Of a DNA stretch of 64,000 nucleotides, positions 1-64,000 are shown in pieces. Each line of letters starts with the position of its first letter. Position 1 is the first letter of the stretch. A model generated the notes under the pieces. It was not told where the DNA came from. It did not search any database and was given only the letters and a program-made list of their open reading frames with translations. Made by a program: the position numbers and the translations under genes. The stretch is from Phycisphaerales bacterium (GTDB lineage: Bacteria; Planctomycetota; Phycisphaerae; WQYP01): positions 1-64,000 of the forward strand of contig DAIDJN010000053.1 of assembly GCA_027451365.1 (NCBI GenBank), given 5' to 3'.

Positions 1-2
1 CT

Positions 3-194
3 TCGGCACAACCGGGTGCGGATGGATCGATTGACCTGATACCGGGTGCGAGCAATGCCCGCATCAGTTATATGGGCTATGACAGCCGGGGGAATGGTAC
101 GGTCTCGGTGGATGGCAAGGGCGAATCGGGCGTCAAAATAAAGGATGCCCAGGGACGTGAACTGGCTTGGCAGTTAGCGAATGCCAGCGTATGA
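3..194 (+). pseudogene. 3' end of a truncated Rhs/YD-repeat coding fragment (runs off the window start)
   Basis: Frame 3 is open from the window edge to TGA at 192-194 and reads ...ISYMGYDSRGNGTVSVDGKGESGVKIKDAQGRE..., a YD-repeat-like pattern. It stops before any Rhs core. Confidence 0.5.
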
Positions 195-227
195 TTTAAA
201 TTACCGAAGCAAGGTCGGCCTTTCTCA

Positions 228-305
228 AGGCAATTTATGGTCGCACTGGATAAACAATTTGTTCACCGCAAAGGCACAAAGCCACGAAGCAGTCGCCGTC
301 GCGAG
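228..305 (+). repeat. Repeated ~75 bp element preceding Rhs module 1
   Basis: gcaatttatggtcgcactggataaacaatttgttcaccgcaaaggcacaaagccacgaag matches gcaattatcttggtcgcgctggataagcaattttttcaccaccacggcaccaagccacaagg at ~4026-4090. Confidence 0.7.
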
Positions 306-1772
306 GGCGCATTCGGGTGCTATGGCAAATCCTCGACTGTCTCTGTGTGCTCGGTGAACTCTGTGGCTTGCGATTATCCCAACGGCGGAGTAACGGGCAA
401 TATTCCCAACGGCACGACGGATTATATCTGGCCAGGCTGGCAGACGATGGAGGAACGTAATCCATTCGGCGGGTCAGGCAGTACGGATACACCGGTTCGG
501 CAATATGTCTGGGGCACGTATATTGACGAATGTATTCAAATTAACCTGCTTGTGGCCGCCGGGCCGCAATCAGTGCCTGCCGGGGCGTATTATTTGTTGC
601 AGGATTTGCTGTACCGGGCGGTGGCGCTGACCAATTCCGGCGGCTATGTCGTAGAAGCCTATGACACGGATGCCTATGGCAATACGCTGGTGTTCACTGG
701 CCCGGGCGCGGATGGCATTTGGTTTACGGATGATGATGTGCAGTCCGATTACGGCGCGAACGAAATTATTTATTGCGGCTATCGCTTCGATCCTGAATCA
801 CAACTGTATTATGTCCGTAATCGGACTTATAACCCCTCCCTTGGCCGTTGGATTCAGCGTGATCCGATTGGGTATCAAGGTGGGATTAATTTGTATGAGT
901 ATGTGGGCAGCGGGCCGGTGGCAGGGGTGGACTGGGCGGGCCTGGCGGGCGCTGCGCCCTCTGGCGGGATTTCCGGCCAAGTCGATTATACGTTTGCGAT
1001 GCAATATTCGCATATGGTCACAAAGAAGGCGTCGGCATGGGTCGAGAAACTGAAACCGATGGTCGTTTCGAAAATGGTGTTTTCGGATAAGGGGCTAAGC
1101 ATCGGGTTGACCGTTACGGGGGCGTCTCGGAGCAATTCGCTAATGGACCTTAGTGTGGCTGGGCTTGTCTTCACGGCGGGTTACACAATAACCCACCAGA
1201 ACGGCTCGAAAACCACTGGTTCGCTTAATTCCTCACCGGGCATCGCGGGGGCGCCGCCAAGTGTAACGGGCTCCCTTGCTAATACGCCACCTCCGGGCGG
1301 GGGATTTGGGTTCGGCGGAAGCGTGGGCTTGGGGGGCGCCGGGTTCTCCGCCGCGCTGAATCAAATATATTCCGCCGACGTTGGCGGCATCAAGACCCAG
1401 GTAAGCGTAAACGAGAATTATTCCGCGAATGGCTCTTTGACGGTCACCCCTTCCGGCACCTTGGGCTATACAATTCCGGGCCTTCCTGTCACCGTCGGCG
1501 GGTTCGGTGGAGGCACCGTTCCCATAATCGGCGGTGGGCCGGCGAGCGGGTATGCCGGGGCTAGCCTCATGGTCACGCTGGGTAAATGGAGTTTGACCGG
1601 GACGTATTGCCGGTCGGCGGCAGGGGGGAATGCCGGGGGCGCACAGCTTAAATGGGGCTACGGTCGGGGCTACGTGTACCTAAGAGGGTGGGACAATACC
1701 TCGAACAAGTCTGTCGGTCCGAACCCGCCGGGGGCTGGCGGCATCGTTGGATGGGAATATAAATATAAATGA
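237..1772 (+). CDS. Orphan Rhs module: Rhs-associated core plus Gly-rich C-terminal putative toxin domain (true start uncertain)
   Basis: Core motifs RQYVWG.YIDE, YDTDAYGN, YCGYRFDPESQLYYVRNRTYNPSLGRWIQRDPIG, NLYEY, then PVAGVDWAGL (variant of PxxxxDPxGL). The N-terminal ~45 codons lie on a repeated DNA element. Confidence 0.85.
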   Translation: MVALDKQFVHRKGTKPRSSRRREGAFGCYGKSSTVSVCSVNSVACDYPNGGVTGNIPNGTTDYIWPGWQTMEERNPFGGSGSTDTPVRQYVWGTYIDECIQINLLVAAGPQSVPAGAYYLLQDLLYRAVALTNSGGYVVEAYDTDAYGNTLVFTGPGADGIWFTDDDVQSDYGANEIIYCGYRFDPESQLYYVRNRTYNPSLGRWIQRDPIGYQGGINLYEYVGSGPVAGVDWAGLAGAAPSGGISGQVDYTFAMQYSHMVTKKASAWVEKLKPMVVSKMVFSDKGLSIGLTVTGASRSNSLMDLSVAGLVFTAGYTITHQNGSKTTGSLNSSPGIAGAPPSVTGSLANTPPPGGGFGFGGSVGLGGAGFSAALNQIYSADVGGIKTQVSVNENYSANGSLTVTPSGTLGYTIPGLPVTVGGFGGGTVPIIGGGPASGYAGASLMVTLGKWSLTGTYCRSAAGGNAGGAQLKWGYGRGYVYLRGWDNTSNKSVGPNPPGAGGIVGWEYKYK

Positions 1773-1794
1773 CAAGAAAGGGGATTAAGGTTAT

Positions 1795-2841
1795 ATGACG
1801 ATCACCAGGTCCTACCTTCGCCAATTAGCGGGCGCATGCGCATCGCTTTCCGTTGCGCTTTGCATGTCGCAGGCCTCCGTTGCCAGCGGTGGGCCGAAAG
1901 GTTCAGTGAGTCGGCTGCGCGTGCCGCTGGACGATATCATTTGTCTTTGGTCGGCGACGGGAGACGAGTCGTTTCGCTACCCCGGCGGGCACACGTCGCA
2001 GTCATTCGACGCGCTGCTTTGGGGTGCCCTTACGCCCAGGGGGCACGCGGTTCCGGTTCGCCTGCTGTCGCTCGCGGTTCGGCGTTCCAAGAAATTCTGT
2101 ATGGTTCAATTGGCCAGTAATGGCCTGATCGGTTATACCGCTTCCGACGGCGAGAAATTTAGGTCGCTGCTGTTTGATCCACGCAGCAATGGCTCGCTGG
2201 TAGCGGTGCTGACCCGGGCACCCGTTATCCAGACCTTTTTTGGGGTGGGGCCTTCGCAATCTTATCCGATGTTCCGAATGGGCGCGCTCAGGAGGCCCGG
2301 GAGGCACGTTTTTTTTATGTCGTTGTCACGAATCTGGCTGCGATTGATGTCGCGGCACTGCAGTCGCCTTTCTTACGATGGTCGCGACCGGGTGCTGACA
2401 GTTAGAACGCTGGCGCCAGGGGAAAGTTCCCGCGTACGCTTTACTTTTTCAAGTTGGCCGATGCCAGAGGCGCCCCGGCGGCTTTTCGTTATTATATCGG
2501 CTGTAGACAGGACGGTGGCGCTCCGCCACTTGACTGCTAGCGTTCATCTGCGACTGCTCCTTCCGGGCCTTTTTCCTAAGCTGCCAAGTTTCGCCGGCGG
2601 CTTTTCCCCAAAGGTCGTCGATCTTAATACCAAGCGGATTGATCGCTCTAATTTCGTGAAGCGCTATGCCGCTGCCGTGTCGGCGGCGGGGCAAATTTCC
2701 GCGCGAGCGGTAGCCGCCCGGCGCCGGTTCCTGAATTGGGCGGTCGGTCGAAAAGAGGCGAGCGTGTTGGATGGGTGGATTAACAAGGGAATTGCGCCGA
2801 TGCGGCCCGCAGCGCAGGCCGTGAAAGGAGACACCAAGTGA
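1795..2841 (+). CDS. Exported hypothetical protein, candidate Rhs immunity protein
   Basis: Directly follows the Rhs C-terminus; N-terminal signal-peptide-like segment; overlaps the next gene (GTGA). Confidence 0.65.
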   Translation: MTITRSYLRQLAGACASLSVALCMSQASVASGGPKGSVSRLRVPLDDIICLWSATGDESFRYPGGHTSQSFDALLWGALTPRGHAVPVRLLSLAVRRSKKFCMVQLASNGLIGYTASDGEKFRSLLFDPRSNGSLVAVLTRAPVIQTFFGVGPSQSYPMFRMGALRRPGRHVFFMSLSRIWLRLMSRHCSRLSYDGRDRVLTVRTLAPGESSRVRFTFSSWPMPEAPRRLFVIISAVDRTVALRHLTASVHLRLLLPGLFPKLPSFAGGFSPKVVDLNTKRIDRSNFVKRYAAAVSAAGQISARAVAARRRFLNWAVGRKEASVLDGWINKGIAPMRPAAQAVKGDTK

Positions 2842-3902
2842 AGTTAACAATGCCGGGCTGGCTATCATGGACCGCAGGGAAAATTCTCCGGCCACGCTGT
2901 TATGGCGTATCGGTATTGCTTGCAGCCGAGGCGGTTAGCCTGTGCTGCTGTTCACTGTTTGCGGCGGCCAATGTGGCGGCTGTACCGCCTTCGCCCACAC
3001 CTGTGCCGCTGCCGCGTATGATTCGACTGGTTCAAAGCATCCCGGATCGCATGGCGCAATTGGACCAGCAGTTGAGGACAAAGGCACCCCTGGGAAAGAT
3101 GGAGTTGTCGATACATCTGGGGCGCGACGTTTTGGCACCCCATCGAGGCCATGGGGGCCGGGCATTCCCGCCATTCGCGGCGAGGTCCGAGTTCTTTTCC
3201 TATCATAATGGCAATTGTGATGCGGTGTTCACCGCGCGAGGGGGCACCGAATGCTATTGCGGCCACAAAGGGAATATCCGGTACGCCGCCGTCTTTGACA
3301 ATCACTTTGCAAATAAGGTCTTTTTCGTTATCGGCAAGGGCGGCGTGAAGGCGGCCGCATTGCCGCCCGTGCCCCGGTGGCTGGCCAAGGGAGTGCCTAC
3401 GGATCCGGCGAATTGGAACATCCCCAAAGCTGTCGTCATTACACCAAGCTTTACGATTTCGCCGGCGGAGCTGTGGAATTGTGACTCTGCCGCTATAACG
3501 ATCAACCCTTGCAGAGCGAAATTCCAGCTCGCGACGGGCTATTTTCGGTTTGGTTTCGGCCGGTACCGGCGAGGCCAGGCTCCCCCTCCGTTGCGAACGG
3601 TTGAGATGTCTGGCTTGCAGAGAAAACACGGCTTGGAAAGCGAGACGATCCTGTCGATCAGGACGGGCACCCGGACGACCACGCTGCCTATTCATCTGAC
3701 GGGCGATTCGCTTGCGAAGCTTGGGTTTAACGTTGTGCCACTAACGGCCAAGACGCCCGCTCCTGCGATAAACCCGCTGACACCGTCGCAAATTGCCAAG
3801 GCTCGGGTGATGCGAGAGCGTTTTGAAAAATGGGCGGGTGTGCGGAGCCGATTGCACCCGGGGTCACAGGTCAAACTGAAAAAGAGTGGTGGCCACAAAT
3901 GA
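2838..3902 (+). CDS. Exported hypothetical protein, candidate second immunity paralogue
   Basis: Translationally coupled to the previous gene; hydrophobic N-terminus; shares short motifs with 1795-2841. Confidence 0.6.
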   Translation: MKLTMPGWLSWTAGKILRPRCYGVSVLLAAEAVSLCCCSLFAAANVAAVPPSPTPVPLPRMIRLVQSIPDRMAQLDQQLRTKAPLGKMELSIHLGRDVLAPHRGHGGRAFPPFAARSEFFSYHNGNCDAVFTARGGTECYCGHKGNIRYAAVFDNHFANKVFFVIGKGGVKAAALPPVPRWLAKGVPTDPANWNIPKAVVITPSFTISPAELWNCDSAAITINPCRAKFQLATGYFRFGFGRYRRGQAPPPLRTVEMSGLQRKHGLESETILSIRTGTRTTTLPIHLTGDSLAKLGFNVVPLTAKTPAPAINPLTPSQIAKARVMRERFEKWAGVRSRLHPGSQVKLKKSGGHK

Positions 3903-4034
3903 GCCGGTGCACGGGCGCACGGGGGCTATTGTCAGATGTTGCGGGTGCCCATAAATCCAGCGCCGGACAGTTTGCTGTTTGCGTCCAATCAGGGATAGAA
4001 TCCGTCTAAACCAATTGTCTGCGGAGCAATTATC

Positions 4035-4709
4035 TTGGTCGCGCTGGATAAGCAATTTTTTCACCACCACGGCACCAAGCCACAAGGCCGCGGCCGCTGG
4101 CGCGATGTGTCTTGGCAGGCGGGAAAATCTCCTGGTCGCCGGACCGCAGACATCTTGTCTGCCCGTCGCCCTCGCGATACATCCATTTCCTCCAATACCT
4201 CCGGTGCGAATGAAATAATCTATTGCGGCTATCGCCTTGATCCCGAAACGCAGCTTTATTACGTCCGCAATCGGACGTACTACCCGGTACTTGGGCGTTG
4301 GATTCAGCGTGATCCGATTGGATACAAGGGTGGGATAAATTTGTATGAATACGCCGGAGGCGGCCCGACGGCGAAGATCGATCCGCGCGGCGATCTTCCT
4401 TGGTGGGTATGGCTGGTTACGCCTATCTTGGCTGCCCGGGAGATGCGTTGCCGCGAAGATTTCTGTGATCAATTGAAGCGGCGGTGCGAGAAGTTGGTCG
4501 GAAGCCCGAATGCCACTGCGGCACAAATTACATTCTGCCAAAAAGAGGGTCCGAAGTGTGGCTTTGCCAGCGCAATCGGCCTTTCCGAGGCCGCCCTAAA
4601 AGTGGTCCCGTTTACGGGGGCAACCGGCTATAAACCACCAGGGGTGGGTTCCGCGATAATACCCACCGTGATTTCAACGGGTAAAGCCATAATCGTCCAT
4701 CGTCGATAA
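4035..4709 (+). CDS. Orphan Rhs module 2: short Rhs core remnant plus ~104 aa Cys-containing C-terminal domain (start uncertain, may be silent)
   Basis: GANEIIYCGYRLDPETQLYYVRNRTYYPVLGRWIQRDPIGYKGGINLYEY...PTAKIDPRGD. Confidence 0.8.
   Translation: MVALDKQFFHHHGTKPQGRGRWRDVSWQAGKSPGRRTADILSARRPRDTSISSNTSGANEIIYCGYRLDPETQLYYVRNRTYYPVLGRWIQRDPIGYKGGINLYEYAGGGPTAKIDPRGDLPWWVWLVTPILAAREMRCREDFCDQLKRRCEKLVGSPNATAAQITFCQKEGPKCGFASAIGLSEAALKVVPFTGATGYKPPGVGSAIIPTVISTGKAIIVHRR
4203..4352 (+). repeat. Direct repeat of the Rhs core DNA (other copy ~753-902)
   Basis: Near-identical stretch, e.g. cgttggattcagcgtgatccgattgg in both copies. Confidence 0.85.
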
Positions 4710-4719
4710 AGGGGTACCT

Positions 4720-5298
4720 ATGCGACGGAGAATTATCGTCATCGTCTGTTGCGCGCTTTTAGCGACCGCCGGATTGGCGGTGGTCGTACGGTTCGCCGTT
4801 ATTTCGTGGTTGGAATCTTCTGTGAGGGGGCCAACCTTTAGTCCCGGTGCGGGGCCGGTTTCCCGTGTCAGTTTGCCGGCAGGCTGGAGATTTTCTCGGG
4901 TCAAAATGTACCGTAGCTATCCGGGCGGCTTTATAGTGGACGCATTTCGCGGAAAGGAGGATTTTACGATCATATGTAATCCGGAAAACGCCCGGTTCAT
5001 TGCCTTGCAGGCCCGTGCCGCCATTTCCGTGCCCAGCGGGCGTATCCCGACGGCTGGAGTGCTGAGGACGTGGGAAGTCCACCGCCTAAAGCAAGGGGGC
5101 TTCTGGGCGGTGAGCAGGTCTTCGCCCATTGTGGCAATGGGCAACAATCGTTGGATGTTTGAGCGGGCCAACTGGGACCGGCGGGATATACGAGGAGCGC
5201 TAAATTCAGTGGTGCTTCGCAAAATAACAAATCATCCAACGGGCCACGGAACGCGAAAGGGCGACATCCAACATTTCGGCATCTCACCGACAAAATAA
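4720..5298 (+). CDS. Membrane-anchored hypothetical protein, candidate immunity protein for Rhs module 2
   Basis: Starts 10 nt after the toxin stop with an AAGGGG RBS; N-terminal MRRR plus hydrophobic helix. Confidence 0.65.
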   Translation: MRRRIIVIVCCALLATAGLAVVVRFAVISWLESSVRGPTFSPGAGPVSRVSLPAGWRFSRVKMYRSYPGGFIVDAFRGKEDFTIICNPENARFIALQARAAISVPSGRIPTAGVLRTWEVHRLKQGGFWAVSRSSPIVAMGNNRWMFERANWDRRDIRGALNSVVLRKITNHPTGHGTRKGDIQHFGISPTK

Positions 5299-5540
5299 AC
5301 GCAAAAAAATAACACCATCATCCGCAAGCCTCTACATATTTTCCCGGCCCGGAGTTCCTTGCGATCCGCGGATGCCGTTAAACCAGATTGTTGTATATGT
5401 CACTGGTGTCCGTATTGCGAACCGTGTCCACCCTGATTTTCTGAATTTGAGTAACGGGCGTGCGAGGGAAGCGAGAGGCGCTGCGCTTCAATAAGACGCG
5501 ATGCGGTGTATCGCTTAATGAGCAGGGCAGAAGACAAAAG

Positions 5541-5565
5541 TTGGTATTTGGTATTTGGTATTTGG
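5541..5565. repeat. Heptamer tandem repeat (TTGGTAT)x3.5
   Basis: ttggtatttggtatttggtatttgg. Confidence 0.85.
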
Positions 5566-5677
5566 CGTGGAGCCGCGGCTGCGCCGGAAACAGGAGTTGA
5601 TCGAACAGGTAATCAGGAGGGCTTACGGCAATGAACGGTCCCGATTGGCGAATCCGATGCGGCGGGGGCGCGTGTGG

Positions 5678-5706
5678 ATTTGAAATTTGAGATTTGAGAT
5701 TTGAGA
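5678..5706. repeat. Heptamer tandem repeat (ATTTGAR)x4
   Basis: atttgaaatttgagatttgagatttgaga. Confidence 0.85.
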
Positions 5707-5789
5707 CTGACGCGGCGGGCGGGACGCCCGCTCCCCAGACCAGGCGGGCTATTATCGCAGATGGGTGCGGGGGGCACTATAATTGTGGC

Positions 5790-6947
5790 ATGATTTATCT
5801 TGATAACAACGCCACGACCCGCCTGCATCCTGAAGCGCTGGCTGCCATGCAGCCGTGGCTGCAGGATCAATATGCCAACCCATCAAGCATGCACCAGTTC
5901 GGGCAGAATGCCCGCCAGGCGGTGGAGGGCGCCCGCTACCAAGTGGCCACCCTTGCCGGCTGTCAGGCGTCTGAGGTGATTTTTACCAGTGGCGGAACAG
6001 AGGCGGATAATGCCGCAATCATGGGCGTGGTGGCGAGTGCGGCAGTGGACCGGCAGACCATCATTACTTCTGCGGTGGAACACAGCGCTGTGCGCGAAAT
6101 GCTGGCCGGGCTGGCAAAGCGGGGCTGGCGCATAGTGGAAATTCCTGTGGATATTTCCGGACACCTGAATTTAACCGTTCTGGAAGCGGCCCTTCGCGAT
6201 TACAAGGCGGCGCTGCTGACAATCATGTGGGCAAACAATGAAACCGGTGTCCTTTTTGATGTCACTACCATCGGCACCCTCGCCCGCGCCCACGGCGTAT
6301 TGTTTCACACCGATGCGGTGCAGACCATGGGCAAAATGCCTGTTTCATTCGCCCGCATGCCGATTGATCTTTTATCGATGAGTGGCCACAAGTTTCACGG
6401 CCCTAAAGGAGTTGGTGCCCTGGTGGTGCGAAGGGGCGTCCGCTGGCAGCCGCTGATCCGTGGGGGGCCACAGGAACGGGACCGTCGGGGCGGCACCGAA
6501 AATGTCGCTGGAATTGTGGGAATGGGCCACGCCGCAGCCATTGCGGCCGGTCGTGTGGCGACACCTGAACACGTGCGCATGGTGGGCCAAATGCGAGACA
6601 AACTGGAGACGGGAATTCTGAATTCAATTCCGGAATCACATGTCAATGGTGATACCGCCCATCGATTGGCAAACACCACAAACATTGGCTTTGACGGACT
6701 TGAAGCCGAAGCCATCCTGATTCTGTTGAGTCAGATGGACATTTGTGCCAGCGCCGGCGCGGCTTGCTCCAGTGGATCCCTTGAACCTTCACATGTGTTA
6801 CGCGCAATGCACATACCCGAACGAACCGCGCACGGGTCTATCCGCTTTTCGCTGTCTGATTTTACCACGCCCGAGGAAATTCAAATCACGCTGGAAGTTC
6901 TTCCAGATTTGATCAACCGGCTGCGAAAGGTTTTGCCCGTGGTATAA
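5790..6947 (+). CDS. iscS: Cysteine desulfurase (IscS/NifS, class V PLP)
   Basis: IYLDNNATT, FTSGGTEADN, NNETG, HTDAVQ, SGHKFHGPKG, catalytic GAACSSG. ATG 5790 chosen from family N-terminus. Confidence 0.92.
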   Translation: MIYLDNNATTRLHPEALAAMQPWLQDQYANPSSMHQFGQNARQAVEGARYQVATLAGCQASEVIFTSGGTEADNAAIMGVVASAAVDRQTIITSAVEHSAVREMLAGLAKRGWRIVEIPVDISGHLNLTVLEAALRDYKAALLTIMWANNETGVLFDVTTIGTLARAHGVLFHTDAVQTMGKMPVSFARMPIDLLSMSGHKFHGPKGVGALVVRRGVRWQPLIRGGPQERDRRGGTENVAGIVGMGHAAAIAAGRVATPEHVRMVGQMRDKLETGILNSIPESHVNGDTAHRLANTTNIGFDGLEAEAILILLSQMDICASAGAACSSGSLEPSHVLRAMHIPERTAHGSIRFSLSDFTTPEEIQITLEVLPDLINRLRKVLPVV

Positions 6948-7054
6948 TTCATGATCGCGAATATGCTGCTCCGGAGCAATCGCGCACAACCGGCCAACGC
7001 TGCCACGCGGCAAAACGTCGGTCCGGGTGCCCGGCCCCCGACCGGGGATGGGGA

Positions 7055-8284
7055 TCAGTCGGCGGAAGCCGTTGCATCTGCTGGATGGTCCACCGATTCC
7101 AGCCGCCCCAATTGCCGCCGATAATCGCCCGGTGTCTGGCCGGTTTCACGTTTGAAAACAGCGCAAAGATATTCATGATGTTCAAAGCCCACCATGGTGG
7201 CGATCTGATTTAACGGCAGATTGGTTCCCACGAGCAGTTCCCGGGTTTTTTCCAGACGGAGTCGCTGAATTTCGTCGCGCGGCGTATGCCCCAGAATATT
7301 AAAAAAACGCCGTTCCATGGTACTTCGCGACATGGTCAGGCCAACGGTTTTCAAGTGCTTGAGAATATCCCCCACGTGCACATTCTTCAGGTAATGTTCC
7401 CGGATAAAAGCCAGCGCCTCAATGACCATCTGATCGCTGGTGACCAGCACGGCGGTGGATGCCCGGGCCACCACACCAAGGGGTTCGAGCAGCAATTCAC
7501 TGTCAACTTTTTCCTTGTGCATCAGGCGTTCAAGCAGTGAGGCCGCCTCGTATCCGATCCGCTCACATGGGGGATTGACACTGGACAGCGGAGGTGTCGA
7601 CAGATCGCAGAGCACATCATCATTATCCACACCAATCACGGCAACACGATCCGGCACTTTCAGGTTCTCCCGCCTGCAGGCGTTTAGAACAATCCGCGCC
7701 AGAATATCGTTGCAGGCCATCACACCGCATGGGTGCGGCAGTTTGGCCAACCATTGACCAATACGCTTTTCCTCTTCGATTCCGTGCAATTCGACCTGCG
7801 ATGTAGAGGTGTGATCCTGCGGACGACGAGTCATATAGCTATCAAAAAAAGCGTCGCGCCGCACTTCCACGACGAACGCAGCCAGCCGGTTTTCACTGTA
7901 ATCGGCTCCGCTGAATCCGCAGTAGGCGAAATTTTTGAATCCGCGCTGCCGCAGGTGAACCGCCGCCTGCCGCGCCACCATCGCATCATTGACCAACACG
8001 CGCGGAATCCGCGGCGATTTAAATCGGCCGCGCAAATCCACCACGGGAATGCGCAGTTTCACGAGTTGGTCAAACATTGCCTGGCTGTCAATGCGGGCCA
8101 GAACCCCATCCAGTTCATCCGGATTCAACCAGGCCGGCAACCCCTCGGAAAGTGTGCGTTCCTGATGCAGAACCGACCATTGGGCCACAGATCGGACATA
8201 TATCGCGATGCCTCGCAGCAGATGTCGCCCATACGCCCTGGAAGATTCAACCAGCAGCGCGACATTGCGATTGGATTTGCCCAT
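7055..8284 (-). CDS. XylR-type regulator (LacI-like ligand-binding domain + AraC HTH)
   Basis: VALLVESSRAYGRHLLRGI, VPDRVAVIGVDND, PLSSV, C-terminal AraC motif FKRETGQTPGDYR; GAGGTG RBS 6 nt before ATG 8284. Confidence 0.9.
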   Translation of the reverse strand: MGKSNRNVALLVESSRAYGRHLLRGIAIYVRSVAQWSVLHQERTLSEGLPAWLNPDELDGVLARIDSQAMFDQLVKLRIPVVDLRGRFKSPRIPRVLVNDAMVARQAAVHLRQRGFKNFAYCGFSGADYSENRLAAFVVEVRRDAFFDSYMTRRPQDHTSTSQVELHGIEEEKRIGQWLAKLPHPCGVMACNDILARIVLNACRRENLKVPDRVAVIGVDNDDVLCDLSTPPLSSVNPPCERIGYEAASLLERLMHKEKVDSELLLEPLGVVARASTAVLVTSDQMVIEALAFIREHYLKNVHVGDILKHLKTVGLTMSRSTMERRFFNILGHTPRDEIQRLRLEKTRELLVGTNLPLNQIATMVGFEHHEYLCAVFKRETGQTPGDYRRQLGRLESVDHPADATASAD

Positions 8285-8312
8285 GAACGACACCTCGTTT
8301 GGCGGATCCCAT

Positions 8313-9779
8313 TTATTGCAGGCCGATGCGGCAAACTGCCGTGTTGGAATCCGGCTTTATCACCACGAACACAATTTCATCGGTTCCAGCTTTTTGCGCG
8401 GCGCGAAGCAGTTTCATGAACTGACTCCCGTCCCGCACCGGCTGGTTGTTAATTCGCGTAATTAAATAGCCCGGCTTGAGTGGCGTATGTCCGAGCGTGA
8501 CGGGGGCACCGTCCTTCACCAGCGACACGACCACCCCTTTTTGCGTGGCCGGAAGTTTGCGAGCGTAAGAATCTTCAAACGCTAGGTCGCGCACCACCAT
8601 TCCCAGTCGGCGGTCCAAATACCGTTTGGTCCGCACCGGTGTCGGCGGCATATCACCGACGGTCACCGGTATATTCATCTTTTTTGTTCCATTTCGCAAA
8701 ATCCCGAATGTCACTTTTTCACCCGGCTTTAGCGGAAGCATCGCCCGCTGGAAGGCGGAAATCATTCGCGCCGGCACCGCGGATTGGGTAAAAGCCTTCC
8801 CGTTAATGGTCAGCAATATATCCTGCGATTTTAATCCGGCCTTATCGGCGGGCTGTCCGGGGATGACTCCCCCCACCACAATTCCGCCATTCTGTTTGAT
8901 TTTATAGAGTTTCCGCAATGACGGCTTAAGACCGGTTTCATCCACAATTCCCAGCCATGGCCGCCGAGTTTTGAAAGGCTTTTCGGGCACCTGCGTCACC
9001 ACGCCGCGAATTTCCGACCATGGAAGGAACAATCCCTCCTGATCCGGATCGCCAATCGTGACTGGAACTGAACGGCCCATCAAACCCAAGCTTACCGTTT
9101 CACCGGCATTGGTCGCGGTAATGCCGACAAGTTTGCCGGTATGAAAATCGTAAACCGGACTTGTGGCACGGGTCAATCCGAAAACATCAGTGGCCGCCAG
9201 CCGATGTTCATCCAGCGTGATGGCTTTGATCCGGTTAATGCCAATATATGGCCGGTAGGCCTCGGTCTTGGACAACAAACCGATGGAAATCACTTTTTCG
9301 CCCAGAAAAACGCCAGCGTGTGGCAAATCTGAAAATGGGATCACATTGAGCGGCTTATCGGCCTTAATGTAGCAAAACAAACCACTGACCGTGCGACCAA
9401 GGTATGTCGCATTCACCTTCTGAAGTTTCCCGCCGGGAATGCAAATCTTTAAATGGTGGATATAACTCAACGGCAGAATAGGCGGTATCAGACTTCCGGA
9501 TACCAGCACCACTCCCTGCTTGTTCAACACCAGTCCCTGGCCATCCACTTTGCTTGATTTGTTAAATTCATCCTTTGCCGTGTATTGCACGAACACCAGA
9601 CTGCGGACTATAGATGGTATAAACTTGGCCAGATTCACATGGGCAACCGTTCCCGCTGCCGGGGCAGCGTCGGCCGCCGTGGTCATAGCCAGAAGAACGC
9701 CGAGGAACGCAGCGCAAATTCCGCGGTATTGATTGATACACGGAATGGGGCGCCGGATATGATGTTGTTCTGTTCGCAT
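8313..9779 (-). CDS. Exported trypsin-like fold + 2 PDZ protein, catalytic motifs not recognisable
   Basis: Signal peptide; GQGLVL; RPWLGI; GIVVGGVIPGQPADKAGLKSQDILLTING (PDZ); second PDZ; no GNSGG. Confidence 0.75.
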   Translation of the reverse strand: MRTEQHHIRRPIPCINQYRGICAAFLGVLLAMTTAADAAPAAGTVAHVNLAKFIPSIVRSLVFVQYTAKDEFNKSSKVDGQGLVLNKQGVVLVSGSLIPPILPLSYIHHLKICIPGGKLQKVNATYLGRTVSGLFCYIKADKPLNVIPFSDLPHAGVFLGEKVISIGLLSKTEAYRPYIGINRIKAITLDEHRLAATDVFGLTRATSPVYDFHTGKLVGITATNAGETVSLGLMGRSVPVTIGDPDQEGLFLPWSEIRGVVTQVPEKPFKTRRPWLGIVDETGLKPSLRKLYKIKQNGGIVVGGVIPGQPADKAGLKSQDILLTINGKAFTQSAVPARMISAFQRAMLPLKPGEKVTFGILRNGTKKMNIPVTVGDMPPTPVRTKRYLDRRLGMVVRDLAFEDSYARKLPATQKGVVVSLVKDGAPVTLGHTPLKPGYLITRINNQPVRDGSQFMKLLRAAQKAGTDEIVFVVIKPDSNTAVCRIGLQ

Positions 9780-9966
9780 AGCAATAAATTCCTGTATATA
9801 TCCATTACAAAAACACGTTTACTTCCGCAGTTCCGAACGCCGGACTGATACAGACAATTTCCGGCGCGCTATACGATTCATTCCCTTTCGTAGCGCGCCG
9901 AGCAACCAACCAGCCCAATCTGTTCCGATGCCGGCCCGGTCCAGATCGCCGTGGCCAGTTTATGGA

Positions 9967-11523
9967 TTAATGATGAGGCGAAAGCACCAGCGTATGTTCG
10001 CTGCGGCCGCGCTTCACGACCACCGCCGCTGTGGCCGTTGCCTTCAACTTGCCGACAATCTGTTTGAGCTGGCGTACGGATATCACCGCCATTCCATTTA
10101 CTCGGCGAATGATGTCGTCCGGCTGCATTCCCGCGCGATCGGCCATAGATCCGGGACGAACCCCGGTGACCAGCACGCCGCTGATCAACTTCATGCGTCG
10201 CTGGCGAAGATATGCCGGCGTCAGGTTTCGCACCGCGATTCCCCAGACTGCAATTTCGTGCTGTGGCGTAACCGCACTTCGTAACCGCTGCGTTATGACT
10301 TTAAGCGTAAAATGTGTCGTCGGGCCGCCGACACCTGGCCGATCCACCTTTAAAGCCAGGGTTGAACCGATCGGCCGGTCGGCAATGTAACGCAGAATCG
10401 CGGCTAACTGCTCGGGAAATCGGCAATTGGTCGGATGCGCGTTGACACTGATCAGCACGTCCTGAGGCTGGAGTCCGGCCTTGGATGCCGGCGAATGCGG
10501 ATCCACCGATCTAATCAGCACACCTTTGCGGTTGCTTAAATGATAAAATCGGCCGAGATTCCGCAGGGGCTGCAGGCGCAGGCCAATGTAACTTCTGGGA
10601 ACGCGGCCCTGCGAAAGCAAATACGGAATGACGCGCCGCGCCACATTAATGGGGATGGCGAATCCAAGGTTGTTCGCCGACGGGTCGCCGCGCGTATTAA
10701 TGCCGATCACCTGCCCGCGTAAATTAATTAAAGGGCCGCCCGAGTTGCCCGGGTTAATGGCGGCGTCGGTCTGCAGCCAGTTGTTGAACCAGCCGGTTTC
10801 ATAACCGTCAATCGTCGAAGCGCTGAAGAAGCGGTCTGTATTGGAAATAATGCCGCGCGTAACCGTCCGCGAAAGACCGTACGGCGTGCCGATCGCCAGA
10901 ACCGCCTGCCCCAGTTGTACTGAGCGCGAATTGCCCAGGCTGGCCCAGGAAAAGTGCAAATGCCGCTTATGAATCTCCTTCATATTCATCTGCACCAGGG
11001 CCAGATCAGTCCAGTGGTCGGCCCCTATCAGCCGGGCGTGAACCTGACGCTGGTCAGCCAAGGTTATCATGATATGGCGAGCTCGGCCCGCCACATGAAA
11101 ATTGGTCAGAACATGCCCCTTGGAATCAATAATCACGCCGCTGCCGATGGCCCGAAATGACACCGGCAGCCCATCCTGAAATGACCGCATTACCACATCA
11201 ATGCGGACCACCGCGGGCGAAACCCGTGCCAAGGCATAACGCACCGAAAATGAGGGTCCCGCCTGCACCATGCATGGCGGTACGGATGTGATGGAACATC
11301 CGCCAATCCCCGCTGCCAGCAACAGTACCGCCGCCAGAATAACTGTTCGGAAATTGCCTCCATGGACACCGTCATAGCAACTACCGCATCGCATCGCGCC
11401 GTTTGTCCATGTGCCCGCTTGGCTGAGATTGCGGCTGGCGTTCGTGATCAATTTCTGGCGGACAGGCATATTGACTCCAAGACCGGCGGAACCGCGACAT
11501 CGCCCGGCAGCGGCGGATTCCAC
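9967..11523 (-). CDS. HtrA/DegP-family serine protease with 2 PDZ domains, probable lipoprotein (true start probably downstream)
   Basis: GSGVII, TNFHVA, TDLAL, QTDAAINPGNSGGPL; lipobox-like LLLAAGIGGC. Confidence 0.92.
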   Translation of the reverse strand: MESAAAGRCRGSAGLGVNMPVRQKLITNASRNLSQAGTWTNGAMRCGSCYDGVHGGNFRTVILAAVLLLAAGIGGCSITSVPPCMVQAGPSFSVRYALARVSPAVVRIDVVMRSFQDGLPVSFRAIGSGVIIDSKGHVLTNFHVAGRARHIMITLADQRQVHARLIGADHWTDLALVQMNMKEIHKRHLHFSWASLGNSRSVQLGQAVLAIGTPYGLSRTVTRGIISNTDRFFSASTIDGYETGWFNNWLQTDAAINPGNSGGPLINLRGQVIGINTRGDPSANNLGFAIPINVARRVIPYLLSQGRVPRSYIGLRLQPLRNLGRFYHLSNRKGVLIRSVDPHSPASKAGLQPQDVLISVNAHPTNCRFPEQLAAILRYIADRPIGSTLALKVDRPGVGGPTTHFTLKVITQRLRSAVTPQHEIAVWGIAVRNLTPAYLRQRRMKLISGVLVTGVRPGSMADRAGMQPDDIIRRVNGMAVISVRQLKQIVGKLKATATAAVVVKRGRSEHTLVLSPHH

Positions 11524-11592
11524 AATATTGTTTCCTTACTACCCTGAACCTTCGGGCCAGCCAGTTCCTTGGCCAGAACGGCGTTCGACCCG

Positions 11593-11967
11593 TCAGCTAA
11601 CGCTGGAAAGTTTAAACGATTTCACTGGCTTGTTCTCCGCATCCAGCAGCAGAACCGCCGCTTCATGCGAAACCGCCTCTTCCGGAGTGACTTGCGCGAA
11701 CGACATAATAATCACCTTTTCACCCGGCTTGACCAGATGGGCCGCGGCACCGTTGATTCCGATGACCCCGGAACCAGCCGGTCCGGCGATAATATATGTC
11801 TCGAATCGCACGCCATTGTGAATATCTGCGACCAGCACTTTTTCGTTAGCCAGCAGACCGCTTTTGGCCAATAAATCGCTGTCTATCGTGATGCTTCCCA
11901 CGTAGTCACGGTTGGCCTGGGTAATAATTGCACCATGTATTTTGGCGCGTAGCATTGTCAGCAACAT
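11593..11967 (-). CDS. panD: Aspartate 1-decarboxylase
   Basis: MLRAKIH, YVGSITID (G-S cleavage site), NGVRFETY, INGAAAHL. Confidence 0.97.
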   Translation of the reverse strand: MLLTMLRAKIHGAIITQANRDYVGSITIDSDLLAKSGLLANEKVLVADIHNGVRFETYIIAGPAGSGVIGINGAAAHLVKPGEKVIIMSFAQVTPEEAVSHEAAVLLLDAENKPVKSFKLSSVS

Positions 11968-12337
11968 AGTCAGGTTTCCATCAGGCACCGGGCGGGCTTG
12001 CACCGCTTCCGCCAGGCGCGAACAGGGAGTTTAAGGCATACAATCGATGCCGTCTATGAAGTCCAATTGCCACTTGAAACTTTTCGATAATTGCGGGCCG
12101 CCGCGCAAGCTCATCGGATACAATTTCCCCGTCCGGCAATGGCCATTTCGGTCGGCGGGCACAATAAAGGTGTAGGCATGGATCAACGGTTTAATCGTCC
12201 GCAGGGCGCGCCATATACCGCTGAATTTTTACCGTTTCTTCCACCACGCCCCATGACTGGGTATAATGCCGGGCAGTGATGCAATCTATTTTCCTGTTTC
12301 TGAATTTTGTTCAGACTGTCCGCCGGAGGCCAATACA

Positions 12338-14275
12338 ATGCGCACGCGTTTCAACAGTCCGATCCCGACCATCTGGCGATTCGCACTAACTTTTGCCGCG
12401 ATCCTGCTGGCAGCGCACGCTGTTTGCCGCCCCGTATGCGCCCAAACCGCGCCGGCAGCCAAAACCGTCGCGACAACTGCGGCAGGCAAAAAAATACTGC
12501 CCATCCGATTCATGCGCTGGCAACCTCTGCGGACTCAGGCAATTCTGAAACAGCTTGCCCGGGATGGCAATTTTGCCAAGGCCAGAGCCGCACTGGATGT
12601 TCTCTGCGATCAGGCGATTGCCCGCAGCCGCCGGGAGCAGACGCGCATCATACGCCGCACGGATTTCGCCCGTGAGTTGGTCACACAACTTGCAACGGTC
12701 CCGGGAAAAGAGTTACGATTGCACCTTCTGGCCTATCTTGAAAAGAACCATATTCTGGCCCAGACGCTTGTATTTCTGGTGCAAATTCAAAAGCCGCAGT
12801 GGCCCCAGATTTACGCCATGCTGAATCACCTGCACCGCAAACTGGGAAAAAGGGCGGCCCGTTATCCGAATTTAACCGCGGCAATATGCAGCGTCCTATA
12901 TAAGCCGCTGACCGTGCATATGAACGAAAACCCGGCTACTTCGCCCAACCCTGTAAGGCTCTGGAAATTTTACGTCAAGCATCAGGGGAAGATGTTTTTC
13001 GGCATTAAACCGATGCCCGCCGAACTGCTGATTTATGTCGTGGACGGCACGACAAGTATTTCCGATCACCGCTGGGCTTTGGCAAAATATCATGGCAATT
13101 CAGATACCGGCCAACTGTTCTTCAACATTAAATACGATTACGGCTTCCTGCATGGCAAAGGTTTGAAGATTGACACCGCCGGTTTTACGCTGCCAAATAT
13201 TCTTAAATATGGCGGCGTCTGCGTGGACCAGGCTTATTTTTCTACGGAAGTGGCCAAGGACATCGGCATCCCCTCCGCGCTTGATGAAGCGATGGGAAAT
13301 GACGCCGGCCACGCTTGGGCTGGCTTTCTGCAGGCCCGTGGCCGATACGGCTGGTGGAATTTTCTTTCCGGCCGCTATCAGGAATACCGCGGAATTCAGG
13401 GCCATGTGATGGACCCGCAAACGCGTGGCCGCGAACCGGACACTTTTATTTCACTAAGCGCCCAACTGATTCACACCACCGCCCACGACCGCTGGAACGC
13501 GGCCGCACTTACGGACGGTGCCGAACGGCTGGCCGAACTTGCACTGCGGCATCAGCAACTGCATGCAGCTCCGCTGCCGTCTTACATTCGCGATATCCGC
13601 CAGACACCGCGCAGGGCCAACATTGCTGAAACGCAGGTTCTGCTGCGACACGCCATTAAATTTTGCGATGGCTATGCGCCCGCCTGGTATATGGTCAGCG
13701 CGTTGGCCCGTAAGAACAAACTTCACTACAGTGACAAGACCGCCTGGTCGCGCTCGGTCATACATCTGTGCGGGCAACGCTATCCGGATTTCGCCATGGC
13801 CATATTAACCCCCATGATTCTGACCATTAAAAACGTCCATCAGCAGAACGTCCTTTGGAACCGGCTGTTCAACCTGTTTTCACAGACCCGGTTTGACCTT
13901 GCCGGGCAGGTTCGCATGTACCAGGCCGCCATGTGGCGCAAAGCCGGGAAGTTGACGCGCGCCGGTCAGTGCTATATGGACATTATCAATCGCTTTGCCA
14001 GTGACGGCCCGTTTATTATCGGCGCAATCCACGGCGCCCAAACCGTTCTGGAACGCCAGGGGCGGAAGGCTCAGGTACTGCAATTATGGCAGATCGCCTG
14101 GCAGAATATTACCCCGCCGGCAACCGATCTTGGCACATTTGTAACTGACAGCGTCTGGTATCAGGTGGGCGAAGCGTTTAAACAAAAACTCGCCGCCGCG
14201 GGCCACGCCAACAAGGCACAAATTGTGGATGCCAAACTTAAACAACTGCTGGCATCCGCCGGCGTGAAGAATTAA
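12338..14275 (+). CDS. Secreted protein with transglutaminase-like (Cys-His) core and helical C-terminal region
   Basis: Signal peptide; GGVCVDQAYF...GIP...GHAWAGF; GGAGG RBS before ATG 12338. Confidence 0.65.
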   Translation: MRTRFNSPIPTIWRFALTFAAILLAAHAVCRPVCAQTAPAAKTVATTAAGKKILPIRFMRWQPLRTQAILKQLARDGNFAKARAALDVLCDQAIARSRREQTRIIRRTDFARELVTQLATVPGKELRLHLLAYLEKNHILAQTLVFLVQIQKPQWPQIYAMLNHLHRKLGKRAARYPNLTAAICSVLYKPLTVHMNENPATSPNPVRLWKFYVKHQGKMFFGIKPMPAELLIYVVDGTTSISDHRWALAKYHGNSDTGQLFFNIKYDYGFLHGKGLKIDTAGFTLPNILKYGGVCVDQAYFSTEVAKDIGIPSALDEAMGNDAGHAWAGFLQARGRYGWWNFLSGRYQEYRGIQGHVMDPQTRGREPDTFISLSAQLIHTTAHDRWNAAALTDGAERLAELALRHQQLHAAPLPSYIRDIRQTPRRANIAETQVLLRHAIKFCDGYAPAWYMVSALARKNKLHYSDKTAWSRSVIHLCGQRYPDFAMAILTPMILTIKNVHQQNVLWNRLFNLFSQTRFDLAGQVRMYQAAMWRKAGKLTRAGQCYMDIINRFASDGPFIIGAIHGAQTVLERQGRKAQVLQLWQIAWQNITPPATDLGTFVTDSVWYQVGEAFKQKLAAAGHANKAQIVDAKLKQLLASAGVKN

Positions 14276-14849
14276 TGCACAGTTGAAGGCTATCTCGCTA
14301 CAGCCCCTATTGATAGTCCGGTGCAAATTCGGCGTTTTGAGAACCATTTGTCCACGTGTTTTAGAACCAAATTCCGATCCGGCTGGCCCACTTTGGGATT
14401 AAAAGCCGGAATCCTGACACCATAATCAACGTGTGCCACGCCCGCGGCCGTTGCGCTAAAGTATATAACATTTGCGCAAAATTAGACTACCGCTCCGGAT
14501 TTCCTAAGTTATAGTTTTAACTGGCGGATGGGTCTGTTCTCGTTAAAGCTGCCCGTGCGGGAGTTTTTCGAGGTTGCCATCCAACCGAATTAAAAGTCGC
14601 ACAACGGCTACGGCCGCTTGCGATGAATAATTTGATCCGCAGGCTGCAAGCCGCCTGCCAACGACCATCAGAACAGCAAACGCGGAGTCATTTGTTTGAC
14701 TCCGGCTGCTTTCCAGCTTGGCTGGCGTCTCGCATGCCGGTGTGAGGCGCCAGCCGGCGGAAGGCTGCGATATTATCTTATTCAAATCACAATATATGAA
14801 TGTCCCGCGACAGGCGAACGCAAGCCAAGGGGCTTGACTGCGGTGAAAA

Positions 14850-15620
14850 TCAGATGCCTGCGCCCTGATCCAGATGAATACCGCATTCTTTTTTGTCCAT
14901 GCCCGACCAGCGGCCACTTCGCTGATCGTCGTTCATAGCCACCGGCCGCGTGCAGGTTTCCGGATTGCAGCCAATGGAAACATAACCCTCCTGCCACATG
15001 GGATGGTGCGGCAGGGCATTTTGCTTCATGTAATCAAATATCTGCCGATGACTCCAGCCCAGCAATGGGGAAACGGCCCAGGCATTGACACGTTGCGAAA
15101 ATTCCACAACCCGCATTTTGGCGCGATGATCGGACTGATGCGCTCGCACACCGCGAATCCAGGCGGTGGGCACCAATGCGCGCATCGCCCGGTCAAATAC
15201 TTCGTTTTTATTGGCCGCACAGCACGCATCCACATTATTCCTCTGCCGCGGGTCCGGTTCGCCATTTACCGTAAGCCAGACCACCGGATCGTTGCGGGTA
15301 TGATACTCCAGCACATTCAACTGATACCGCTGCCGCATCTGTTCCATAAAGGCCAGGGTCTGCGGAAAAAGATAACCCGTGTTCACGAACACTATAGGAA
15401 TTTGCGGAAATACGCGTGTGGCCAGATGAATGGCGCACATGCTTTCAGCGCCAAAACTGCTGGTCATAATCAGGCCGCGTCCGAAAGTTTCGGCCGCCCA
15501 TTGAAAAATATCTGCCGGATGGGCCGAGGCAAAGCGGGCGTTAAGAACATCCACTGCGGATGCGTCAAGCCGCGGGGCCGGAACAGAGATTGCAGGAAGT
15601 ACTGGTGCATCGCCGGACAT
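14850..15620 (-). CDS. cysH: APS/PAPS reductase with Fe-S-type cysteines
   Basis: TSSFG, NTGYLFPQT, ACCAANK, GYVSIGCNPETCT, RSGRW, C-terminal ECGIH. Confidence 0.93.
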   Translation of the reverse strand: MSGDAPVLPAISVPAPRLDASAVDVLNARFASAHPADIFQWAAETFGRGLIMTSSFGAESMCAIHLATRVFPQIPIVFVNTGYLFPQTLAFMEQMRQRYQLNVLEYHTRNDPVVWLTVNGEPDPRQRNNVDACCAANKNEVFDRAMRALVPTAWIRGVRAHQSDHRAKMRVVEFSQRVNAWAVSPLLGWSHRQIFDYMKQNALPHHPMWQEGYVSIGCNPETCTRPVAMNDDQRSGRWSGMDKKECGIHLDQGAGI

Positions 15621-15623
15621 AAT

Positions 15624-16568
15624 TCAGATTGCCTCCGATTGAATCCGCACTGGCTGGGCGACCTGGCCCGCCGCGGACCGCCGCCGCCATGTGGCTTCCA
15701 GTTCGTCGAGCACGGCCAGCGGCACACGGACATTCTGCCGCCCAAGGCCAAGCGAAATATCCGGCTTGCTGGTACCGTGAAAATCGGATCCGCCGGTGGG
15801 AACCAGTTGATAGCGACGCGCCAGAGACAAAATAAATTCAGTATCCTGCGGACGATGATCGCTATGCCAGGCTTCAATGCCGTCCAGACCGATGTCCTTG
15901 AGATTGGACACAATATTTTCCAGTTCCGCCGGGTGACCGGTGCGTAATTGCACCGGGTGAGCCAGAACCGCCAGACCACCGGCATCATGAATACAGTCAA
16001 TGGCCTGTTTGCGGGTCAGGCGTTCTTTGTCAAAATAGGCTTGACCGGTCGTACCAAGATAAACGTCAAACGCCTGTTTCACACTGGCTACACAGCCGGC
16101 TTCGGCCAGAGCCTGGGCGATGTGCGGGCGACCAATCACCACTGCCTGGCCGTCTGTTACGCCGCGCCGCGCGACGGCCTGAACCTGATCCATAGTGATG
16201 GCACAGCCAAGGGCATTAAGGCGGGCAATGATGCGTGGATTGCGGGCATCGCGTCCTTCCAGCAGAATCTGGCTCATGCGTTTAAGGGCGGGCGAAACCG
16301 GATCAATAAAATAGCCCAGCAAGTGCATGGTGCCCGGATGGGGAAATTCCGCGGATATTTCAATGCCGGGAACGAACCGGATCCCCGCATGCCGGGCCGC
16401 CTCGGCAGCTTCCAGAAGCCCGTTACCGGTGTCATGATCGGTCAGAGCCAGGCCCACCAGGCCAGCGGTTTTAGCGCTGGCGATCAGGCGCGTCGGCGTC
16501 AGGCTGCCATCACTGGCAGTGGAATGGGTATGCATATCCACCCATTGGGTGTCGGCGGGGCGTGTCAT
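15624..16568 (-). CDS. PHP-domain phosphatase (TrpH/YciV-like; candidate 3',5'-pAp phosphatase)
   Basis: [45 protein letters not shown]. Confidence 0.9.
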
Positions 16569-17203
16569 AAATTTTTCTGCACCTCAAATATATTCCGGCC
16601 GGCCAGAAAAGCTTCAATTGCCTCCACGCACGCCTCCACACTTTGCCGGTCCGTATGCAGATGGATTTCCGGATTTTCCGGAATTTCATACGCTTGGTCC
16701 AGACCGGTCATATGCATCGGGCGGCCATCAGCCTGGGCGGCGCGAGCCTTTTTGTAAAGCCCCTTGGGGTCGCGGGCACTGCAGACATCCAGCGGAGCAT
16801 CCACAAATATTTCAATAAATTTTCCTGGCGGCAGCTTCGTGCGCACCGCCGCCCGATCCGCCGCAAATGGACTTATAAAACTGCAAATGACAATCAGTCC
16901 GGCGTCGGCGAAAAGTTTGGCTATTTCGCCGGCGCGCCGAATGTTTTCCGTGCGGTCGGCGGCGGTAAAGCCCAGATCGCAATTTAAACCGTGACGAAGG
17001 TTGTCGCCGTCCAGCACATACGCAATCCGCCGCTGAGTGATTAAACGATGTTCCAACTGCATCGCAATTGTTGATTTTCCCCCGCCGGAAAGCCCGGTCA
17101 GCCACAGGACGCAGCCCGTGCTGCCGGTAATCGCGGCTCGCTGGCTTGCAGTCACTTTGCCACCATGCCAGACAATATTAGTCGCTTTTGTCGTCATATT
17201 CAT
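16565..17203 (-). CDS. cysC: Adenylyl-sulfate kinase (alternative start ATG 17197)
   Basis: [43 protein letters not shown]. Confidence 0.96.
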
Positions 17204-17600
17204 CAGCCTAGCGGAGCTTGCGCCTGCTGGAAAGCGGGCCGTGGCTCTGCATAAATTCCTATTATCGATAAAACCTATCGGTTTTATCTGCCTTTGTTAC
17301 TTTAGCATTGTTCTGGAGGCAAAACAAGGCCGAATCTGTTGGAATCGCGTCAGGTTGCATCTTGCTCGAGTCTAAAACCGCTGCGCGTATATCCGATTGG
17401 AACATGAAGACGCCAGACCATTCATTGAAAAAGCCAACAACAACGCCCGTATTGGACAGGTGAATTGGTAGCCATCGCACGCCGACGCTACAATAAAACA
17501 GTGCCTTTAAGCCGACTGCGGCAGCACATATTTGGCCGCCACGAATCAGCGTCGTCCCGGCAAGCCGACGTGGTCATGCCACAGGAAATTGGAGCAGTTG

Positions 17601-18818
17601 ATGATTTCGATTGAAGCCCCCGCCCTGGCCACCCGAAATGGAGATACCCCGAATGTTTCCGCCATTCCGCATAGTTCCAGCCCGGCGGATTATCTGGACA
17701 TCGGTTCAATTACCGACACCGCCCTGCGGCCGATAGCCGAAAAAATTGCCCGCGGCCAGCGGCTGGACTTTGCCGATGGCATGACCCTGTGGAATTCACG
17801 CGATATTTTCGCCATCGGCCATATCGCCAATGCCGTCCGCCAGGCCATGCATGGCCGCCTGGCCTATTACAACATCAACCGCCACATAAATTATTCCAAT
17901 ATTTGTGCCCTGTCCTGCAAATTCTGCGAATTTCACCGCAAGCGCGGCGAAGCGGGCGCGTATGAATATGATCTGGAAAGAGTCTATCAGATAGCTGGTG
18001 AAGCGGACAAAATCGGTGCGACGGAAATTCATATTGTCGGCGGGCTGCATCCGTGGCTGCCCTTTGAATGGTACCTGGAAATGCTTTCCAGCCTGCGGAC
18101 CAGATTCCCCCGCCTGCATTTGAAATGCTTCACCGCCATTGAGATTGACCACTTCACAAAAATTTCCAAACTCTCGGTCCGCGAGGTTCTGATTGCCCTT
18201 CGCGAACATGGGCTGGGTTCCATGCCCGGCGGAGGGGCCGAAGTGTTTGACGACCGCGTGCACGACGAAGTTTTCAAGGGCAAGCTGCGCGGCGACGGCT
18301 GGATGAATGTGCACAAAGTCGCGCATGAACTGGGCATTGCCACCAACGCCACCATTCTTTATGGCCATGTGGAAACACGGGCGGAGCGAATTAATCACCT
18401 GATTAAATTGCGGGAATTGCAGGATACCGCACCGGGCTTCCAGACGATTATCCCGCTTTCCTTTATTCCCGATGGCAGCGAACTGGGGCATCTGCCCGGC
18501 AACACCGGACTTGAGGATATGAAAATGCTGGCCATTTCCCGACTGATGTTGCCGAATTTTGCCCATGTGAAGGCGTTCTGGATCATGCAAAGCATGAAAC
18601 TTTCACAGGTAAGCCTGAACTTTGGCGTTGATGATCTGGATGGCACCGTGGTCTGGTATGACATTACCAAACGTGAAGGCGGCCGGGGCAATCAGCATCA
18701 GGAGCAGGATGTTTCCGATATTCGCCGTCTGGTGGTAGAAGCTGGATTTGTCCCTGTCGAACGCGACACGCTGTACCGCCGCGTTGTTCGCAACGGCAGC
18801 GACTGGCACGTGGAATAA
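17601..18818 (+). CDS. mqnE: Aminofutalosine synthase (radical SAM, MqnE/CofH family)
   Basis: NRHINYSNICALSCKFCEF, EIHIVGGLHP, SMPGGGAEVF, HVKAFWIM, FGVDDLDGTV, PVERDTLY. Confidence 0.85.
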   Translation: MISIEAPALATRNGDTPNVSAIPHSSSPADYLDIGSITDTALRPIAEKIARGQRLDFADGMTLWNSRDIFAIGHIANAVRQAMHGRLAYYNINRHINYSNICALSCKFCEFHRKRGEAGAYEYDLERVYQIAGEADKIGATEIHIVGGLHPWLPFEWYLEMLSSLRTRFPRLHLKCFTAIEIDHFTKISKLSVREVLIALREHGLGSMPGGGAEVFDDRVHDEVFKGKLRGDGWMNVHKVAHELGIATNATILYGHVETRAERINHLIKLRELQDTAPGFQTIIPLSFIPDGSELGHLPGNTGLEDMKMLAISRLMLPNFAHVKAFWIMQSMKLSQVSLNFGVDDLDGTVVWYDITKREGGRGNQHQEQDVSDIRRLVVEAGFVPVERDTLYRRVVRNGSDWHVE

Positions 18819-18957
18819 TACCCGGCGGAAGTTGCGCGATTCAATTCGGCCCCAGCCGGTCTTAACCTGAATGCAGGCAGATGAAATTGCAGTCTGCGAT
18901 TATATTTTCAAACACGGCGACATTGAATGCCGGCCAATAAACAGAGGCTATGCAAAT

Positions 18958-20151
18958 ATGATCACACAATTTCATGTTGCCAACTATAAAGCCTTGCGGG
19001 AAGTCACGCTTGATTTAACGCCGATTCATGTGCTGATTGGGCCGAATGGCAGCGGAAAAAGCAGTATTCTGGAGGCGGTTGCACTTCTATCCTGGACCGT
19101 TACAGATCCGGTTCAGTCATTCTGGCCAGCCGGGACGGATTTTGGCGTGCTGCCCCTGAAATCCGGGCAGCCAATCGCTGTTAGCTGTCAAATTCAAGGG
19201 GGAAACCTGTCGGTCGAATATGGTTTCAAAATTAAAATATCGCCGCCGGGATCGAGCGGCGCCCCGATCACACCGACTGATGAATATTTCGATTCCCTTA
19301 ACGGTGGCCAACGGATTGGTAACCATGGAAGGGTCCGGGACCAAAACCCGCCACTAACGGCCTTGCGAAATGCTGTTCTTCATCGCAACTGGGTGGTTAT
19401 ACCGGAGGAAATAGCTATTGGAGTCACCGAACAGCTCGCCGGCATAATCATTCAGCGGTGGAACCCGGGGGGTTTGCGAATGCCGGTCGTACTGGCCAGC
19501 GTTCATCGACTGGAAATAGACCGATCCGGCTTCGGCCTGGCCCAATGCCTGGACGATATTTTAGTCATGGATCGCAGCAAATTCGCGCAACTTGAAGGCG
19601 AGCTTTCCCGAATGTTTCCGGAGATATTAAATATTCAACTGATCTCCGAAACCGCATATCAATGGCCATTCCGAGAAGGAGGTCTAGGCCTGCCCCAAAT
19701 CACCAGCCAAAGCGGCAAAGGCATCCGTTTCAAACTTGCCGACGGCAAAACAATTCCCGCGGCACAGGCCTCCGACGGCTTGTTGATAATTCTTGGCTAC
19801 CTGACGCTGCTGCACCTGCCAAATCCGCCAAGGGTGTTCCTGATTGAGGAACCGGAGAACGGAATCCATCCGCAGCGCGTCCGGGAGATTATTGGCTTGC
19901 TGCGCAAGCTGATTAAGAATCACCCCAAAACGCAGATTCTTATGACCACGCATTCCCCCTATCTGCTGGATGAATTTCAACCAGAAGAAGTCACGCTATG
20001 TTCGAAAGCGACGGATGGAAGCGTTTCGGTCCGGCGGCTATGCGATATTCCAGACGTGAAACGCCAGCTGGACGTTTTCCGGCTTGGGGAAATCTGGACT
20101 GCGGAAGGTGACGACCAACTGGCAAAATCTCCAGTTGAGGGCGCCAAGTGA
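18958..20151 (+). CDS. ABC/AAA_21-type ATPase
   Basis: VANYKAL, Walker A GPNGSGKS, ASDG signature, LIEEPENGIHP, TTHSP. Confidence 0.9.
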   Translation: MITQFHVANYKALREVTLDLTPIHVLIGPNGSGKSSILEAVALLSWTVTDPVQSFWPAGTDFGVLPLKSGQPIAVSCQIQGGNLSVEYGFKIKISPPGSSGAPITPTDEYFDSLNGGQRIGNHGRVRDQNPPLTALRNAVLHRNWVVIPEEIAIGVTEQLAGIIIQRWNPGGLRMPVVLASVHRLEIDRSGFGLAQCLDDILVMDRSKFAQLEGELSRMFPEILNIQLISETAYQWPFREGGLGLPQITSQSGKGIRFKLADGKTIPAAQASDGLLIILGYLTLLHLPNPPRVFLIEEPENGIHPQRVREIIGLLRKLIKNHPKTQILMTTHSPYLLDEFQPEEVTLCSKATDGSVSVRRLCDIPDVKRQLDVFRLGEIWTAEGDDQLAKSPVEGAK

Positions 20152-20738
20152 GCAAAATTCTTCTTGTGGCAGAGGGCAAGCACGAACATGGCGGAGCACT
20201 TCAGCAGTTGGTCAGCCGCGTATTGGGCGGCAACCATGAATTTGAGGCCGATCGTCTGGCCAATTCGCCCGTTCGCGTCCACGTCAAGGGTCGCGGCTAC
20301 GAAAAAAAGGCGATCCGTTGGCTGATGGAAGCCCAGAAACGCGGCTATGACGCCCTGATCCTTCTGGTGGATCGTGATGGAAATATGGATCGCGAATCAG
20401 AACTAAAAATCGCCCAACAGTACTCCAAAACAATCGGTGACAAACACTTGCCACGTGCCATGGGAGTAGCCGTGGAAATGTTTGATGCCTGGATTTTTGC
20501 CGATGAGCAGGCGCTAAGCCGGGTAGTTGGCGCGACCATTCAAACGCAACAGGCCCCTGAGGCAATTGCCAAACCGAAAGAACATTTGAGGATGCTGTTG
20601 CAAAGGGAGGCCGGCCAGACCCCGAATGCGAAACTGTATAGCGATGTCGCCGGGGAGATTGATTTAGATCAACTCATGTTGCGGTGTCCGGCCGGTTTCG
20701 GCACATTCGCCCAACGGATTGGGGCAATGCAGTTGTAG
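20148..20738 (+). CDS. DUF4276/TOPRIM-like protein coupled to the ATPase
   Basis: LLVAEGKHE, LLVDRD, VEMFDAWIFAD, PK motif, CPAGF; GTGA overlap. Confidence 0.7.
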   Translation: MSKILLVAEGKHEHGGALQQLVSRVLGGNHEFEADRLANSPVRVHVKGRGYEKKAIRWLMEAQKRGYDALILLVDRDGNMDRESELKIAQQYSKTIGDKHLPRAMGVAVEMFDAWIFADEQALSRVVGATIQTQQAPEAIAKPKEHLRMLLQREAGQTPNAKLYSDVAGEIDLDQLMLRCPAGFGTFAQRIGAMQL

Positions 20739-20836
20739 CCCGATTGCCCAACGGGCGGGACGCCGGTATAAACATACCAGCTTATTTGCCGCCAATTGCC
20801 GCCACGGTGCGGAACGGATTGTTTCAGGAGCCTGTT

Positions 20837-21280
20837 TTGCCCATTACCGACAACAGCGAAAGCATTCAGCCCCGCGTCAGCGTGGGCGGATCTAAAAGCG
20901 GTATGGGATATATTGCCTTAGCCGTCGGCTGGCTGATACCCGGGGCGGGCCATCTGATAATGGGACAGCGGAAACGCGGCGTGATTTTTCTTGTGGCCAT
21001 CCATACGCTTTTTTTTATGGGACTGCTGGTTGGTGGCGTGCGGGCCTTGGACCGGCCTCGCCAGCGGTTGTGGACCTATTCGCAATATATGGCAGGCTGG
21101 CCCATGCTGGCTGGTGCACAAATCCGTGGCCGTGTCTATCCGGCGGACGCGCCCCACCCCGTCGGCTTTTCGCCACTGCTTCAGGAAGTTGCAACCGCCT
21201 ATTGCGGCCTTGCGGGAATGTTGAATCTGCTGGTGTTGACCGATTTATTCATGGTGGTAACACAAGAGCCACCGCTTTAA
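20837..21280 (+). CDS. Small membrane protein (DUF6677-like)
   Basis: WLIPGAGHL...KRG, AGMLNLLV; CAGGAG RBS before TTG 20837. Confidence 0.65.
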   Translation: MPITDNSESIQPRVSVGGSKSGMGYIALAVGWLIPGAGHLIMGQRKRGVIFLVAIHTLFFMGLLVGGVRALDRPRQRLWTYSQYMAGWPMLAGAQIRGRVYPADAPHPVGFSPLLQEVATAYCGLAGMLNLLVLTDLFMVVTQEPPL

Positions 21281-21353
21281 AGGGAATACCCGGCGACATA
21301 TCGGTCCGGTGCGCCCGGCCGCGACTAAGAGATATTTCACAGGAACCTTCACT

Positions 21354-21632
21354 ATGCCAGCATTCGCAGTACCACTGATCGGATGGATACCACTGATCAA
21401 TCCGCTGTATTCACAGGTGCCGCATCTGACGCCATGGTGGATTCTGCTGATATTTCCACTGGTGCTGCTCATTTCACTGGTCTATAAGACCGTGCGGTCA
21501 CCAGAGGGACAGAATATACTTCTACCAACCATCTGGTTCAGTATAAGAATTCTGTTCTACATGGCGATTATCTCCATTGCTCTTCAGGTGCTTTACCATG
21601 TTGTAACCCGGCTATCGACTACGCCCCTTTAA
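21354..21632 (+). CDS. Small 2-TM membrane protein
   Basis: WWILLIFPLVLLISLVYKT plus a second hydrophobic helix; AGGA RBS. Confidence 0.65.
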   Translation: MPAFAVPLIGWIPLINPLYSQVPHLTPWWILLIFPLVLLISLVYKTVRSPEGQNILLPTIWFSIRILFYMAIISIALQVLYHVVTRLSTTPL

Positions 21633-21786
21633 CCTTAGCTCACGTGTTTCATCCACGAGTCGCTTTTTTTGAGACAGAATTGGCATCATGGCCGCCACAG
21701 GCATACCATACCAGTGTTAATCATATGGCTATCCGCCGAAGCGGGTTGGCTGCGTACGTGTCAGGCGAATCACACACTGGAAAAAA

Positions 21787-22017
21787 ATGGCCCGGCTTAA
21801 ATGTAACATTGATACCAAAGGTGCCCGCCTGCGACGGCGTGGCGGCATCCTGATATTGGCACTGGCCGCAGGGCTGGCATTGGCCGCCTGGGACACACGA
21901 ATCGCCTGGCTCTGGTACGTGGCGGCGGGCGTGGCCGTCAGCGGCGGGTTCATTCTATTTGAAGGCTGCAACGGCTGGTGCGTCTTGCGTGCCATGGGAT
22001 TTAAAACAAAAGTGTAG
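21787..22017 (+). CDS. Small membrane protein (DUF2892/YgaP-like)
   Basis: CNID..G.R.R, two hydrophobic helices, FEG..GWC.LRAMG. Confidence 0.65.
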   Translation: MARLKCNIDTKGARLRRRGGILILALAAGLALAAWDTRIAWLWYVAAGVAVSGGFILFEGCNGWCVLRAMGFKTKV

Positions 22018-22112
22018 TCGTATATTCCGTTGGCACTTCAAAACGCGAACGATCCGTGGCGAATCGGCAATTGTCGACTGGCCGCCATGGGCCAATTTCT
22101 AAGGAGACGACA

Positions 22113-22868
22113 ATGGATATTCGGCGCCCCGGCATTTTCCGATCAATCCCAACGGTACGACTGATTTTGCGGTGGCTCCCAGTATTCCTGGTGGCGGCAA
22201 CTTTAACCGGGTGCGTGCAGCCTTTGCCCATGAGCGAACCTGTCGCCAAACCAGGGCCGATGCAAATTGATCCTTCCTGGGCGGGCTTCTGGGTGCGACC
22301 GGCTGTCAAAAATCGTCCGGCTTTCGGGGCGACCATCTATCCCTGGAGTCGCAGGGAATATCTTGTGGCCGTTTACGTCGGACCGAAATCTTATGGACTT
22401 TTCAAGGCCTGGCCGGTAAAAATCGCCGGACACAACTACCTGCAATGCCAGTGGTTCAATCCCCACCTTTTATTCACACCGGCAGAAAAAGCCGTCGGTG
22501 TGAAGAAAATAAACAAAATGAAGCCCGGCTATTATAAATCACTGTTTCTGCACATGATCAAAACATCTGGCCACGGGTTTATCCACTGGTATGAAATTGT
22601 TCAGATAAAACGGCAGGGACAATCCCTTGTGGTCCATCCATTCATTGGGCCGCTCGGCAAGAAAGTGAAGGCGGGATTACCGCCTGGCGGATTCGCGAAT
22701 GCCAAAGCCATTCGAGCATTTGTCGCGTCCAAAAAGGGGCAGAGGTTAATCCGGCAGCGGACCTGGATTTTTCAACGCACCGGACGCAAGGCTTTCCAGA
22801 AGATATTGCATGAAAAAGCGGCCCTGCCTGCCGGAATATCCGCGCCGGGGAAAAGTCCCCATCATTAG
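22113..22868 (+). CDS. Basic hypothetical lipoprotein
   Basis: AAGGAG RBS; lipobox VAATLTGC. Confidence 0.7.
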   Translation: MDIRRPGIFRSIPTVRLILRWLPVFLVAATLTGCVQPLPMSEPVAKPGPMQIDPSWAGFWVRPAVKNRPAFGATIYPWSRREYLVAVYVGPKSYGLFKAWPVKIAGHNYLQCQWFNPHLLFTPAEKAVGVKKINKMKPGYYKSLFLHMIKTSGHGFIHWYEIVQIKRQGQSLVVHPFIGPLGKKVKAGLPPGGFANAKAIRAFVASKKGQRLIRQRTWIFQRTGRKAFQKILHEKAALPAGISAPGKSPHH

Positions 22869-23137
22869 CTCCGGCGGCGATAGGATATCCCGCGGAATGG
22901 GTGCGAGGCCCATTTAGTTTGGCCGGCTTTTGCAATTCGCACATCTTCGCCATTCGTGGAATCTGGCGGCATTATTAAAATAATGTTACCCTACCGGCTT
23001 GCGGTACGCAGGGTATGGATATCAGCTTTACCAGGCGATAGATAACCGAATGGCTCGTAACGCAGCAATGCTGCGGCCGGTTATTCACGCTGTAATTTTA
23101 GGATTCCCCAAGTATCTGATCTGGAAGGCAACTATTC

Positions 23138-24580
23138 ATGTCCACTAATGAAACTCATAATTCACTCCAAATCGGACTTTTTGGCATTGGTCTTGATACC
23201 TACTGGCCGCAGTTCCCGGGACTTAAGGAGCGGCTGGAAGGCTACACAACCCGCGTGGCGACGCGGCTTTCACGACCGGGGGTAGGTGTAGTGAACCTGG
23301 GCCTGATTGATACGCCGCAAAAAGCCATGCAAGCCGGACATGATTTCCGCCGGGCGGATGTGGATATTATATTTTTGTATGTTTCGACCTACGCTCTGTC
23401 TTCCACAGTTTTGCCGGTGGTGCGCCGTGCCAAAGCGCCCGTAATTATTCTGAATCTGACACCCGCTCCGGCGATCAATTATGCTGCGTTTAATGCACAA
23501 ACCGACCGCACTCGCATGACTGGCGAATGGCTCGGATTCTGCCAGGCCTGCCCGGTGCCAGAAATAGCTAACGTGTTTAACCGATGCCGCATTCCGTTTC
23601 ACCAGATTACCGGCATGCTGGAAAATGACCCCGCCGTCTGGACCGAAGTGGACCAGTGGCTGGCCGCGGCAAAGGCCGCCTATGTCATGGAACACAACCG
23701 TCTGGGCGTGATGGGGCATTATTACGGCGGCATGCTGGATATTTACACCGATCTAACCCGCCAGTGCGCTTATTTCGGCGGTCACATTGAAATGCTGGAG
23801 GTGGATGAACTTTCCGCCCGCCGCCAGAAAATATCCGATGCGGTCGTGCAGAATCGGATTGCCCATTTTCAGGATGTGCTGGACGTTCAAGCGGATTGCC
23901 CGCAGGCGGAACTCGCCGAAGCAGCCCGCACTTCCGTGGCGCTGGACCAGATGGTGGAGGCACATGGAATCGGATCCTTGGCATACTACCACATGGGCAC
24001 GGGCAACCAAGCCAACGAACTTAGCGTGCGAACGATTATTCTGGCCAGCAGCCTGCTGACCGCTCGCGGCATTCCAGTGGCTGGCGAAATGGAAATAAAG
24101 AATGTCCAAGCCATGAAGATTATGGATTCGCTTGGTGCCGGTGGATCCTTCACCGAATATTACGCCGTGGATTTCAATGATGATGTGGTGCTGATGGGGC
24201 ACGACGGCCCCGGCCACATTGCCATCGCACAGGGCAAAACCCGGGTGCGGCCGCTGGGCGTTTATCATGGCAAGGTGGGGCATGGCCTTTCGGTGGAAAT
24301 GTCCGTGCGGCATGGCCCTGTCACACTGCTTTCCGTGGTCGAAACAGGCAGCGGAACCGTGGAGTTGCTGTACGCCCATGGCGAATCGGTTCCCGGTCCA
24401 ATTCTGGAAATTGGCAACACCAATAGCCGCTACCGATTCAGCATCGGTGCCCGGGCTTTCATGAATAACTGGAATTCCCAAGGTCCGGCGCACCATTGCG
24501 CCGTGGGGCTGGGACATATCGGACCCGTGCTGGAAAAGCTGGCCCAGCTTTTGAATATGAAATGCCACAAGGTCTGCTGA
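23138..24580 (+). CDS. L-fucose/L-arabinose isomerase family protein
   Basis: GLDTYWPQF, AGEMEIK, GGSFTEYY, MGHDGPGH, IGNTNSRYRF, GPAHHCA. Confidence 0.85.
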   Translation: MSTNETHNSLQIGLFGIGLDTYWPQFPGLKERLEGYTTRVATRLSRPGVGVVNLGLIDTPQKAMQAGHDFRRADVDIIFLYVSTYALSSTVLPVVRRAKAPVIILNLTPAPAINYAAFNAQTDRTRMTGEWLGFCQACPVPEIANVFNRCRIPFHQITGMLENDPAVWTEVDQWLAAAKAAYVMEHNRLGVMGHYYGGMLDIYTDLTRQCAYFGGHIEMLEVDELSARRQKISDAVVQNRIAHFQDVLDVQADCPQAELAEAARTSVALDQMVEAHGIGSLAYYHMGTGNQANELSVRTIILASSLLTARGIPVAGEMEIKNVQAMKIMDSLGAGGSFTEYYAVDFNDDVVLMGHDGPGHIAIAQGKTRVRPLGVYHGKVGHGLSVEMSVRHGPVTLLSVVETGSGTVELLYAHGESVPGPILEIGNTNSRYRFSIGARAFMNNWNSQGPAHHCAVGLGHIGPVLEKLAQLLNMKCHKVC

Positions 24581-24603
24581 TAACTGTGCGGCCGATGACC
24601 TGG

Positions 24604-26493
24604 TCAATGGCCCGCGCTGGCCAGCCGGTCGGCGGAAGGACCGCCTTTGGGCAGCAATTCCACAATATCCCATTGCCGCATCAATTGCCGCCGCAGTCGC
24701 ATTTGTTTCAACCGTGCCATCAGCCGCGGGTTAAGCGCGGCCCAGCGGCCGCGGAACATGCGGTGCGGCCGCGATTGTCCGGACTGGTCAATCACACCGA
24801 TGGATCGCACCTGCAGAAATGCCGCCGAGGGCATGATACGCCTCATTTGCATCGGTGATGCCAGCATGACCACCAGCCTGCCATCGCGCCAGGCTTTCTG
24901 AACGATTTTTAATTCGATCTGACGAAGCCGGTACGCGGGATCAGGAACAAATGTATTCCGGGCGGCCCGTTGACTAAGCAAATGCCGGTATTCGATGGCC
25001 CTCATTTTCTGCAATCCACTCGGACCGCTGCGGGCGGACAGAAAAGTCATGCGGTCGGCCATTCCGGGCATAAACAGACTGGTGTCAAACAATTGAAATC
25101 CGCCCACGGAATTCAGATAGTTGCACACATTGGTCGGCGCAAACACCACGCTTCCGGGCTTGAGATTTTTCCGTAGAACATCGCGCGTTTGCAGCAGGGA
25201 AATTTTCACCGCTTTGGCCGCCAGCAGCCGCGGCATCATGACATGAAACGAAAATCCGGCAGCCAGCATGACGAACCCGCCGATAGCCAGCGCGCGCAGC
25301 CACCGTTGAGGCTTCAGCAATTCGCTGATGGTCCACAAAGCCACCAGAATAAGCGCGGGAAAAGTGTCTAGAAAAAACCGCAGATACCCCACGGTGTCAT
25401 CGCGTGCGGGTGCCCAGTAATACAGCGCATAGACCAGTGTGGTAGGCAAAACCCAAAGAAGTACGACCAGGCCGAAACGTCGATAAACCAGCGGCAGTTT
25501 GCACAGGCCGATCATGGCCATGGGAAAAAGCAGAAACAGACCCAGATTTTGAAATTGTTCAATCACCGTCAGCCAGTTGCCCTGGCGCGAAGCAAACAGA
25601 TGGGCACCGGAAATAAGGTATTGGACTGAAAAGCCGGTCTGTTCCCGGCAGAACCAGTAGCCTGTACGCCATGGCTCGCCAAACGCATGCCAGTTTATCG
25701 CGGCCAGCAGGGCCACCGGCAGCGCAAACCCGGCCATCGCCATAAGACTGTCGCGCGCAATGCGGGTCTTGGAAAATCTCAGAAATGCCACCGCCAGCAA
25801 CGGCAGCAGCCAAAGGAATTCGGTGTAGCGCATCCAGCAGCAGAAGCCCAGAGCAATTCCAGCCATCCATGCCCGCCAGGTGCCGCCCTTTTCCCACCAA
25901 ACCAGCAATGCCCAGAACCCAAGAACGGTAAAGCCAAGCGCTGCGCCCTGTGAATTGGAATCATCCGCATAGGTCAATGTAACAGGATTTGTGGCCAGCA
26001 GAATCACACCCAGAAGCGACAGGAACGGATCCAGCAGCCGACGGAACAGAAAGTATCCTCCTATCAGGGCCATGACCGTGCACAGTGGATCCACCAGATA
26101 CATGGCCGACGGACCACTTATAAACCGCAGCAGCGCGCCCAATACACCTACTCCGGGAGGATATTTGGCATACATGAATCCTTGTGGCGTTTGTATGATC
26201 ATGCTGCCGGCGAATTGCAACGGGTTGTGCAGCCGGAAAGACAATTTCCCATGTGTCGCCACCAGGCGAGCCGTAAGCATATAGCCGTTCTGATCCACAC
26301 CCGGATTCGCGGATTCATAAAAGGAGGCCAAAAACAGGCTATATAAAATGGTAAAAATGAGAAGAATGCTCAAAGCGGCCTTTTCGCCGTTGGATTCCCG
26401 CGGTGGAAGCCCAGTCTGCAGGCAAACCTGACCGGTCGTCACGGCAGTCCCGGACGGCAAAATAAATGGAAGGCTGTCCCCAGATTCCGACAT
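24604..26493 (-). CDS. GT-C fold (PMT/GT39-like) membrane glycosyltransferase
   Basis: GVDQNGY, YAKYPPG, many TM helices, AFGEPWRTGY, YLRFFL. Confidence 0.7.
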   Translation of the reverse strand: MSESGDSLPFILPSGTAVTTGQVCLQTGLPPRESNGEKAALSILLIFTILYSLFLASFYESANPGVDQNGYMLTARLVATHGKLSFRLHNPLQFAGSMIIQTPQGFMYAKYPPGVGVLGALLRFISGPSAMYLVDPLCTVMALIGGYFLFRRLLDPFLSLLGVILLATNPVTLTYADDSNSQGAALGFTVLGFWALLVWWEKGGTWRAWMAGIALGFCCWMRYTEFLWLLPLLAVAFLRFSKTRIARDSLMAMAGFALPVALLAAINWHAFGEPWRTGYWFCREQTGFSVQYLISGAHLFASRQGNWLTVIEQFQNLGLFLLFPMAMIGLCKLPLVYRRFGLVVLLWVLPTTLVYALYYWAPARDDTVGYLRFFLDTFPALILVALWTISELLKPQRWLRALAIGGFVMLAAGFSFHVMMPRLLAAKAVKISLLQTRDVLRKNLKPGSVVFAPTNVCNYLNSVGGFQLFDTSLFMPGMADRMTFLSARSGPSGLQKMRAIEYRHLLSQRAARNTFVPDPAYRLRQIELKIVQKAWRDGRLVVMLASPMQMRRIMPSAAFLQVRSIGVIDQSGQSRPHRMFRGRWAALNPRLMARLKQMRLRRQLMRQWDIVELLPKGGPSADRLASAGH

Positions 26494-26949
26494 AAAACAT
26501 CACCTTGCGGGATTCGGACCGCGGTTCGTAAAAATCGCGTGTGCGGGTGGCACCCTTGGCAATAAACCGCGTACACAGGTCCGTTGCAGGTGTAACGCCT
26601 GGATTCGTGATTGGTTGCGCAAAAAAATGAAAGGATATTGGCATTGGCAGGTTAATATCCGACCGCGATCCGGTCCAATTTGAAATTTAAAGTAGCGGAC
26701 TCTGGTGTCCGCTGAGACATTGTCTATGAGGCATCCGTTTCAAAAAATTTGGCCCAACAACGCCGCATGCCGGTGCATGCAGGGTGCGGTATGGTCTGGA
26801 CGAATCCCTTTTATATTGAACATATTCACTATCGCGGAACTTTTAACATGGTTATCGGCAAAAGTAAATTAAATTTTGCATTTTATTCGCTTTACGCGGC
26901 ATGCCGGTCCGACGTACAATAGTGTGCACAATGTAAAGGAGTGCCGATA

Positions 26950-28806
26950 GTGAACTGGCTGGATTCACGCATAGATGATCTCGCCCGCCAATTGGCTTAC
27001 ACCCCGGTAACCAAACGCCGGGAACAATTGGCCAACACACGCGCGCTGCTTTCTGATATAGACCCTGAAGAAGATTACACATGGGAATTTGTCCGCTTTC
27101 GCATAACCGGCTATCGCCCGCGTGAAGAAGCTGACCATCGGCTGGTCGGAAAAGTTCTGCTGGCGGACCTGCCTGCGTTAATTGAATACCTGTCCACCAC
27201 CATGGACATTCCGGCCAATGAAGCCGCAGAAGAAGTGCTTTCGCTCCAGCAGGTGACTGCCCGCTTCAAAGTATCCACCAAAACCATTCAGCGGTGGCGC
27301 CGCCGAGGGTTAGTGGCCATGCGATATCTGTGCGCCGATGGCATTCGCCGAATCGGCTTTCTGCCATCTGATGTATCACGTTTTGCCGAAGCCAATCGTG
27401 ACCGCGTGGCCAATAGCGCCCGGTTTCGGCAACTAACCGCCGCAGACAAGGAACAGATTATCCGCCGCGCGCGGCGGCTTTCGGTAAAATGCCACTGCTG
27501 TATCAAGGAAATTTCTAAGCGCATTGCGCGACATCTGGGCCGGTCTCCGGAAAGTGTGCGAACGATTCTGCGGGAATTTGACGCCCGGAATCCGGAACAA
27601 GCTCTGTTCACCGCGCCGGCCAGCCCGCTGACCGAAACCGACCGCCGTATTATTCTGGATTGCGCGGACCGCGGAATTTCCGTTGAATGTATTGCCCGCC
27701 GCTATTGCCGCACCCGTCATGCAATTGAGCAGGTTGTCACGGAAGAAAAAGCCCGGCGCGTCAGGGAAATACCGATTCCGTTTGTAACCAATCAGTTATT
27801 TGACATGCCCGATGCGCAGAACATTATTCTGAATGTATTGCCCGGGCAGGCACTCAAGGAAGTCGCGACCGCGACCACCGGACCATCTGATGAACTCTGG
27901 ACGCGTGTGCCGCCGGAAGTGCCCGTATGCGTGGCCGACGCGTTTGATCAGCCTATTGTGCCCCAGCCGCTGGTGATTGATGCGTTCCGTCGCATGAATT
28001 TTCTTAAGGCGATGGCCAGTCGGCTGCAAGCCCAGTTGGATATTCACAAGGCCAAATGCGATGACCTGAAGCGTATTGAGGACCTGCTGGCGCAGGCCGG
28101 TGAAATCCGCAATCAGCTTCTCCAAAGTCACCTGCGCATGGTGGTGTATGTGGCCCGCCAGCATGTACAATCCAATGAAAACCTTTTTGAACTGATCTCG
28201 GACGGCAATTTGTGGCTGATGCGGGCTGTGGAATGCTTTGACTTCAGCCGCGGCGTGAAATTCTCTACCTATCTTACCTATGCACTTATGAAGAACTATG
28301 CACGCCGCTTCAGCCAGCGTGCCGGCCGGTCGGATGGCAAACTCGTATTCGCCCAGGACGACCTTTTGGATCAACTGGATACCGGCGAACAAACCAGCGT
28401 TTCCGACGCCGTGGACATGCTGATGATGCAGGGGCGACTGGTCGATGCTCTGGCACAACTGCCGAAACGCGAACGCGACCTCGTCGCCAGTCATTACGGC
28501 TTGGAAGCGGGTCAGAGTCCCGCCAGCTTTTCCATGCTGGCTGAACGCATGGGGGTCACCAAGGCGCGGGTGCGTCAGCTTGAAACCCGCGCGATTCGTC
28601 GCCTAAGAAAAATTCTGAACGTCGAAATTCCTTCCCATCCGCCGATGCCCGCCGGCGAATCGGTCGCCGAACATCATGACGCGGATGAATCCTTGCGTGG
28701 AGCGGTATTGGCATCTACCGGTGCAGCCGATAGTCATGACGCCGATTTCCCCGAAGTGCCCGCCGATCTGACTGACGAAGCCGCCGCACAAATGTTGCCG
28801 GACTGA
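26950..28806 (+). CDS. Sigma-70 family factor with long N-terminal multi-HTH extension
   Basis: Region 2 (HLRMVVYVAR..ELISDGNLWLMRAVECFDFSRGVKFSTY) and region 4 (LPKRERDLV..MGVTKARVRQLETRAIRRLR); AAGGA RBS favours GTG 26950. Confidence 0.88.
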   Translation: MNWLDSRIDDLARQLAYTPVTKRREQLANTRALLSDIDPEEDYTWEFVRFRITGYRPREEADHRLVGKVLLADLPALIEYLSTTMDIPANEAAEEVLSLQQVTARFKVSTKTIQRWRRRGLVAMRYLCADGIRRIGFLPSDVSRFAEANRDRVANSARFRQLTAADKEQIIRRARRLSVKCHCCIKEISKRIARHLGRSPESVRTILREFDARNPEQALFTAPASPLTETDRRIILDCADRGISVECIARRYCRTRHAIEQVVTEEKARRVREIPIPFVTNQLFDMPDAQNIILNVLPGQALKEVATATTGPSDELWTRVPPEVPVCVADAFDQPIVPQPLVIDAFRRMNFLKAMASRLQAQLDIHKAKCDDLKRIEDLLAQAGEIRNQLLQSHLRMVVYVARQHVQSNENLFELISDGNLWLMRAVECFDFSRGVKFSTYLTYALMKNYARRFSQRAGRSDGKLVFAQDDLLDQLDTGEQTSVSDAVDMLMMQGRLVDALAQLPKRERDLVASHYGLEAGQSPASFSMLAERMGVTKARVRQLETRAIRRLRKILNVEIPSHPPMPAGESVAEHHDADESLRGAVLASTGAADSHDADFPEVPADLTDEAAAQMLPD

Positions 28807-28871
28807 AAAAACGTCTGCCATCGCGGCCGCTGAACTCGCGCGAGTCCGCCAGGTGTTCGCATTGCCGGTTG

Positions 28872-30299
28872 TTATTGAAATTTCCTGATCGCTTTGACCC
28901 GCGCCGCGCCATGATCCACCACTGGCGGCGGATAATCTTGACCAATGCGGCAACCGAATTGCGCCTGCATCAGCGGTGGCATCAGCCAGGGTTCGTGAAC
29001 AAAATCGTCCGGCACGCGGGCCAGCGCGGGAATAAGCCGCCGCACAAAGGCACCTTTCGGATCAAACCGGCGGGCCTGAAGAATCGGGTTCATGACGCGA
29101 AAATATGGGGCCGCATCTGTTCCGGTGCCGGCGCTCCATTGCCAGCCGCCCACATTGCTCGCCTGGTCGTAATCCATCAGCCATCGCATAAACCACTGTT
29201 CGCCAGTCCGCCAGTGAATATCCAGGTCTTTGGTTAAAAACATGGCGGCAATCATGCGCAGGCGGTTGTGCATCCAGCCGGTGGTCTGAATCTGTAATAA
29301 AGCCGCGTCCACAATCGGATATCCCGTGCAAGCTCCCAGCCAGGCGGCCAATAACGCCGGATTATTTTCCCATGTCACAGTGTCGAATTTCCGGTGGAAC
29401 GGCCGTGTGACGGTATGAGGAAAATGAAACAGCACCATCCGGTAAAATTCGCGCCAGATTAATTCCGAAAGCCAGCATTCGGCACCGCCGCATCCATTCA
29501 TGGCGCCGGCGGCAACCGCCGCGGAAACACATTGACGTATAGATATTGTTCCAGCTGACAAATGCGCGGAAAGCCGGGAAACGCCCGCTTCCGCGGGAAA
29601 GTCCCGCCGCTGTTTGTACAAGCCGATGCGCTGGCGCCCAAATTCGGCCAACATGCGACGTCCGCCGCTTTCGCCGGTTGGAATGTCCAGCGTGACTGCG
29701 GGAAATCCCAGGGACTTGGCGGCAGGAACCACCGACGCCTCCTGCGGCTGCCCTGACTGCTGCATCATGCGAGGCCGACCGCGCGAGACCATCGCGGCAG
29801 CACTGAATTTCGCCAGCCAGCTTCGCTTGTACGGTGTAAATACAGTATAGGGGGTCTCGTTGGCGGTCAGAACGTCAAATTCTTCAAAAATGACCGCGTC
29901 GCAATAGCCGTATATTTTAAGTTCCGAAAGTCCGGATTTTTCCGCCGTCTGAATCAGCCGCTGATCCTGCGCAATCTGTGCCGGTTCATATTCCCTGTTG
30001 AAAGTGATGGCGCCGGCCCGAACTTCACGGGCCAGCGAAAGCAGGGCGGCAACCGGATCATCCGTTTGAATAATCCGCAGTGAAATGTTGAGTCCGCCCA
30101 GGTTTTCGCGAAGTTCGGCAATAGCCGCCAACCAGAAGGCCGCCTGAAACGCACCCATCTTTGCGGCGGATGCATGAAACCAGCGGGTATCCAGCACAAA
30201 AACACCGATCACCGCATCAGCCAGACCGCAGGCGCTGGCCAGCGCCGTGTTGTCCGTTACGCGGAAATCGCGACGAAACCAGTGTAGGGCCGTATTCAA
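28872..30299 (-). CDS. phrB: Class I CPD photolyase
   Basis: WFRRDFRVTDN, SRLSAHL, LIWREFY, TGYPIVDA, GWMHNRLRM, NVGGWQW, PYFRVMNP. Confidence 0.95.
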   Translation of the reverse strand: MNTALHWFRRDFRVTDNTALASACGLADAVIGVFVLDTRWFHASAAKMGAFQAAFWLAAIAELRENLGGLNISLRIIQTDDPVAALLSLAREVRAGAITFNREYEPAQIAQDQRLIQTAEKSGLSELKIYGYCDAVIFEEFDVLTANETPYTVFTPYKRSWLAKFSAAAMVSRGRPRMMQQSGQPQEASVVPAAKSLGFPAVTLDIPTGESGGRRMLAEFGRQRIGLYKQRRDFPAEAGVSRLSAHLSAGTISIRQCVSAAVAAGAMNGCGGAECWLSELIWREFYRMVLFHFPHTVTRPFHRKFDTVTWENNPALLAAWLGACTGYPIVDAALLQIQTTGWMHNRLRMIAAMFLTKDLDIHWRTGEQWFMRWLMDYDQASNVGGWQWSAGTGTDAAPYFRVMNPILQARRFDPKGAFVRRLIPALARVPDDFVHEPWLMPPLMQAQFGCRIGQDYPPPVVDHGAARVKAIRKFQ

Positions 30300-30554
30300 T
30301 GTTTGGGAACTCCTTCTTCAACTCGCCAGAATTGTAGGCTGGGTTCACCTTAAAAGTGGAATGATTTTTTCTGTCTCATGAGGGACAATACGTTTCCGGG
30401 CTGTGCAAATGCGTACCGGCGCCCCATAGAGGGCATGAGTTACCAGAGAAAAATCGAATCCGCCGGTGGCATTCAATCGGGACTTTCCGCTAGAATGCTG
30501 CCGCACAGCGGCCGCGGTACAGACCGCGCTGGCCAGCTGGAAAGGAGTTGGTCC

Positions 30555-31283
30555 ATGTCGGATATTGCCGTGTTATTTGTAATGGCCGCGCCGGCTTACC
30601 CGGGCGGCGTGGCGGGTAAGCCGTTTCACAAGATAGACAATCGCGAAGTCTTCATGCGCACCATTGAACTTTACGCCAAGCGAGACCAGGTTGGACAGCG
30701 CATCGTCTGTGTTCTGCCTGATGAACTCGAACGTATCAGCCAGAAATATTCCGCCCATCTGGCCTTCGGCGGTGTTTCAGTGACGGCTGGCGGCCCAGAC
30801 TGGTTTGGCGCTGTCGCCCGAGGGCTGGAAAAGCTCAAACCGGAGATTCAGACAGTGTTCATTCATGACGCCTGCCGCCCAGCGGTTCCCTATACTTTGC
30901 TGGATACGCTGGAAGGGGCTGTGGCGCAGACCGGCGCGGCGGTTCCGGTCAGCCCGGTTTGCGGTTCCCTTTCACGAATCAAGGGGAATCAATTGGCCGC
31001 TCCGGTGGACAGTCAGGCCGTTTTCGCCATCGGCTCTCCGCAGGTTTTCCGACGGGATGTTCTGGCGGCCGCGTATAAGCGGCGTGCGGAATTCAAAAAT
31101 CCCGCCGACGATGCCGCGCTGGTGCGGGCCAGCGGTTGCGCGGTGGCAACCGTGGTGGACTGGAGTCTGAACATTCGGGTGGATTCTGAAGATGCGGTAA
31201 AGCTCGCCGGTGATGCCATCAAGCATCTGCCCAAACAGCGCAGCAACGCGCCGTTTTCACCGTTTGAAGAAGCCCAGTGGTAA
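30555..31283 (+). CDS. IspD/TarI-like cytidylyltransferase with divergent motifs
   Basis: KPF, FIHDACRP, SPQVF, DDAALV, LNIRV; AAGGAG RBS. Confidence 0.75.
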   Translation: MSDIAVLFVMAAPAYPGGVAGKPFHKIDNREVFMRTIELYAKRDQVGQRIVCVLPDELERISQKYSAHLAFGGVSVTAGGPDWFGAVARGLEKLKPEIQTVFIHDACRPAVPYTLLDTLEGAVAQTGAAVPVSPVCGSLSRIKGNQLAAPVDSQAVFAIGSPQVFRRDVLAAAYKRRAEFKNPADDAALVRASGCAVATVVDWSLNIRVDSEDAVKLAGDAIKHLPKQRSNAPFSPFEEAQW

Positions 31284-31437
31284 TGGCCCCGGTGCCACTG
31301 GCCTCCCGCGGCACCCTGGTTCAGGAACAGCGGCGGCCAGGGACATCGGACGCCACCCCGGCTGGCCATGCCGCATCGCATGTAAGGGGCGGGAGTCTGT
31401 AAGCGAGGGCGGTTCCAGACGCATCATCCGGAGATTC

Positions 31438-32580
31438 ATGGCACGTCGCATCATTTTCCTGATTACGGATCTGGACCTGGGCGGCTGCCCGCTTCTTCTG
31501 CTGCGCATTGTCCGTGAATTAAAGATGCGCGGCCACTTTGCGCCGCATGTGGTAAGCATTAAATCACCAGGCCCGGTGGCCCGCTGGATACGCAAGGCTG
31601 GCGTGGAAGTAACCGGGCTGCACGCTTCTGGCGCCGGAGATTACCGCGCGGCCATGCGCTGGGTCCAACTGCTGCAATCGCTACGGCCTCGAGGCGTGCT
31701 TAGCATGCTGATTCATGCAAACCTGCTGGCGGCGGCCGCGGCACCGGTCTGCCCGCCGTGCGTGTATCTCCAGTCATTGCACACGCTGCAGACCTCTCCG
31801 GCGTGGCGTTGGCCCGCTAACAGCCTGCTGGCCAGCCGATGCGCGGGAGTGCTGGCGCCTTCGCAGGCTATTCTGGATCGCCTTTCGCGGGAAGGGTTCA
31901 CCGGACCGCAATTCGTTGTGCCAAATGGAATCGACGTGAATGTGTTTGCCGAAGCCCGGGCCGTGCCACCCGATCGACTCCCCTGGCCAGCGGGATCCAC
32001 CGTGATCGGCTATGTCGGCCGGTTTGATCCGGTTAAACGGCTTGACGCCCTGCTCCGCGGTTTTACCCGGCTGCTTCTGGCGGATTACCAGCGCTGGCAA
32101 CATGTGTATCTGGCCCTGATCGGCTACGGCCCCATGGAACCGCCGCTGCGCCGGATGGCGGCGGACCTGGGCATTGCCTCCCATGTGGCTTTTCCCGGCC
32201 CGACGGCCAGTCCACAAGATTGGTATAAATGTATTGATGTATTTATAAATCCATGCAATGTGGAAGGCTTCGGCCTGTCGGTAATTGAAGCCATGGCCGC
32301 CGGCGTGCCGGTAATCGCGCGGCGGGGCGGGGCCATCAGTGAAATCATCACCCATCAGGTCAATGGCTGGCTGTTTGACCCGTCGGACTTGGCCGCGGGC
32401 CATCTCGCCACCAGCGCCGAGGCAGAAGCTCGCAGCATTTGCGATTCACTTTCCACGCTCCTGGCCAATGCTGCCCTGCGGCAGCACCTGGCAGTGGGCG
32501 GCCACAACCGCGTTGTGGGGCGATATACCACCGATCGCATGGTGGATGGCTATGAGCAAATTATGGAAAAATTTATTTAA
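31438..32580 (+). CDS. Glycosyltransferase family 4
   Basis: ITDLDLGG, VPNGID, VGRFDPVKR, EGFGLSVIEAMAAGVPVI. Confidence 0.92.
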   Translation: MARRIIFLITDLDLGGCPLLLLRIVRELKMRGHFAPHVVSIKSPGPVARWIRKAGVEVTGLHASGAGDYRAAMRWVQLLQSLRPRGVLSMLIHANLLAAAAAPVCPPCVYLQSLHTLQTSPAWRWPANSLLASRCAGVLAPSQAILDRLSREGFTGPQFVVPNGIDVNVFAEARAVPPDRLPWPAGSTVIGYVGRFDPVKRLDALLRGFTRLLLADYQRWQHVYLALIGYGPMEPPLRRMAADLGIASHVAFPGPTASPQDWYKCIDVFINPCNVEGFGLSVIEAMAAGVPVIARRGGAISEIITHQVNGWLFDPSDLAAGHLATSAEAEARSICDSLSTLLANAALRQHLAVGGHNRVVGRYTTDRMVDGYEQIMEKFI

Positions 32581-32708
32581 GTTTTCGCATTAGTCGCCAC
32601 ACCCCATGGCTAGTACTGCCATCTCACCATATACACCACCTATTGTAGCGACCCTTTCATTTAAGTGCGGTACCTCCCCACACGTCTAGTGGCGATTTTC
32701 GATATTAT

Positions 32709-32781
32709 TTGCAATTTACTGTAGAAGTGGGTACGCTTAGGTCGATGTGGAGAGAAGTAGAGTAAAATGGGAGAAAAAGGG
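32709..32781 (+). promoter_or_regulatory. mraZ promoter with 10-bp-periodic MraZ-type boxes
   Basis: TTGCAA(32709)-17 bp-TACGCT(32732). GTGGG 32727, GTGGA 32747, GTAGA 32757, ATGGG 32767, AAGGG 32777 are in 10-bp phase. Confidence 0.7.
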
Positions 32782-32815
32782 ATGAGGTATTTAAAGGCCC
32801 GGAGCCGGATGTAAC

Positions 32816-33298
32816 ATGCTTTTTTCTGGCACATTTCGCCATACCATTGATGGCAAAAACCGTTTATCTGTGCCAGCAACGGTACGAAGAGAATTCGACC
32901 GCTTCGGGATTGAAAAGTTACTGGTCGGGAAAGTTGCCTGGGTGCCCGGGCCGGACAAAGGCGGCTGGTACTGCCTGCAACTTATTCCCCGCTTGACTTA
33001 TGAAGCCGCCTTAGAATGCCGCAATCAGGCCGGCAAAATTAACCGGACGGCCCTTGAATTTGAAGCCATGGATGAAATGTTCGCGGATGTCGGCCAGATG
33101 GAGCTTGATGCCCAGGGTCGAATCCTGATTCCCGACGAATTCATGGTGCATCCCGGAATGGACGACGGTGTGTTCGGAAAACGGATTTTGGGAACAGACG
33201 TTGTGGTGTGCGGCGGTGGCGACATGTTGACCATCTGGAATGTGACCGACCACAACGAATACAGAAAATACCGGCAGCGCAAGGATGCTGCTGCCTAA
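32816..33298 (+). CDS. mraZ: Transcriptional regulator MraZ
   Basis: FSGTFRHTIDGKNRLSVPA, LDAQGRILIP, VVVCGGGDMLTIWN; upstream of rsmH. Confidence 0.88.
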   Translation: MLFSGTFRHTIDGKNRLSVPATVRREFDRFGIEKLLVGKVAWVPGPDKGGWYCLQLIPRLTYEAALECRNQAGKINRTALEFEAMDEMFADVGQMELDAQGRILIPDEFMVHPGMDDGVFGKRILGTDVVVCGGGDMLTIWNVTDHNEYRKYRQRKDAAA

Positions 33299-33690
33299 GG
33301 CTGGCATAATGCCGCGGCATGGACGCCGGGAAGCCAGCCCCAATACAACTTGAATTCACAACGTGCAGGCATGGATGGCCCGCACAGCGGATTCAACAAA
33401 AGACGCACGGAAGCGTCTGGATTCTCCCGGCGGGATCGCGATTAAGGATGATCGCATAACCGCCGTTCAGCAGCAGGCTTCGTTCCGGCACGCATGGACG
33501 CGTCGCCGGGACGCCGCCCCTGAAACCATTGACCCCAAACGTCAGCACGACGCTGGCGGGAAAAATGGCTCGCGGAGCGGGCCTGTATGCCGTACCAACG
33601 TCATGGATGAACCCGGCATACGCCAAGGATTGGCTGGATGGACACATGGCGGCCAATCGTGTGTCCATCCTGCTTTGTACTTTTTTCGTT
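33273..33690 (+). ncRNA. Putative CsrB/RsmZ-like multi-GGA-hairpin RNA
   Basis: Nine stem-loops with GGA in the loop (eight in ANGGA context), then a terminator-like stem. Confidence 0.65.
33636..33690 (+). terminator. Terminator-like hairpin between mraZ and rsmH
   Basis: ggatggacacat / gtgtgtccatcc 12-bp stem (one G-U) followed by tgctttgtactttttt. Confidence 0.5.
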
Positions 33691-33745
33691 CCTATGCGGA
33701 ACTTTTGTCTTGTGCGGGCAGGTGCCAATCCTGCCAAAGGTTTCC

Positions 33746-34678
33746 ATGGACGCTGGTGAGCACGGCCATGACCCCGTTTTGCTGGATCAGGTGTTATCTA
33801 TTCTGCAACCCCGCCCTGGCGAGGTTGCCTTGGATGCCACCACCGGCCGCGGCGGACATGCTCTGGAAATTGCCGCCCGAATCGGCCCTTCCGGCACTCT
33901 TCTTTGTGTTGACGCCGATCCCGAAAACCTTGCCTACGCCCGCGAAAGGCTGTCTTGTGTTCAGGCGAAATGTCGCTTTTTCCACGCCAATTTTGCGGAA
34001 ATTGGCGATGTCCTGGCGACCGCAGGTTGCGGAGAAATTGACATGATTCTCGCAGACCTGGGTGTTTCCACCAATCAACTGCTGACCGGGCGGTACGGCC
34101 TCGGCTTTTCCATGGATGCGCCACTGGATATGCGACTGGACCCGCGGCTTACCCGTACCGCCGCGGATCTGGTACGGAATCTGACGGAAAAACAACTGGC
34201 TGATTTAATATTCAACAATGCCCAGGAACGGCTTTCGCGGCGCATCGCCCGCCGCATTGTGGAAACCAGAAAGACCACGCCAATCGTGACCACTGCGCAA
34301 TTGGCCGCCGTGGTGCGCAGCGCTGTTGGCCCCACACCCTATGGCCAACTGGATTCGGCAACCCGAACGTTTCAGGCCCTGCGAATGGCCGTCAATGAAG
34401 AATTGTCCAGCCTGCAGTCGCTGTTGGACGCCATGCCGCGGGTGGTGAAGCCTCAAGGCCGGGCTGCCGTCATCAGTTTTCACTCCGGCGAAGACCGTCT
34501 GGTGAAACAAGCCATGCGGCAATGGCAGACCGATGGACGGTGCGATATTCTGACACCCAAGCCGCTGATGGCGGATGAAATTGAACTTGCCCGTAACCCG
34601 CGCAGCCGCAGCGCCAAATTGCGCGGCGTCAGGTTCCGTCAGATGACGGGTCCGAAGGAGTACCCCCTCGAAAACTGA
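33746..34678 (+). CDS. rsmH: 16S rRNA m4C1402 methyltransferase
   Basis: HDPVLL, DATTGRGGHA, ADLGVS, PLDMRLD, ATRTFQALRMAVNEEL, ISFHSGEDR, NPRSRSAKLR. Confidence 0.97.
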   Translation: MDAGEHGHDPVLLDQVLSILQPRPGEVALDATTGRGGHALEIAARIGPSGTLLCVDADPENLAYARERLSCVQAKCRFFHANFAEIGDVLATAGCGEIDMILADLGVSTNQLLTGRYGLGFSMDAPLDMRLDPRLTRTAADLVRNLTEKQLADLIFNNAQERLSRRIARRIVETRKTTPIVTTAQLAAVVRSAVGPTPYGQLDSATRTFQALRMAVNEELSSLQSLLDAMPRVVKPQGRAAVISFHSGEDRLVKQAMRQWQTDGRCDILTPKPLMADEIELARNPRSRSAKLRGVRFRQMTGPKEYPLEN

Positions 34679-34827
34679 CTCCGGGCAGGGTCTGCCCCCC
34701 CGGACAAATGCGGTGCGGGGTTGTGAATATAATGGGAAAGAGAGATCGGTTTTTCAGCGCCGCCCGCATAATGGATTGCGGATTTTTGCGGCAGGATTTT
34801 GCGATGGCATTCGGGAGTTTGGCAGCC

Positions 34828-35757
34828 ATGAGTCGTGACACGCGTATCGGAATGGTAACCGGGCTGGCAATTATTGTGCTGATTGGCGCACTGCTTTCCA
34901 TGTATCTGGATCGGGCACAAAGCTCGGTTCAGCCAGCCGCGTTGGCGGCATTGGGAAGCGCATTTCGTGATTCTCTCATTAACCCCCCTACCAGCACAGT
35001 TCCCCCGCCACCGTCACAGGCGAATACACCGGCTCGCAATGCGCCGAGCACAGGCATGGCACCGCGGGCGGGCGCAGCTGGTGGAAATTCTGCAGCGCCT
35101 GCCCAGATGGTCATGGGCAATGTTTATAATTCATCAATCAATGCAATGCCCACACCGCCGGCCAGCTTCCCCATCGGCTTTGCGCGGGTTGGGAACCTTA
35201 AACCGGTTGGAAACCAACCGTTGGGTCAAACCGGCGGTAATTCCAGTATTCGCACCTACACAGTTAAATCCGGCGATACACTCACCCATATTGCGTGGCT
35301 CTGCTATCACGATGGCGGCCCACTGGCGGTCCGGCGGATTATTCAAGCCAATTCGGCCACATTGAAAAATATCCACAGCACGCTGCACATCGGGCAGAAG
35401 CTGATCATTCCGCCCGCAACCGTTTCAACTTCGGTTGCCGCACACGCCACCATGAATCTTACCCAGATGGCCGCCACCACCAATACCGGCCGCCTTCCGG
35501 GAATGCGACGCGCCAAACAGGCTGCGACACAATTGATTGACGGCTTTTTCCCGAAGGATTCTGCCGCCAGCGCGCCAACTGCTGCCGGCATGAGCTATAA
35601 AGTTAAGCCGCACGACACACTGGCAGCGATCGCCCGGAAATATATGGGCAGTGCATCCGTGGCAAATATTCACCGCATTATGGCGGCGAATCACATAAGC
35701 AATCCTAATAAGCTTGCAGTCGGCATGGTCTTGCGCCTGTCAACTACCGGGCATTGA
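34828..35757 (+). CDS. Membrane-anchored protein with two LysM domains
   Basis: N-terminal TM; YTVKSGDTLTHIA..LHIGQKLIIP and YKVKPHDTLAAIARKY..LAVGMVLRL. Confidence 0.9.
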   Translation: MSRDTRIGMVTGLAIIVLIGALLSMYLDRAQSSVQPAALAALGSAFRDSLINPPTSTVPPPPSQANTPARNAPSTGMAPRAGAAGGNSAAPAQMVMGNVYNSSINAMPTPPASFPIGFARVGNLKPVGNQPLGQTGGNSSIRTYTVKSGDTLTHIAWLCYHDGGPLAVRRIIQANSATLKNIHSTLHIGQKLIIPPATVSTSVAAHATMNLTQMAATTNTGRLPGMRRAKQAATQLIDGFFPKDSAASAPTAAGMSYKVKPHDTLAAIARKYMGSASVANIHRIMAANHISNPNKLAVGMVLRLSTTGH

Positions 35758-36120
35758 ACTGTCTGATGCCCGACAAATTGCTGACACAGTCCATCCAGTC
35801 GCCATTTTTATGAAACCGCCCCAAGACCAAAGCCGGATGAGTTGCCCGGCGTACTTGCCGCCTCCATTTCACCGCCATCCAGATAATCTTCACCCACTAT
35901 GCAAATACAGTCCGGCTTGCTCACGGAAGTACCGATAACATTTCGCGCATCGGCGAAGGCTGTTTGTTTTTTTGGAAATTCCGTTTCTCCAGGGAATTTG
36001 CACAAACTGATTTCGCGGGCGGCTCTTGGCTTATTTGCCCCATTCGCCGCTGACATAATTTCAGCCCATCAGCCCGTCATGCCTCCCGTGCTTCTGGAGG
36101 ACAACACACGGTTTTACAAT

Positions 36121-37749
36121 TCAGCGTGCCGGACGGACTTTGGCGGCCAGCGTCGCCTGGAATGGCAACGCCGGAAGCCCCGCCCCGTTCATAAGATTGG
36201 GCTGGGCGACACAACTCCAGGCGAATCGCACCCGTGTCGGTGTCGGCACATCGCGCGCCGAAAGCACCACCGAATTACCATGAATGACCGCCTTGGCGAG
36301 ATAAAATTTGCCGCGTCTGGCAGCCAGAAAAAACCAGTTCAGTGGTTGGCCGTTCCGAGATGCCAAACCGCCATTCGTATGCGCAAAATGAATGGTCACC
36401 TTCGAACCACGGCATTGGGCGGATGCAAATTGCGGTCCTGAAAAGGCGGTTGCTTTCCGACCATACACCTTGGCCAGCGCCAGCAATGCGATGCGATGGC
36501 CCACCGCCGCCTTATTCGCCGGGTGAATATTTTTAATATCGCCAATATCCATCGTGGAAATAATCCCGCAATTCGGCAATGTCTTTGCCGCCCGTTCTTC
36601 CGCCTGCCAGATCAGCGGCTCAAATGGCGCATCGGATCCGTTGGGACCACACCAGGCGGCGGCATAATTAAACGGCGCGATCTGTACAATATAGAATGGA
36701 AAATTCCCCTGATCCCACAGCTTTCTCCAGCCCAGGATAAGTGCCCGCAATTTCGCATCATAATGCCCGTCAAAGGCCAGCACGTTATTTTCACCCTGAT
36801 ACCACACGGCACCGCGGATTGTATAGGGAATCAGCGGCGCGATCATGCCGTTGAAAAGCGTCGTGGGGTTCTGATGGGGATCTGGCAGCCATTTGCTTTG
36901 AAAATGGTACTTAAAACCGTGCGGCGAATTGACCAGCCCTGCCGCGTTTGCCGGTGCCGCGCCACCCCCCAGCGCCGAATCGCGGGCCATTGCTTTTTTC
37001 AGCCATCGCTTTTCCCGGCCCAACTGGCTCGACAGTTCATAACCCTGAGCCGGAATCCAAGCCTCTATGCTGGTACCGCCCCAGTCCGCTTCGATCATTC
37101 CGATTGGCTCGTGCAACCGATGGCGCAACTCATCACAGAATAAATAGCCAACCGCCGAAACACCGGCCGTCGTTTCCGGTGTGCATACCTGCCATTTTGC
37201 CGGCGCCGTTTCATGCGCGCGACCGGCGAACATGCTGGGCACCATTGGCACATGATAAAAACGCACAGTCGGATGATGGGCTGCCGCCAGCGCGGTCGCC
37301 AGATTCGTTCGGTGAAACCACCCGGCCATCGGATACTGCATATTCGACTGGCCCGATACCAGCCATACCTCGCCTACCAGCACATTTTTAAGTTCCACCC
37401 GATTGGCACCATCAAAAATAACCATCGTTCGCGGCTTCGTGCTGATCGCCAACCGGTGAAGATGCACCATCCATTCCCCTGTTCCACGGGCCGCCTTTCC
37501 CAGCAGACGCTGGCCCGCAAATCGAACGTTCACAACATCGCCTGGCTTGGCCCACCCCCAAATTGCATCGCGCATGCCCTGCTGCAGAACCATATTATCC
37601 GTGAACATCGTGGACACCCGCAACTGCGCCGATGCACCCGGCGGTGCCCCAATCCGGGCCGGCAACCGCCCCCACACTGGCCGCCCCGCGCTTATGCCAA
37701 CCGCCATGAACATCACACATATCAACCAGTTCAAACAATATCGCTTCAT
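36121..37749 (-). CDS. Sialate O-acetylesterase family (SASA/SGNH) protein
   Basis: FTDNMVLQQ, GEVWLVSGQSNM, WGGTSIEAW, WYQGENN, DIKNIHPANK; AGGAG RBS. Confidence 0.92.
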   Translation of the reverse strand: MKRYCLNWLICVMFMAVGISAGRPVWGRLPARIGAPPGASAQLRVSTMFTDNMVLQQGMRDAIWGWAKPGDVVNVRFAGQRLLGKAARGTGEWMVHLHRLAISTKPRTMVIFDGANRVELKNVLVGEVWLVSGQSNMQYPMAGWFHRTNLATALAAAHHPTVRFYHVPMVPSMFAGRAHETAPAKWQVCTPETTAGVSAVGYLFCDELRHRLHEPIGMIEADWGGTSIEAWIPAQGYELSSQLGREKRWLKKAMARDSALGGGAAPANAAGLVNSPHGFKYHFQSKWLPDPHQNPTTLFNGMIAPLIPYTIRGAVWYQGENNVLAFDGHYDAKLRALILGWRKLWDQGNFPFYIVQIAPFNYAAAWCGPNGSDAPFEPLIWQAEERAAKTLPNCGIISTMDIGDIKNIHPANKAAVGHRIALLALAKVYGRKATAFSGPQFASAQCRGSKVTIHFAHTNGGLASRNGQPLNWFFLAARRGKFYLAKAVIHGNSVVLSARDVPTPTRVRFAWSCVAQPNLMNGAGLPALPFQATLAAKVRPAR

Positions 37750-38094
37750 ACAAACTCCTGGCCGCCTGAAAACCGGACAATCACCAGCGCTCGAACGCGC
37801 TCGCCCACGGTCCGCCAGTTCGCATGGAACACGCCGATCCCCGCGGATATTCATTCCAATGAACGTTTCGTCGCCAGCGCAACAGCCGCTTTCAAGTACT
37901 CTCTCATGTTATCATGTTGTCCCCCGGTCTGACCATTCGGTTTCTTTGCGCGCCAGATTGATCGGTTCCACGCCCTTGAATCGGCCATCCGTCCGTCACG
38001 CATTGGTGCCGATGACGTTTCATGGTAAAACTTCATTCGCCGGCCATACAGCGGCCGGGTAAAACATGGTTCATCAGCACAGGACGGAAACACA

Positions 38095-39321
38095 ATGGCA
38101 TTGGATAATAGCTCTATCACCGCGCCTAAGGGATTTCTTGCAGGCGCTGTCGCCTGCGGCATCAAGGCTTCCGGAAAACCCGACCTGGCGATTCTGGCTT
38201 CACGGGTGCCAGCCGCCGGAGCAGCGGTCTTCACCACCAACAAAGTCGTCGGCGCGCCGGTGCTGGTGGGCCGCGAACAAATCAAGGCAGGTCGACTCGG
38301 AGCCTGCATCATTAACAGCGGTTGCGCCAATGTCTGCACCGGCAAACGCGGCATCAAAGATGCTCGCGACATGTGCGCGATTGCCTCCAACGCATTGGCC
38401 CGCACTGGCATCGTTCATCCCGCGGCGGATATTCTGCCCTTCAGCACGGGGGTCATCGGCCATTATCTCCCCATGCAAAAAATTCGCGACGGGGCTTCCA
38501 AACTTATCGCCTCATTTGGCGATTCCCCGGCCCATGGCCACGCCTTTGCCCATGGAATTCTCACCACCGATCTGGTACCAAAATCGGCTGTTTTCAGACT
38601 CAAGCTTTCCGGCAAAACCGTCACGATCGCCGGCTGCTGTAAAGGATCAGGCATGATCGCCCCCAATATGGCGACCATGCTGGCTTTCGTCGCCACCGAT
38701 GCAAATATCCCGCCGGGTCTGCTCCGGCGACTTCTGCGCACCGTTACCGCAGAAACCTTTAATTGCGTCACTGTCGATCAACATACCAGCACCAGCGATA
38801 CCTTTGCATGTATCGCCAACGGCCTGGCCGAAAATATCTCTATCAGGGCCAATTCCCAGAATCTTAAGGCATTCCTGCGCGGGCTTTTAACCGTGTGCGA
38901 TTCGCTTTCCCGGCAAATCGCCCGCGATGGCGAAGGTGCCACCAAACTCGTGACCGTTCGCGTCACCGGTGCCGCAAACGCGGCTGATGCTCATCGTGCC
39001 GCCATGGCCATCGCCAACAGCCCGCTGGCAAAAACCGCCATCCATGGCGGCGATCCCAATTGGGGCAGATTTGTCAGCGCCGCCGGCTACAGCGGTGCCG
39101 CACTTAATCCTGACCGCGCCAGTTGTCGTGTTGCGGGCATCCCGGTGTTCCGCAACGGTAAGCCGGCGGTTAAAAGTCTTGCCGCTGTTGAAGCCCGCAT
39201 GAAACTCCCGGAAATTGATATTCTGGTGGACCTGGGCACTGGGAAAAGTGGCAAGGCTCGCGTCTATACCTGCGATCTTTCACGCCAATACATCACGATT
39301 AACGCGGATTACCACACCTGA
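38095..39321 (+). CDS. argJ: Ornithine acetyltransferase / N-acetylglutamate synthase
   Basis: NSGCANVCTG, STGVIG, KGSGMIAPNMATML, DGEGATK, DPNWGR, INADYHT. Confidence 0.97.
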   Translation: MALDNSSITAPKGFLAGAVACGIKASGKPDLAILASRVPAAGAAVFTTNKVVGAPVLVGREQIKAGRLGACIINSGCANVCTGKRGIKDARDMCAIASNALARTGIVHPAADILPFSTGVIGHYLPMQKIRDGASKLIASFGDSPAHGHAFAHGILTTDLVPKSAVFRLKLSGKTVTIAGCCKGSGMIAPNMATMLAFVATDANIPPGLLRRLLRTVTAETFNCVTVDQHTSTSDTFACIANGLAENISIRANSQNLKAFLRGLLTVCDSLSRQIARDGEGATKLVTVRVTGAANAADAHRAAMAIANSPLAKTAIHGGDPNWGRFVSAAGYSGAALNPDRASCRVAGIPVFRNGKPAVKSLAAVEARMKLPEIDILVDLGTGKSGKARVYTCDLSRQYITINADYHT

Positions 39322-39374
39322 TCGCAAATTCTGAGGCCTGTTGCGGCGAGCCGCCGATTGCATGCAGCCTTGTT

Positions 39375-40775
39375 TCAGTTACGAACAATCCGCATGACAT
39401 GCAGCGTTTTGCCCGGCATATCCACCGGCAACACACCGCGGACGCGAACCATCCGCGAATTTTGTGAAGGTTTCGTTCCAGACGATGTGATATAAGATTC
39501 CACGCGCCACACACCATCGCCCAGCGCCGAAAGATCCACCTGCACTCGCCTTTCGCGCGGCCGATCATTGAGGATAGCCACCACCACCGCGCGGCTGGCA
39601 ATATCCACCGCCGCCAGTGAATCGGCGCTGGAAGATGCAATAAATCGGCAGCCAGGCCTGAAAAAGCGACTGAAACCGGCCATCACATGGTATTTATCAT
39701 TCACGACAAAATCGGTGGCTTTTCCGTTCAGTTCATTGGCCAAAAAGCCCCATCCGCCCACACCATCCACCGCCTGCCAGTAAACCCACGCGGCGGGACG
39801 CAGTTCGCGCATATCCTCGACTATACGCCGCGCCATGGTCATGCCGCCCGCGTCGCCATCTCCATATTCCGACATCCAGAGCACTTTGCCCCCCTGTGCA
39901 GCGGCGCGCCGCAATGCGCTGCGCTGATTGCCCGAATAGCTGTGCGTATCGATCTGGTGAACCAGTTCCCGCGACAACGCTTTGTACGACTGCCATGTCC
40001 GCACCGTTTCGTCTATCGAATTGTCATCCGGCGCGGCAATCCGCGTCGCCAATCCCCGGTATCGCAACGCCCGCGCCAGCCGCACAATTATTTCCTGCTG
40101 CTGCGCATTGCCGATATGACACCCCTCCTGCCACCCTCCGAATTTCCACCATGCGGAAACCGGTTCATTGAACGCCTCCAGCGTCTGGAAGCGAATGCCC
40201 ATTCTTCGGCGGAAATAAGCCGTTACCTCCACCAGGTAATTTACGAACGCTTGTTCATCATCCTCACGCAGATTCGGCCCGCCGCCGCGGCCGCCCGTCA
40301 CGCTGCCGCTTCGCGTCATGTAATACGGCGGAGAATTCGAAAAGGCCTGTACCTGGTTGACACCCAGCCGCATTGCTTCCCGCAGAACCAGAACCTGATT
40401 CCGGTCCGCAGTCCAATCCCATTTGCCCGGGGTTGGCGCAAAACCCGGAATCGCCGCGCGATACCTTAAGAATGAATATTTTGGATTTTCCCCGCCGCCA
40501 ATATTGTAACGGGCCACATTCAGCCCCAGACCACGAACCGGATGGAATATTTTTTCCATATACCGTCGGCGGATATGCGCAGGAAACCCGCCCACCACAT
40601 GAGCCCACCACGCAAGGCTGGTTCCCCACCCCGTAAACCGCTGCAAGCGTATACGCGGATTGATCCGAATCACCTCCGCCGAGGCCCCCGACCCGCCCGC
40701 CCGGAACACCGCCGCCGACGCCAATCCGCCAAGCTGGCCCATCGCATCGCGACGGTTGATCGATTGTTCTGCCAT
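39375..40775 (-). CDS. GH30 glycoside hydrolase (endo-beta-1,6-galactanase-like), Tat signal
   Basis: NRRDAMG Tat motif; GWGTSLAWWA, RYNIGGG, FSNSPP, FNEP, THSY, LWMSEYG, AWVYWQ. Confidence 0.85.
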   Translation of the reverse strand: MAEQSINRRDAMGQLGGLASAAVFRAGGSGASAEVIRINPRIRLQRFTGWGTSLAWWAHVVGGFPAHIRRRYMEKIFHPVRGLGLNVARYNIGGGENPKYSFLRYRAAIPGFAPTPGKWDWTADRNQVLVLREAMRLGVNQVQAFSNSPPYYMTRSGSVTGGRGGGPNLREDDEQAFVNYLVEVTAYFRRRMGIRFQTLEAFNEPVSAWWKFGGWQEGCHIGNAQQQEIIVRLARALRYRGLATRIAAPDDNSIDETVRTWQSYKALSRELVHQIDTHSYSGNQRSALRRAAAQGGKVLWMSEYGDGDAGGMTMARRIVEDMRELRPAAWVYWQAVDGVGGWGFLANELNGKATDFVVNDKYHVMAGFSRFFRPGCRFIASSSADSLAAVDIASRAVVVAILNDRPRERRVQVDLSALGDGVWRVESYITSSGTKPSQNSRMVRVRGVLPVDMPGKTLHVMRIVRN

Positions 40776-40978
40776 GATTCACCGACCCTTTAACCAACCC
40801 CTTCCACATCGCTTTGCCAGTTGCGGGAAATTTACCTCCACCATTCCGGCGTTACTCTCTTTATTATAATCCAGCGCCGGACTATCGGGCACGTCCTCAC
40901 CTTGTCCGGTGCGCATTTGGCGACTGCCCCGGCAGTGAATACAATGGCAACCAGTGTTTTGCCCATAAGGAGTTACGG

Positions 40979-42382
40979 GTGGCTGAAGAAAAATTTGATC
41001 TGATTATTGTCGGCTCGGGGCCGGCCGGTTATGTGGCGGCCGTGCGCGCGGCTCAGCTCGGCAAAAAAGTAGCCTGTGTGGAACGGACCGAACTTGGCGG
41101 CATCTGCCTTAACTGGGGATGCATCCCCACCAAAGCTCTCATTCAAGATGCCCATTTTATGCACCAGATGACCCATGTCGCCCCGGAATATGGCCTTAAA
41201 ATTGACCCCGCCAATCTCCAATGGAATAAAATTGTCGCCCGCAGCCGGGGCACGGCGGCCACCATGCGCAAGGGAATTGAATTCCTGTTCAAAAAAAACA
41301 AGATAACGGCCTTTGTCGGCAACGCCTTTGTCAGCAAAGTCGGCACGGTGGAGGTGAGGGATACATCGGGCAAAACCACCCACACCCTTTCCACCGACAA
41401 AATCCTGATTGTCACCGGTGCCCGCAGCCGCGAGTTGCCCGGCATAAAAGCCGATGGCAAACGGATTATCACCAGCCGTGAGGCCATGATCCTGCCCGAA
41501 ATTCCCAAACGCATGGTGATTATCGGGGCAGGCGCAATCGGCGTGGAATTTGCATACGTTTACAATGCCTTCGGAACGCAGGTGACGCTTGTCGAAATGC
41601 TTCCAGAGATTTTGCCCATTGAAGATGCGGAAATAAGCGCCGGCCTGCGGACAATTTTCTCCAAACGCGGCATTGATGTCCGCACCCGCACCCGCACTGA
41701 GAAAGTCGAACTCACCGACAAAGCCGTGAAGGTGACGCTCCTCGATCAGGACAAAAACACACAGTCGGTCGTGGAAACCGATGTGGTGTTGGTTGCCGTC
41801 GGCGTAACCGGCAATATCGAAGGATTATTCGCGCCGCCCGCCCAGCCCCTGGTCGATCGCGGAGCAATTAAAGTCAACAAGGCGTTTGAAACGTCTGTCC
41901 CCGGAATTTATGCCGCCGGCGATGTCATCGGCCCGCCTTGGCTGGCCCATGTCGCCAGCATGGAAGCCACCATCGCCGTGGAACGTATGTTCGGCGTCAA
42001 TCAACGGGAAATGGATTATTCCCTGATTCCCGGCTGCACCTATTGTTCGCCCCAGGTGGCCAGCGTCGGCTTGACCGAAAGCAAATGTCAGGAAATGGGA
42101 CTGAAATATAAAGTCGGAAAATACCGGTTCGCCAACAACGGCAAAGCACAGGCCATTGGCGAGCCGGATGGCCTGGTAAAACTCATTTTTGACGAAAAGC
42201 ATGGCGAATTGCTCGGCGCGCACATTCTGGGCGCAGAAGCCACCGAAATGCTCGCGGAACTCGTTCTGGCCAAGCGGCTGGAAGCCACCAGCACAGAGCT
42301 TTTCACCACCATCCACGCTCATCCGACCCTGTCAGAAACTATTATGGATGCGGCCGGTGCCGCTGTTGGTCTGGGCCATTAA
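40979..42382 (+). CDS. lpdA: Dihydrolipoamide dehydrogenase
   Basis: GSGPAGY, GGICLNWGCIPTK, GAGAIGVE, HAHPTLSE; AAGGAG RBS before GTG. Confidence 0.96.
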   Translation: MAEEKFDLIIVGSGPAGYVAAVRAAQLGKKVACVERTELGGICLNWGCIPTKALIQDAHFMHQMTHVAPEYGLKIDPANLQWNKIVARSRGTAATMRKGIEFLFKKNKITAFVGNAFVSKVGTVEVRDTSGKTTHTLSTDKILIVTGARSRELPGIKADGKRIITSREAMILPEIPKRMVIIGAGAIGVEFAYVYNAFGTQVTLVEMLPEILPIEDAEISAGLRTIFSKRGIDVRTRTRTEKVELTDKAVKVTLLDQDKNTQSVVETDVVLVAVGVTGNIEGLFAPPAQPLVDRGAIKVNKAFETSVPGIYAAGDVIGPPWLAHVASMEATIAVERMFGVNQREMDYSLIPGCTYCSPQVASVGLTESKCQEMGLKYKVGKYRFANNGKAQAIGEPDGLVKLIFDEKHGELLGAHILGAEATEMLAELVLAKRLEATSTELFTTIHAHPTLSETIMDAAGAAVGLGH

Positions 42383-42467
42383 AAATTTGGTGAACACAAC
42401 GGGATCGGCGGTTCGCCGCCATTTGCGAAATTGAATCCAAGGACAGTAAAACTTTACGGACTGCTGC

Positions 42468-44321
42468 ATGACAATGACCCCAAATGACAATCCCTTTTTG
42501 AACCGGCCCAATGCCGCGGTCAATCCGGTTCCCCAGCCGGTCCCGCAACTGGTTCAATCTCCGGCAAATTCTCCCGCGCCAGCGCAATCCGAGCCTGTCA
42601 GCCCGCAATCCGCCGCCAATTCGCCCGCCAGAATAACCGCGCCGCACAGCGTGCAGTCGCGCGCTAATAATTCGTTTCGCGATACACTGGAAACAGTCAT
42701 TCTGGCCCTGATCCTCGCGTTTACCTTCCGTACCTTTTGCGTGGAAGCATTCGTCATTCCCACCGGCTCCATGGCACCCACGCTGATGGGCGCCCATTTC
42801 CGCGCTATCTGCCCAAAATGCGGCTATCGGTTCAATGTAAATGCCGATGTCAGCGTCCAATGGCTGCCAGTGGCCAGAAATTTTAACGGATCCCTCGAAT
42901 ACAACCTGGCGCGCGTCCCCAACGGTGAACTACAAGACCCCTATGCACTGCCCCTGGCGCCTTACATCATGTGTCCGAATTGCCATTACATGATCCCGGT
43001 CGATTCGCTGCCCGACAAACCCATCGTGCACCGTAAAGTTCATTGGAGCGGAAATGTTCCGGTTTCCGGCACAGTCGCTTTTCCGTTCGCCTCCAACGGC
43101 GACCACGTGCTGGTTCAGAAATACCTGTACTGGTTCGAACATCCCAAACGTTGGGATATTGTCGTATTTCGCGAACCAATGAAGGGCAAACAGAATTTCA
43201 TCAAACGCCTGGTCGGCCTGCCCGGCGAAACAGTGCGAATTGTCGATGGCGATGTGTTTATCAATGGCAAAATTGCCCATAAGCCGCCCGCAGTCCAGCG
43301 CGCCACCCTTCAAATGGTCTATGACAACGATTATTACCCGCGCGATGCCGGCAAACCCCGGCGGCACTCCGCCACATGGAACAGCCCATGGGTTCCCGCG
43401 GGCACACCCGCCATGACCGCACTCTGGAACACCCATGGCCCGACAGTCCGATTCAAGTCCGGCAAAACCATCACCACGGGTGCTTTGAATTTTGTCCGAA
43501 GTGGCAGTTATCTTATGGATGTCATTGGTTACGACACCAAGGCCGAGTACTTTGAAGGCGGTGGCTCACTGAACGGAACATCTCTTGATGGCAACCTCTT
43601 CCTGCACACCGTCTGGAAACCCGAAGCATCCAATTCCGCCATCAGTATCGCCCTGGGCCGCGAAAGCAATCTCTATAAAATCCGGCTGAATCAAAGTGGG
43701 CGCTTTCAGCTTTTCCACTGGATGCCCAAGTCCAATTCGTTTTCCATAATCGCGCCCCGGAAAATGGATCGCCTGCTTACCGCCAGCCCGGTTGCGCCCG
43801 GGTCCCCCTGCCGCATCAGCATGAGCAACGAAGACCATCAGATTCGATTCTGGATCAACGGCCAACTGGTTCTCCAATACACCAGTGCATGGACGGCCCG
43901 ACAGGCTATTGCACAAGTTCAGACCGCTCGCCAGTTCGGGCAGGAGGAACCGCGCATTTCCCTGCATGTTCAGGGGACCTGCTCTCTGCGGCACCTTATT
44001 CTTATGCGCGACATTTATTACACCCAGATGACCATCGAAGGAACCAGCAGTCCCGGCACAGGCACCATGACCAACCCCATTACTCTGAAAAAAAACCAGT
44101 ATTTCGTTCTTGGAGACAATTCCAACTACAGCGACGACAGCCGCGCCTGGAACACCGTTGAACCCCTCTGGCGGAAGCTGCATCTGCCGCTCGGCGTTGT
44201 GCCGCAACGTTTTCTTATCGGCCGCGCCTTCATGGTTTACTGGCCCGCCGGCTTTAGACCGTTGCGGTTCATCAACTGGGCCTTTATTCCGAATGTTGGA
44301 AAAATGCGGTTCATACGGTAG
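42468..44321 (+). CDS. lepB: Signal peptidase I with large insertions
   Basis: FVIPTGSMAPTL, GDHVLV, NFIKRLVGLPGE, YFVLGDNSNYSDDSR, IGRAF; inserted CPKCG and CPNCH. Confidence 0.9.
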   Translation: MTMTPNDNPFLNRPNAAVNPVPQPVPQLVQSPANSPAPAQSEPVSPQSAANSPARITAPHSVQSRANNSFRDTLETVILALILAFTFRTFCVEAFVIPTGSMAPTLMGAHFRAICPKCGYRFNVNADVSVQWLPVARNFNGSLEYNLARVPNGELQDPYALPLAPYIMCPNCHYMIPVDSLPDKPIVHRKVHWSGNVPVSGTVAFPFASNGDHVLVQKYLYWFEHPKRWDIVVFREPMKGKQNFIKRLVGLPGETVRIVDGDVFINGKIAHKPPAVQRATLQMVYDNDYYPRDAGKPRRHSATWNSPWVPAGTPAMTALWNTHGPTVRFKSGKTITTGALNFVRSGSYLMDVIGYDTKAEYFEGGGSLNGTSLDGNLFLHTVWKPEASNSAISIALGRESNLYKIRLNQSGRFQLFHWMPKSNSFSIIAPRKMDRLLTASPVAPGSPCRISMSNEDHQIRFWINGQLVLQYTSAWTARQAIAQVQTARQFGQEEPRISLHVQGTCSLRHLILMRDIYYTQMTIEGTSSPGTGTMTNPITLKKNQYFVLGDNSNYSDDSRAWNTVEPLWRKLHLPLGVVPQRFLIGRAFMVYWPAGFRPLRFINWAFIPNVGKMRFIR

Positions 44322-44388
44322 CGGCCGCACCATTCGGCCCGCCACACCGGGCTTACGCATCCTGTGAAACTGCAAGAAGGAACAGCGA

Positions 44389-45753
44389 TTGTCAGGCGAT
44401 CCAGTGCCATCCGTTACATTCCGCTCTAACCGTCAGGCAACGGTTCTGGCGATTATTGTCGGCGTCGGTCTGGTGCTTACGATTATCATGGCCTTTCAGG
44501 CCCGCATGCGCCAGGAAAAAAAGGAACGCACGCACTCCACCCGGCAGGTCAATGATTTTGACCGTTGGACTCTTATGGTGCCGCAGTTTCTCCATCAGCA
44601 CGCCAACTACACCAGCGACAGTTTTCCCAATCCACCCGTCACGCTTCTGGCCTTCGCGCCATTGACGCTGCTTTCACCGCCAAATGCGCAATTCGCATGG
44701 GTCTGCTGCAAGTTTTTCTTCTGCCTGATTATTTTCTGGGCGCTCTGGAACCTTATTCGCCAGGCCGGCGTGCGGCTCTCCGAACCCGCGATCCTTCTGA
44801 TTCTGGGAGTGTGGCTCTGGCCGGTCCTTGGTGACATGCAGGAAGGGCAAACCAATCTGCTCATGCTTGCGCCCCTGGCCGCCGGTCTCTGGGCCGCCCA
44901 GGGACGCACCCTCTGGCTTAAACAACTCGGCGGTCTGCTGGTGGCGCTGGCCGTCTGCATTAAAGTCACACCCGTTATTTTCCTCATCTATTTTATCTGG
45001 AAGCGGGAATGGAATATGGCGGTGGGTATTCTGCTTGGCCTTATAATCTGGCTGATCGTGGTTCCGGGCCTGGCCTTCGGATGGAGCCAGAACCTGCTGT
45101 GGCTGGGCCAATGGGCGCATATTATGATCCTCCCTTATGTCACCGGCGGCCATGTCGAATATTTCGTTGGCCAGTCAGTTCCCAGTTTTCTTTCGCGCCT
45201 GATCCGTCATGTTCCGGCCTTTCATTATCATCTGGCCGGCTCGCCGGTCTGGCATTATCAGTATGTCAATATATTAAGCCTGCCCGCGACACTCAGCGAC
45301 CGCCTCATCCGCATTTTTCTGGTTGCCATCGGTTTGATCGGCCTCTGGTGGGCTCGCAAAAAGCTGCCGACACTCCGCTGCCGCCGCTATGCACTGGAAA
45401 TTGGCGCGGTGGCCGCTTTTGAACTCTGGGCCTCTCCACGAACCTGGGTGCCCCACTATGTCACGCTGGCGATCACTCTTTTTGCCACAGCCATGATCCT
45501 CAGCGATCCGCTGATGGCCCCTGCCGTCCGCCGCCGCGCCGCGATCGGCCTGGGAATCGCCGCCTTCCTCATGTTCCTGACCACCGATGTCGGCAAGGTT
45601 TTCGGCCACAACGGCCACCGCTGGCTGCTGACACTCGGAGTGTCGCTATGGGGTTCCGTCCTGCTGGTCTGGTCCATATTTCAGGCCGGTTCCCAATTAC
45701 CCGTCCAACCCGCCCCGGCTCCGGAAACCGCAAAGGAACCCAACTGCCCATGA
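44389..45753 (+). CDS. GT87 (DUF2029) membrane glycosyltransferase
   Basis: FPNPP, EGQTNL, IKVTP, QS, SPRTWVPHY; multiple TMs. Confidence 0.8.
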   Translation: MSGDPVPSVTFRSNRQATVLAIIVGVGLVLTIIMAFQARMRQEKKERTHSTRQVNDFDRWTLMVPQFLHQHANYTSDSFPNPPVTLLAFAPLTLLSPPNAQFAWVCCKFFFCLIIFWALWNLIRQAGVRLSEPAILLILGVWLWPVLGDMQEGQTNLLMLAPLAAGLWAAQGRTLWLKQLGGLLVALAVCIKVTPVIFLIYFIWKREWNMAVGILLGLIIWLIVVPGLAFGWSQNLLWLGQWAHIMILPYVTGGHVEYFVGQSVPSFLSRLIRHVPAFHYHLAGSPVWHYQYVNILSLPATLSDRLIRIFLVAIGLIGLWWARKKLPTLRCRRYALEIGAVAAFELWASPRTWVPHYVTLAITLFATAMILSDPLMAPAVRRRAAIGLGIAAFLMFLTTDVGKVFGHNGHRWLLTLGVSLWGSVLLVWSIFQAGSQLPVQPAPAPETAKEPNCP

Positions 45754-46250
45754 ACAATATCTGTTATCTTGCCATCGGCAGCAATATCGGCAACCGCCTG
45801 GAAAACCTGGCCGCCGCCCGCGCCGCCATCGCGGCGTTGCCCGACACGCGAATGCTTGAATCGTCTCATGACCACATCACCCGGCCGGTGGGCGGCCCGC
45901 CCGGCCAGAATGACTACCTTAACGCCGCGATCAAAATTCAGACCAGCCTTCCCCCGCCGCAGTTGCTTTCGTGCCTGCTGGACATTGAACGGCGCATGGG
46001 CCGCCAGCGCGGCCGCGAAGGCCGCAACGGACCACGTATAATAGATATAGATATATTATTTTACGGCGAGGTCGTTCTGTCCTCACCCGATCTTATTATT
46101 CCCCACCCGCGCATGCACCTGCGAACCTTCGTGCTTATGCCGCTATGTGATATCGCGCCCGACCTCATTCATCCGGTCCTGGGTCTGCCTGTCCGTCTGC
46201 TGGCCGCCCGCTGCTATGCCGGAGGTGCCACCATGGAGGCAGCCCCATGA
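45750..46250 (+). CDS. folK: HPPK (dihydropteridine pyrophosphokinase)
   Basis: YLAIGSNIG, YLNAA, GPRIIDIDIL, PHPRMHLRTFVL. Confidence 0.96.
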   Translation: MNNICYLAIGSNIGNRLENLAAARAAIAALPDTRMLESSHDHITRPVGGPPGQNDYLNAAIKIQTSLPPPQLLSCLLDIERRMGRQRGREGRNGPRIIDIDILFYGEVVLSSPDLIIPHPRMHLRTFVLMPLCDIAPDLIHPVLGLPVRLLAARCYAGGATMEAAP

Positions 46251-47167
46251 CGCTGACCATTGCACGCTCTATTGCCGATTGCCGTGCCGCCAGAGCGCTG
46301 CTGGCACCCAAACGCCCCGTCGTTTTTGTACCCACCATGGGCGCACTTCACGCCGGACATGGCCAGCTTATCACCCTGGCGCGGAAGCTTGCCACTCCCA
46401 ATGGCGCTGTCGTTGCTTCCATTTTTGTAAACCCACTCCAATTCGGCCCGCACGAAGACTTCCACCGCTATCCGCGCCCATTTTCCGCCGATACCCAACT
46501 CCTGGAACATCTGAATACCGATTTGCTTTTCGCACCCGACCTGAATGACATGTATCCCGTCGGCGAGGCCCTCGTTACCGTGGATCCCGGACCTCTGGCC
46601 ACTGTTTTGGAAGGCAAAATCCGCCCTGGCCATTTTCGCGGGGTCTGCACCGTAGTCGCCAAACTCCTGGCGATTGTGCAATGCGATATCCTTATTCTTG
46701 GCCAGAAAGACTATCAGCAGCAGGCCGTCATTCGCCAGATGATTGCGGACCTCAATTTCCCCACACAATTAATCGTCGCCCCTACCATCCGCGAGCCTGA
46801 TGGCCTGGCCATGAGCAGCCGCAACCGGTATTTATCCGCCGACCAGCGCCCCCGTGCGGCCGTCATTTATCAGGCCCTCACCGCGGCACGCAATAGAATT
46901 CAATCCGGCCAGCGCAATGCCGCCGCCATATCCGCCGCAATCACTACGCAAATTGCCGCCGCCGGACTCGCCATTGATTACGCACTGCCTTGCGATACGG
47001 AAACGCTCGCGGAACTCAAAGACGAAATAACCGGGCCTTGCGTTCTGCTCGTGGCCGCCCGCCTGGGCACAACCCGTCTGATTGACAATCTGATCGTTGA
47101 ATCCGAATCGCTGGCCGCAACAACGCCGTCGCCACTGGAACCGCCATCCGCCTTGCCACAAATTTGA
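46247..47167 (+). CDS. panC: Pantoate-beta-alanine ligase
   Basis: PTMGALHAGH, SIFVNPLQF, RPGHFRGV, GQKDYQQ, DGLAMSSRN, RLIDN. Confidence 0.97.
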   Translation: MTLTIARSIADCRAARALLAPKRPVVFVPTMGALHAGHGQLITLARKLATPNGAVVASIFVNPLQFGPHEDFHRYPRPFSADTQLLEHLNTDLLFAPDLNDMYPVGEALVTVDPGPLATVLEGKIRPGHFRGVCTVVAKLLAIVQCDILILGQKDYQQQAVIRQMIADLNFPTQLIVAPTIREPDGLAMSSRNRYLSADQRPRAAVIYQALTAARNRIQSGQRNAAAISAAITTQIAAAGLAIDYALPCDTETLAELKDEITGPCVLLVAARLGTTRLIDNLIVESESLAATTPSPLEPPSALPQI

Positions 47168-47180
47168 TATGGAGCAACCC

Positions 47181-50087
47181 ATGATTTCGCGAACGCCTGG
47201 CCCGATGAAACTTTTTGCCTTTCTGGTACTGGTAATACTGTCGGCTGGCAAAGTCGCGACCGCCGCGACCGCACCCACCCGCACCGGTGCTGCGGCATGG
47301 CGTATCGTATCCGGCATTCACGGCGAATTTAACTCTCAGCCCCGCCCCATTCCCACCGGCGCACTGCCGGGTGGCCCCCTGCTGGGCAATGGAGATATGG
47401 GCGTTTCCCTGGGTGGGCCGCCCGATCAGCTTCGATTTTATATTGATAAATCCGACTTTTTCGGCGTCATTCGCGGATATATGCTGCCGATGGGTTCGCT
47501 GCGGCTTCACATTCCCGCTTTGCGTCACGCATCCTGGCACGCCGCCCAGAATATCGGACCGGCAGTTGTTGCCGCGCATTTTGCCGCGCGCAATGGGGCC
47601 GCCATGTCTGTGCAAAGCTGGACCGCCGCCGGCCCGGATATACTGGTTATTCAATTGCACAACACCGGCACAAAATCTCTGGCGGTGTCTGGCCGCCTGC
47701 TGGACGCCTGGTCCACCCCGGGCAGTTTTCCAGTCGCCGGAAAACTCAAGCATTCCGCGTGGCTGGACGTCTCGCCAGATACCGTCGATCTGATTCTTGG
47801 AAATCAGATCAAGCAGCAGCCGCAGCAGCCGTTCAACGGCGACATTGCCGATCTGGTCCTTCTGCCCGTCGCAAATTCCTCTCGCCTGGCACTGAAAACG
47901 CCGACCTGGCCCGATCCGAAATGTGTTCAATCCCTCCACGGTGCAGTGGTTGCACCCGCCGGCAAACATGGCTGGTCAATTCATTTTAATGGTCGTAAAA
48001 GCTCGTTCGCAAGCCTCGGCATGATGCGGCTTCCGCAGCGGCAGTTTACGCTCGGGTTCTGGGTGCGTACCACGACTCCCCATCAGATGGCGGTGCTGTT
48101 CGCCGCCCAGCCGTCCAATTTCTGGCGTTTTGGCCCGCAAAATTACGCCGGGTTCAGCCTGGGCCTCCACAATGGCCGCCTGACCGCTAAACTCAATCGC
48201 ACCATCATCACCGCCACAACGCCGCTGCCCGTCGGCCATTGGGTGCATGTCAAAGCAGTTTACAACGCCCGTTCCCTGCGGCTGTATTCCAATTCCTCGC
48301 TCGTGGCGCAAACAACCGCATTCCCCACGGCCGCACAGATCATGGGCGCGGATAAATATTCCATTCATACCGGCGACAAAGCGATCCCATTTGCGGATTG
48401 CTCTCCAAAAGGACGCCTCACCCTGCGCGTACTGGGCACCGCGCCGCATGTCTCGGCGGGACGCGTGCAATTTGTCCTTCGGCCCGGCCATCGCGCCACC
48501 CTTTTGACGATTGCCCAGGACAACCGACCCATGCCGGCCAGCCCCGATTCACTGCCCGTGTATCCGCATTTCCCGCCGGCGCTGACACAGGCCGATGTCG
48601 CGCGGCTAAAAACCCATCACCTGGCCTGGTGGAAACACTTCTGGGGAAAATCTTTTATCAAAATACCCGATAAACAGGTCCAGAACGCCTGGTACGGTTC
48701 GCTTTATCTTCTGGCTTGCTGCAGTGCGCCGGGTCATGACGCTCCCGGCCTATGGGGAAATTTCGTCACCACCACCCATCCCGGCTGGCAGGGAGATTAC
48801 ACACTTGACTACAACTATGAAGCCCCGTTCTGGGCGGCCTATCCCACCAATCACATTTCCCTGGCTGAAAATTACGACTCCGTGCTGCTTAATTACATGC
48901 CCCGTGGTGCCGCCGAGGCAAAGGCGGCTGGTTTTCATGGCCTTTATGACTACACACATCTGATCCCGCTGCCCGGCTGGGATGCCGACCCCAGCCGCCA
49001 CATGGACCAGAAAAGCGGAATTCTATTTGGCACCGTTGATTGCATCATGCGCTGGCGATACACGCATGATCTGACCTATGCCCGCAAAGTCTATCCGCTT
49101 CTGCTGGCCACAGCCGCCTTTTGGGACCATTACCTGCAGCTTCGCAACGGCATGTATGTGGACCTTAACGATGCACCCGGTGAAAACCGTGACGCGCACG
49201 CCGTAAATCCCGCCACCAGCATTGCCTTCCTGCGGCTGCTGTACGGCGGCCTGATTTCCATCAGCCGCGACCTGCACAAAAAGTCCTCTGAACGCAAACT
49301 CTGGAGGAATATCCTGCACCGCTTAAGTCCGCTGCCAATTGTGCCCGCCGGGGACATCAAACCGATTGTCAATGCGGTCGGCTCCGCCGGTCTTTCCGGA
49401 AAGTGGGTGATTCGACAGGCTCAGATCGGCCCGGACTGGGTACTGTTGCATGACCGCTTTTCGCATGGCTATAAGCCCCGGCAGGAAAGCTCATCACCCG
49501 GCATGTCCGCGAGCATGACCATTTTCCCCGGCTGGCAGTTTGGTCTGGAAAGCAGCGCCAAAGACCGCAACGCCGCCCTTAACACAATCCGCTATCAGCG
49601 GCTCTGGTTTGATTTTAACAACACCTGTTCGTTTTATCCCGCCGCGGCCTGCGCCGGGTACAACCCGGTCTCTATTCTTAATCACATGCACATATTAACA
49701 CGTCACTTTGTGCGTCCGAATTTCGCCTTCTGGTTCGGCGGCGGCGGCGTGGAAAATTGCGCCGACATTCCCGCAGGCCTTTGCGCGATGTTCCTGCAAA
49801 GCTATCAAACCAATATCCATGTTTTTCCGGATTGGCCCATCAGTCAGAATGCCTCATTCGGGGACCTGCTGGCCTGCGGCAATTTTCTCATTTCCAGTCG
49901 GCTGCGCAATAGCCACATTCAATTTGTCCGCATCGTCAGCAATTCCGGCCGGGAGCTTCGCCTTGCCAATCCCTGGCCGGGCCACCCGGTTCACGTTTCC
50001 TTCGCCGGAGGCCGCACCAAAACAATCCGCGCAACCGTGCTTAAAATTCCCACTACTCCGGGGGAATCCCTGACGTTTACACCGTGA
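47181..50087 (+). CDS. Secreted GH95/GH65-like glycoside hydrolase with inserted LamG-like domain
   Basis: Signal peptide; PLLGNGDMG; LamG-like FTLGFWVR..WVHV..Y..LY; PGLWG..WQGDYTLDYNYE; MFLQS..VFPDWP. Confidence 0.75.
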   Translation: MISRTPGPMKLFAFLVLVILSAGKVATAATAPTRTGAAAWRIVSGIHGEFNSQPRPIPTGALPGGPLLGNGDMGVSLGGPPDQLRFYIDKSDFFGVIRGYMLPMGSLRLHIPALRHASWHAAQNIGPAVVAAHFAARNGAAMSVQSWTAAGPDILVIQLHNTGTKSLAVSGRLLDAWSTPGSFPVAGKLKHSAWLDVSPDTVDLILGNQIKQQPQQPFNGDIADLVLLPVANSSRLALKTPTWPDPKCVQSLHGAVVAPAGKHGWSIHFNGRKSSFASLGMMRLPQRQFTLGFWVRTTTPHQMAVLFAAQPSNFWRFGPQNYAGFSLGLHNGRLTAKLNRTIITATTPLPVGHWVHVKAVYNARSLRLYSNSSLVAQTTAFPTAAQIMGADKYSIHTGDKAIPFADCSPKGRLTLRVLGTAPHVSAGRVQFVLRPGHRATLLTIAQDNRPMPASPDSLPVYPHFPPALTQADVARLKTHHLAWWKHFWGKSFIKIPDKQVQNAWYGSLYLLACCSAPGHDAPGLWGNFVTTTHPGWQGDYTLDYNYEAPFWAAYPTNHISLAENYDSVLLNYMPRGAAEAKAAGFHGLYDYTHLIPLPGWDADPSRHMDQKSGILFGTVDCIMRWRYTHDLTYARKVYPLLLATAAFWDHYLQLRNGMYVDLNDAPGENRDAHAVNPATSIAFLRLLYGGLISISRDLHKKSSERKLWRNILHRLSPLPIVPAGDIKPIVNAVGSAGLSGKWVIRQAQIGPDWVLLHDRFSHGYKPRQESSSPGMSASMTIFPGWQFGLESSAKDRNAALNTIRYQRLWFDFNNTCSFYPAAACAGYNPVSILNHMHILTRHFVRPNFAFWFGGGGVENCADIPAGLCAMFLQSYQTNIHVFPDWPISQNASFGDLLACGNFLISSRLRNSHIQFVRIVSNSGRELRLANPWPGHPVHVSFAGGRTKTIRATVLKIPTTPGESLTFTP

Positions 50088-50356
50088 CCCGGATGCCTGT
50101 AGTGTTTTAGATATGTCAGACTCACCCGCTTTTTGACTTCTGAATTCAGGCTCGTGTCGCGAAAACCGCCGCAGGCGGCCGCGGCATTAAGGCGCAGCGC
50201 CGCCCCGGTTCTCAGGCACGGCTATAAACCGAATTCGGAAAAAACAGGGGGGGGGATGCGGTTCGCTACGGCGTTACTCAATAAAGGCACCTAAGCCTCG
50301 CTTACTGCTCGCTCGGGTAGGCTCGCGTTGCCAATTCCGGCCGCATCGCCCAAGGC

Positions 50357-52417
50357 CTACCCAGTCCCGTGTTTATTGCTTTCAAGCTCTGCGGCTGCCG
50401 AAAGCAGCTCAACGAGATCGCGCAGGTTTTTCAAACGACGGCCGCCTGCCCCCTTCAACTCGCCCCATCGTCTACCCGCGTACTTCCGCACCTCGTCACC
50501 ACGATATCTCGCCATCCACTGCCGTCCAGTAAGCACTCCCAGTTCACCCAGAGTTCGACCATCCGACACAAAGTGGACGCGCACTCGCTCCCAATCTTGA
50601 GCGAGTGTGTCATCACTATGATTAATGGCTAGAAATGGTGTTTCAGCCCATTCGGTTTCCCAATCGGCTGGCAGAGCTATCTCCTGCCGTTTAAAATCAT
50701 CCCAGCATTCAGCCTTCTTGGACTGTTCTCCGACGTTCTTTCCCGCCTGCTTAATGTGCGTGTGGGCGGCTCGGCATGCGGCCTTCAATGCCTCTTGTGT
50801 TAGGTTTGGTACTCGCTGTTCTTCCCAGATACGGTTGAGGTTAATGCGATGGTGCGAATGTTGTGCAAGCCACGCAACCGCATAGGGCACAGAGTTGGCA
50901 CGATAGCTCTCCAATGCAAGAGCAGAAAACAGCCTTTCGGCCGTGCGAAAGATAATAGCCTTCGCAATTGTGTGCTTGAAATAGTTGAGGTCGACTGTGG
51001 GCTCCCCAAAATCCTCCAGGCTCTCGGCGAAGGCGAGGAAGTTCTTTTCCGCCCCTCGACAGACGAGGTGGGGCAGCCCCGTCCAAGCGTGCTCAAACTT
51101 GGCAAGGTCGGTCTTGGTGAACTTGCGATCTAACGGGTTATTGGAGGTCCACTCCCGCTGCCGTGCCAATGTTCCCTGTCGCCCCCTGTCGTCCAGATAA
51201 GAGCCGCGTGCTCTCTCGTAATACCAATGCGACCCCCGATCCATTCCGGACATTGGCGGGCTCCAGACCGTGCGCGACAGGTTTTCCATTTGGCGGTGGA
51301 ACTTCCCGCTGGCCGAAAGATCGGCACCGTTTACCTTGTTCTGGCTGTTAGCATACTTTGAAATAAGAGGCACAATCTCGGACACTTTGCGCGGATCGCC
51401 CAAGACGGTGAGTTTAACCTGAACCACTACTTGGGATATGTCCACCTTCTCCTTCTTCAGAGCGTGGAATATAGAGGCCGTCGTCTGGCCTCCGTTGACG
51501 ATCTGAAAATCACTCGCGCTCTCAAGGATCGCGTGTCCATCGCGCCCGGCCTTTAACTTTACCTCTGAGGCGGTGCAACAGAGCCCGTTGTTGTACGCAA
51601 GGAAGCGGTGTGGCTCTTCCCGAAGGGTTTGCTGCAAACCCTTGTTAATTTTCCCCTTCGCCTGCAGGAACGCGCGAACGTTGCGTTCAAGAAGGCGCTG
51701 CCCGTGCTTACCATAGATACGTGCCAGCACAGGCGCTCGCATGAACGCGAGCAACGTGCTGTATTCGCCAGTGCAGTCCGCCATCTGCAAACACGGTATT
51801 CCACCCTCGTAGTCGTTCACAAAATCGAGGTAGATAATCTCGGTGCGCCCAACGTGCAGACGGCTCAGCTTTTCCATATCCCAGAGGACATAGCGCACGT
51901 CAAGCCCCTCGACCTGCTCCTGGTCGATTTCCGTGGTCTTCACAACGCCGTCGGTGAGCAAAAAAAGCCGGACGGTTATCAGCGTGTCCTTCGCCTCGCA
52001 AATGCGGCGAGCAGCTTCGAAGGCCTCATCGGATTCCTCCATTTGCATGTGACAACCCTCGCGAGCTCGTCGCAGGAACCCGCGAAGCAGTCTGAAATGG
52101 TCAACGGCCGCGCTTCTTGAAACCGGTTCGGGCCTGCCGGTCCCGTGGTAAAGAACTACAAAAAGATCAAGCGTGGTGCCGTCCCCCGAGAGTGCCCAAG
52201 CATTCATTTTCACAGCAGGAATTCTGCCCCGCGGGCCTGCGGCGTGGTAGCACACATCGGCACCATCAGACTCATTGCGGTCGTTTAATAGCTCAAGCAC
52301 GTACTCAGTGAAGGCGTCCTCGCGCATCTGCGGGCTCGTGTCGCTACCCGCCCTGACCTGAACCTCCCGATGGAGATCATTCGCGAACTGTTCGGCATTT
52401 GTGAGCGATTCGCTCAT
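50357..52417 (-). CDS. AIPR-family protein (MzaD-like)
   Basis: LLERNVRAFL, FLAYNNG, QIVNGGQTT, NSQNKV, YYERARGSY, TKTDLAK. Confidence 0.93.
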   Translation of the reverse strand: MSESLTNAEQFANDLHREVQVRAGSDTSPQMREDAFTEYVLELLNDRNESDGADVCYHAAGPRGRIPAVKMNAWALSGDGTTLDLFVVLYHGTGRPEPVSRSAAVDHFRLLRGFLRRAREGCHMQMEESDEAFEAARRICEAKDTLITVRLFLLTDGVVKTTEIDQEQVEGLDVRYVLWDMEKLSRLHVGRTEIIYLDFVNDYEGGIPCLQMADCTGEYSTLLAFMRAPVLARIYGKHGQRLLERNVRAFLQAKGKINKGLQQTLREEPHRFLAYNNGLCCTASEVKLKAGRDGHAILESASDFQIVNGGQTTASIFHALKKEKVDISQVVVQVKLTVLGDPRKVSEIVPLISKYANSQNKVNGADLSASGKFHRQMENLSRTVWSPPMSGMDRGSHWYYERARGSYLDDRGRQGTLARQREWTSNNPLDRKFTKTDLAKFEHAWTGLPHLVCRGAEKNFLAFAESLEDFGEPTVDLNYFKHTIAKAIIFRTAERLFSALALESYRANSVPYAVAWLAQHSHHRINLNRIWEEQRVPNLTQEALKAACRAAHTHIKQAGKNVGEQSKKAECWDDFKRQEIALPADWETEWAETPFLAINHSDDTLAQDWERVRVHFVSDGRTLGELGVLTGRQWMARYRGDEVRKYAGRRWGELKGAGGRRLKNLRDLVELLSAAAELESNKHGTG

Positions 52418-52430
52418 AGGGACTCCGATT

Positions 52431-53450
52431 TCATTTCGTCCTGGCGCGGGACATGTCAAAAATCGCCCGCTTGGTTTCCGCCTCGCTCAAGGCGTAATCC
52501 ATGCATGCGGCGACCGTCAGGCGATAACACACGTCGCCAACTCCGCGGGGCAGGTCGCGCTCGGTAAGCAAGGGGAAGCCCTCTTCGACCCGTAAAAACG
52601 TTTCCGCACGAACGATATAGCCGCGCTCCACGTATCGCTCGGCATGGGCATCATGGTACCCGGCCAAAAGTAATTTGTCCTCGAATTGCTCCCGCGATTC
52701 GGCGTCCGCCGCCAGCTCGATCCTCAGCGACGCGATTATCTGCGGCAACGTTTCGCCCGCGAGTTCCCTCGCCTCCAAGGCGATCACGCAAAGAATTAGG
52801 ATTGGCCATGCGGCATAATCCAACTGGCGCTCGCTGGTGATTTTTATCACCTGAGGCTGCTTGGCGAGAGTGGTCTTCACCTCGATTGCTCCCGCCTCAA
52901 GCTGATAATCCTGATGCGCACGCTCGGCGCCCCTCCAGCCGGGCACCGATCGTGATCCCAGAATCGGGCACAGATGATCCCGCAGGAACTTTAGCTCACC
53001 CCATAGGCCTCGCTGTTCCTCATCGGTCAACCCCTCCGATGAGGCACTAAGGAATTTCCGCCAGCGCGCAAGCTGTCCTAAGAATGCGCCCGCCTGCTCC
53101 ACCGGATTTGCTGCCTCGGAAACTCGCCGCAGCAGGTCCTCGGCCAGCGACGTAAAGACATCCGCGAACCGCTCCTCCTTCAGGACGACGCCAAAGTGCT
53201 CCTTTCCGGCGATAGTCAGTATGAGGGTATCTAATCCCCTGCATCGCGGCCAGCGCCGTCTGGGGGGAACTGAGCCCTTGGGAAGCCGCAGGAGGACAGC
53301 CCGCCGTCGGGTCGCCGATTCGATCGCCACAAATAGCGGACATTGGGCGGCTGGTCGAGCCAGCCGCAGTAGCCACCCCACACGCTTAGTCGGTTCAGCA
53401 GCGAGGCCTTCCTCAATCGCCTGCCATATCTGCTCAATCCTGATCGGCAT
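52431..53450 (-). CDS. PD-(D/E)XK-like DUF4420 protein (MzaC-like)
   Basis: QRGLWGEL, W.G...QD, IEVKTT, ITSERQL. Confidence 0.9.
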   Translation of the reverse strand: MPIRIEQIWQAIEEGLAAEPTKRVGWLLRLARPAAQCPLFVAIESATRRRAVLLRLPKGSVPPRRRWPRCRGLDTLILTIAGKEHFGVVLKEERFADVFTSLAEDLLRRVSEAANPVEQAGAFLGQLARWRKFLSASSEGLTDEEQRGLWGELKFLRDHLCPILGSRSVPGWRGAERAHQDYQLEAGAIEVKTTLAKQPQVIKITSERQLDYAAWPILILCVIALEARELAGETLPQIIASLRIELAADAESREQFEDKLLLAGYHDAHAERYVERGYIVRAETFLRVEEGFPLLTERDLPRGVGDVCYRLTVAACMDYALSEAETKRAIFDMSRARTK

Positions 53451-56343
53451 AATCCCTGTCCTGAAACGTTTCTTGCCACACCCGATTCACACTGTAATCC
53501 ACGGCGCGAGCCGTGTGGCTGGAGGGGAAACTAAGGGCTAGGCCCATGAAAGGCGGTTCGCCGTCGGCCCACCTGCGCTCCGTCGGGACCACCGGGTAGA
53601 CAAGCAGAAGCCCGTGTGTGCTGGGCCGGAGCTGGCGCGACACCAGGCCATTTATCCGCGAGCGGCTGTCAGCGATGGCACCCGCGGGCCTCCGGTGCTG
53701 AGAGAGGCGCTCCGCCGCTTGCCTCAACGTGGCACCGTCGTCGGCGCAGCGCCGCAGAATGTCCGCCTCCTCTGGGCCGAAAAGTGGGCCGCTTGTCTCC
53801 TCGATCCGTTTAGCCATAAGCGACTCGAAAAGCTGTCTGTCGACCAAAAACTCCGCAAGGTCCAACGCTTGGTGGGCGGGGCTCTGGACGTTGCCGTTAC
53901 TGGCCCTGTATAAAGGGGGGACCGAGCCTGACTTCCACGATCCCTCCTCGGGCGAGCGCTCAGCTTTGCCCGCCGGACAGCCTGCGACCTCATAGCGTCC
54001 GGCGCTTCCGTCGGTGTCCACCAAAGCGACGGTCCATTTCGCCAGTTCTCCATTGTCCGCCTGTCGCCGAATAAAATCAATCATCTCCGGCTTCTGAAAC
54101 CGCCAGACCTCGGGTGCGATGGAGAAGTCACGCAGCAAATCCTCTATGAGTATCTCTGCCAGCACCTCCTTCCAAAGCCACGCACCGTTGACCCTCTTAG
54201 CCCCGGAGACACCCCCAAGGCCCCCTAGGAAACGGGCGACGACGGAGGCGTTGCTCCGAACCGCGCCCGCAGAGGTGTCGAAGGCGGCGGTCTGGACCAA
54301 CTGCCCCGCGTAAGATAATCGCTGGGTGACCGCGTGTGACATCTTGTTCATGGCGGTGACAAGCAGCCCTCCCGGGTGCTGGCGAACCCGGAGGCCGTAG
54401 CGCCGTGGGGCCAGGCCGGCGCATTTCATCCGCTCGAATTCCCTTCTTAACTCAACCTCCGCCAAGGCGATATGCCGATACCACGACCGTAGGTCATCGG
54501 TTGTGAATAGGCGGCAAAGGTCCAAGTAGCCGGGGCGGTAGCCGAACCAGCGACCCATCTGCATCAAAGTGTCGTACATCTGCGACGCGCGAAGGAAATA
54601 GCTCACCGAAAGCCCCTCGAGCGTCAGCCCGCGTGAGAGTTTATCTCCGCCGACAGCGATCACGTTGAAGCCTTTGCGGTGGGCGACGTAGTCGAGCGCA
54701 TCAGTCGCGTGTCCGTTAATCTCCTTGACCTCAATGCGCGCCGCTGCTTCCGCAAGCTCCGCACTTACCTGATGCCAGGCGACCGCGACGAGGTGCTCGT
54801 CCGGCGAACCCTTGCGAACAGCGGAGGTCGTCGGCCCAAAATCGGTTGCCCAGAGCTTCTCTAACTCCGAAAGGAGGGTCGCACTTCGCTCGCCTTCGCC
54901 GATCGTCAGGCGAAGCCGTATTGCCTCGACCTGCGATTGTATCAGCACCGCAACCTGGTGCTGCACGTCGACAAGCCTAGTGACATGGACCAGCATGGAG
55001 TTGTGCACATCCAGATGTCCACGTGCACGGCGGGCGGCACACGCCAGCACAAAACAATAAATCGCACGCTTTAGCGACTCGGGCAACCTTCCAATGACTA
55101 GGTCCTTCTTGTGATTCGGGGGAATAATTGCCGAGTGGTCATCCACAATTCGGACTAATGGCAGTCCCTCGCGCGGTTCGATTCCGGAGTCGGGATCGCC
55201 ATCTAAACCGAAGACGCGCGACGGGCTGACATAATTCGACGGAGGGGAAACGTTCAATATGAAGTTACGGGGGAATAGGTCCCCGCCGTGCTTAGACGTT
55301 TCCGCATCCGGGTTGATGAATATATTCGCGAAGGGCGTTGCCGTGTAGCCAACGTACGCGCGCTTCTCAAAGGCGTCGAGCAACTCGCGAATACGGCCAT
55401 TAATTGCCGTAACATCTGTATCGTTTGTGCCCCTGCCCCTCCGATCCTTCGTGTTAATCGACGCGTTGTCCGCCTCGTCATCGATGACGAGAAGTGGAAC
55501 CCCGCGAATAATCTTACCTCTCCCGCCGGGTATTTCCTCCCCGCGCACGTGTAGTACCCATCGCAGGAGATTACGCAGCACACTGCCGTTCTTCTTTATG
55601 ACGAGGACAACGGGGTCGCCACCAATCGTTACGCCCATATCCGCCCTGGGAGCCCGGAAGTCGCCATCGTCGAGGCTACTGGTTAGGGAGTGGATAGGCA
55701 AAAGCTGGCCGAATAGTTTTCCGACGCCCAAAAGGCTGTTGGCCCGATCGAGCTCCCTGTCCTTTTGACTATCGCGGCCGAGGACGGCCTCGTCAATCCT
55801 ATATTGCGTCTGGCTTCGCAGGTTGTTGTGCGTTCCCGCCATCACTACGATTAGACGATATCCGGCGTCGATCGCTTTGCAGATCAACCCGCAATAATTT
55901 GCGGTCTTCCCCGATTGGACGCTCCCGACAACCATGCCGCGACAATACCAGGGTGGACTGCGCTCCGGCTGCTCAAGCCGAGCGAGAATTTCGTCAGTCA
56001 GCTTGCTCAGGGAATTAACTGCCGGCTCCGGCAATTGCTTTTCCTGCTCCAAGAAAGCTTTGTAACGGCTCCAGAATCGCCATTGAATGCCGCCCCGCCG
56101 GGCAGGCAACCACTCGATGTGATCCGCAGGATCCTCCATCAGCGATGCCTCCGGGACGTAAACATTTGCTTCGTGCATAAGCTGCGCGACGAGCTCGCCG
56201 ACATTGGCTTCCCCCTTGCCCGCGGCGCGGGCTGTCTGGACCGCTAGCTCGACCTGGGCCCGTATCACCTCGGGGGTCCTCGCTGACTGGAGGTTCAGGA
56301 GCGTGACAGCCACTACGCGAGCGTGGTTGAAGGCATCGTTCAT
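53434..56343 (-). CDS. Z1-domain / SF2-like protein (MzaB-like)
   Basis: GSVQSGKT, LVIDDEAD, YTATPFAN, SMLVH, GGDKLSRGLTLEGL, YDTLMQMGRWFGYRPGY. Confidence 0.93.
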   Translation of the reverse strand: MNDAFNHARVVAVTLLNLQSARTPEVIRAQVELAVQTARAAGKGEANVGELVAQLMHEANVYVPEASLMEDPADHIEWLPARRGGIQWRFWSRYKAFLEQEKQLPEPAVNSLSKLTDEILARLEQPERSPPWYCRGMVVGSVQSGKTANYCGLICKAIDAGYRLIVVMAGTHNNLRSQTQYRIDEAVLGRDSQKDRELDRANSLLGVGKLFGQLLPIHSLTSSLDDGDFRAPRADMGVTIGGDPVVLVIKKNGSVLRNLLRWVLHVRGEEIPGGRGKIIRGVPLLVIDDEADNASINTKDRRGRGTNDTDVTAINGRIRELLDAFEKRAYVGYTATPFANIFINPDAETSKHGGDLFPRNFILNVSPPSNYVSPSRVFGLDGDPDSGIEPREGLPLVRIVDDHSAIIPPNHKKDLVIGRLPESLKRAIYCFVLACAARRARGHLDVHNSMLVHVTRLVDVQHQVAVLIQSQVEAIRLRLTIGEGERSATLLSELEKLWATDFGPTTSAVRKGSPDEHLVAVAWHQVSAELAEAAARIEVKEINGHATDALDYVAHRKGFNVIAVGGDKLSRGLTLEGLSVSYFLRASQMYDTLMQMGRWFGYRPGYLDLCRLFTTDDLRSWYRHIALAEVELRREFERMKCAGLAPRRYGLRVRQHPGGLLVTAMNKMSHAVTQRLSYAGQLVQTAAFDTSAGAVRSNASVVARFLGGLGGVSGAKRVNGAWLWKEVLAEILIEDLLRDFSIAPEVWRFQKPEMIDFIRRQADNGELAKWTVALVDTDGSAGRYEVAGCPAGKAERSPEEGSWKSGSVPPLYRASNGNVQSPAHQALDLAEFLVDRQLFESLMAKRIEETSGPLFGPEEADILRRCADDGATLRQAAERLSQHRRPAGAIADSRSRINGLVSRQLRPSTHGLLLVYPVVPTERRWADGEPPFMGLALSFPSSHTARAVDYSVNRVWQETFQDRDYADQD

Positions 56344-56344
56344 T

Positions 56345-57880
56345 TTACTCGTGCTCCTCACACAATGACTGGAGAAGTTGGGGAAAATTGCCGAACGGCT
56401 CGATCTGGCCAACCCTCAGCATCGCGTCATCCTCCGATAGGCCGCCGGCCCGCAAGCCCTCAAACACCTCGCGCATCAGAATGAGGATTTCTGACTCCTT
56501 GGCGGTTTCAAACGGACCCAATGCGCGGTCGGGCATCTCTCGGTCCGCAATCATTATCAAGGGGACCGGAATCGTCTCTTCTATAAGGCGAAGCAGTGCG
56601 CTGAGCTTGGGAGGATCGCTGCATGCCAGTCGCGTTTGCTGCACGAGCGGATGTTCCCGATTGAGGCGATAGAACACCCGATTGTGCTTCGCTTTCTGTT
56701 CCCAAAGAAATATCCGTTCCTGGCCGACAGCGGGCAGCAGCTTCGCGCCTCGGTGCGAATAAACTCGTTTCGCGAGGCTGCGCGTGCGTTCACCGATCCG
56801 CGCCAACTCCGGGCGCAGCTTTTCCGGCGGGCGAGCACGCGATTTCGTCACGTCGATTTCCCATAATTGATCGAGCGCGTTCGGAAGATCGACGCGGATT
56901 CGCGCAAGCTTGTAATGCTCTTCCTGACGCCACCCCTTGATGCCGAGCCAGTCCCCTGAAACAAGAAGTCGCGAATTGCGGTAAATGTAGAATCCTTGGT
57001 GAGCGTTCCACCCGCGAAATCCGGCAGCGCAGCGGTGTGCACCAGCATCGAGCTTGGAGAGGTGTGGAAGAACGAATGGCTCGACAGCGATCGTATGCCC
57101 TTGGAACTGCAATCGCTCGGCCGGAAGGTGTTGGGTTGCGGCCTCCTCGCTCAAGAATGGGTCCCAAGGTACGATCGGTCTGCCGTTGAGGAAAAACTCG
57201 ACCGCGTTGTGGCCGGCCATGAGCCGGTGAAAAACGGCCGCAAAATGGTGCCCGACATATTCCGCTTGACGAAGGAAGGCGCCCTCATCCGAGTCATTCT
57301 CCAAGGCCATATCCGCCGTCAATCGATCAAGTTTTTCCCATACCACAACGGTGCCATGCCTGGAATCGGCCAATTGCCTCGCGAGTTTCGCGGCCAACTG
57401 GGTCGGCTCCCGCAACAATCGCCACTCGTTGGTCTCGGCAATGTGGTCCAGGTCCCAGCAGCGGACGATCTCGTCGCCATGGCTTCGCTTGGATATAACG
57501 GTCGCGCGACGGCCCTGCGAGAAGGAGGCCGTCTTTAAGCCAAGCCCGAACCGGCCCAAATCGGCGGGGTCGCGTTTCTCCTTGGGGTTTCGACTTCCCA
57601 CCCGCATAGCGTTAATCAGCGCATCCTTATCCATTCCGTCGCCATCGTCAGCGATAGCGATCGCCGATTGCTCCCCCGCCCAATGGAACTGGATACGTAC
57701 GTTACGCGCGTGGTGGAAAAGGCTGTTGTCCGCAAGGTCGGCGAGAGCCGTGGCGGTATCATATCCGAACGCCCTCAGGCTCTCAGCCAGGGCCGAGGCG
57801 TTCGGCGGCACCAAGTCGGCGTCGGCATTATCTCGTGGCCCAGATAACCTCAGCTTGCCCATATCTAAATGGTCCGTCAT
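56345..57880 (-). CDS. MutL/MORC-like GHKL ATPase (MzaA-like)
   Basis: ALADLADNS, DDGDGM, LGRFGLGLKTAS, HGTVVVW, QGFYIYRNSRL, IDVTKS; AAGGA RBS. Confidence 0.92.
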   Translation of the reverse strand: MTDHLDMGKLRLSGPRDNADADLVPPNASALAESLRAFGYDTATALADLADNSLFHHARNVRIQFHWAGEQSAIAIADDGDGMDKDALINAMRVGSRNPKEKRDPADLGRFGLGLKTASFSQGRRATVISKRSHGDEIVRCWDLDHIAETNEWRLLREPTQLAAKLARQLADSRHGTVVVWEKLDRLTADMALENDSDEGAFLRQAEYVGHHFAAVFHRLMAGHNAVEFFLNGRPIVPWDPFLSEEAATQHLPAERLQFQGHTIAVEPFVLPHLSKLDAGAHRCAAGFRGWNAHQGFYIYRNSRLLVSGDWLGIKGWRQEEHYKLARIRVDLPNALDQLWEIDVTKSRARPPEKLRPELARIGERTRSLAKRVYSHRGAKLLPAVGQERIFLWEQKAKHNRVFYRLNREHPLVQQTRLACSDPPKLSALLRLIEETIPVPLIMIADREMPDRALGPFETAKESEILILMREVFEGLRAGGLSEDDAMLRVGQIEPFGNFPQLLQSLCEEHE

Positions 57881-57950
57881 CAATTTCCTTGCGGCGATAG
57901 GAGTCCCCAAGGGGCCGGGCTAGGCGCGCGCCTAGCGGGTGCCCATTTAT

Positions 57951-58313
57951 TCACGGTATCTGACATTGCCAGATTACCATAACGGCCCAGCCGATTTCCG
58001 CCATTTGACCCTGAACGAGAATATCTCGTCTGGCGGTTTTCCCAAATTTCTCCTCCCAAAATCGCGCCTTCGTCTTTGGCGTATAGGCGAATTTGCAGCC
58101 CTTATGCCGATGCCAGAAACATCCGTGAACAAAAATCACCGTTCGGTATTTGGGCAACACGATATCGGGCTTGCCCGGTAAATCCTTGCGATGCAGCCGA
58201 AAGCGGAACCCGTTTTTATGAAGCAGTGAACGGACTGCCAGTTCCGGCTTCGTGTCGCGGCTCCGAATCCGTGACATATTCCAACTGCGGTGTTCTTTCG
58301 ATATTCTATCCAT
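57951..58313 (-). CDS. vsr: Very-short-patch repair endonuclease
   Basis: RSWNMSRIRSRDTKPEL, LPGKPDIV, FVHGCFWHRH; overlaps the methyltransferase stop. Confidence 0.92.
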   Translation of the reverse strand: MDRISKEHRSWNMSRIRSRDTKPELAVRSLLHKNGFRFRLHRKDLPGKPDIVLPKYRTVIFVHGCFWHRHKGCKFAYTPKTKARFWEEKFGKTARRDILVQGQMAEIGWAVMVIWQCQIP

Positions 58314-59916
58314 CCGCGAAAGCCTCGGTCTTTTTGAGCAAATCATACACAACTTCAGCGATTTGGCGAGCCAGCAGGGGCGGTACGGCGTTTCCGACCT
58401 GGGTGTACTGCGATGTCCGCCCGCCGCAGAAGAAATAATTATCCGGAAAGGTTTGGAGCCGGGCGGCCTCACGCACGGTAAGGCTGCGACACTGGGCGGG
58501 ATCGTAATGAATGTAATAATGCCCGTCTTTCGAAATATGGCTGGTGATTGTGGTTGAAGGACGATCGGGCAGTTGCACGCGAAACCGGTCCGCGAAATGG
58601 CCCGTGTCAAGCGCCTCGGCAACGTTCTGGTGATCGGGCAACAGGCCTTTCGGAAAATCGGAAAGCGAGGGCGGGCGTTTATTCACCCGAGCGAAACAGG
58701 CGGCAAACAGGTATCGGTGCAGATCGCTCGGCATGTGCGCCCGCGTGCTGTGGTTGCACGCTCCTTTGATACGTGGGTCGATGAACCATTCAGTCTGATA
58801 TTTAGTTTTCGGGTCGCTCGAAACGTGTTCTTTGCCCCGACCATTTGCAGGCACGTTTAATTTGTCTAACACCTGATGAATCATAGCGAAAACTGCTCCG
58901 TTTTCGCGGTCCTGCTTTCCAATTTCAAGCCATTGCCTTTCGAGCAGGCTTCGCAAAACATTTTTCCATTCAACCGGGCCGTCCGGCTCGCCGGAAAGGC
59001 CACTGCGGAGACGCGGTAGCCCGCTTAGCGCCATCCTTACGGTTGCAGGCTTTTCGGAAAGCTTAAGATGGTCGGGCACGGCGTCGATATCCTCCCTGAC
59101 TCCGACCAAAATCAAGCGGTGCCTGGCTTGGGGTATTCCGTGCCGCTCTGATCGGATGAGGAAATCGGACGGATTTGTTACCCCCGATAAAAGTTGCTGC
59201 CGGTTGGGGGCGAGGCTGTGGAGTTTGTATTTGAGGCGGGTACTGCCATTTGACCGTCGCCCCTCCAACACTATTGCACCGTGCGGCGATTGAAGGTCGG
59301 AGATAATTCGTTCAAATATCCGCTCGTTTTTCAGCTTGGCTGAAAGGAGCCCCTTGACGTTTTCCATGACAAATACCGCAGGGGCGTGGTCGGCGATCAC
59401 CTGAAGATATTCGACGTACAGCTTCTGGCGGATGTCGGTGGAGGGGTCGTAATCTTCCTCACCGGCGTTTCTTGACCTGCCCACAAGTGAATAGGCTTGG
59501 CAGGGTGGGCCGCCTATCAGCACCCAGTCCTTCCTGCCCGCCAAGGCAGTTCTGATGCGGCTTCGGACCACCGCCGCCGTCTTTGGCCCAAGCTCACAAT
59601 TCCAAGCTTCGCTGGCGGAGGCTGCATACTCGAGGGGGTGCTTTTCCTTCAGTTCCGACGGCAGTTTATTACCGCGCAGAAACTCGTAATATTCCTCCGG
59701 GGCCTTTCCGGGTGAGAACTGGCGGAAGAAGGCCCGGAGTCGCAGCGTTTGGTGGGCGATGGGGTCTTTCTCTATCGACAGGTGAATCTTGAAGGGGCGG
59801 GTACAGCCTGGCGCCACAAGGGCGGAAAAGCCCTCGCCCAGGCCGCCAGGCCCGGCGAACAGGTCGATTACCGGGATTGCGGCCACTGTGGAATCATTTT
59901 CGGTCGATTTTGTCAT
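58306..59916 (-). CDS. dcm: DNA (cytosine-5)-methyltransferase (MzaE-like)
   Basis: DLFAGPGG, GGPPCQ, MENVKG, PQARHR, REAARLQTFPD, QVGNAVPP. Confidence 0.95.
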   Translation of the reverse strand: MTKSTENDSTVAAIPVIDLFAGPGGLGEGFSALVAPGCTRPFKIHLSIEKDPIAHQTLRLRAFFRQFSPGKAPEEYYEFLRGNKLPSELKEKHPLEYAASASEAWNCELGPKTAAVVRSRIRTALAGRKDWVLIGGPPCQAYSLVGRSRNAGEEDYDPSTDIRQKLYVEYLQVIADHAPAVFVMENVKGLLSAKLKNERIFERIISDLQSPHGAIVLEGRRSNGSTRLKYKLHSLAPNRQQLLSGVTNPSDFLIRSERHGIPQARHRLILVGVREDIDAVPDHLKLSEKPATVRMALSGLPRLRSGLSGEPDGPVEWKNVLRSLLERQWLEIGKQDRENGAVFAMIHQVLDKLNVPANGRGKEHVSSDPKTKYQTEWFIDPRIKGACNHSTRAHMPSDLHRYLFAACFARVNKRPPSLSDFPKGLLPDHQNVAEALDTGHFADRFRVQLPDRPSTTITSHISKDGHYYIHYDPAQCRSLTVREAARLQTFPDNYFFCGGRTSQYTQVGNAVPPLLARQIAEVVYDLLKKTEAFADG

Positions 59917-60029
59917 TAAGAGCGTTCTCGCGTCCGGGATTTTTTTCAAATGGAATTTATACTCTGCCACCCCCTGCATGGCCAATAGCCCGGCACGGGC
60001 GGTCCTGCCAAGGAGGGGGACCAAGGTCC

Positions 60030-60058
60030 TTGCAAAGTCCACTGTTAGTGGATATAAT
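60030..60058 (+). promoter_or_regulatory. Near-consensus sigma-70 promoter with operator-like inverted repeat in the spacer
   Basis: TTGCAA(60030)-17 bp-TATAAT(60053); spacer contains TCCACT-gtt-AGTGGA; ATG at 60065. Confidence 0.8.
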
Positions 60059-60064
60059 TCTATC

Positions 60065-60367
60065 ATGGTTACTTCAGAAGAAATTGCTGACCAAGCGAAA
60101 CGCGAAATACTGGACGACATTGCGGCGGGCCTGGTGCCGGCCAGCGTCACGGATTTCTCCGAACTCCACCAGCACGTTGACGCAAACTGCTACGGCGGTG
60201 CCGAGGCATTGTTCGACGCAGCGCATGACGCTGTTCCGGATACCGAGGAAGGCCACACCGCGGCATGGAATTCTTTTTGCACGCTGGTTAATCCAGCATT
60301 TGACGCGGTGGATGCGTGGATAAAATCCGGCGGCATCGCAGCAGGTATGGCGAGTCGGGCGAAATGA
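60065..60367 (+). CDS. Small acidic hypothetical protein (100 aa)
   Basis: Starts 7 nt after TATAAT; ATGA overlap with the next gene. Confidence 0.7.
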   Translation: MVTSEEIADQAKREILDDIAAGLVPASVTDFSELHQHVDANCYGGAEALFDAAHDAVPDTEEGHTAAWNSFCTLVNPAFDAVDAWIKSGGIAAGMASRAK

Positions 60368-60606
60368 CGAGGGCCAATATCCGCCAGGCAATCATCCACG
60401 AAATGGAGCGCAGAGGAATCAGTGCCAACGTGTTGGCCAAGCTCGTTGCAGGGAAGGTCCATCGCAGCCATGTGTATGACTTCATCGGCGGACGCAAAGA
60501 ACTCACGACGGAAAAAGCGAACCACCTGCTTGGCGCGCTGGGCCTGCGGATCGTGGCCGACCGGCGACAGGAAAACACAGATCGTTCGGACAACATCCAG
60601 TCCTGA
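60364..60606 (+). CDS. Cro/XRE-like HTH protein
   Basis: IRQAIIHEMERRGISANVLAK..VHRSHVYDFIGGRKELTTEKANHLLGALGLRI. Confidence 0.8.
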   Translation: MTRANIRQAIIHEMERRGISANVLAKLVAGKVHRSHVYDFIGGRKELTTEKANHLLGALGLRIVADRRQENTDRSDNIQS

Positions 60607-60641
60607 TTGTTGGTCAATTATCCCTTAACGGAGGCATTAAC

Positions 60642-61028
60642 ATGTCGGTTTCAACCAAGCTTTCAGGGCAAAGTTTGCTGGATTATATTGCCGAGAATAA
60701 GGCGGCGATCGTTGATGAGTCAGCGCAGAACTTAATCCAATGGGAACTGAAGCAACATATGGGGGAGCAAGTCAGCCCAGGCTCCAAGCTGCTTGGTTTT
60801 AATCTCTGCTGGGATAATCGCTGGCAATGCGTCGGCGTCGATGAAATTCAGGTGATCAATACCCACGACGATTTCGCGCAATCCCCGGAACAGTCATACT
60901 GGGTGGAAGAAGATGGAACCCTGACTGACGGAGCGACGGCCATTGCCGAACTCCATGCGGCGATTGCCGACTGCCTGGACGAATTTACCGAATCCTTGCG
61001 CGACGAAATAAGCACCTCGCCCCAATAA
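60642..61028 (+). CDS. Small acidic hypothetical protein (128 aa)
   Basis: GGAGG RBS 8 nt upstream of ATG. Confidence 0.7.
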   Translation: MSVSTKLSGQSLLDYIAENKAAIVDESAQNLIQWELKQHMGEQVSPGSKLLGFNLCWDNRWQCVGVDEIQVINTHDDFAQSPEQSYWVEEDGTLTDGATAIAELHAAIADCLDEFTESLRDEISTSPQ

Positions 61029-61443
61029 GAGTTCCAGGCCTGATCAATTGCCCGACGTCCAGCCTGCGGCCAAGCGCCGCTTTCCCCCACACAACCCAAA
61101 GCATTCCCCAAGGCCTCAAACAAAATGGATTCTTCGCGGACAGGCGAACCTCAGGCACACACGCAGTTTTTCCATTTCCGGCTGAACCGGTACAATCGTT
61201 TTCAAGTGCCAACCGGGGGCACATTGATTTACTGGGAAAAACTAGTTATTTATATGTCGCGGCCATACAATGTGGGGAAGCGCGGTACAGGAATCAGATA
61301 ATGTGCGGTGAATATTATGCCAACGACATCAACCAGACGATAAAATCGAAACGTCCGCATTGGACAAAAGCCACTCCGAAGAATGGCAAATCTAAAGAAC
61401 CGGATCGCATTACAGGACACGTCCGACAAGCAAAGGAATTGAC

Positions 61444-62457
61444 ATGGCACAATCAGGAAGCGTTCGTTTCGGCCATTATGCTCCCATATGGCTGGCCGGT
61501 CTGTTGTTGTGTGCAACAGTCGGCATTGCCAGCGCTTCAGGCATAATACGACCGGAAGCCCGCTGGCTGGATAACCGGGGACGTCTTATTCAGGCACATG
61601 GCGGGTGCATTTTAAAACGGGGCCGATGGTACTATCTGTTTGGTGAAGATCGGTCGCGACGGAACAACCCGAAGGAACGGTACGTGGGGTGTTACCGGTC
61701 AACCGATCTGGTGCATTGGCAGTTCAGGAACAAAGTGGTTCAATTGCGAAAGCCGCCGGGGCTGCATGGCGACTGGATTCTGGAACGGCCCAAAGTGTTT
61801 TACAATCGGGCCACCCGGAAGTTTGTCATGTATGCCCATATTGACGCGAATCAGTACCGTTTAGCAGAAGTTGCGGTATTCATATGCAATACGGTGGATG
61901 GCAACTATCGCTATATCCGGCGGTTCCAGCCGCTGGGGCATCAAAGTCGTGATATTGGCCAGTATACAGGACGCAATGGGCGGGCGTATCTGTTATTTGA
62001 GGACCGGCCATTCGGCTTTCGGATTGCGGAATTATCCAGAAATTATCTGGCGGTAAAAAAACAGATATGCCTGATTCACATGCACTTGGAGGGGCTTGGT
62101 CTGGTGCATTATCACGGTCTGTATTATGTCATTGGTTCGCATCTGACCGGTTGGAGAGCCAACCCGGATGTGTATGCGACGGCAAAATCCCTGGCCGGGC
62201 CATGGTCCAAATTTCACAATATAGCGCCACCGAAAACCAATACATATCGGTCGCAATCCGGATTTTTACTGAAAATAAAGGGGACCCAAGCCACCACGGT
62301 GATTTATATGGGAGACATCTGGCATCCTAGAAACCTGTGGAACTCGCGCTACTTGTGGATGCCCTTGCACATCCACCACGGCCGACTGAGCCTGCCCCCA
62401 CCGGCCAACTGGAAAATCAACCTTCATACCGGCCAAGCCACCCTTCAACGGCCATAG
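61444..62457 (+). CDS. Secreted GH43 (exo-beta-1,3-galactanase-like subfamily)
   Basis: IQAHGG, YYLFGE, CYRSTDL, ERPKV, SRDIG, SHLTGW, SQS, YMGDIW..YLWMPL. Confidence 0.88.
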   Translation: MAQSGSVRFGHYAPIWLAGLLLCATVGIASASGIIRPEARWLDNRGRLIQAHGGCILKRGRWYYLFGEDRSRRNNPKERYVGCYRSTDLVHWQFRNKVVQLRKPPGLHGDWILERPKVFYNRATRKFVMYAHIDANQYRLAEVAVFICNTVDGNYRYIRRFQPLGHQSRDIGQYTGRNGRAYLLFEDRPFGFRIAELSRNYLAVKKQICLIHMHLEGLGLVHYHGLYYVIGSHLTGWRANPDVYATAKSLAGPWSKFHNIAPPKTNTYRSQSGFLLKIKGTQATTVIYMGDIWHPRNLWNSRYLWMPLHIHHGRLSLPPPANWKINLHTGQATLQRP

Positions 62458-62649
62458 CGCTGCTGGAACGATATCTGTCTTGTATTTCAATGTTCAGTGA
62501 TCCGCCGTTGGCCGACGGTCCGCACCAGACCGACTGTCGCAAATTGATACAATTTAAACGCAAATGGATATAGATTTTCTGGCGGCTACGTGCATAATGG
62601 CGTAACAGTGGTTTTTAACGGCTTTGGATGTTAAAGGCGGAATCGATAA

Positions 62650-64000
62650 ATGGTAAGCACAGGCAAATCAACCGGATATTCCGGAATTCTTGCAGGCATC
62701 ACAACGGGACTTGTCACGGTGTTGATCGCTGCACTTGGCCAAACTCCAGCGGTATTGGCCGCTTCGGCAGAAAAACATATAGCGGACCAGATCATTTTTG
62801 GAAACGCGGCCTCGGACCGGGCGCATCATCTGGTTCTGCATCATGCGAAATTCATTGTGGGTGGATTGCATCAGACCGCATTGCGGCTGCAACCGCTTTC
62901 CCCGCCACAGGATGACGGCGGCTACGCCACACTGACGATGCGCGTCGATCCAAACCGGCGCAATTATGTGACATGCCAGTTCTGGGGATCGGATTACGGC
63001 CTTGAACGCGGACGGCTGATTCTTTCGTGCAATGGCAAGCAAGTGGGCTATCAGGTGCAGGGAGATTACAACACGCTTAACGGCGCGGAAAATGCGCCGC
63101 CGGTGGCACCATTCCGCAGACGTTTTTATTTTGTGACCACGCCCCTGCCGCTGCGCATGACCCGCCATAAAGCCGTGGTGAACCTGAAAATTCAGGCAAT
63201 TGGACGGGAATGGCCCTATGGCGGAAATTGGAAGCAATATCAGCATATTATGCCCAAAGCCAGCTTGGGAATGTATCGGCTGTTTATTGGCACGGACGGA
63301 TTTTTCACGCCGCCGAACAATGATCCGCAGGGCAGGCCTCTGGCTCCGGCCCCGGTGAGAAAAAGTCCAGGACCGGCGGCACTGACCCGATTGAAACAGG
63401 CGGTTAACCGATATGTGGCGGGAATACTGCGAAACAAACGCTTACCCGATGGCATGAATCATCTGGATGTTCTGGCGAAGGCCTACAACACCTCTTGGAG
63501 TATTGCGTGGCATAAAACTGCGGTTGTTCAGCGGCTGATTAAAGACCTTGACCTGCACGCGATTGCAGCAGTCAGGCATGCCGGCCATGGAAACCGCTGG
63601 CAATCATTCAGTAATGCCGGCTGGTCCACCTTCGGGCCGGGTGCCGATGCGATCAGACGCGATATTTCGGAATTTCGTCCATTTCTGAAAAAGCGGGTCG
63701 TGGTGAATGGCCGGTCTGAAACCCGTGCCAAGTTGTGGGGAACCGTACTGAAAGCCGGGCGGGATTATCTGGAATATCATCAACGGCTGTATTCCAACCA
63801 GTGCATGATTGTGGAATATAATTTATATGTCTGCAACAGGGCCTTGGAACAAGTTGAGCCATCAATGGCATGGCCGGAAAAAAAGGCGCTGCATTTCCTG
63901 AAAATTGGCGTCGGGCTGGCTCCGTACCTTGGAAGCAAGACCGCCCATGGATGGCAGCGGCCCGTGGGCAATCATTACTATGTTGTGACACGCGCCGGCC
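62650..64000 (+). CDS. Large secreted hypothetical protein, truncated by window end (absent from ORF track)
   Basis: Manual translation is open from ATG 62650 to the end: MVSTGKSTGYSGILAGITTGLVTVLIAALGQTPAVLA...MRVDPNRRNYVTCQFWGSD...RFYFVTTPLP... Confidence 0.8.
   Translation, partial: MVSTGKSTGYSGILAGITTGLVTVLIAALGQTPAVLAASAEKHIADQIIFGNAASDRAHHLVLHHAKFIVGGLHQTALRLQPLSPPQDDGGYATLTMRVDPNRRNYVTCQFWGSDYGLERGRLILSCNGKQVGYQVQGDYNTLNGAENAPPVAPFRRRFYFVTTPLPLRMTRHKAVVNLKIQAIGREWPYGGNWKQYQHIMPKASLGMYRLFIGTDGFFTPPNNDPQGRPLAPAPVRKSPGPAALTRLKQAVNRYVAGILRNKRLPDGMNHLDVLAKAYNTSWSIAWHKTAVVQRLIKDLDLHAIAAVRHAGHGNRWQSFSNAGWSTFGPGADAIRRDISEFRPFLKKRVVVNGRSETRAKLWGTVLKAGRDYLEYHQRLYSNQCMIVEYNLYVCNRALEQVEPSMAWPEKKALHFLKIGVGLAPYLGSKTAHGWQRPVGNHYYVVTRAG

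Follow-up and report, generated by a model that had tools for sequence, protein, structure and literature searches.

A GGA-hairpin RNA behind mraZ in Phycisphaerae, a candidate CsrA-titrating RNA

RNA decoys of CsrA have so far been characterised mainly in Gammaproteobacteria, among them CsrB and CsrC in Escherichia coli and RsmX, RsmY and RsmZ in Pseudomonas. We describe here an RNA that lies directly behind mraZ in an uncultured Phycisphaerales bacterium and resembles these five in being non-coding, in carrying many A(N)GGA hairpin loops, in ending at an intrinsic terminator and in sharing its genome with a gene for CsrA. By its number of sites, about nine in about 400 nt, it stands between CsrC and CsrB. 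Unlike them, it belongs to the phylum Planctomycetota, has no sequence or structure homology to any of them and follows mraZ with no promoter of its own seen; we know of no BarA/UvrY-type control of it. Its host also differs from the CsrB/Rsm hosts in possessing FliW. According to the available part of one source, Gammaproteobacteria lack FliW, and its occurrence is anti-correlated with that of BarA-UvrY, which drives the decoys (PMC7652899). RsmW of Pseudomonas aeruginosa is described, in the accessible sections of Miller et al. 2016, as an RNA some 120 nt long that has 7 GGA, including 3 on outer loops, binds RsmA in vitro and complements rsmY/rsmZ (PMC4950607). On the evidence of the same sections, its 3'-UTR origin is the biogenesis that we propose for the mraZ-linked RNA, which is set apart from it by a length of about 400 nt, by its parent gene mraZ, by the lack of homology and by being known from sequence alone. 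In Campylobacter jejuni, the flaA mRNA is both a target and an antagonist of CsrA, as given in the available portion of Dugar et al. 2016 (PMC4894983). Within the limits of that portion, the two cases share a FliW-bearing bacterium without a known Csr-type small RNA and an mRNA part that can, or here would, titrate CsrA; flaA codes for protein, has few sites and is tied to flagellin, in contrast to the long non-coding array behind mraZ, and this array persists in genera where the flagellin gene was not found. In the division cluster, the mraW RNA motif of Actinobacteria (Rfam) is a conserved RNA element by rsmH/mraW; the RNA described here differs from it in being a GGA array and in following mraZ, not rsmH. 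Full-text literature searches gave no paper on such an RNA in this lineage, as a first-pass annotation of the DNA had stated.

Comparison with known families was made by an Rfam scan of positions 32400-34200 with all 4227 families in E-value mode, in which nothing came near its gathering score and the mraW RNA motif gave no match at E up to 10. Within clan CL00106 (CsrB, CsrC, RsmX, RsmY, PrrB_RsmZ, RsmV and RsmW), the best match was RsmV at 33272-33418, whose 14.7 bits compare with a gathering score of 100; RsmY reached 12.8 bits (gathering 57) and was placed inside rsmH, while the rest of the clan was without match. The RNA is therefore to be taken as an analogue of CsrB/RsmZ and not as a family member. 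The "CsrB/RsmZ-like" label of the first-pass annotation holds for a candidate analogue, by the GGA-loop array and the presence of csrA, and does not extend to membership of an Rfam family.

The window, the whole stretch of 64,000 nt that was analysed, carries mraZ at 32816-33298 (+; PF02381 match of 53.7 bits) and, as the downstream neighbour outside the RNA, rsmH (mraW) at 33746-34678 (+; PF01795, 277 bits). The start of rsmH is most likely the ATG at 33746, since residue 43 of the ORF 33638-34678 is the first in the Pfam MraW match and relatives align from this ATG onwards. The gap between the two genes measures 447 nt, close to the 450 bp estimated beforehand. The stretch from about 33273 to about 33686 (+), roughly 400 nt, is a non-coding, structured, single-copy and terminated RNA. 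All nine GGA-loop hairpins named in the first-pass annotation were found at their positions, on the + strand. H1 (33273-33295; GGCAGCG-CAAGGAU-GCUGCUGCC, GGA at 33283-33285) lies within the final codons of mraZ, and its counterpart in the same-genus relative, at the same position, is CCAUGGACG. H2 (33315-33328; CGGC-AUGGAC-GCCG) is nested in a larger stem, 33299-33339. Behind it stands a conserved AAUACAA box (33342-33348, +), AATAC/TACAAT-like in most genera of the family alignment, which may be a processing site, a -10-like element or neither; the promoter-pattern scan of the family loci gave no -35 matching it. H3 (33363-33388; GUGCAGGC-AUGGAU-GGCCCGCAC) has one mismatch, and the family alignment keeps its GGA. 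It is followed by H4 (33401-33418; AGACGC-ACGGAA-GCGUCU), which is present in the family alignment, by H5 (33438-33455; GCGAUU-AAGGAU-GAUCGC), by the central hairpin H6 (33485-33509; CCGGCACGC-AUGGAC-GCGUCGCCGG), which has one bulge and shows covariation, and by H7 (33567-33583; GGCUCGC-GGA-GCGGGCC), with an aligned cGGAg in several genera. H8 (33585-33621), an outer stem GUAUGCCG/CGGCAUAC around an inner UCA-UGGA-UGA, opens the conserved 3' domain (match of model R1 at 33584-33692, 57.9 bits), and H9 (33622-33634; GCCAAGGAUUGGC, family form GCC-ANGGAN-GGC) is the most conserved site. The intrinsic terminator (33636-33686, +) consists of a stem at 33636-33670, followed on its 3' side by TGCTTTGTACTTTTTT, and a U-rich tail that closes with T6 at 33681-33686. 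A stem with a T-rich tail had been annotated here and is present, although its length of 12 bp was off, since 14 pairs are counted. Conservation in the family extends to the terminator loop (GGCCAG / AGCCAGC). From the end of the terminator to rsmH there are about 60 nt in the window and roughly 60-110 nt over the loci.

The first-pass annotation had suggested comparing the fold with shuffled sequences. The spacer reached a minimum free energy (MFE) of -193.7 kcal/mol, against -160.9 +/- 5.1 kcal/mol for 100 dinucleotide shuffles, none of which was as good (0/100; z -6.4). The MFE fold retains H1, H2, H4, H5, H6, H8, H9 and the terminator; H3 and H7 are absent from it, their bases pairing differently. 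An equally good fold is found for the minus strand (z -6.2), because hairpins fold on both strands. Within the spacer, the GGA of ANGGA motifs has an unpaired probability of 0.78, against 0.35 at other positions, and the same holds in 8/8 representatives (0.49-0.83 versus 0.26-0.36 elsewhere). We then ranked the spacer among 321,346 windows of 450 nt on both strands of the 4.06-Mb genome, counting A.GGA in hairpin loops no longer than 9 nt with 4 or more closing pairs, a heuristic of this analysis: with a count of 7 (mean 0.28, sd 0.54) it is first genome-wide, and its raw ANGGA count of 10 is tied first. When any GGA was counted, with stems from 5 pairs upwards and loops of 10 nt or less, the spacer did not stand out in the genome. 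Most of the next-ranked GGA-hairpin regions fall inside long open frames, the leader of a sigma-factor gene being an exception, and no second sponge candidate was seen among the second-ranked regions.

The + strand, on which the first-pass annotation had placed the RNA, is favoured by the asymmetry of the motif, by the T-run and by the G-U pairs of the terminator, and the strand call was made on these three. ANGGA outnumbers its complement TCCNT by 8 to 1 in the spacer, and over the 29 family loci counts of 3-12 face counts of 0-2; loop matches amount to 0.93 per 100 nt on the + strand and 0.02 on the - strand. The many G-U pairs of the terminator would be C-A if read on the other strand. A promoter-like site (TTGCAA, 17 nt, TACGCT) precedes mraZ at 32709-32737 (+), and GTGG-type repeats, which we take to resemble MraZ boxes, overlap and follow it. 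With a pattern of a TTG-type -35 and a TAnnnT -10, to which real promoters here may not all conform, 15 sigma-70-like sites were found upstream of mraZ in 28 family loci, where 5.3 were expected, none at the 3' end of mraZ or within the RNA body, and one between the terminator and rsmH. A stricter sigma-70 scan of 32500-34000 returned 0 sites and also missed the promoter-like site of mraZ. Since the scans showed no sigma-70-type promoter for the RNA itself, it is probably the 3' UTR of mraZ, and it has the traits of a 3'-UTR-derived sRNA: no own promoter seen, a shared terminator and linkage to mraZ. The scarcity of promoters between the terminator and rsmH means, in turn, that rsmH may rely on read-through, which, if so, leaves room for a role in cis. 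A weak hint of expression comes from a single metatranscriptome contig (153 nt, depth about 4, uninformative on strand and transcript ends), which covers 33562-33679 with no mismatch, the match ending at 33679 in the terminator tail, although its flanks are unlike the window and DNA or a relative is a possible source. That run gave no coverage of other parts of 32700-33900, and three of the four runs showed no match to the stretch, which is no proof of absence.

A DNA search with the spacer in 41 relatives matched the same-genus genome alone, at 73%; the loci of distant relatives were reached via MraZ and a covariance model. By the A.GGA-hairpin criterion, the array is present in 29/29 family loci, with 3-6 matches each. 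The annotated contrast between conserved GGA loops and differing stems was borne out: the loops are kept in relatives and the stems covary. In alignment A2 (24 family sequences), 86.6% of the cells of H6 are paired and 13 of its 16 pairs show compensatory changes; its covariation score and double-change cell count were reached by 0/500 shuffles, slid registers pair just 27-45%, and positions A19, G21, G22, A23 and G25 are invariant. For the terminator, 97.6% of cells are paired in the family, with compensatory changes in 10/12 pairs. H9 is paired in 90.7% of cells and nearly invariant, so it carries no covariation signal for or against a structure; model R1 was built with the H9 register one column off in most rows (52.7% paired there), and RNAalifold on the 3' domain predicted the terminator alone. 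Codon periodicity was absent from the spacer in 5/5 genera (p 0.29-0.98, variable sites being even over codon positions), while the flanking-gene controls gave p < 1e-3 in 9 of 10 cases, the tenth being the mraZ of genus g13 (p 0.15); in the own genus, p was 6e-6 for mraZ and 1e-12 for rsmH. Thus no conserved protein ORF accounts for the spacer, and five spacer ORFs had no Pfam match. A coding spacer was considered and rejected: the longest open frames switch frame and strand between close relatives, with neither periodicity nor a Pfam match.

Across the 29 family loci, 199 GGA hairpins were combined into a profile. C stands at -3 in 58%, A at -2 in 63%, U or C at +3 and G at +4 in 68%, which gives the loop consensus C-A-N-GGA-Y-G. 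In the available part of the source, the CsrA SELEX consensus is RUACARGGAUGU, with ACA and GGA invariant and the GGA in a hairpin loop (PMC7652899). The consensus of the predicted loops matches this high-affinity core. According to the accessible text of PMC13443453, about 30% of bacterial genomes encode CsrA, which is common among Planctomycetota. The csrA gene on which the sponge proposal depends is present in two copies in this genome. CsrA1 (PF02599, 89.8 bits) is above both NCBIfam equivalog cut-offs, and its gene adjoins fliW; CsrA2 scores 64.6 bits with PF02599. Both align to solved CsrA/RsmA/RsmE structures, and the alignment of CsrA1 to solved CsrA/RsmA retains the conserved N-terminal and VHRxEI stretches. 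A gene for a NarL/GerE-type response regulator adjoins fliW-csrA in the own genome.

Within the family, model R1, which covers the 3' domain, gives a single match in each of 19 of 20 genomes and in the own genome, and it gave one weak match among 130 genomes of other families. CsrA was found in 134/151 genomes of the class and in 0/16 genomes of family f3, where 15 mraZ-rsmH spacers hold 3 matches in total (0.05 per 100 nt, the genome background). In the other genome without a CsrA match, G083, mraZ and rsmH are 5 nt apart, against 221-223 nt in the members of its family that carry CsrA. The candidate array is thus missing where CsrA was not found, in two lineages, a 16-genome clade and a lone genome. 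A small conserved ORF fills the f3 spacer, and the f3 locus has therefore been remodelled as a whole. In 10 genomes from six families rsmH is located elsewhere; 28 matches lie within 450 nt after mraZ there, the array being behind mraZ in 10/10, and the 600 nt before each of the ten unlinked rsmH genes hold 1 match altogether. Across Phycisphaerae, the predicted array goes with mraZ rather than with rsmH, so that of its annotated place inside an mraZ-rsmH operon the position behind mraZ stands, and a tie to rsmH disappears when rsmH is unlinked. Outside family f1 the match density is lower and uneven (0.11-0.81 per 100 nt), 3 of 31 CsrA-bearing loci have no match by the hairpin criterion, and other classes of the phylum show little array (24 matches in 30 loci). 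Flagellin was seen in 12/45 family genomes, against CsrA in 20/20 and the RNA in 19/20. The RNA also persists in genera without a flagellin or FlhA gene found, where the usual partner of FliW is apparently missing.

The CsrA motif in its hairpin loops makes the RNA probably a CsrA decoy, and we consider it likely that it is a CsrA-titrating RNA forming the 3' part of the mraZ transcript. This reading, proposed in the first-pass annotation, is supported by tests at the level of sequence, namely the presence of csrA, the conservation of the loops, the absence of an ORF and the + strand. The mraZ promoter would give rise to an mraZ transcript, of which the RNA would be the 3' part, possibly trimmed later, with its end at the conserved intrinsic terminator, some 60 nt ahead of rsmH. 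Its eight to ten C-A-N-GGA-Y-G loops would be displayed as CsrA sites, on which several dimers of CsrA1, CsrA2 or both may bind at once, leaving less free CsrA to repress its mRNA targets. The RNA would then be a functional analogue of CsrB, CsrC, RsmY and RsmZ and, by biogenesis, of the 3'-UTR-derived RsmW. A broader claim is made tentatively, as it is somewhat less probable than its opposite: that the mraZ-linked RNA is the main CsrA antagonist throughout Phycisphaerae, produced from an MraZ-controlled promoter of the division cluster and acting alongside FliW.

The same array could instead act in cis as a CsrA-responsive element, on the stability of the mraZ mRNA or through attenuation or antitermination at the terminator into rsmH and the genes behind, which we regard as unlikely. 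A terminator does lie between mraZ and rsmH, with one sigma-70-like site after it in 28 loci, and H9 abuts it. In the window its 5' arm even carries two GGA (GGAUGGACAC), and an A gives GGA at that stem position in 14/25 family sequences; the remaining 11, however, are without it, so that the terminator-arm GGA is not conserved. Eight to ten consensus sites also exceed those of known CsrA targets in cis, which number 4 in glgC and 6 in pgaA. As the array stays behind mraZ in the 10 genomes with rsmH elsewhere, where the unlinked rsmH loci have one match in ten, the attenuator alternative is weakened. That the structured RNA has a partner other than CsrA, or is a stabilising 3' structure or scaffold, seems improbable to us: its loop consensus equals the CsrA SELEX core, CsrA1 keeps the N-terminal and VHRxEI stretches, and the array is at background in f3 and gone in G083, both without a CsrA match. 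Such a partner would nonetheless suit the conserved terminator loop and the AAUAC box, which have no CsrA explanation, as well as the lack of an Rfam family match, and the binding of the RNA by CsrA is itself a prediction.

Slightly less probable again is an independent small-RNA gene transcribed, like csrB or rsmZ, from a promoter of its own that lies where mraZ ends or shortly behind, whose product would still be a CsrA sponge. The conserved AATAC/TACAAT-like box just past the mraZ stop could serve as its -10, promoters of this host need not fit the sigma-70 pattern used, and a gene for a NarL/GerE-type regulator stands beside fliW-csrA. Against this, the scan that detects a promoter of mraZ in roughly half of the 28 loci detects no site at the mraZ 3' end in any, and in this genus H1, inside mraZ, and H2 are upstream of the AAUACAA box, which fits a transcript coming from mraZ. 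The chance that the spacer is a small-protein gene or a functionless cluster of repeats is, in our estimate, very slight. Compensatory changes preserve the stems, variable sites are even over codon positions in 5/5 genera and the 3' domain is single-copy per genome, against open frames of up to 130 codons in a GC-rich spacer and the small conserved ORF that family f3 has at the same place.

For the candidate CsrA-titrating RNA, the evidence goes beyond motif counting, with the apparent absence of the array where CsrA is not detectable, its linkage to mraZ and the covariation of its stems. A conserved, non-homologous decoy in a FliW-bearing class of planctomycetes would, if true, mean an independent origin of RNA sequestration of CsrA, and RNA and protein antagonists of CsrA could act in one cell; RNA decoys and FliW would no longer be alternative, lineage-exclusive controls. 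Such a decoy would also connect CsrA with mraZ, which opens the division cluster and is itself poorly understood, and the state of the division and envelope programme would, if the broader claim holds, set the activity of a global translational regulator. The locus also makes post-transcriptional control in Planctomycetota, of which hardly any example is known, open to concrete tests.

We located mraZ at 32816-33298 (+ strand; PF02381, 53.7 bits) and, 447 nt further on, the most likely start codon of rsmH, an ATG at 33746 (+ strand; PF01795, 277 bits). Read directly in the sequence, the nine GGA-loop hairpins listed by the first-pass annotation are all present, from H1 (33273-33295, in the end of mraZ) and H2 (33315-33328) through the central H6 (33485-33509) to H9 (33622-33634). 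The stem with a T-rich tail placed after them is also there, with 14 pairs instead of the 12 first counted; it forms an intrinsic terminator (33636-33670, + strand), and the U-rich tail behind it closes with T6. At 33688-33712, 3' of this terminator, there is another small hairpin, GTTCCTATGCGGAAC, again with a T-rich tail, for which the family alignment shows no conservation. Where the usual division cluster has ftsL or ftsI, the gene after rsmH (34708-35757) codes for a protein with two LysM domains (PF01476). The + strand of 33270-33700 folds at -193.7 kcal/mol, against -160.9 ± 5.1 kcal/mol for dinucleotide shuffles (z -6.4; 0 of 100 as good); the minus strand folds similarly strongly (z -6.2), so the strand is not given by folding energy alone. 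The partition function gives an unpaired probability of 0.78 for the GGA in ANGGA motifs and of 0.35 for other positions. The whole 4.06-Mb assembly was searched on both strands in 321,346 windows of 450 nt; a hit was any A.GGA whose GGA falls in a loop no longer than 9 nt on a stem of 4 or more pairs. The spacer was the single best region of the genome: it scored 7, where the average window has 0.28 (sd 0.54), and its raw ANGGA count was tied for the genome maximum; under a cruder GGA-hairpin criterion, the genome scan did not single it out.

MraZ searches yielded 29 loci from 17 genera of the same family that hold both mraZ and rsmH. All have a spacer of 389-730 nt, which carries 3-12 ANGGA motifs against 0-2 on the complement, and the density of hairpin-loop hits per 100 nt is 0.93 for the + strand and 0.02 for the minus strand. 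When 24 sequences of H6 were aligned, anchored on the GGA, 86.6% of cells were paired and 13 of the 16 pairs showed compensatory changes; double-change cells numbered 90 versus 29 in shuffles (a value reached by 0 of 500), and pairing dropped to 27-45% once the register was slid. The loop A, G, G, A and the closing G are invariant, so that GGA loops are indeed conserved in relatives on differing, compensated stems. The terminator behaves likewise (97.6% of cells paired, compensatory changes in 10 of 12 pairs), and its numerous G-U pairs become C-A mismatches if read from the other strand. Its loop sequence is kept across genera (GGCCAA/GGCCAG/AGCCAGC) though the stem covaries. H9 (GCC-ANGGAN-GGC) is nearly invariant and thus without covariation signal. 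When a covariance model built from the 3' domain was run, this genome and 19 of the 20 others from the family each gave exactly one copy, and 130 genomes of the class's other families gave one weak match in all. By these comparative criteria, the spacer encodes a conserved non-coding RNA on the + strand.

The 199 GGA hairpins of the 29 loci have the consensus C (58%) A (63%) N GGA U/C G (68%). The review by Pourciau et al. (PMC7652899) gives the CsrA SELEX consensus as RUACARGGAUGU, in which ACA and GGA never vary and the GGA usually sits in a hairpin loop; judged by sequence, the motif of the array is the CsrA site. The first-pass annotation proposed an RNA that titrates CsrA, and the genome was found to encode two such proteins. 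CsrA1 (89.8 bits) scores above both NCBIfam equivalog cut-offs, its residues 1-55 align to solved RsmA/CsrA, and its gene lies directly 3' of fliW (PF02623, 45.5 bits). CsrA2 is diverged (64.6 bits) and closest to the RsmE of entry 2jpp. Convergent to fliW-csrA on contig C34 is a gene for a NarL/FixJ-type response regulator (receiver and GerE domains; L001:55-720, + strand); GacA and UvrY, which drive Csr/Rsm RNAs in Gammaproteobacteria, are of the same broad family. Elsewhere in this genome, a FliA/WhiG-family sigma factor gene (locus L144; G000:C17:42628-43560, minus strand; TIGR02479, 245.5 bits, above cut-off) is preceded, just 5' of its start, by two adjacent GGA hairpins, GGUACAGGGAUGUAUU and GUGGUUAAGGAGUGAGCUAU, the second spanning the AAGGAG ribosome-binding site; in the genome scan for GGA hairpins, this region is one of those ranking next after the spacer. 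Paired GGA hairpins, one of them over the ribosome-binding site, are the classic arrangement in leaders repressed by CsrA.

The array is probably best read as a multi-site decoy, an RNA that would sequester CsrA through many sites at once. Coding sequence or junk repeats can be given almost no credence: variable sites are even over the three codon positions in five of five genera (p 0.29-0.98), while flanking mraZ and rsmH controls show a strong third-position excess in 9 of 10, and the longest open frames of the spacer shift frame and strand between close relatives, so that no ORF is supported as its explanation. It is possible, though unlikely, that the array acts in cis, either on mraZ stability or on transcription reading through into rsmH, a gene for which we detected no promoter. 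Such a role is weakened by poor conservation of the GGA inside the terminator arm and by linkage of the array to mraZ: in 10 genomes of six families where rsmH is not behind mraZ, hairpins still occur within ~450 nt after mraZ (28 hits in total), whereas the 600 nt upstream of the ten unlinked rsmH genes contain one hit in all. By position, then, the array goes with mraZ, a narrower placing than the mraZ-rsmH operon first named. At one unlinked locus (L088; genome G139, family f21), a csrA-like gene (~3487-3651, + strand) comes immediately beyond the GGA hairpins, ~770 nt 3' of mraZ and in the orientation of mraZ; its product is 38% identical to CsrA1 across 55 residues (E 3e-8). A partner other than CsrA is improbable, since the motif matches the CsrA site and the array is absent where CsrA was not found. 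Of 151 evenly sampled genomes from the class, 134 have a CsrA hit; family f3 yielded none in 16 genomes, and none was found in G083 (family f16). Fifteen f3 spacers, of comparable length (349-476 nt), hold only 3 hits in total (0.05 per 100 nt, the genome background), and the G083 gap is 5 nt versus 221-223 nt in two CsrA-bearing f16 mates; with only two independent lineages, this association is suggestive, not statistical. The f3 gap (e.g. L090:2022-2429, minus strand; L097:2535-2858, + strand) has a strong hairpin right after mraZ and, just 5' of rsmH, a small conserved ORF ending ...LLARLEAGAALS..VH, without Pfam match. In CsrA-bearing families other than our own, 21 of 31 loci have at least 2 hits and 3 have none. 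Outside Phycisphaerae the array is largely lacking, with 24 hits over 30 loci; upstream of rsmH, hits per 100 nt are 0.38 in Planctomycetota-titled records versus 0.12 in other phyla.

Upstream of mraZ, a TTGACA-type -35 with a TAnnnT -10 recurs at a fixed place (15 hits over 28 loci, against 5.3 expected); here the promoter-like site is TTGCAA-17-TACGCT (32709-32737, + strand). GTGGG/GTGGA/TGGGA repeats at 32720-32790 overlap and follow it, with similar GTGG repeats in relatives; we take them to be putative MraZ operator boxes. The same scan of 28 loci gave no site at the mraZ 3' end or in the RNA body, and one between terminator and rsmH. In this genus, two consensus hairpins, one inside mraZ, precede a conserved AAUAC box (33342-33348). 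With the promoter upstream of mraZ and hairpins before the box, the transcript would run from the mraZ promoter to the terminator and might then be cut down to a shorter stable RNA; an independent promoter, a variant of the decoy reading, seems very improbable. Expression evidence is slender: one of four metatranscriptome runs contained a 153-nt contig that is identical to 33562-33679 and has flanks differing from the window. The contig carries no information on strand or transcript ends, and it may derive from a relative or from DNA; the rest of 32700-33900 was without coverage.

No Rfam family matches the RNA, which places it outside CsrB, CsrC and RsmX/Y/Z/V/W, and its first description as CsrB/RsmZ-like stands for inferred function only: it would work alike, if that function is right. 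A literature search, with most subscription papers outside it, found no such RNA in Planctomycetota or next to mraZ, in agreement with the first-pass annotation. Flagellin N/C domains (PF00669, PF00700) and FlhA (PF00771) were not found in this 93% complete genome, which keeps fliW-csrA. Flagellin was detected in only 12 of 45 genomes of the family, in 8 of 17 genera, where it adjoins csrA; yet of 20 sampled family genomes all have CsrA and 19 have the RNA. CsrA, and in this genome FliW too, is thus kept where FliW's usual partner appears missing, and there an RNA route to CsrA control would be especially useful.
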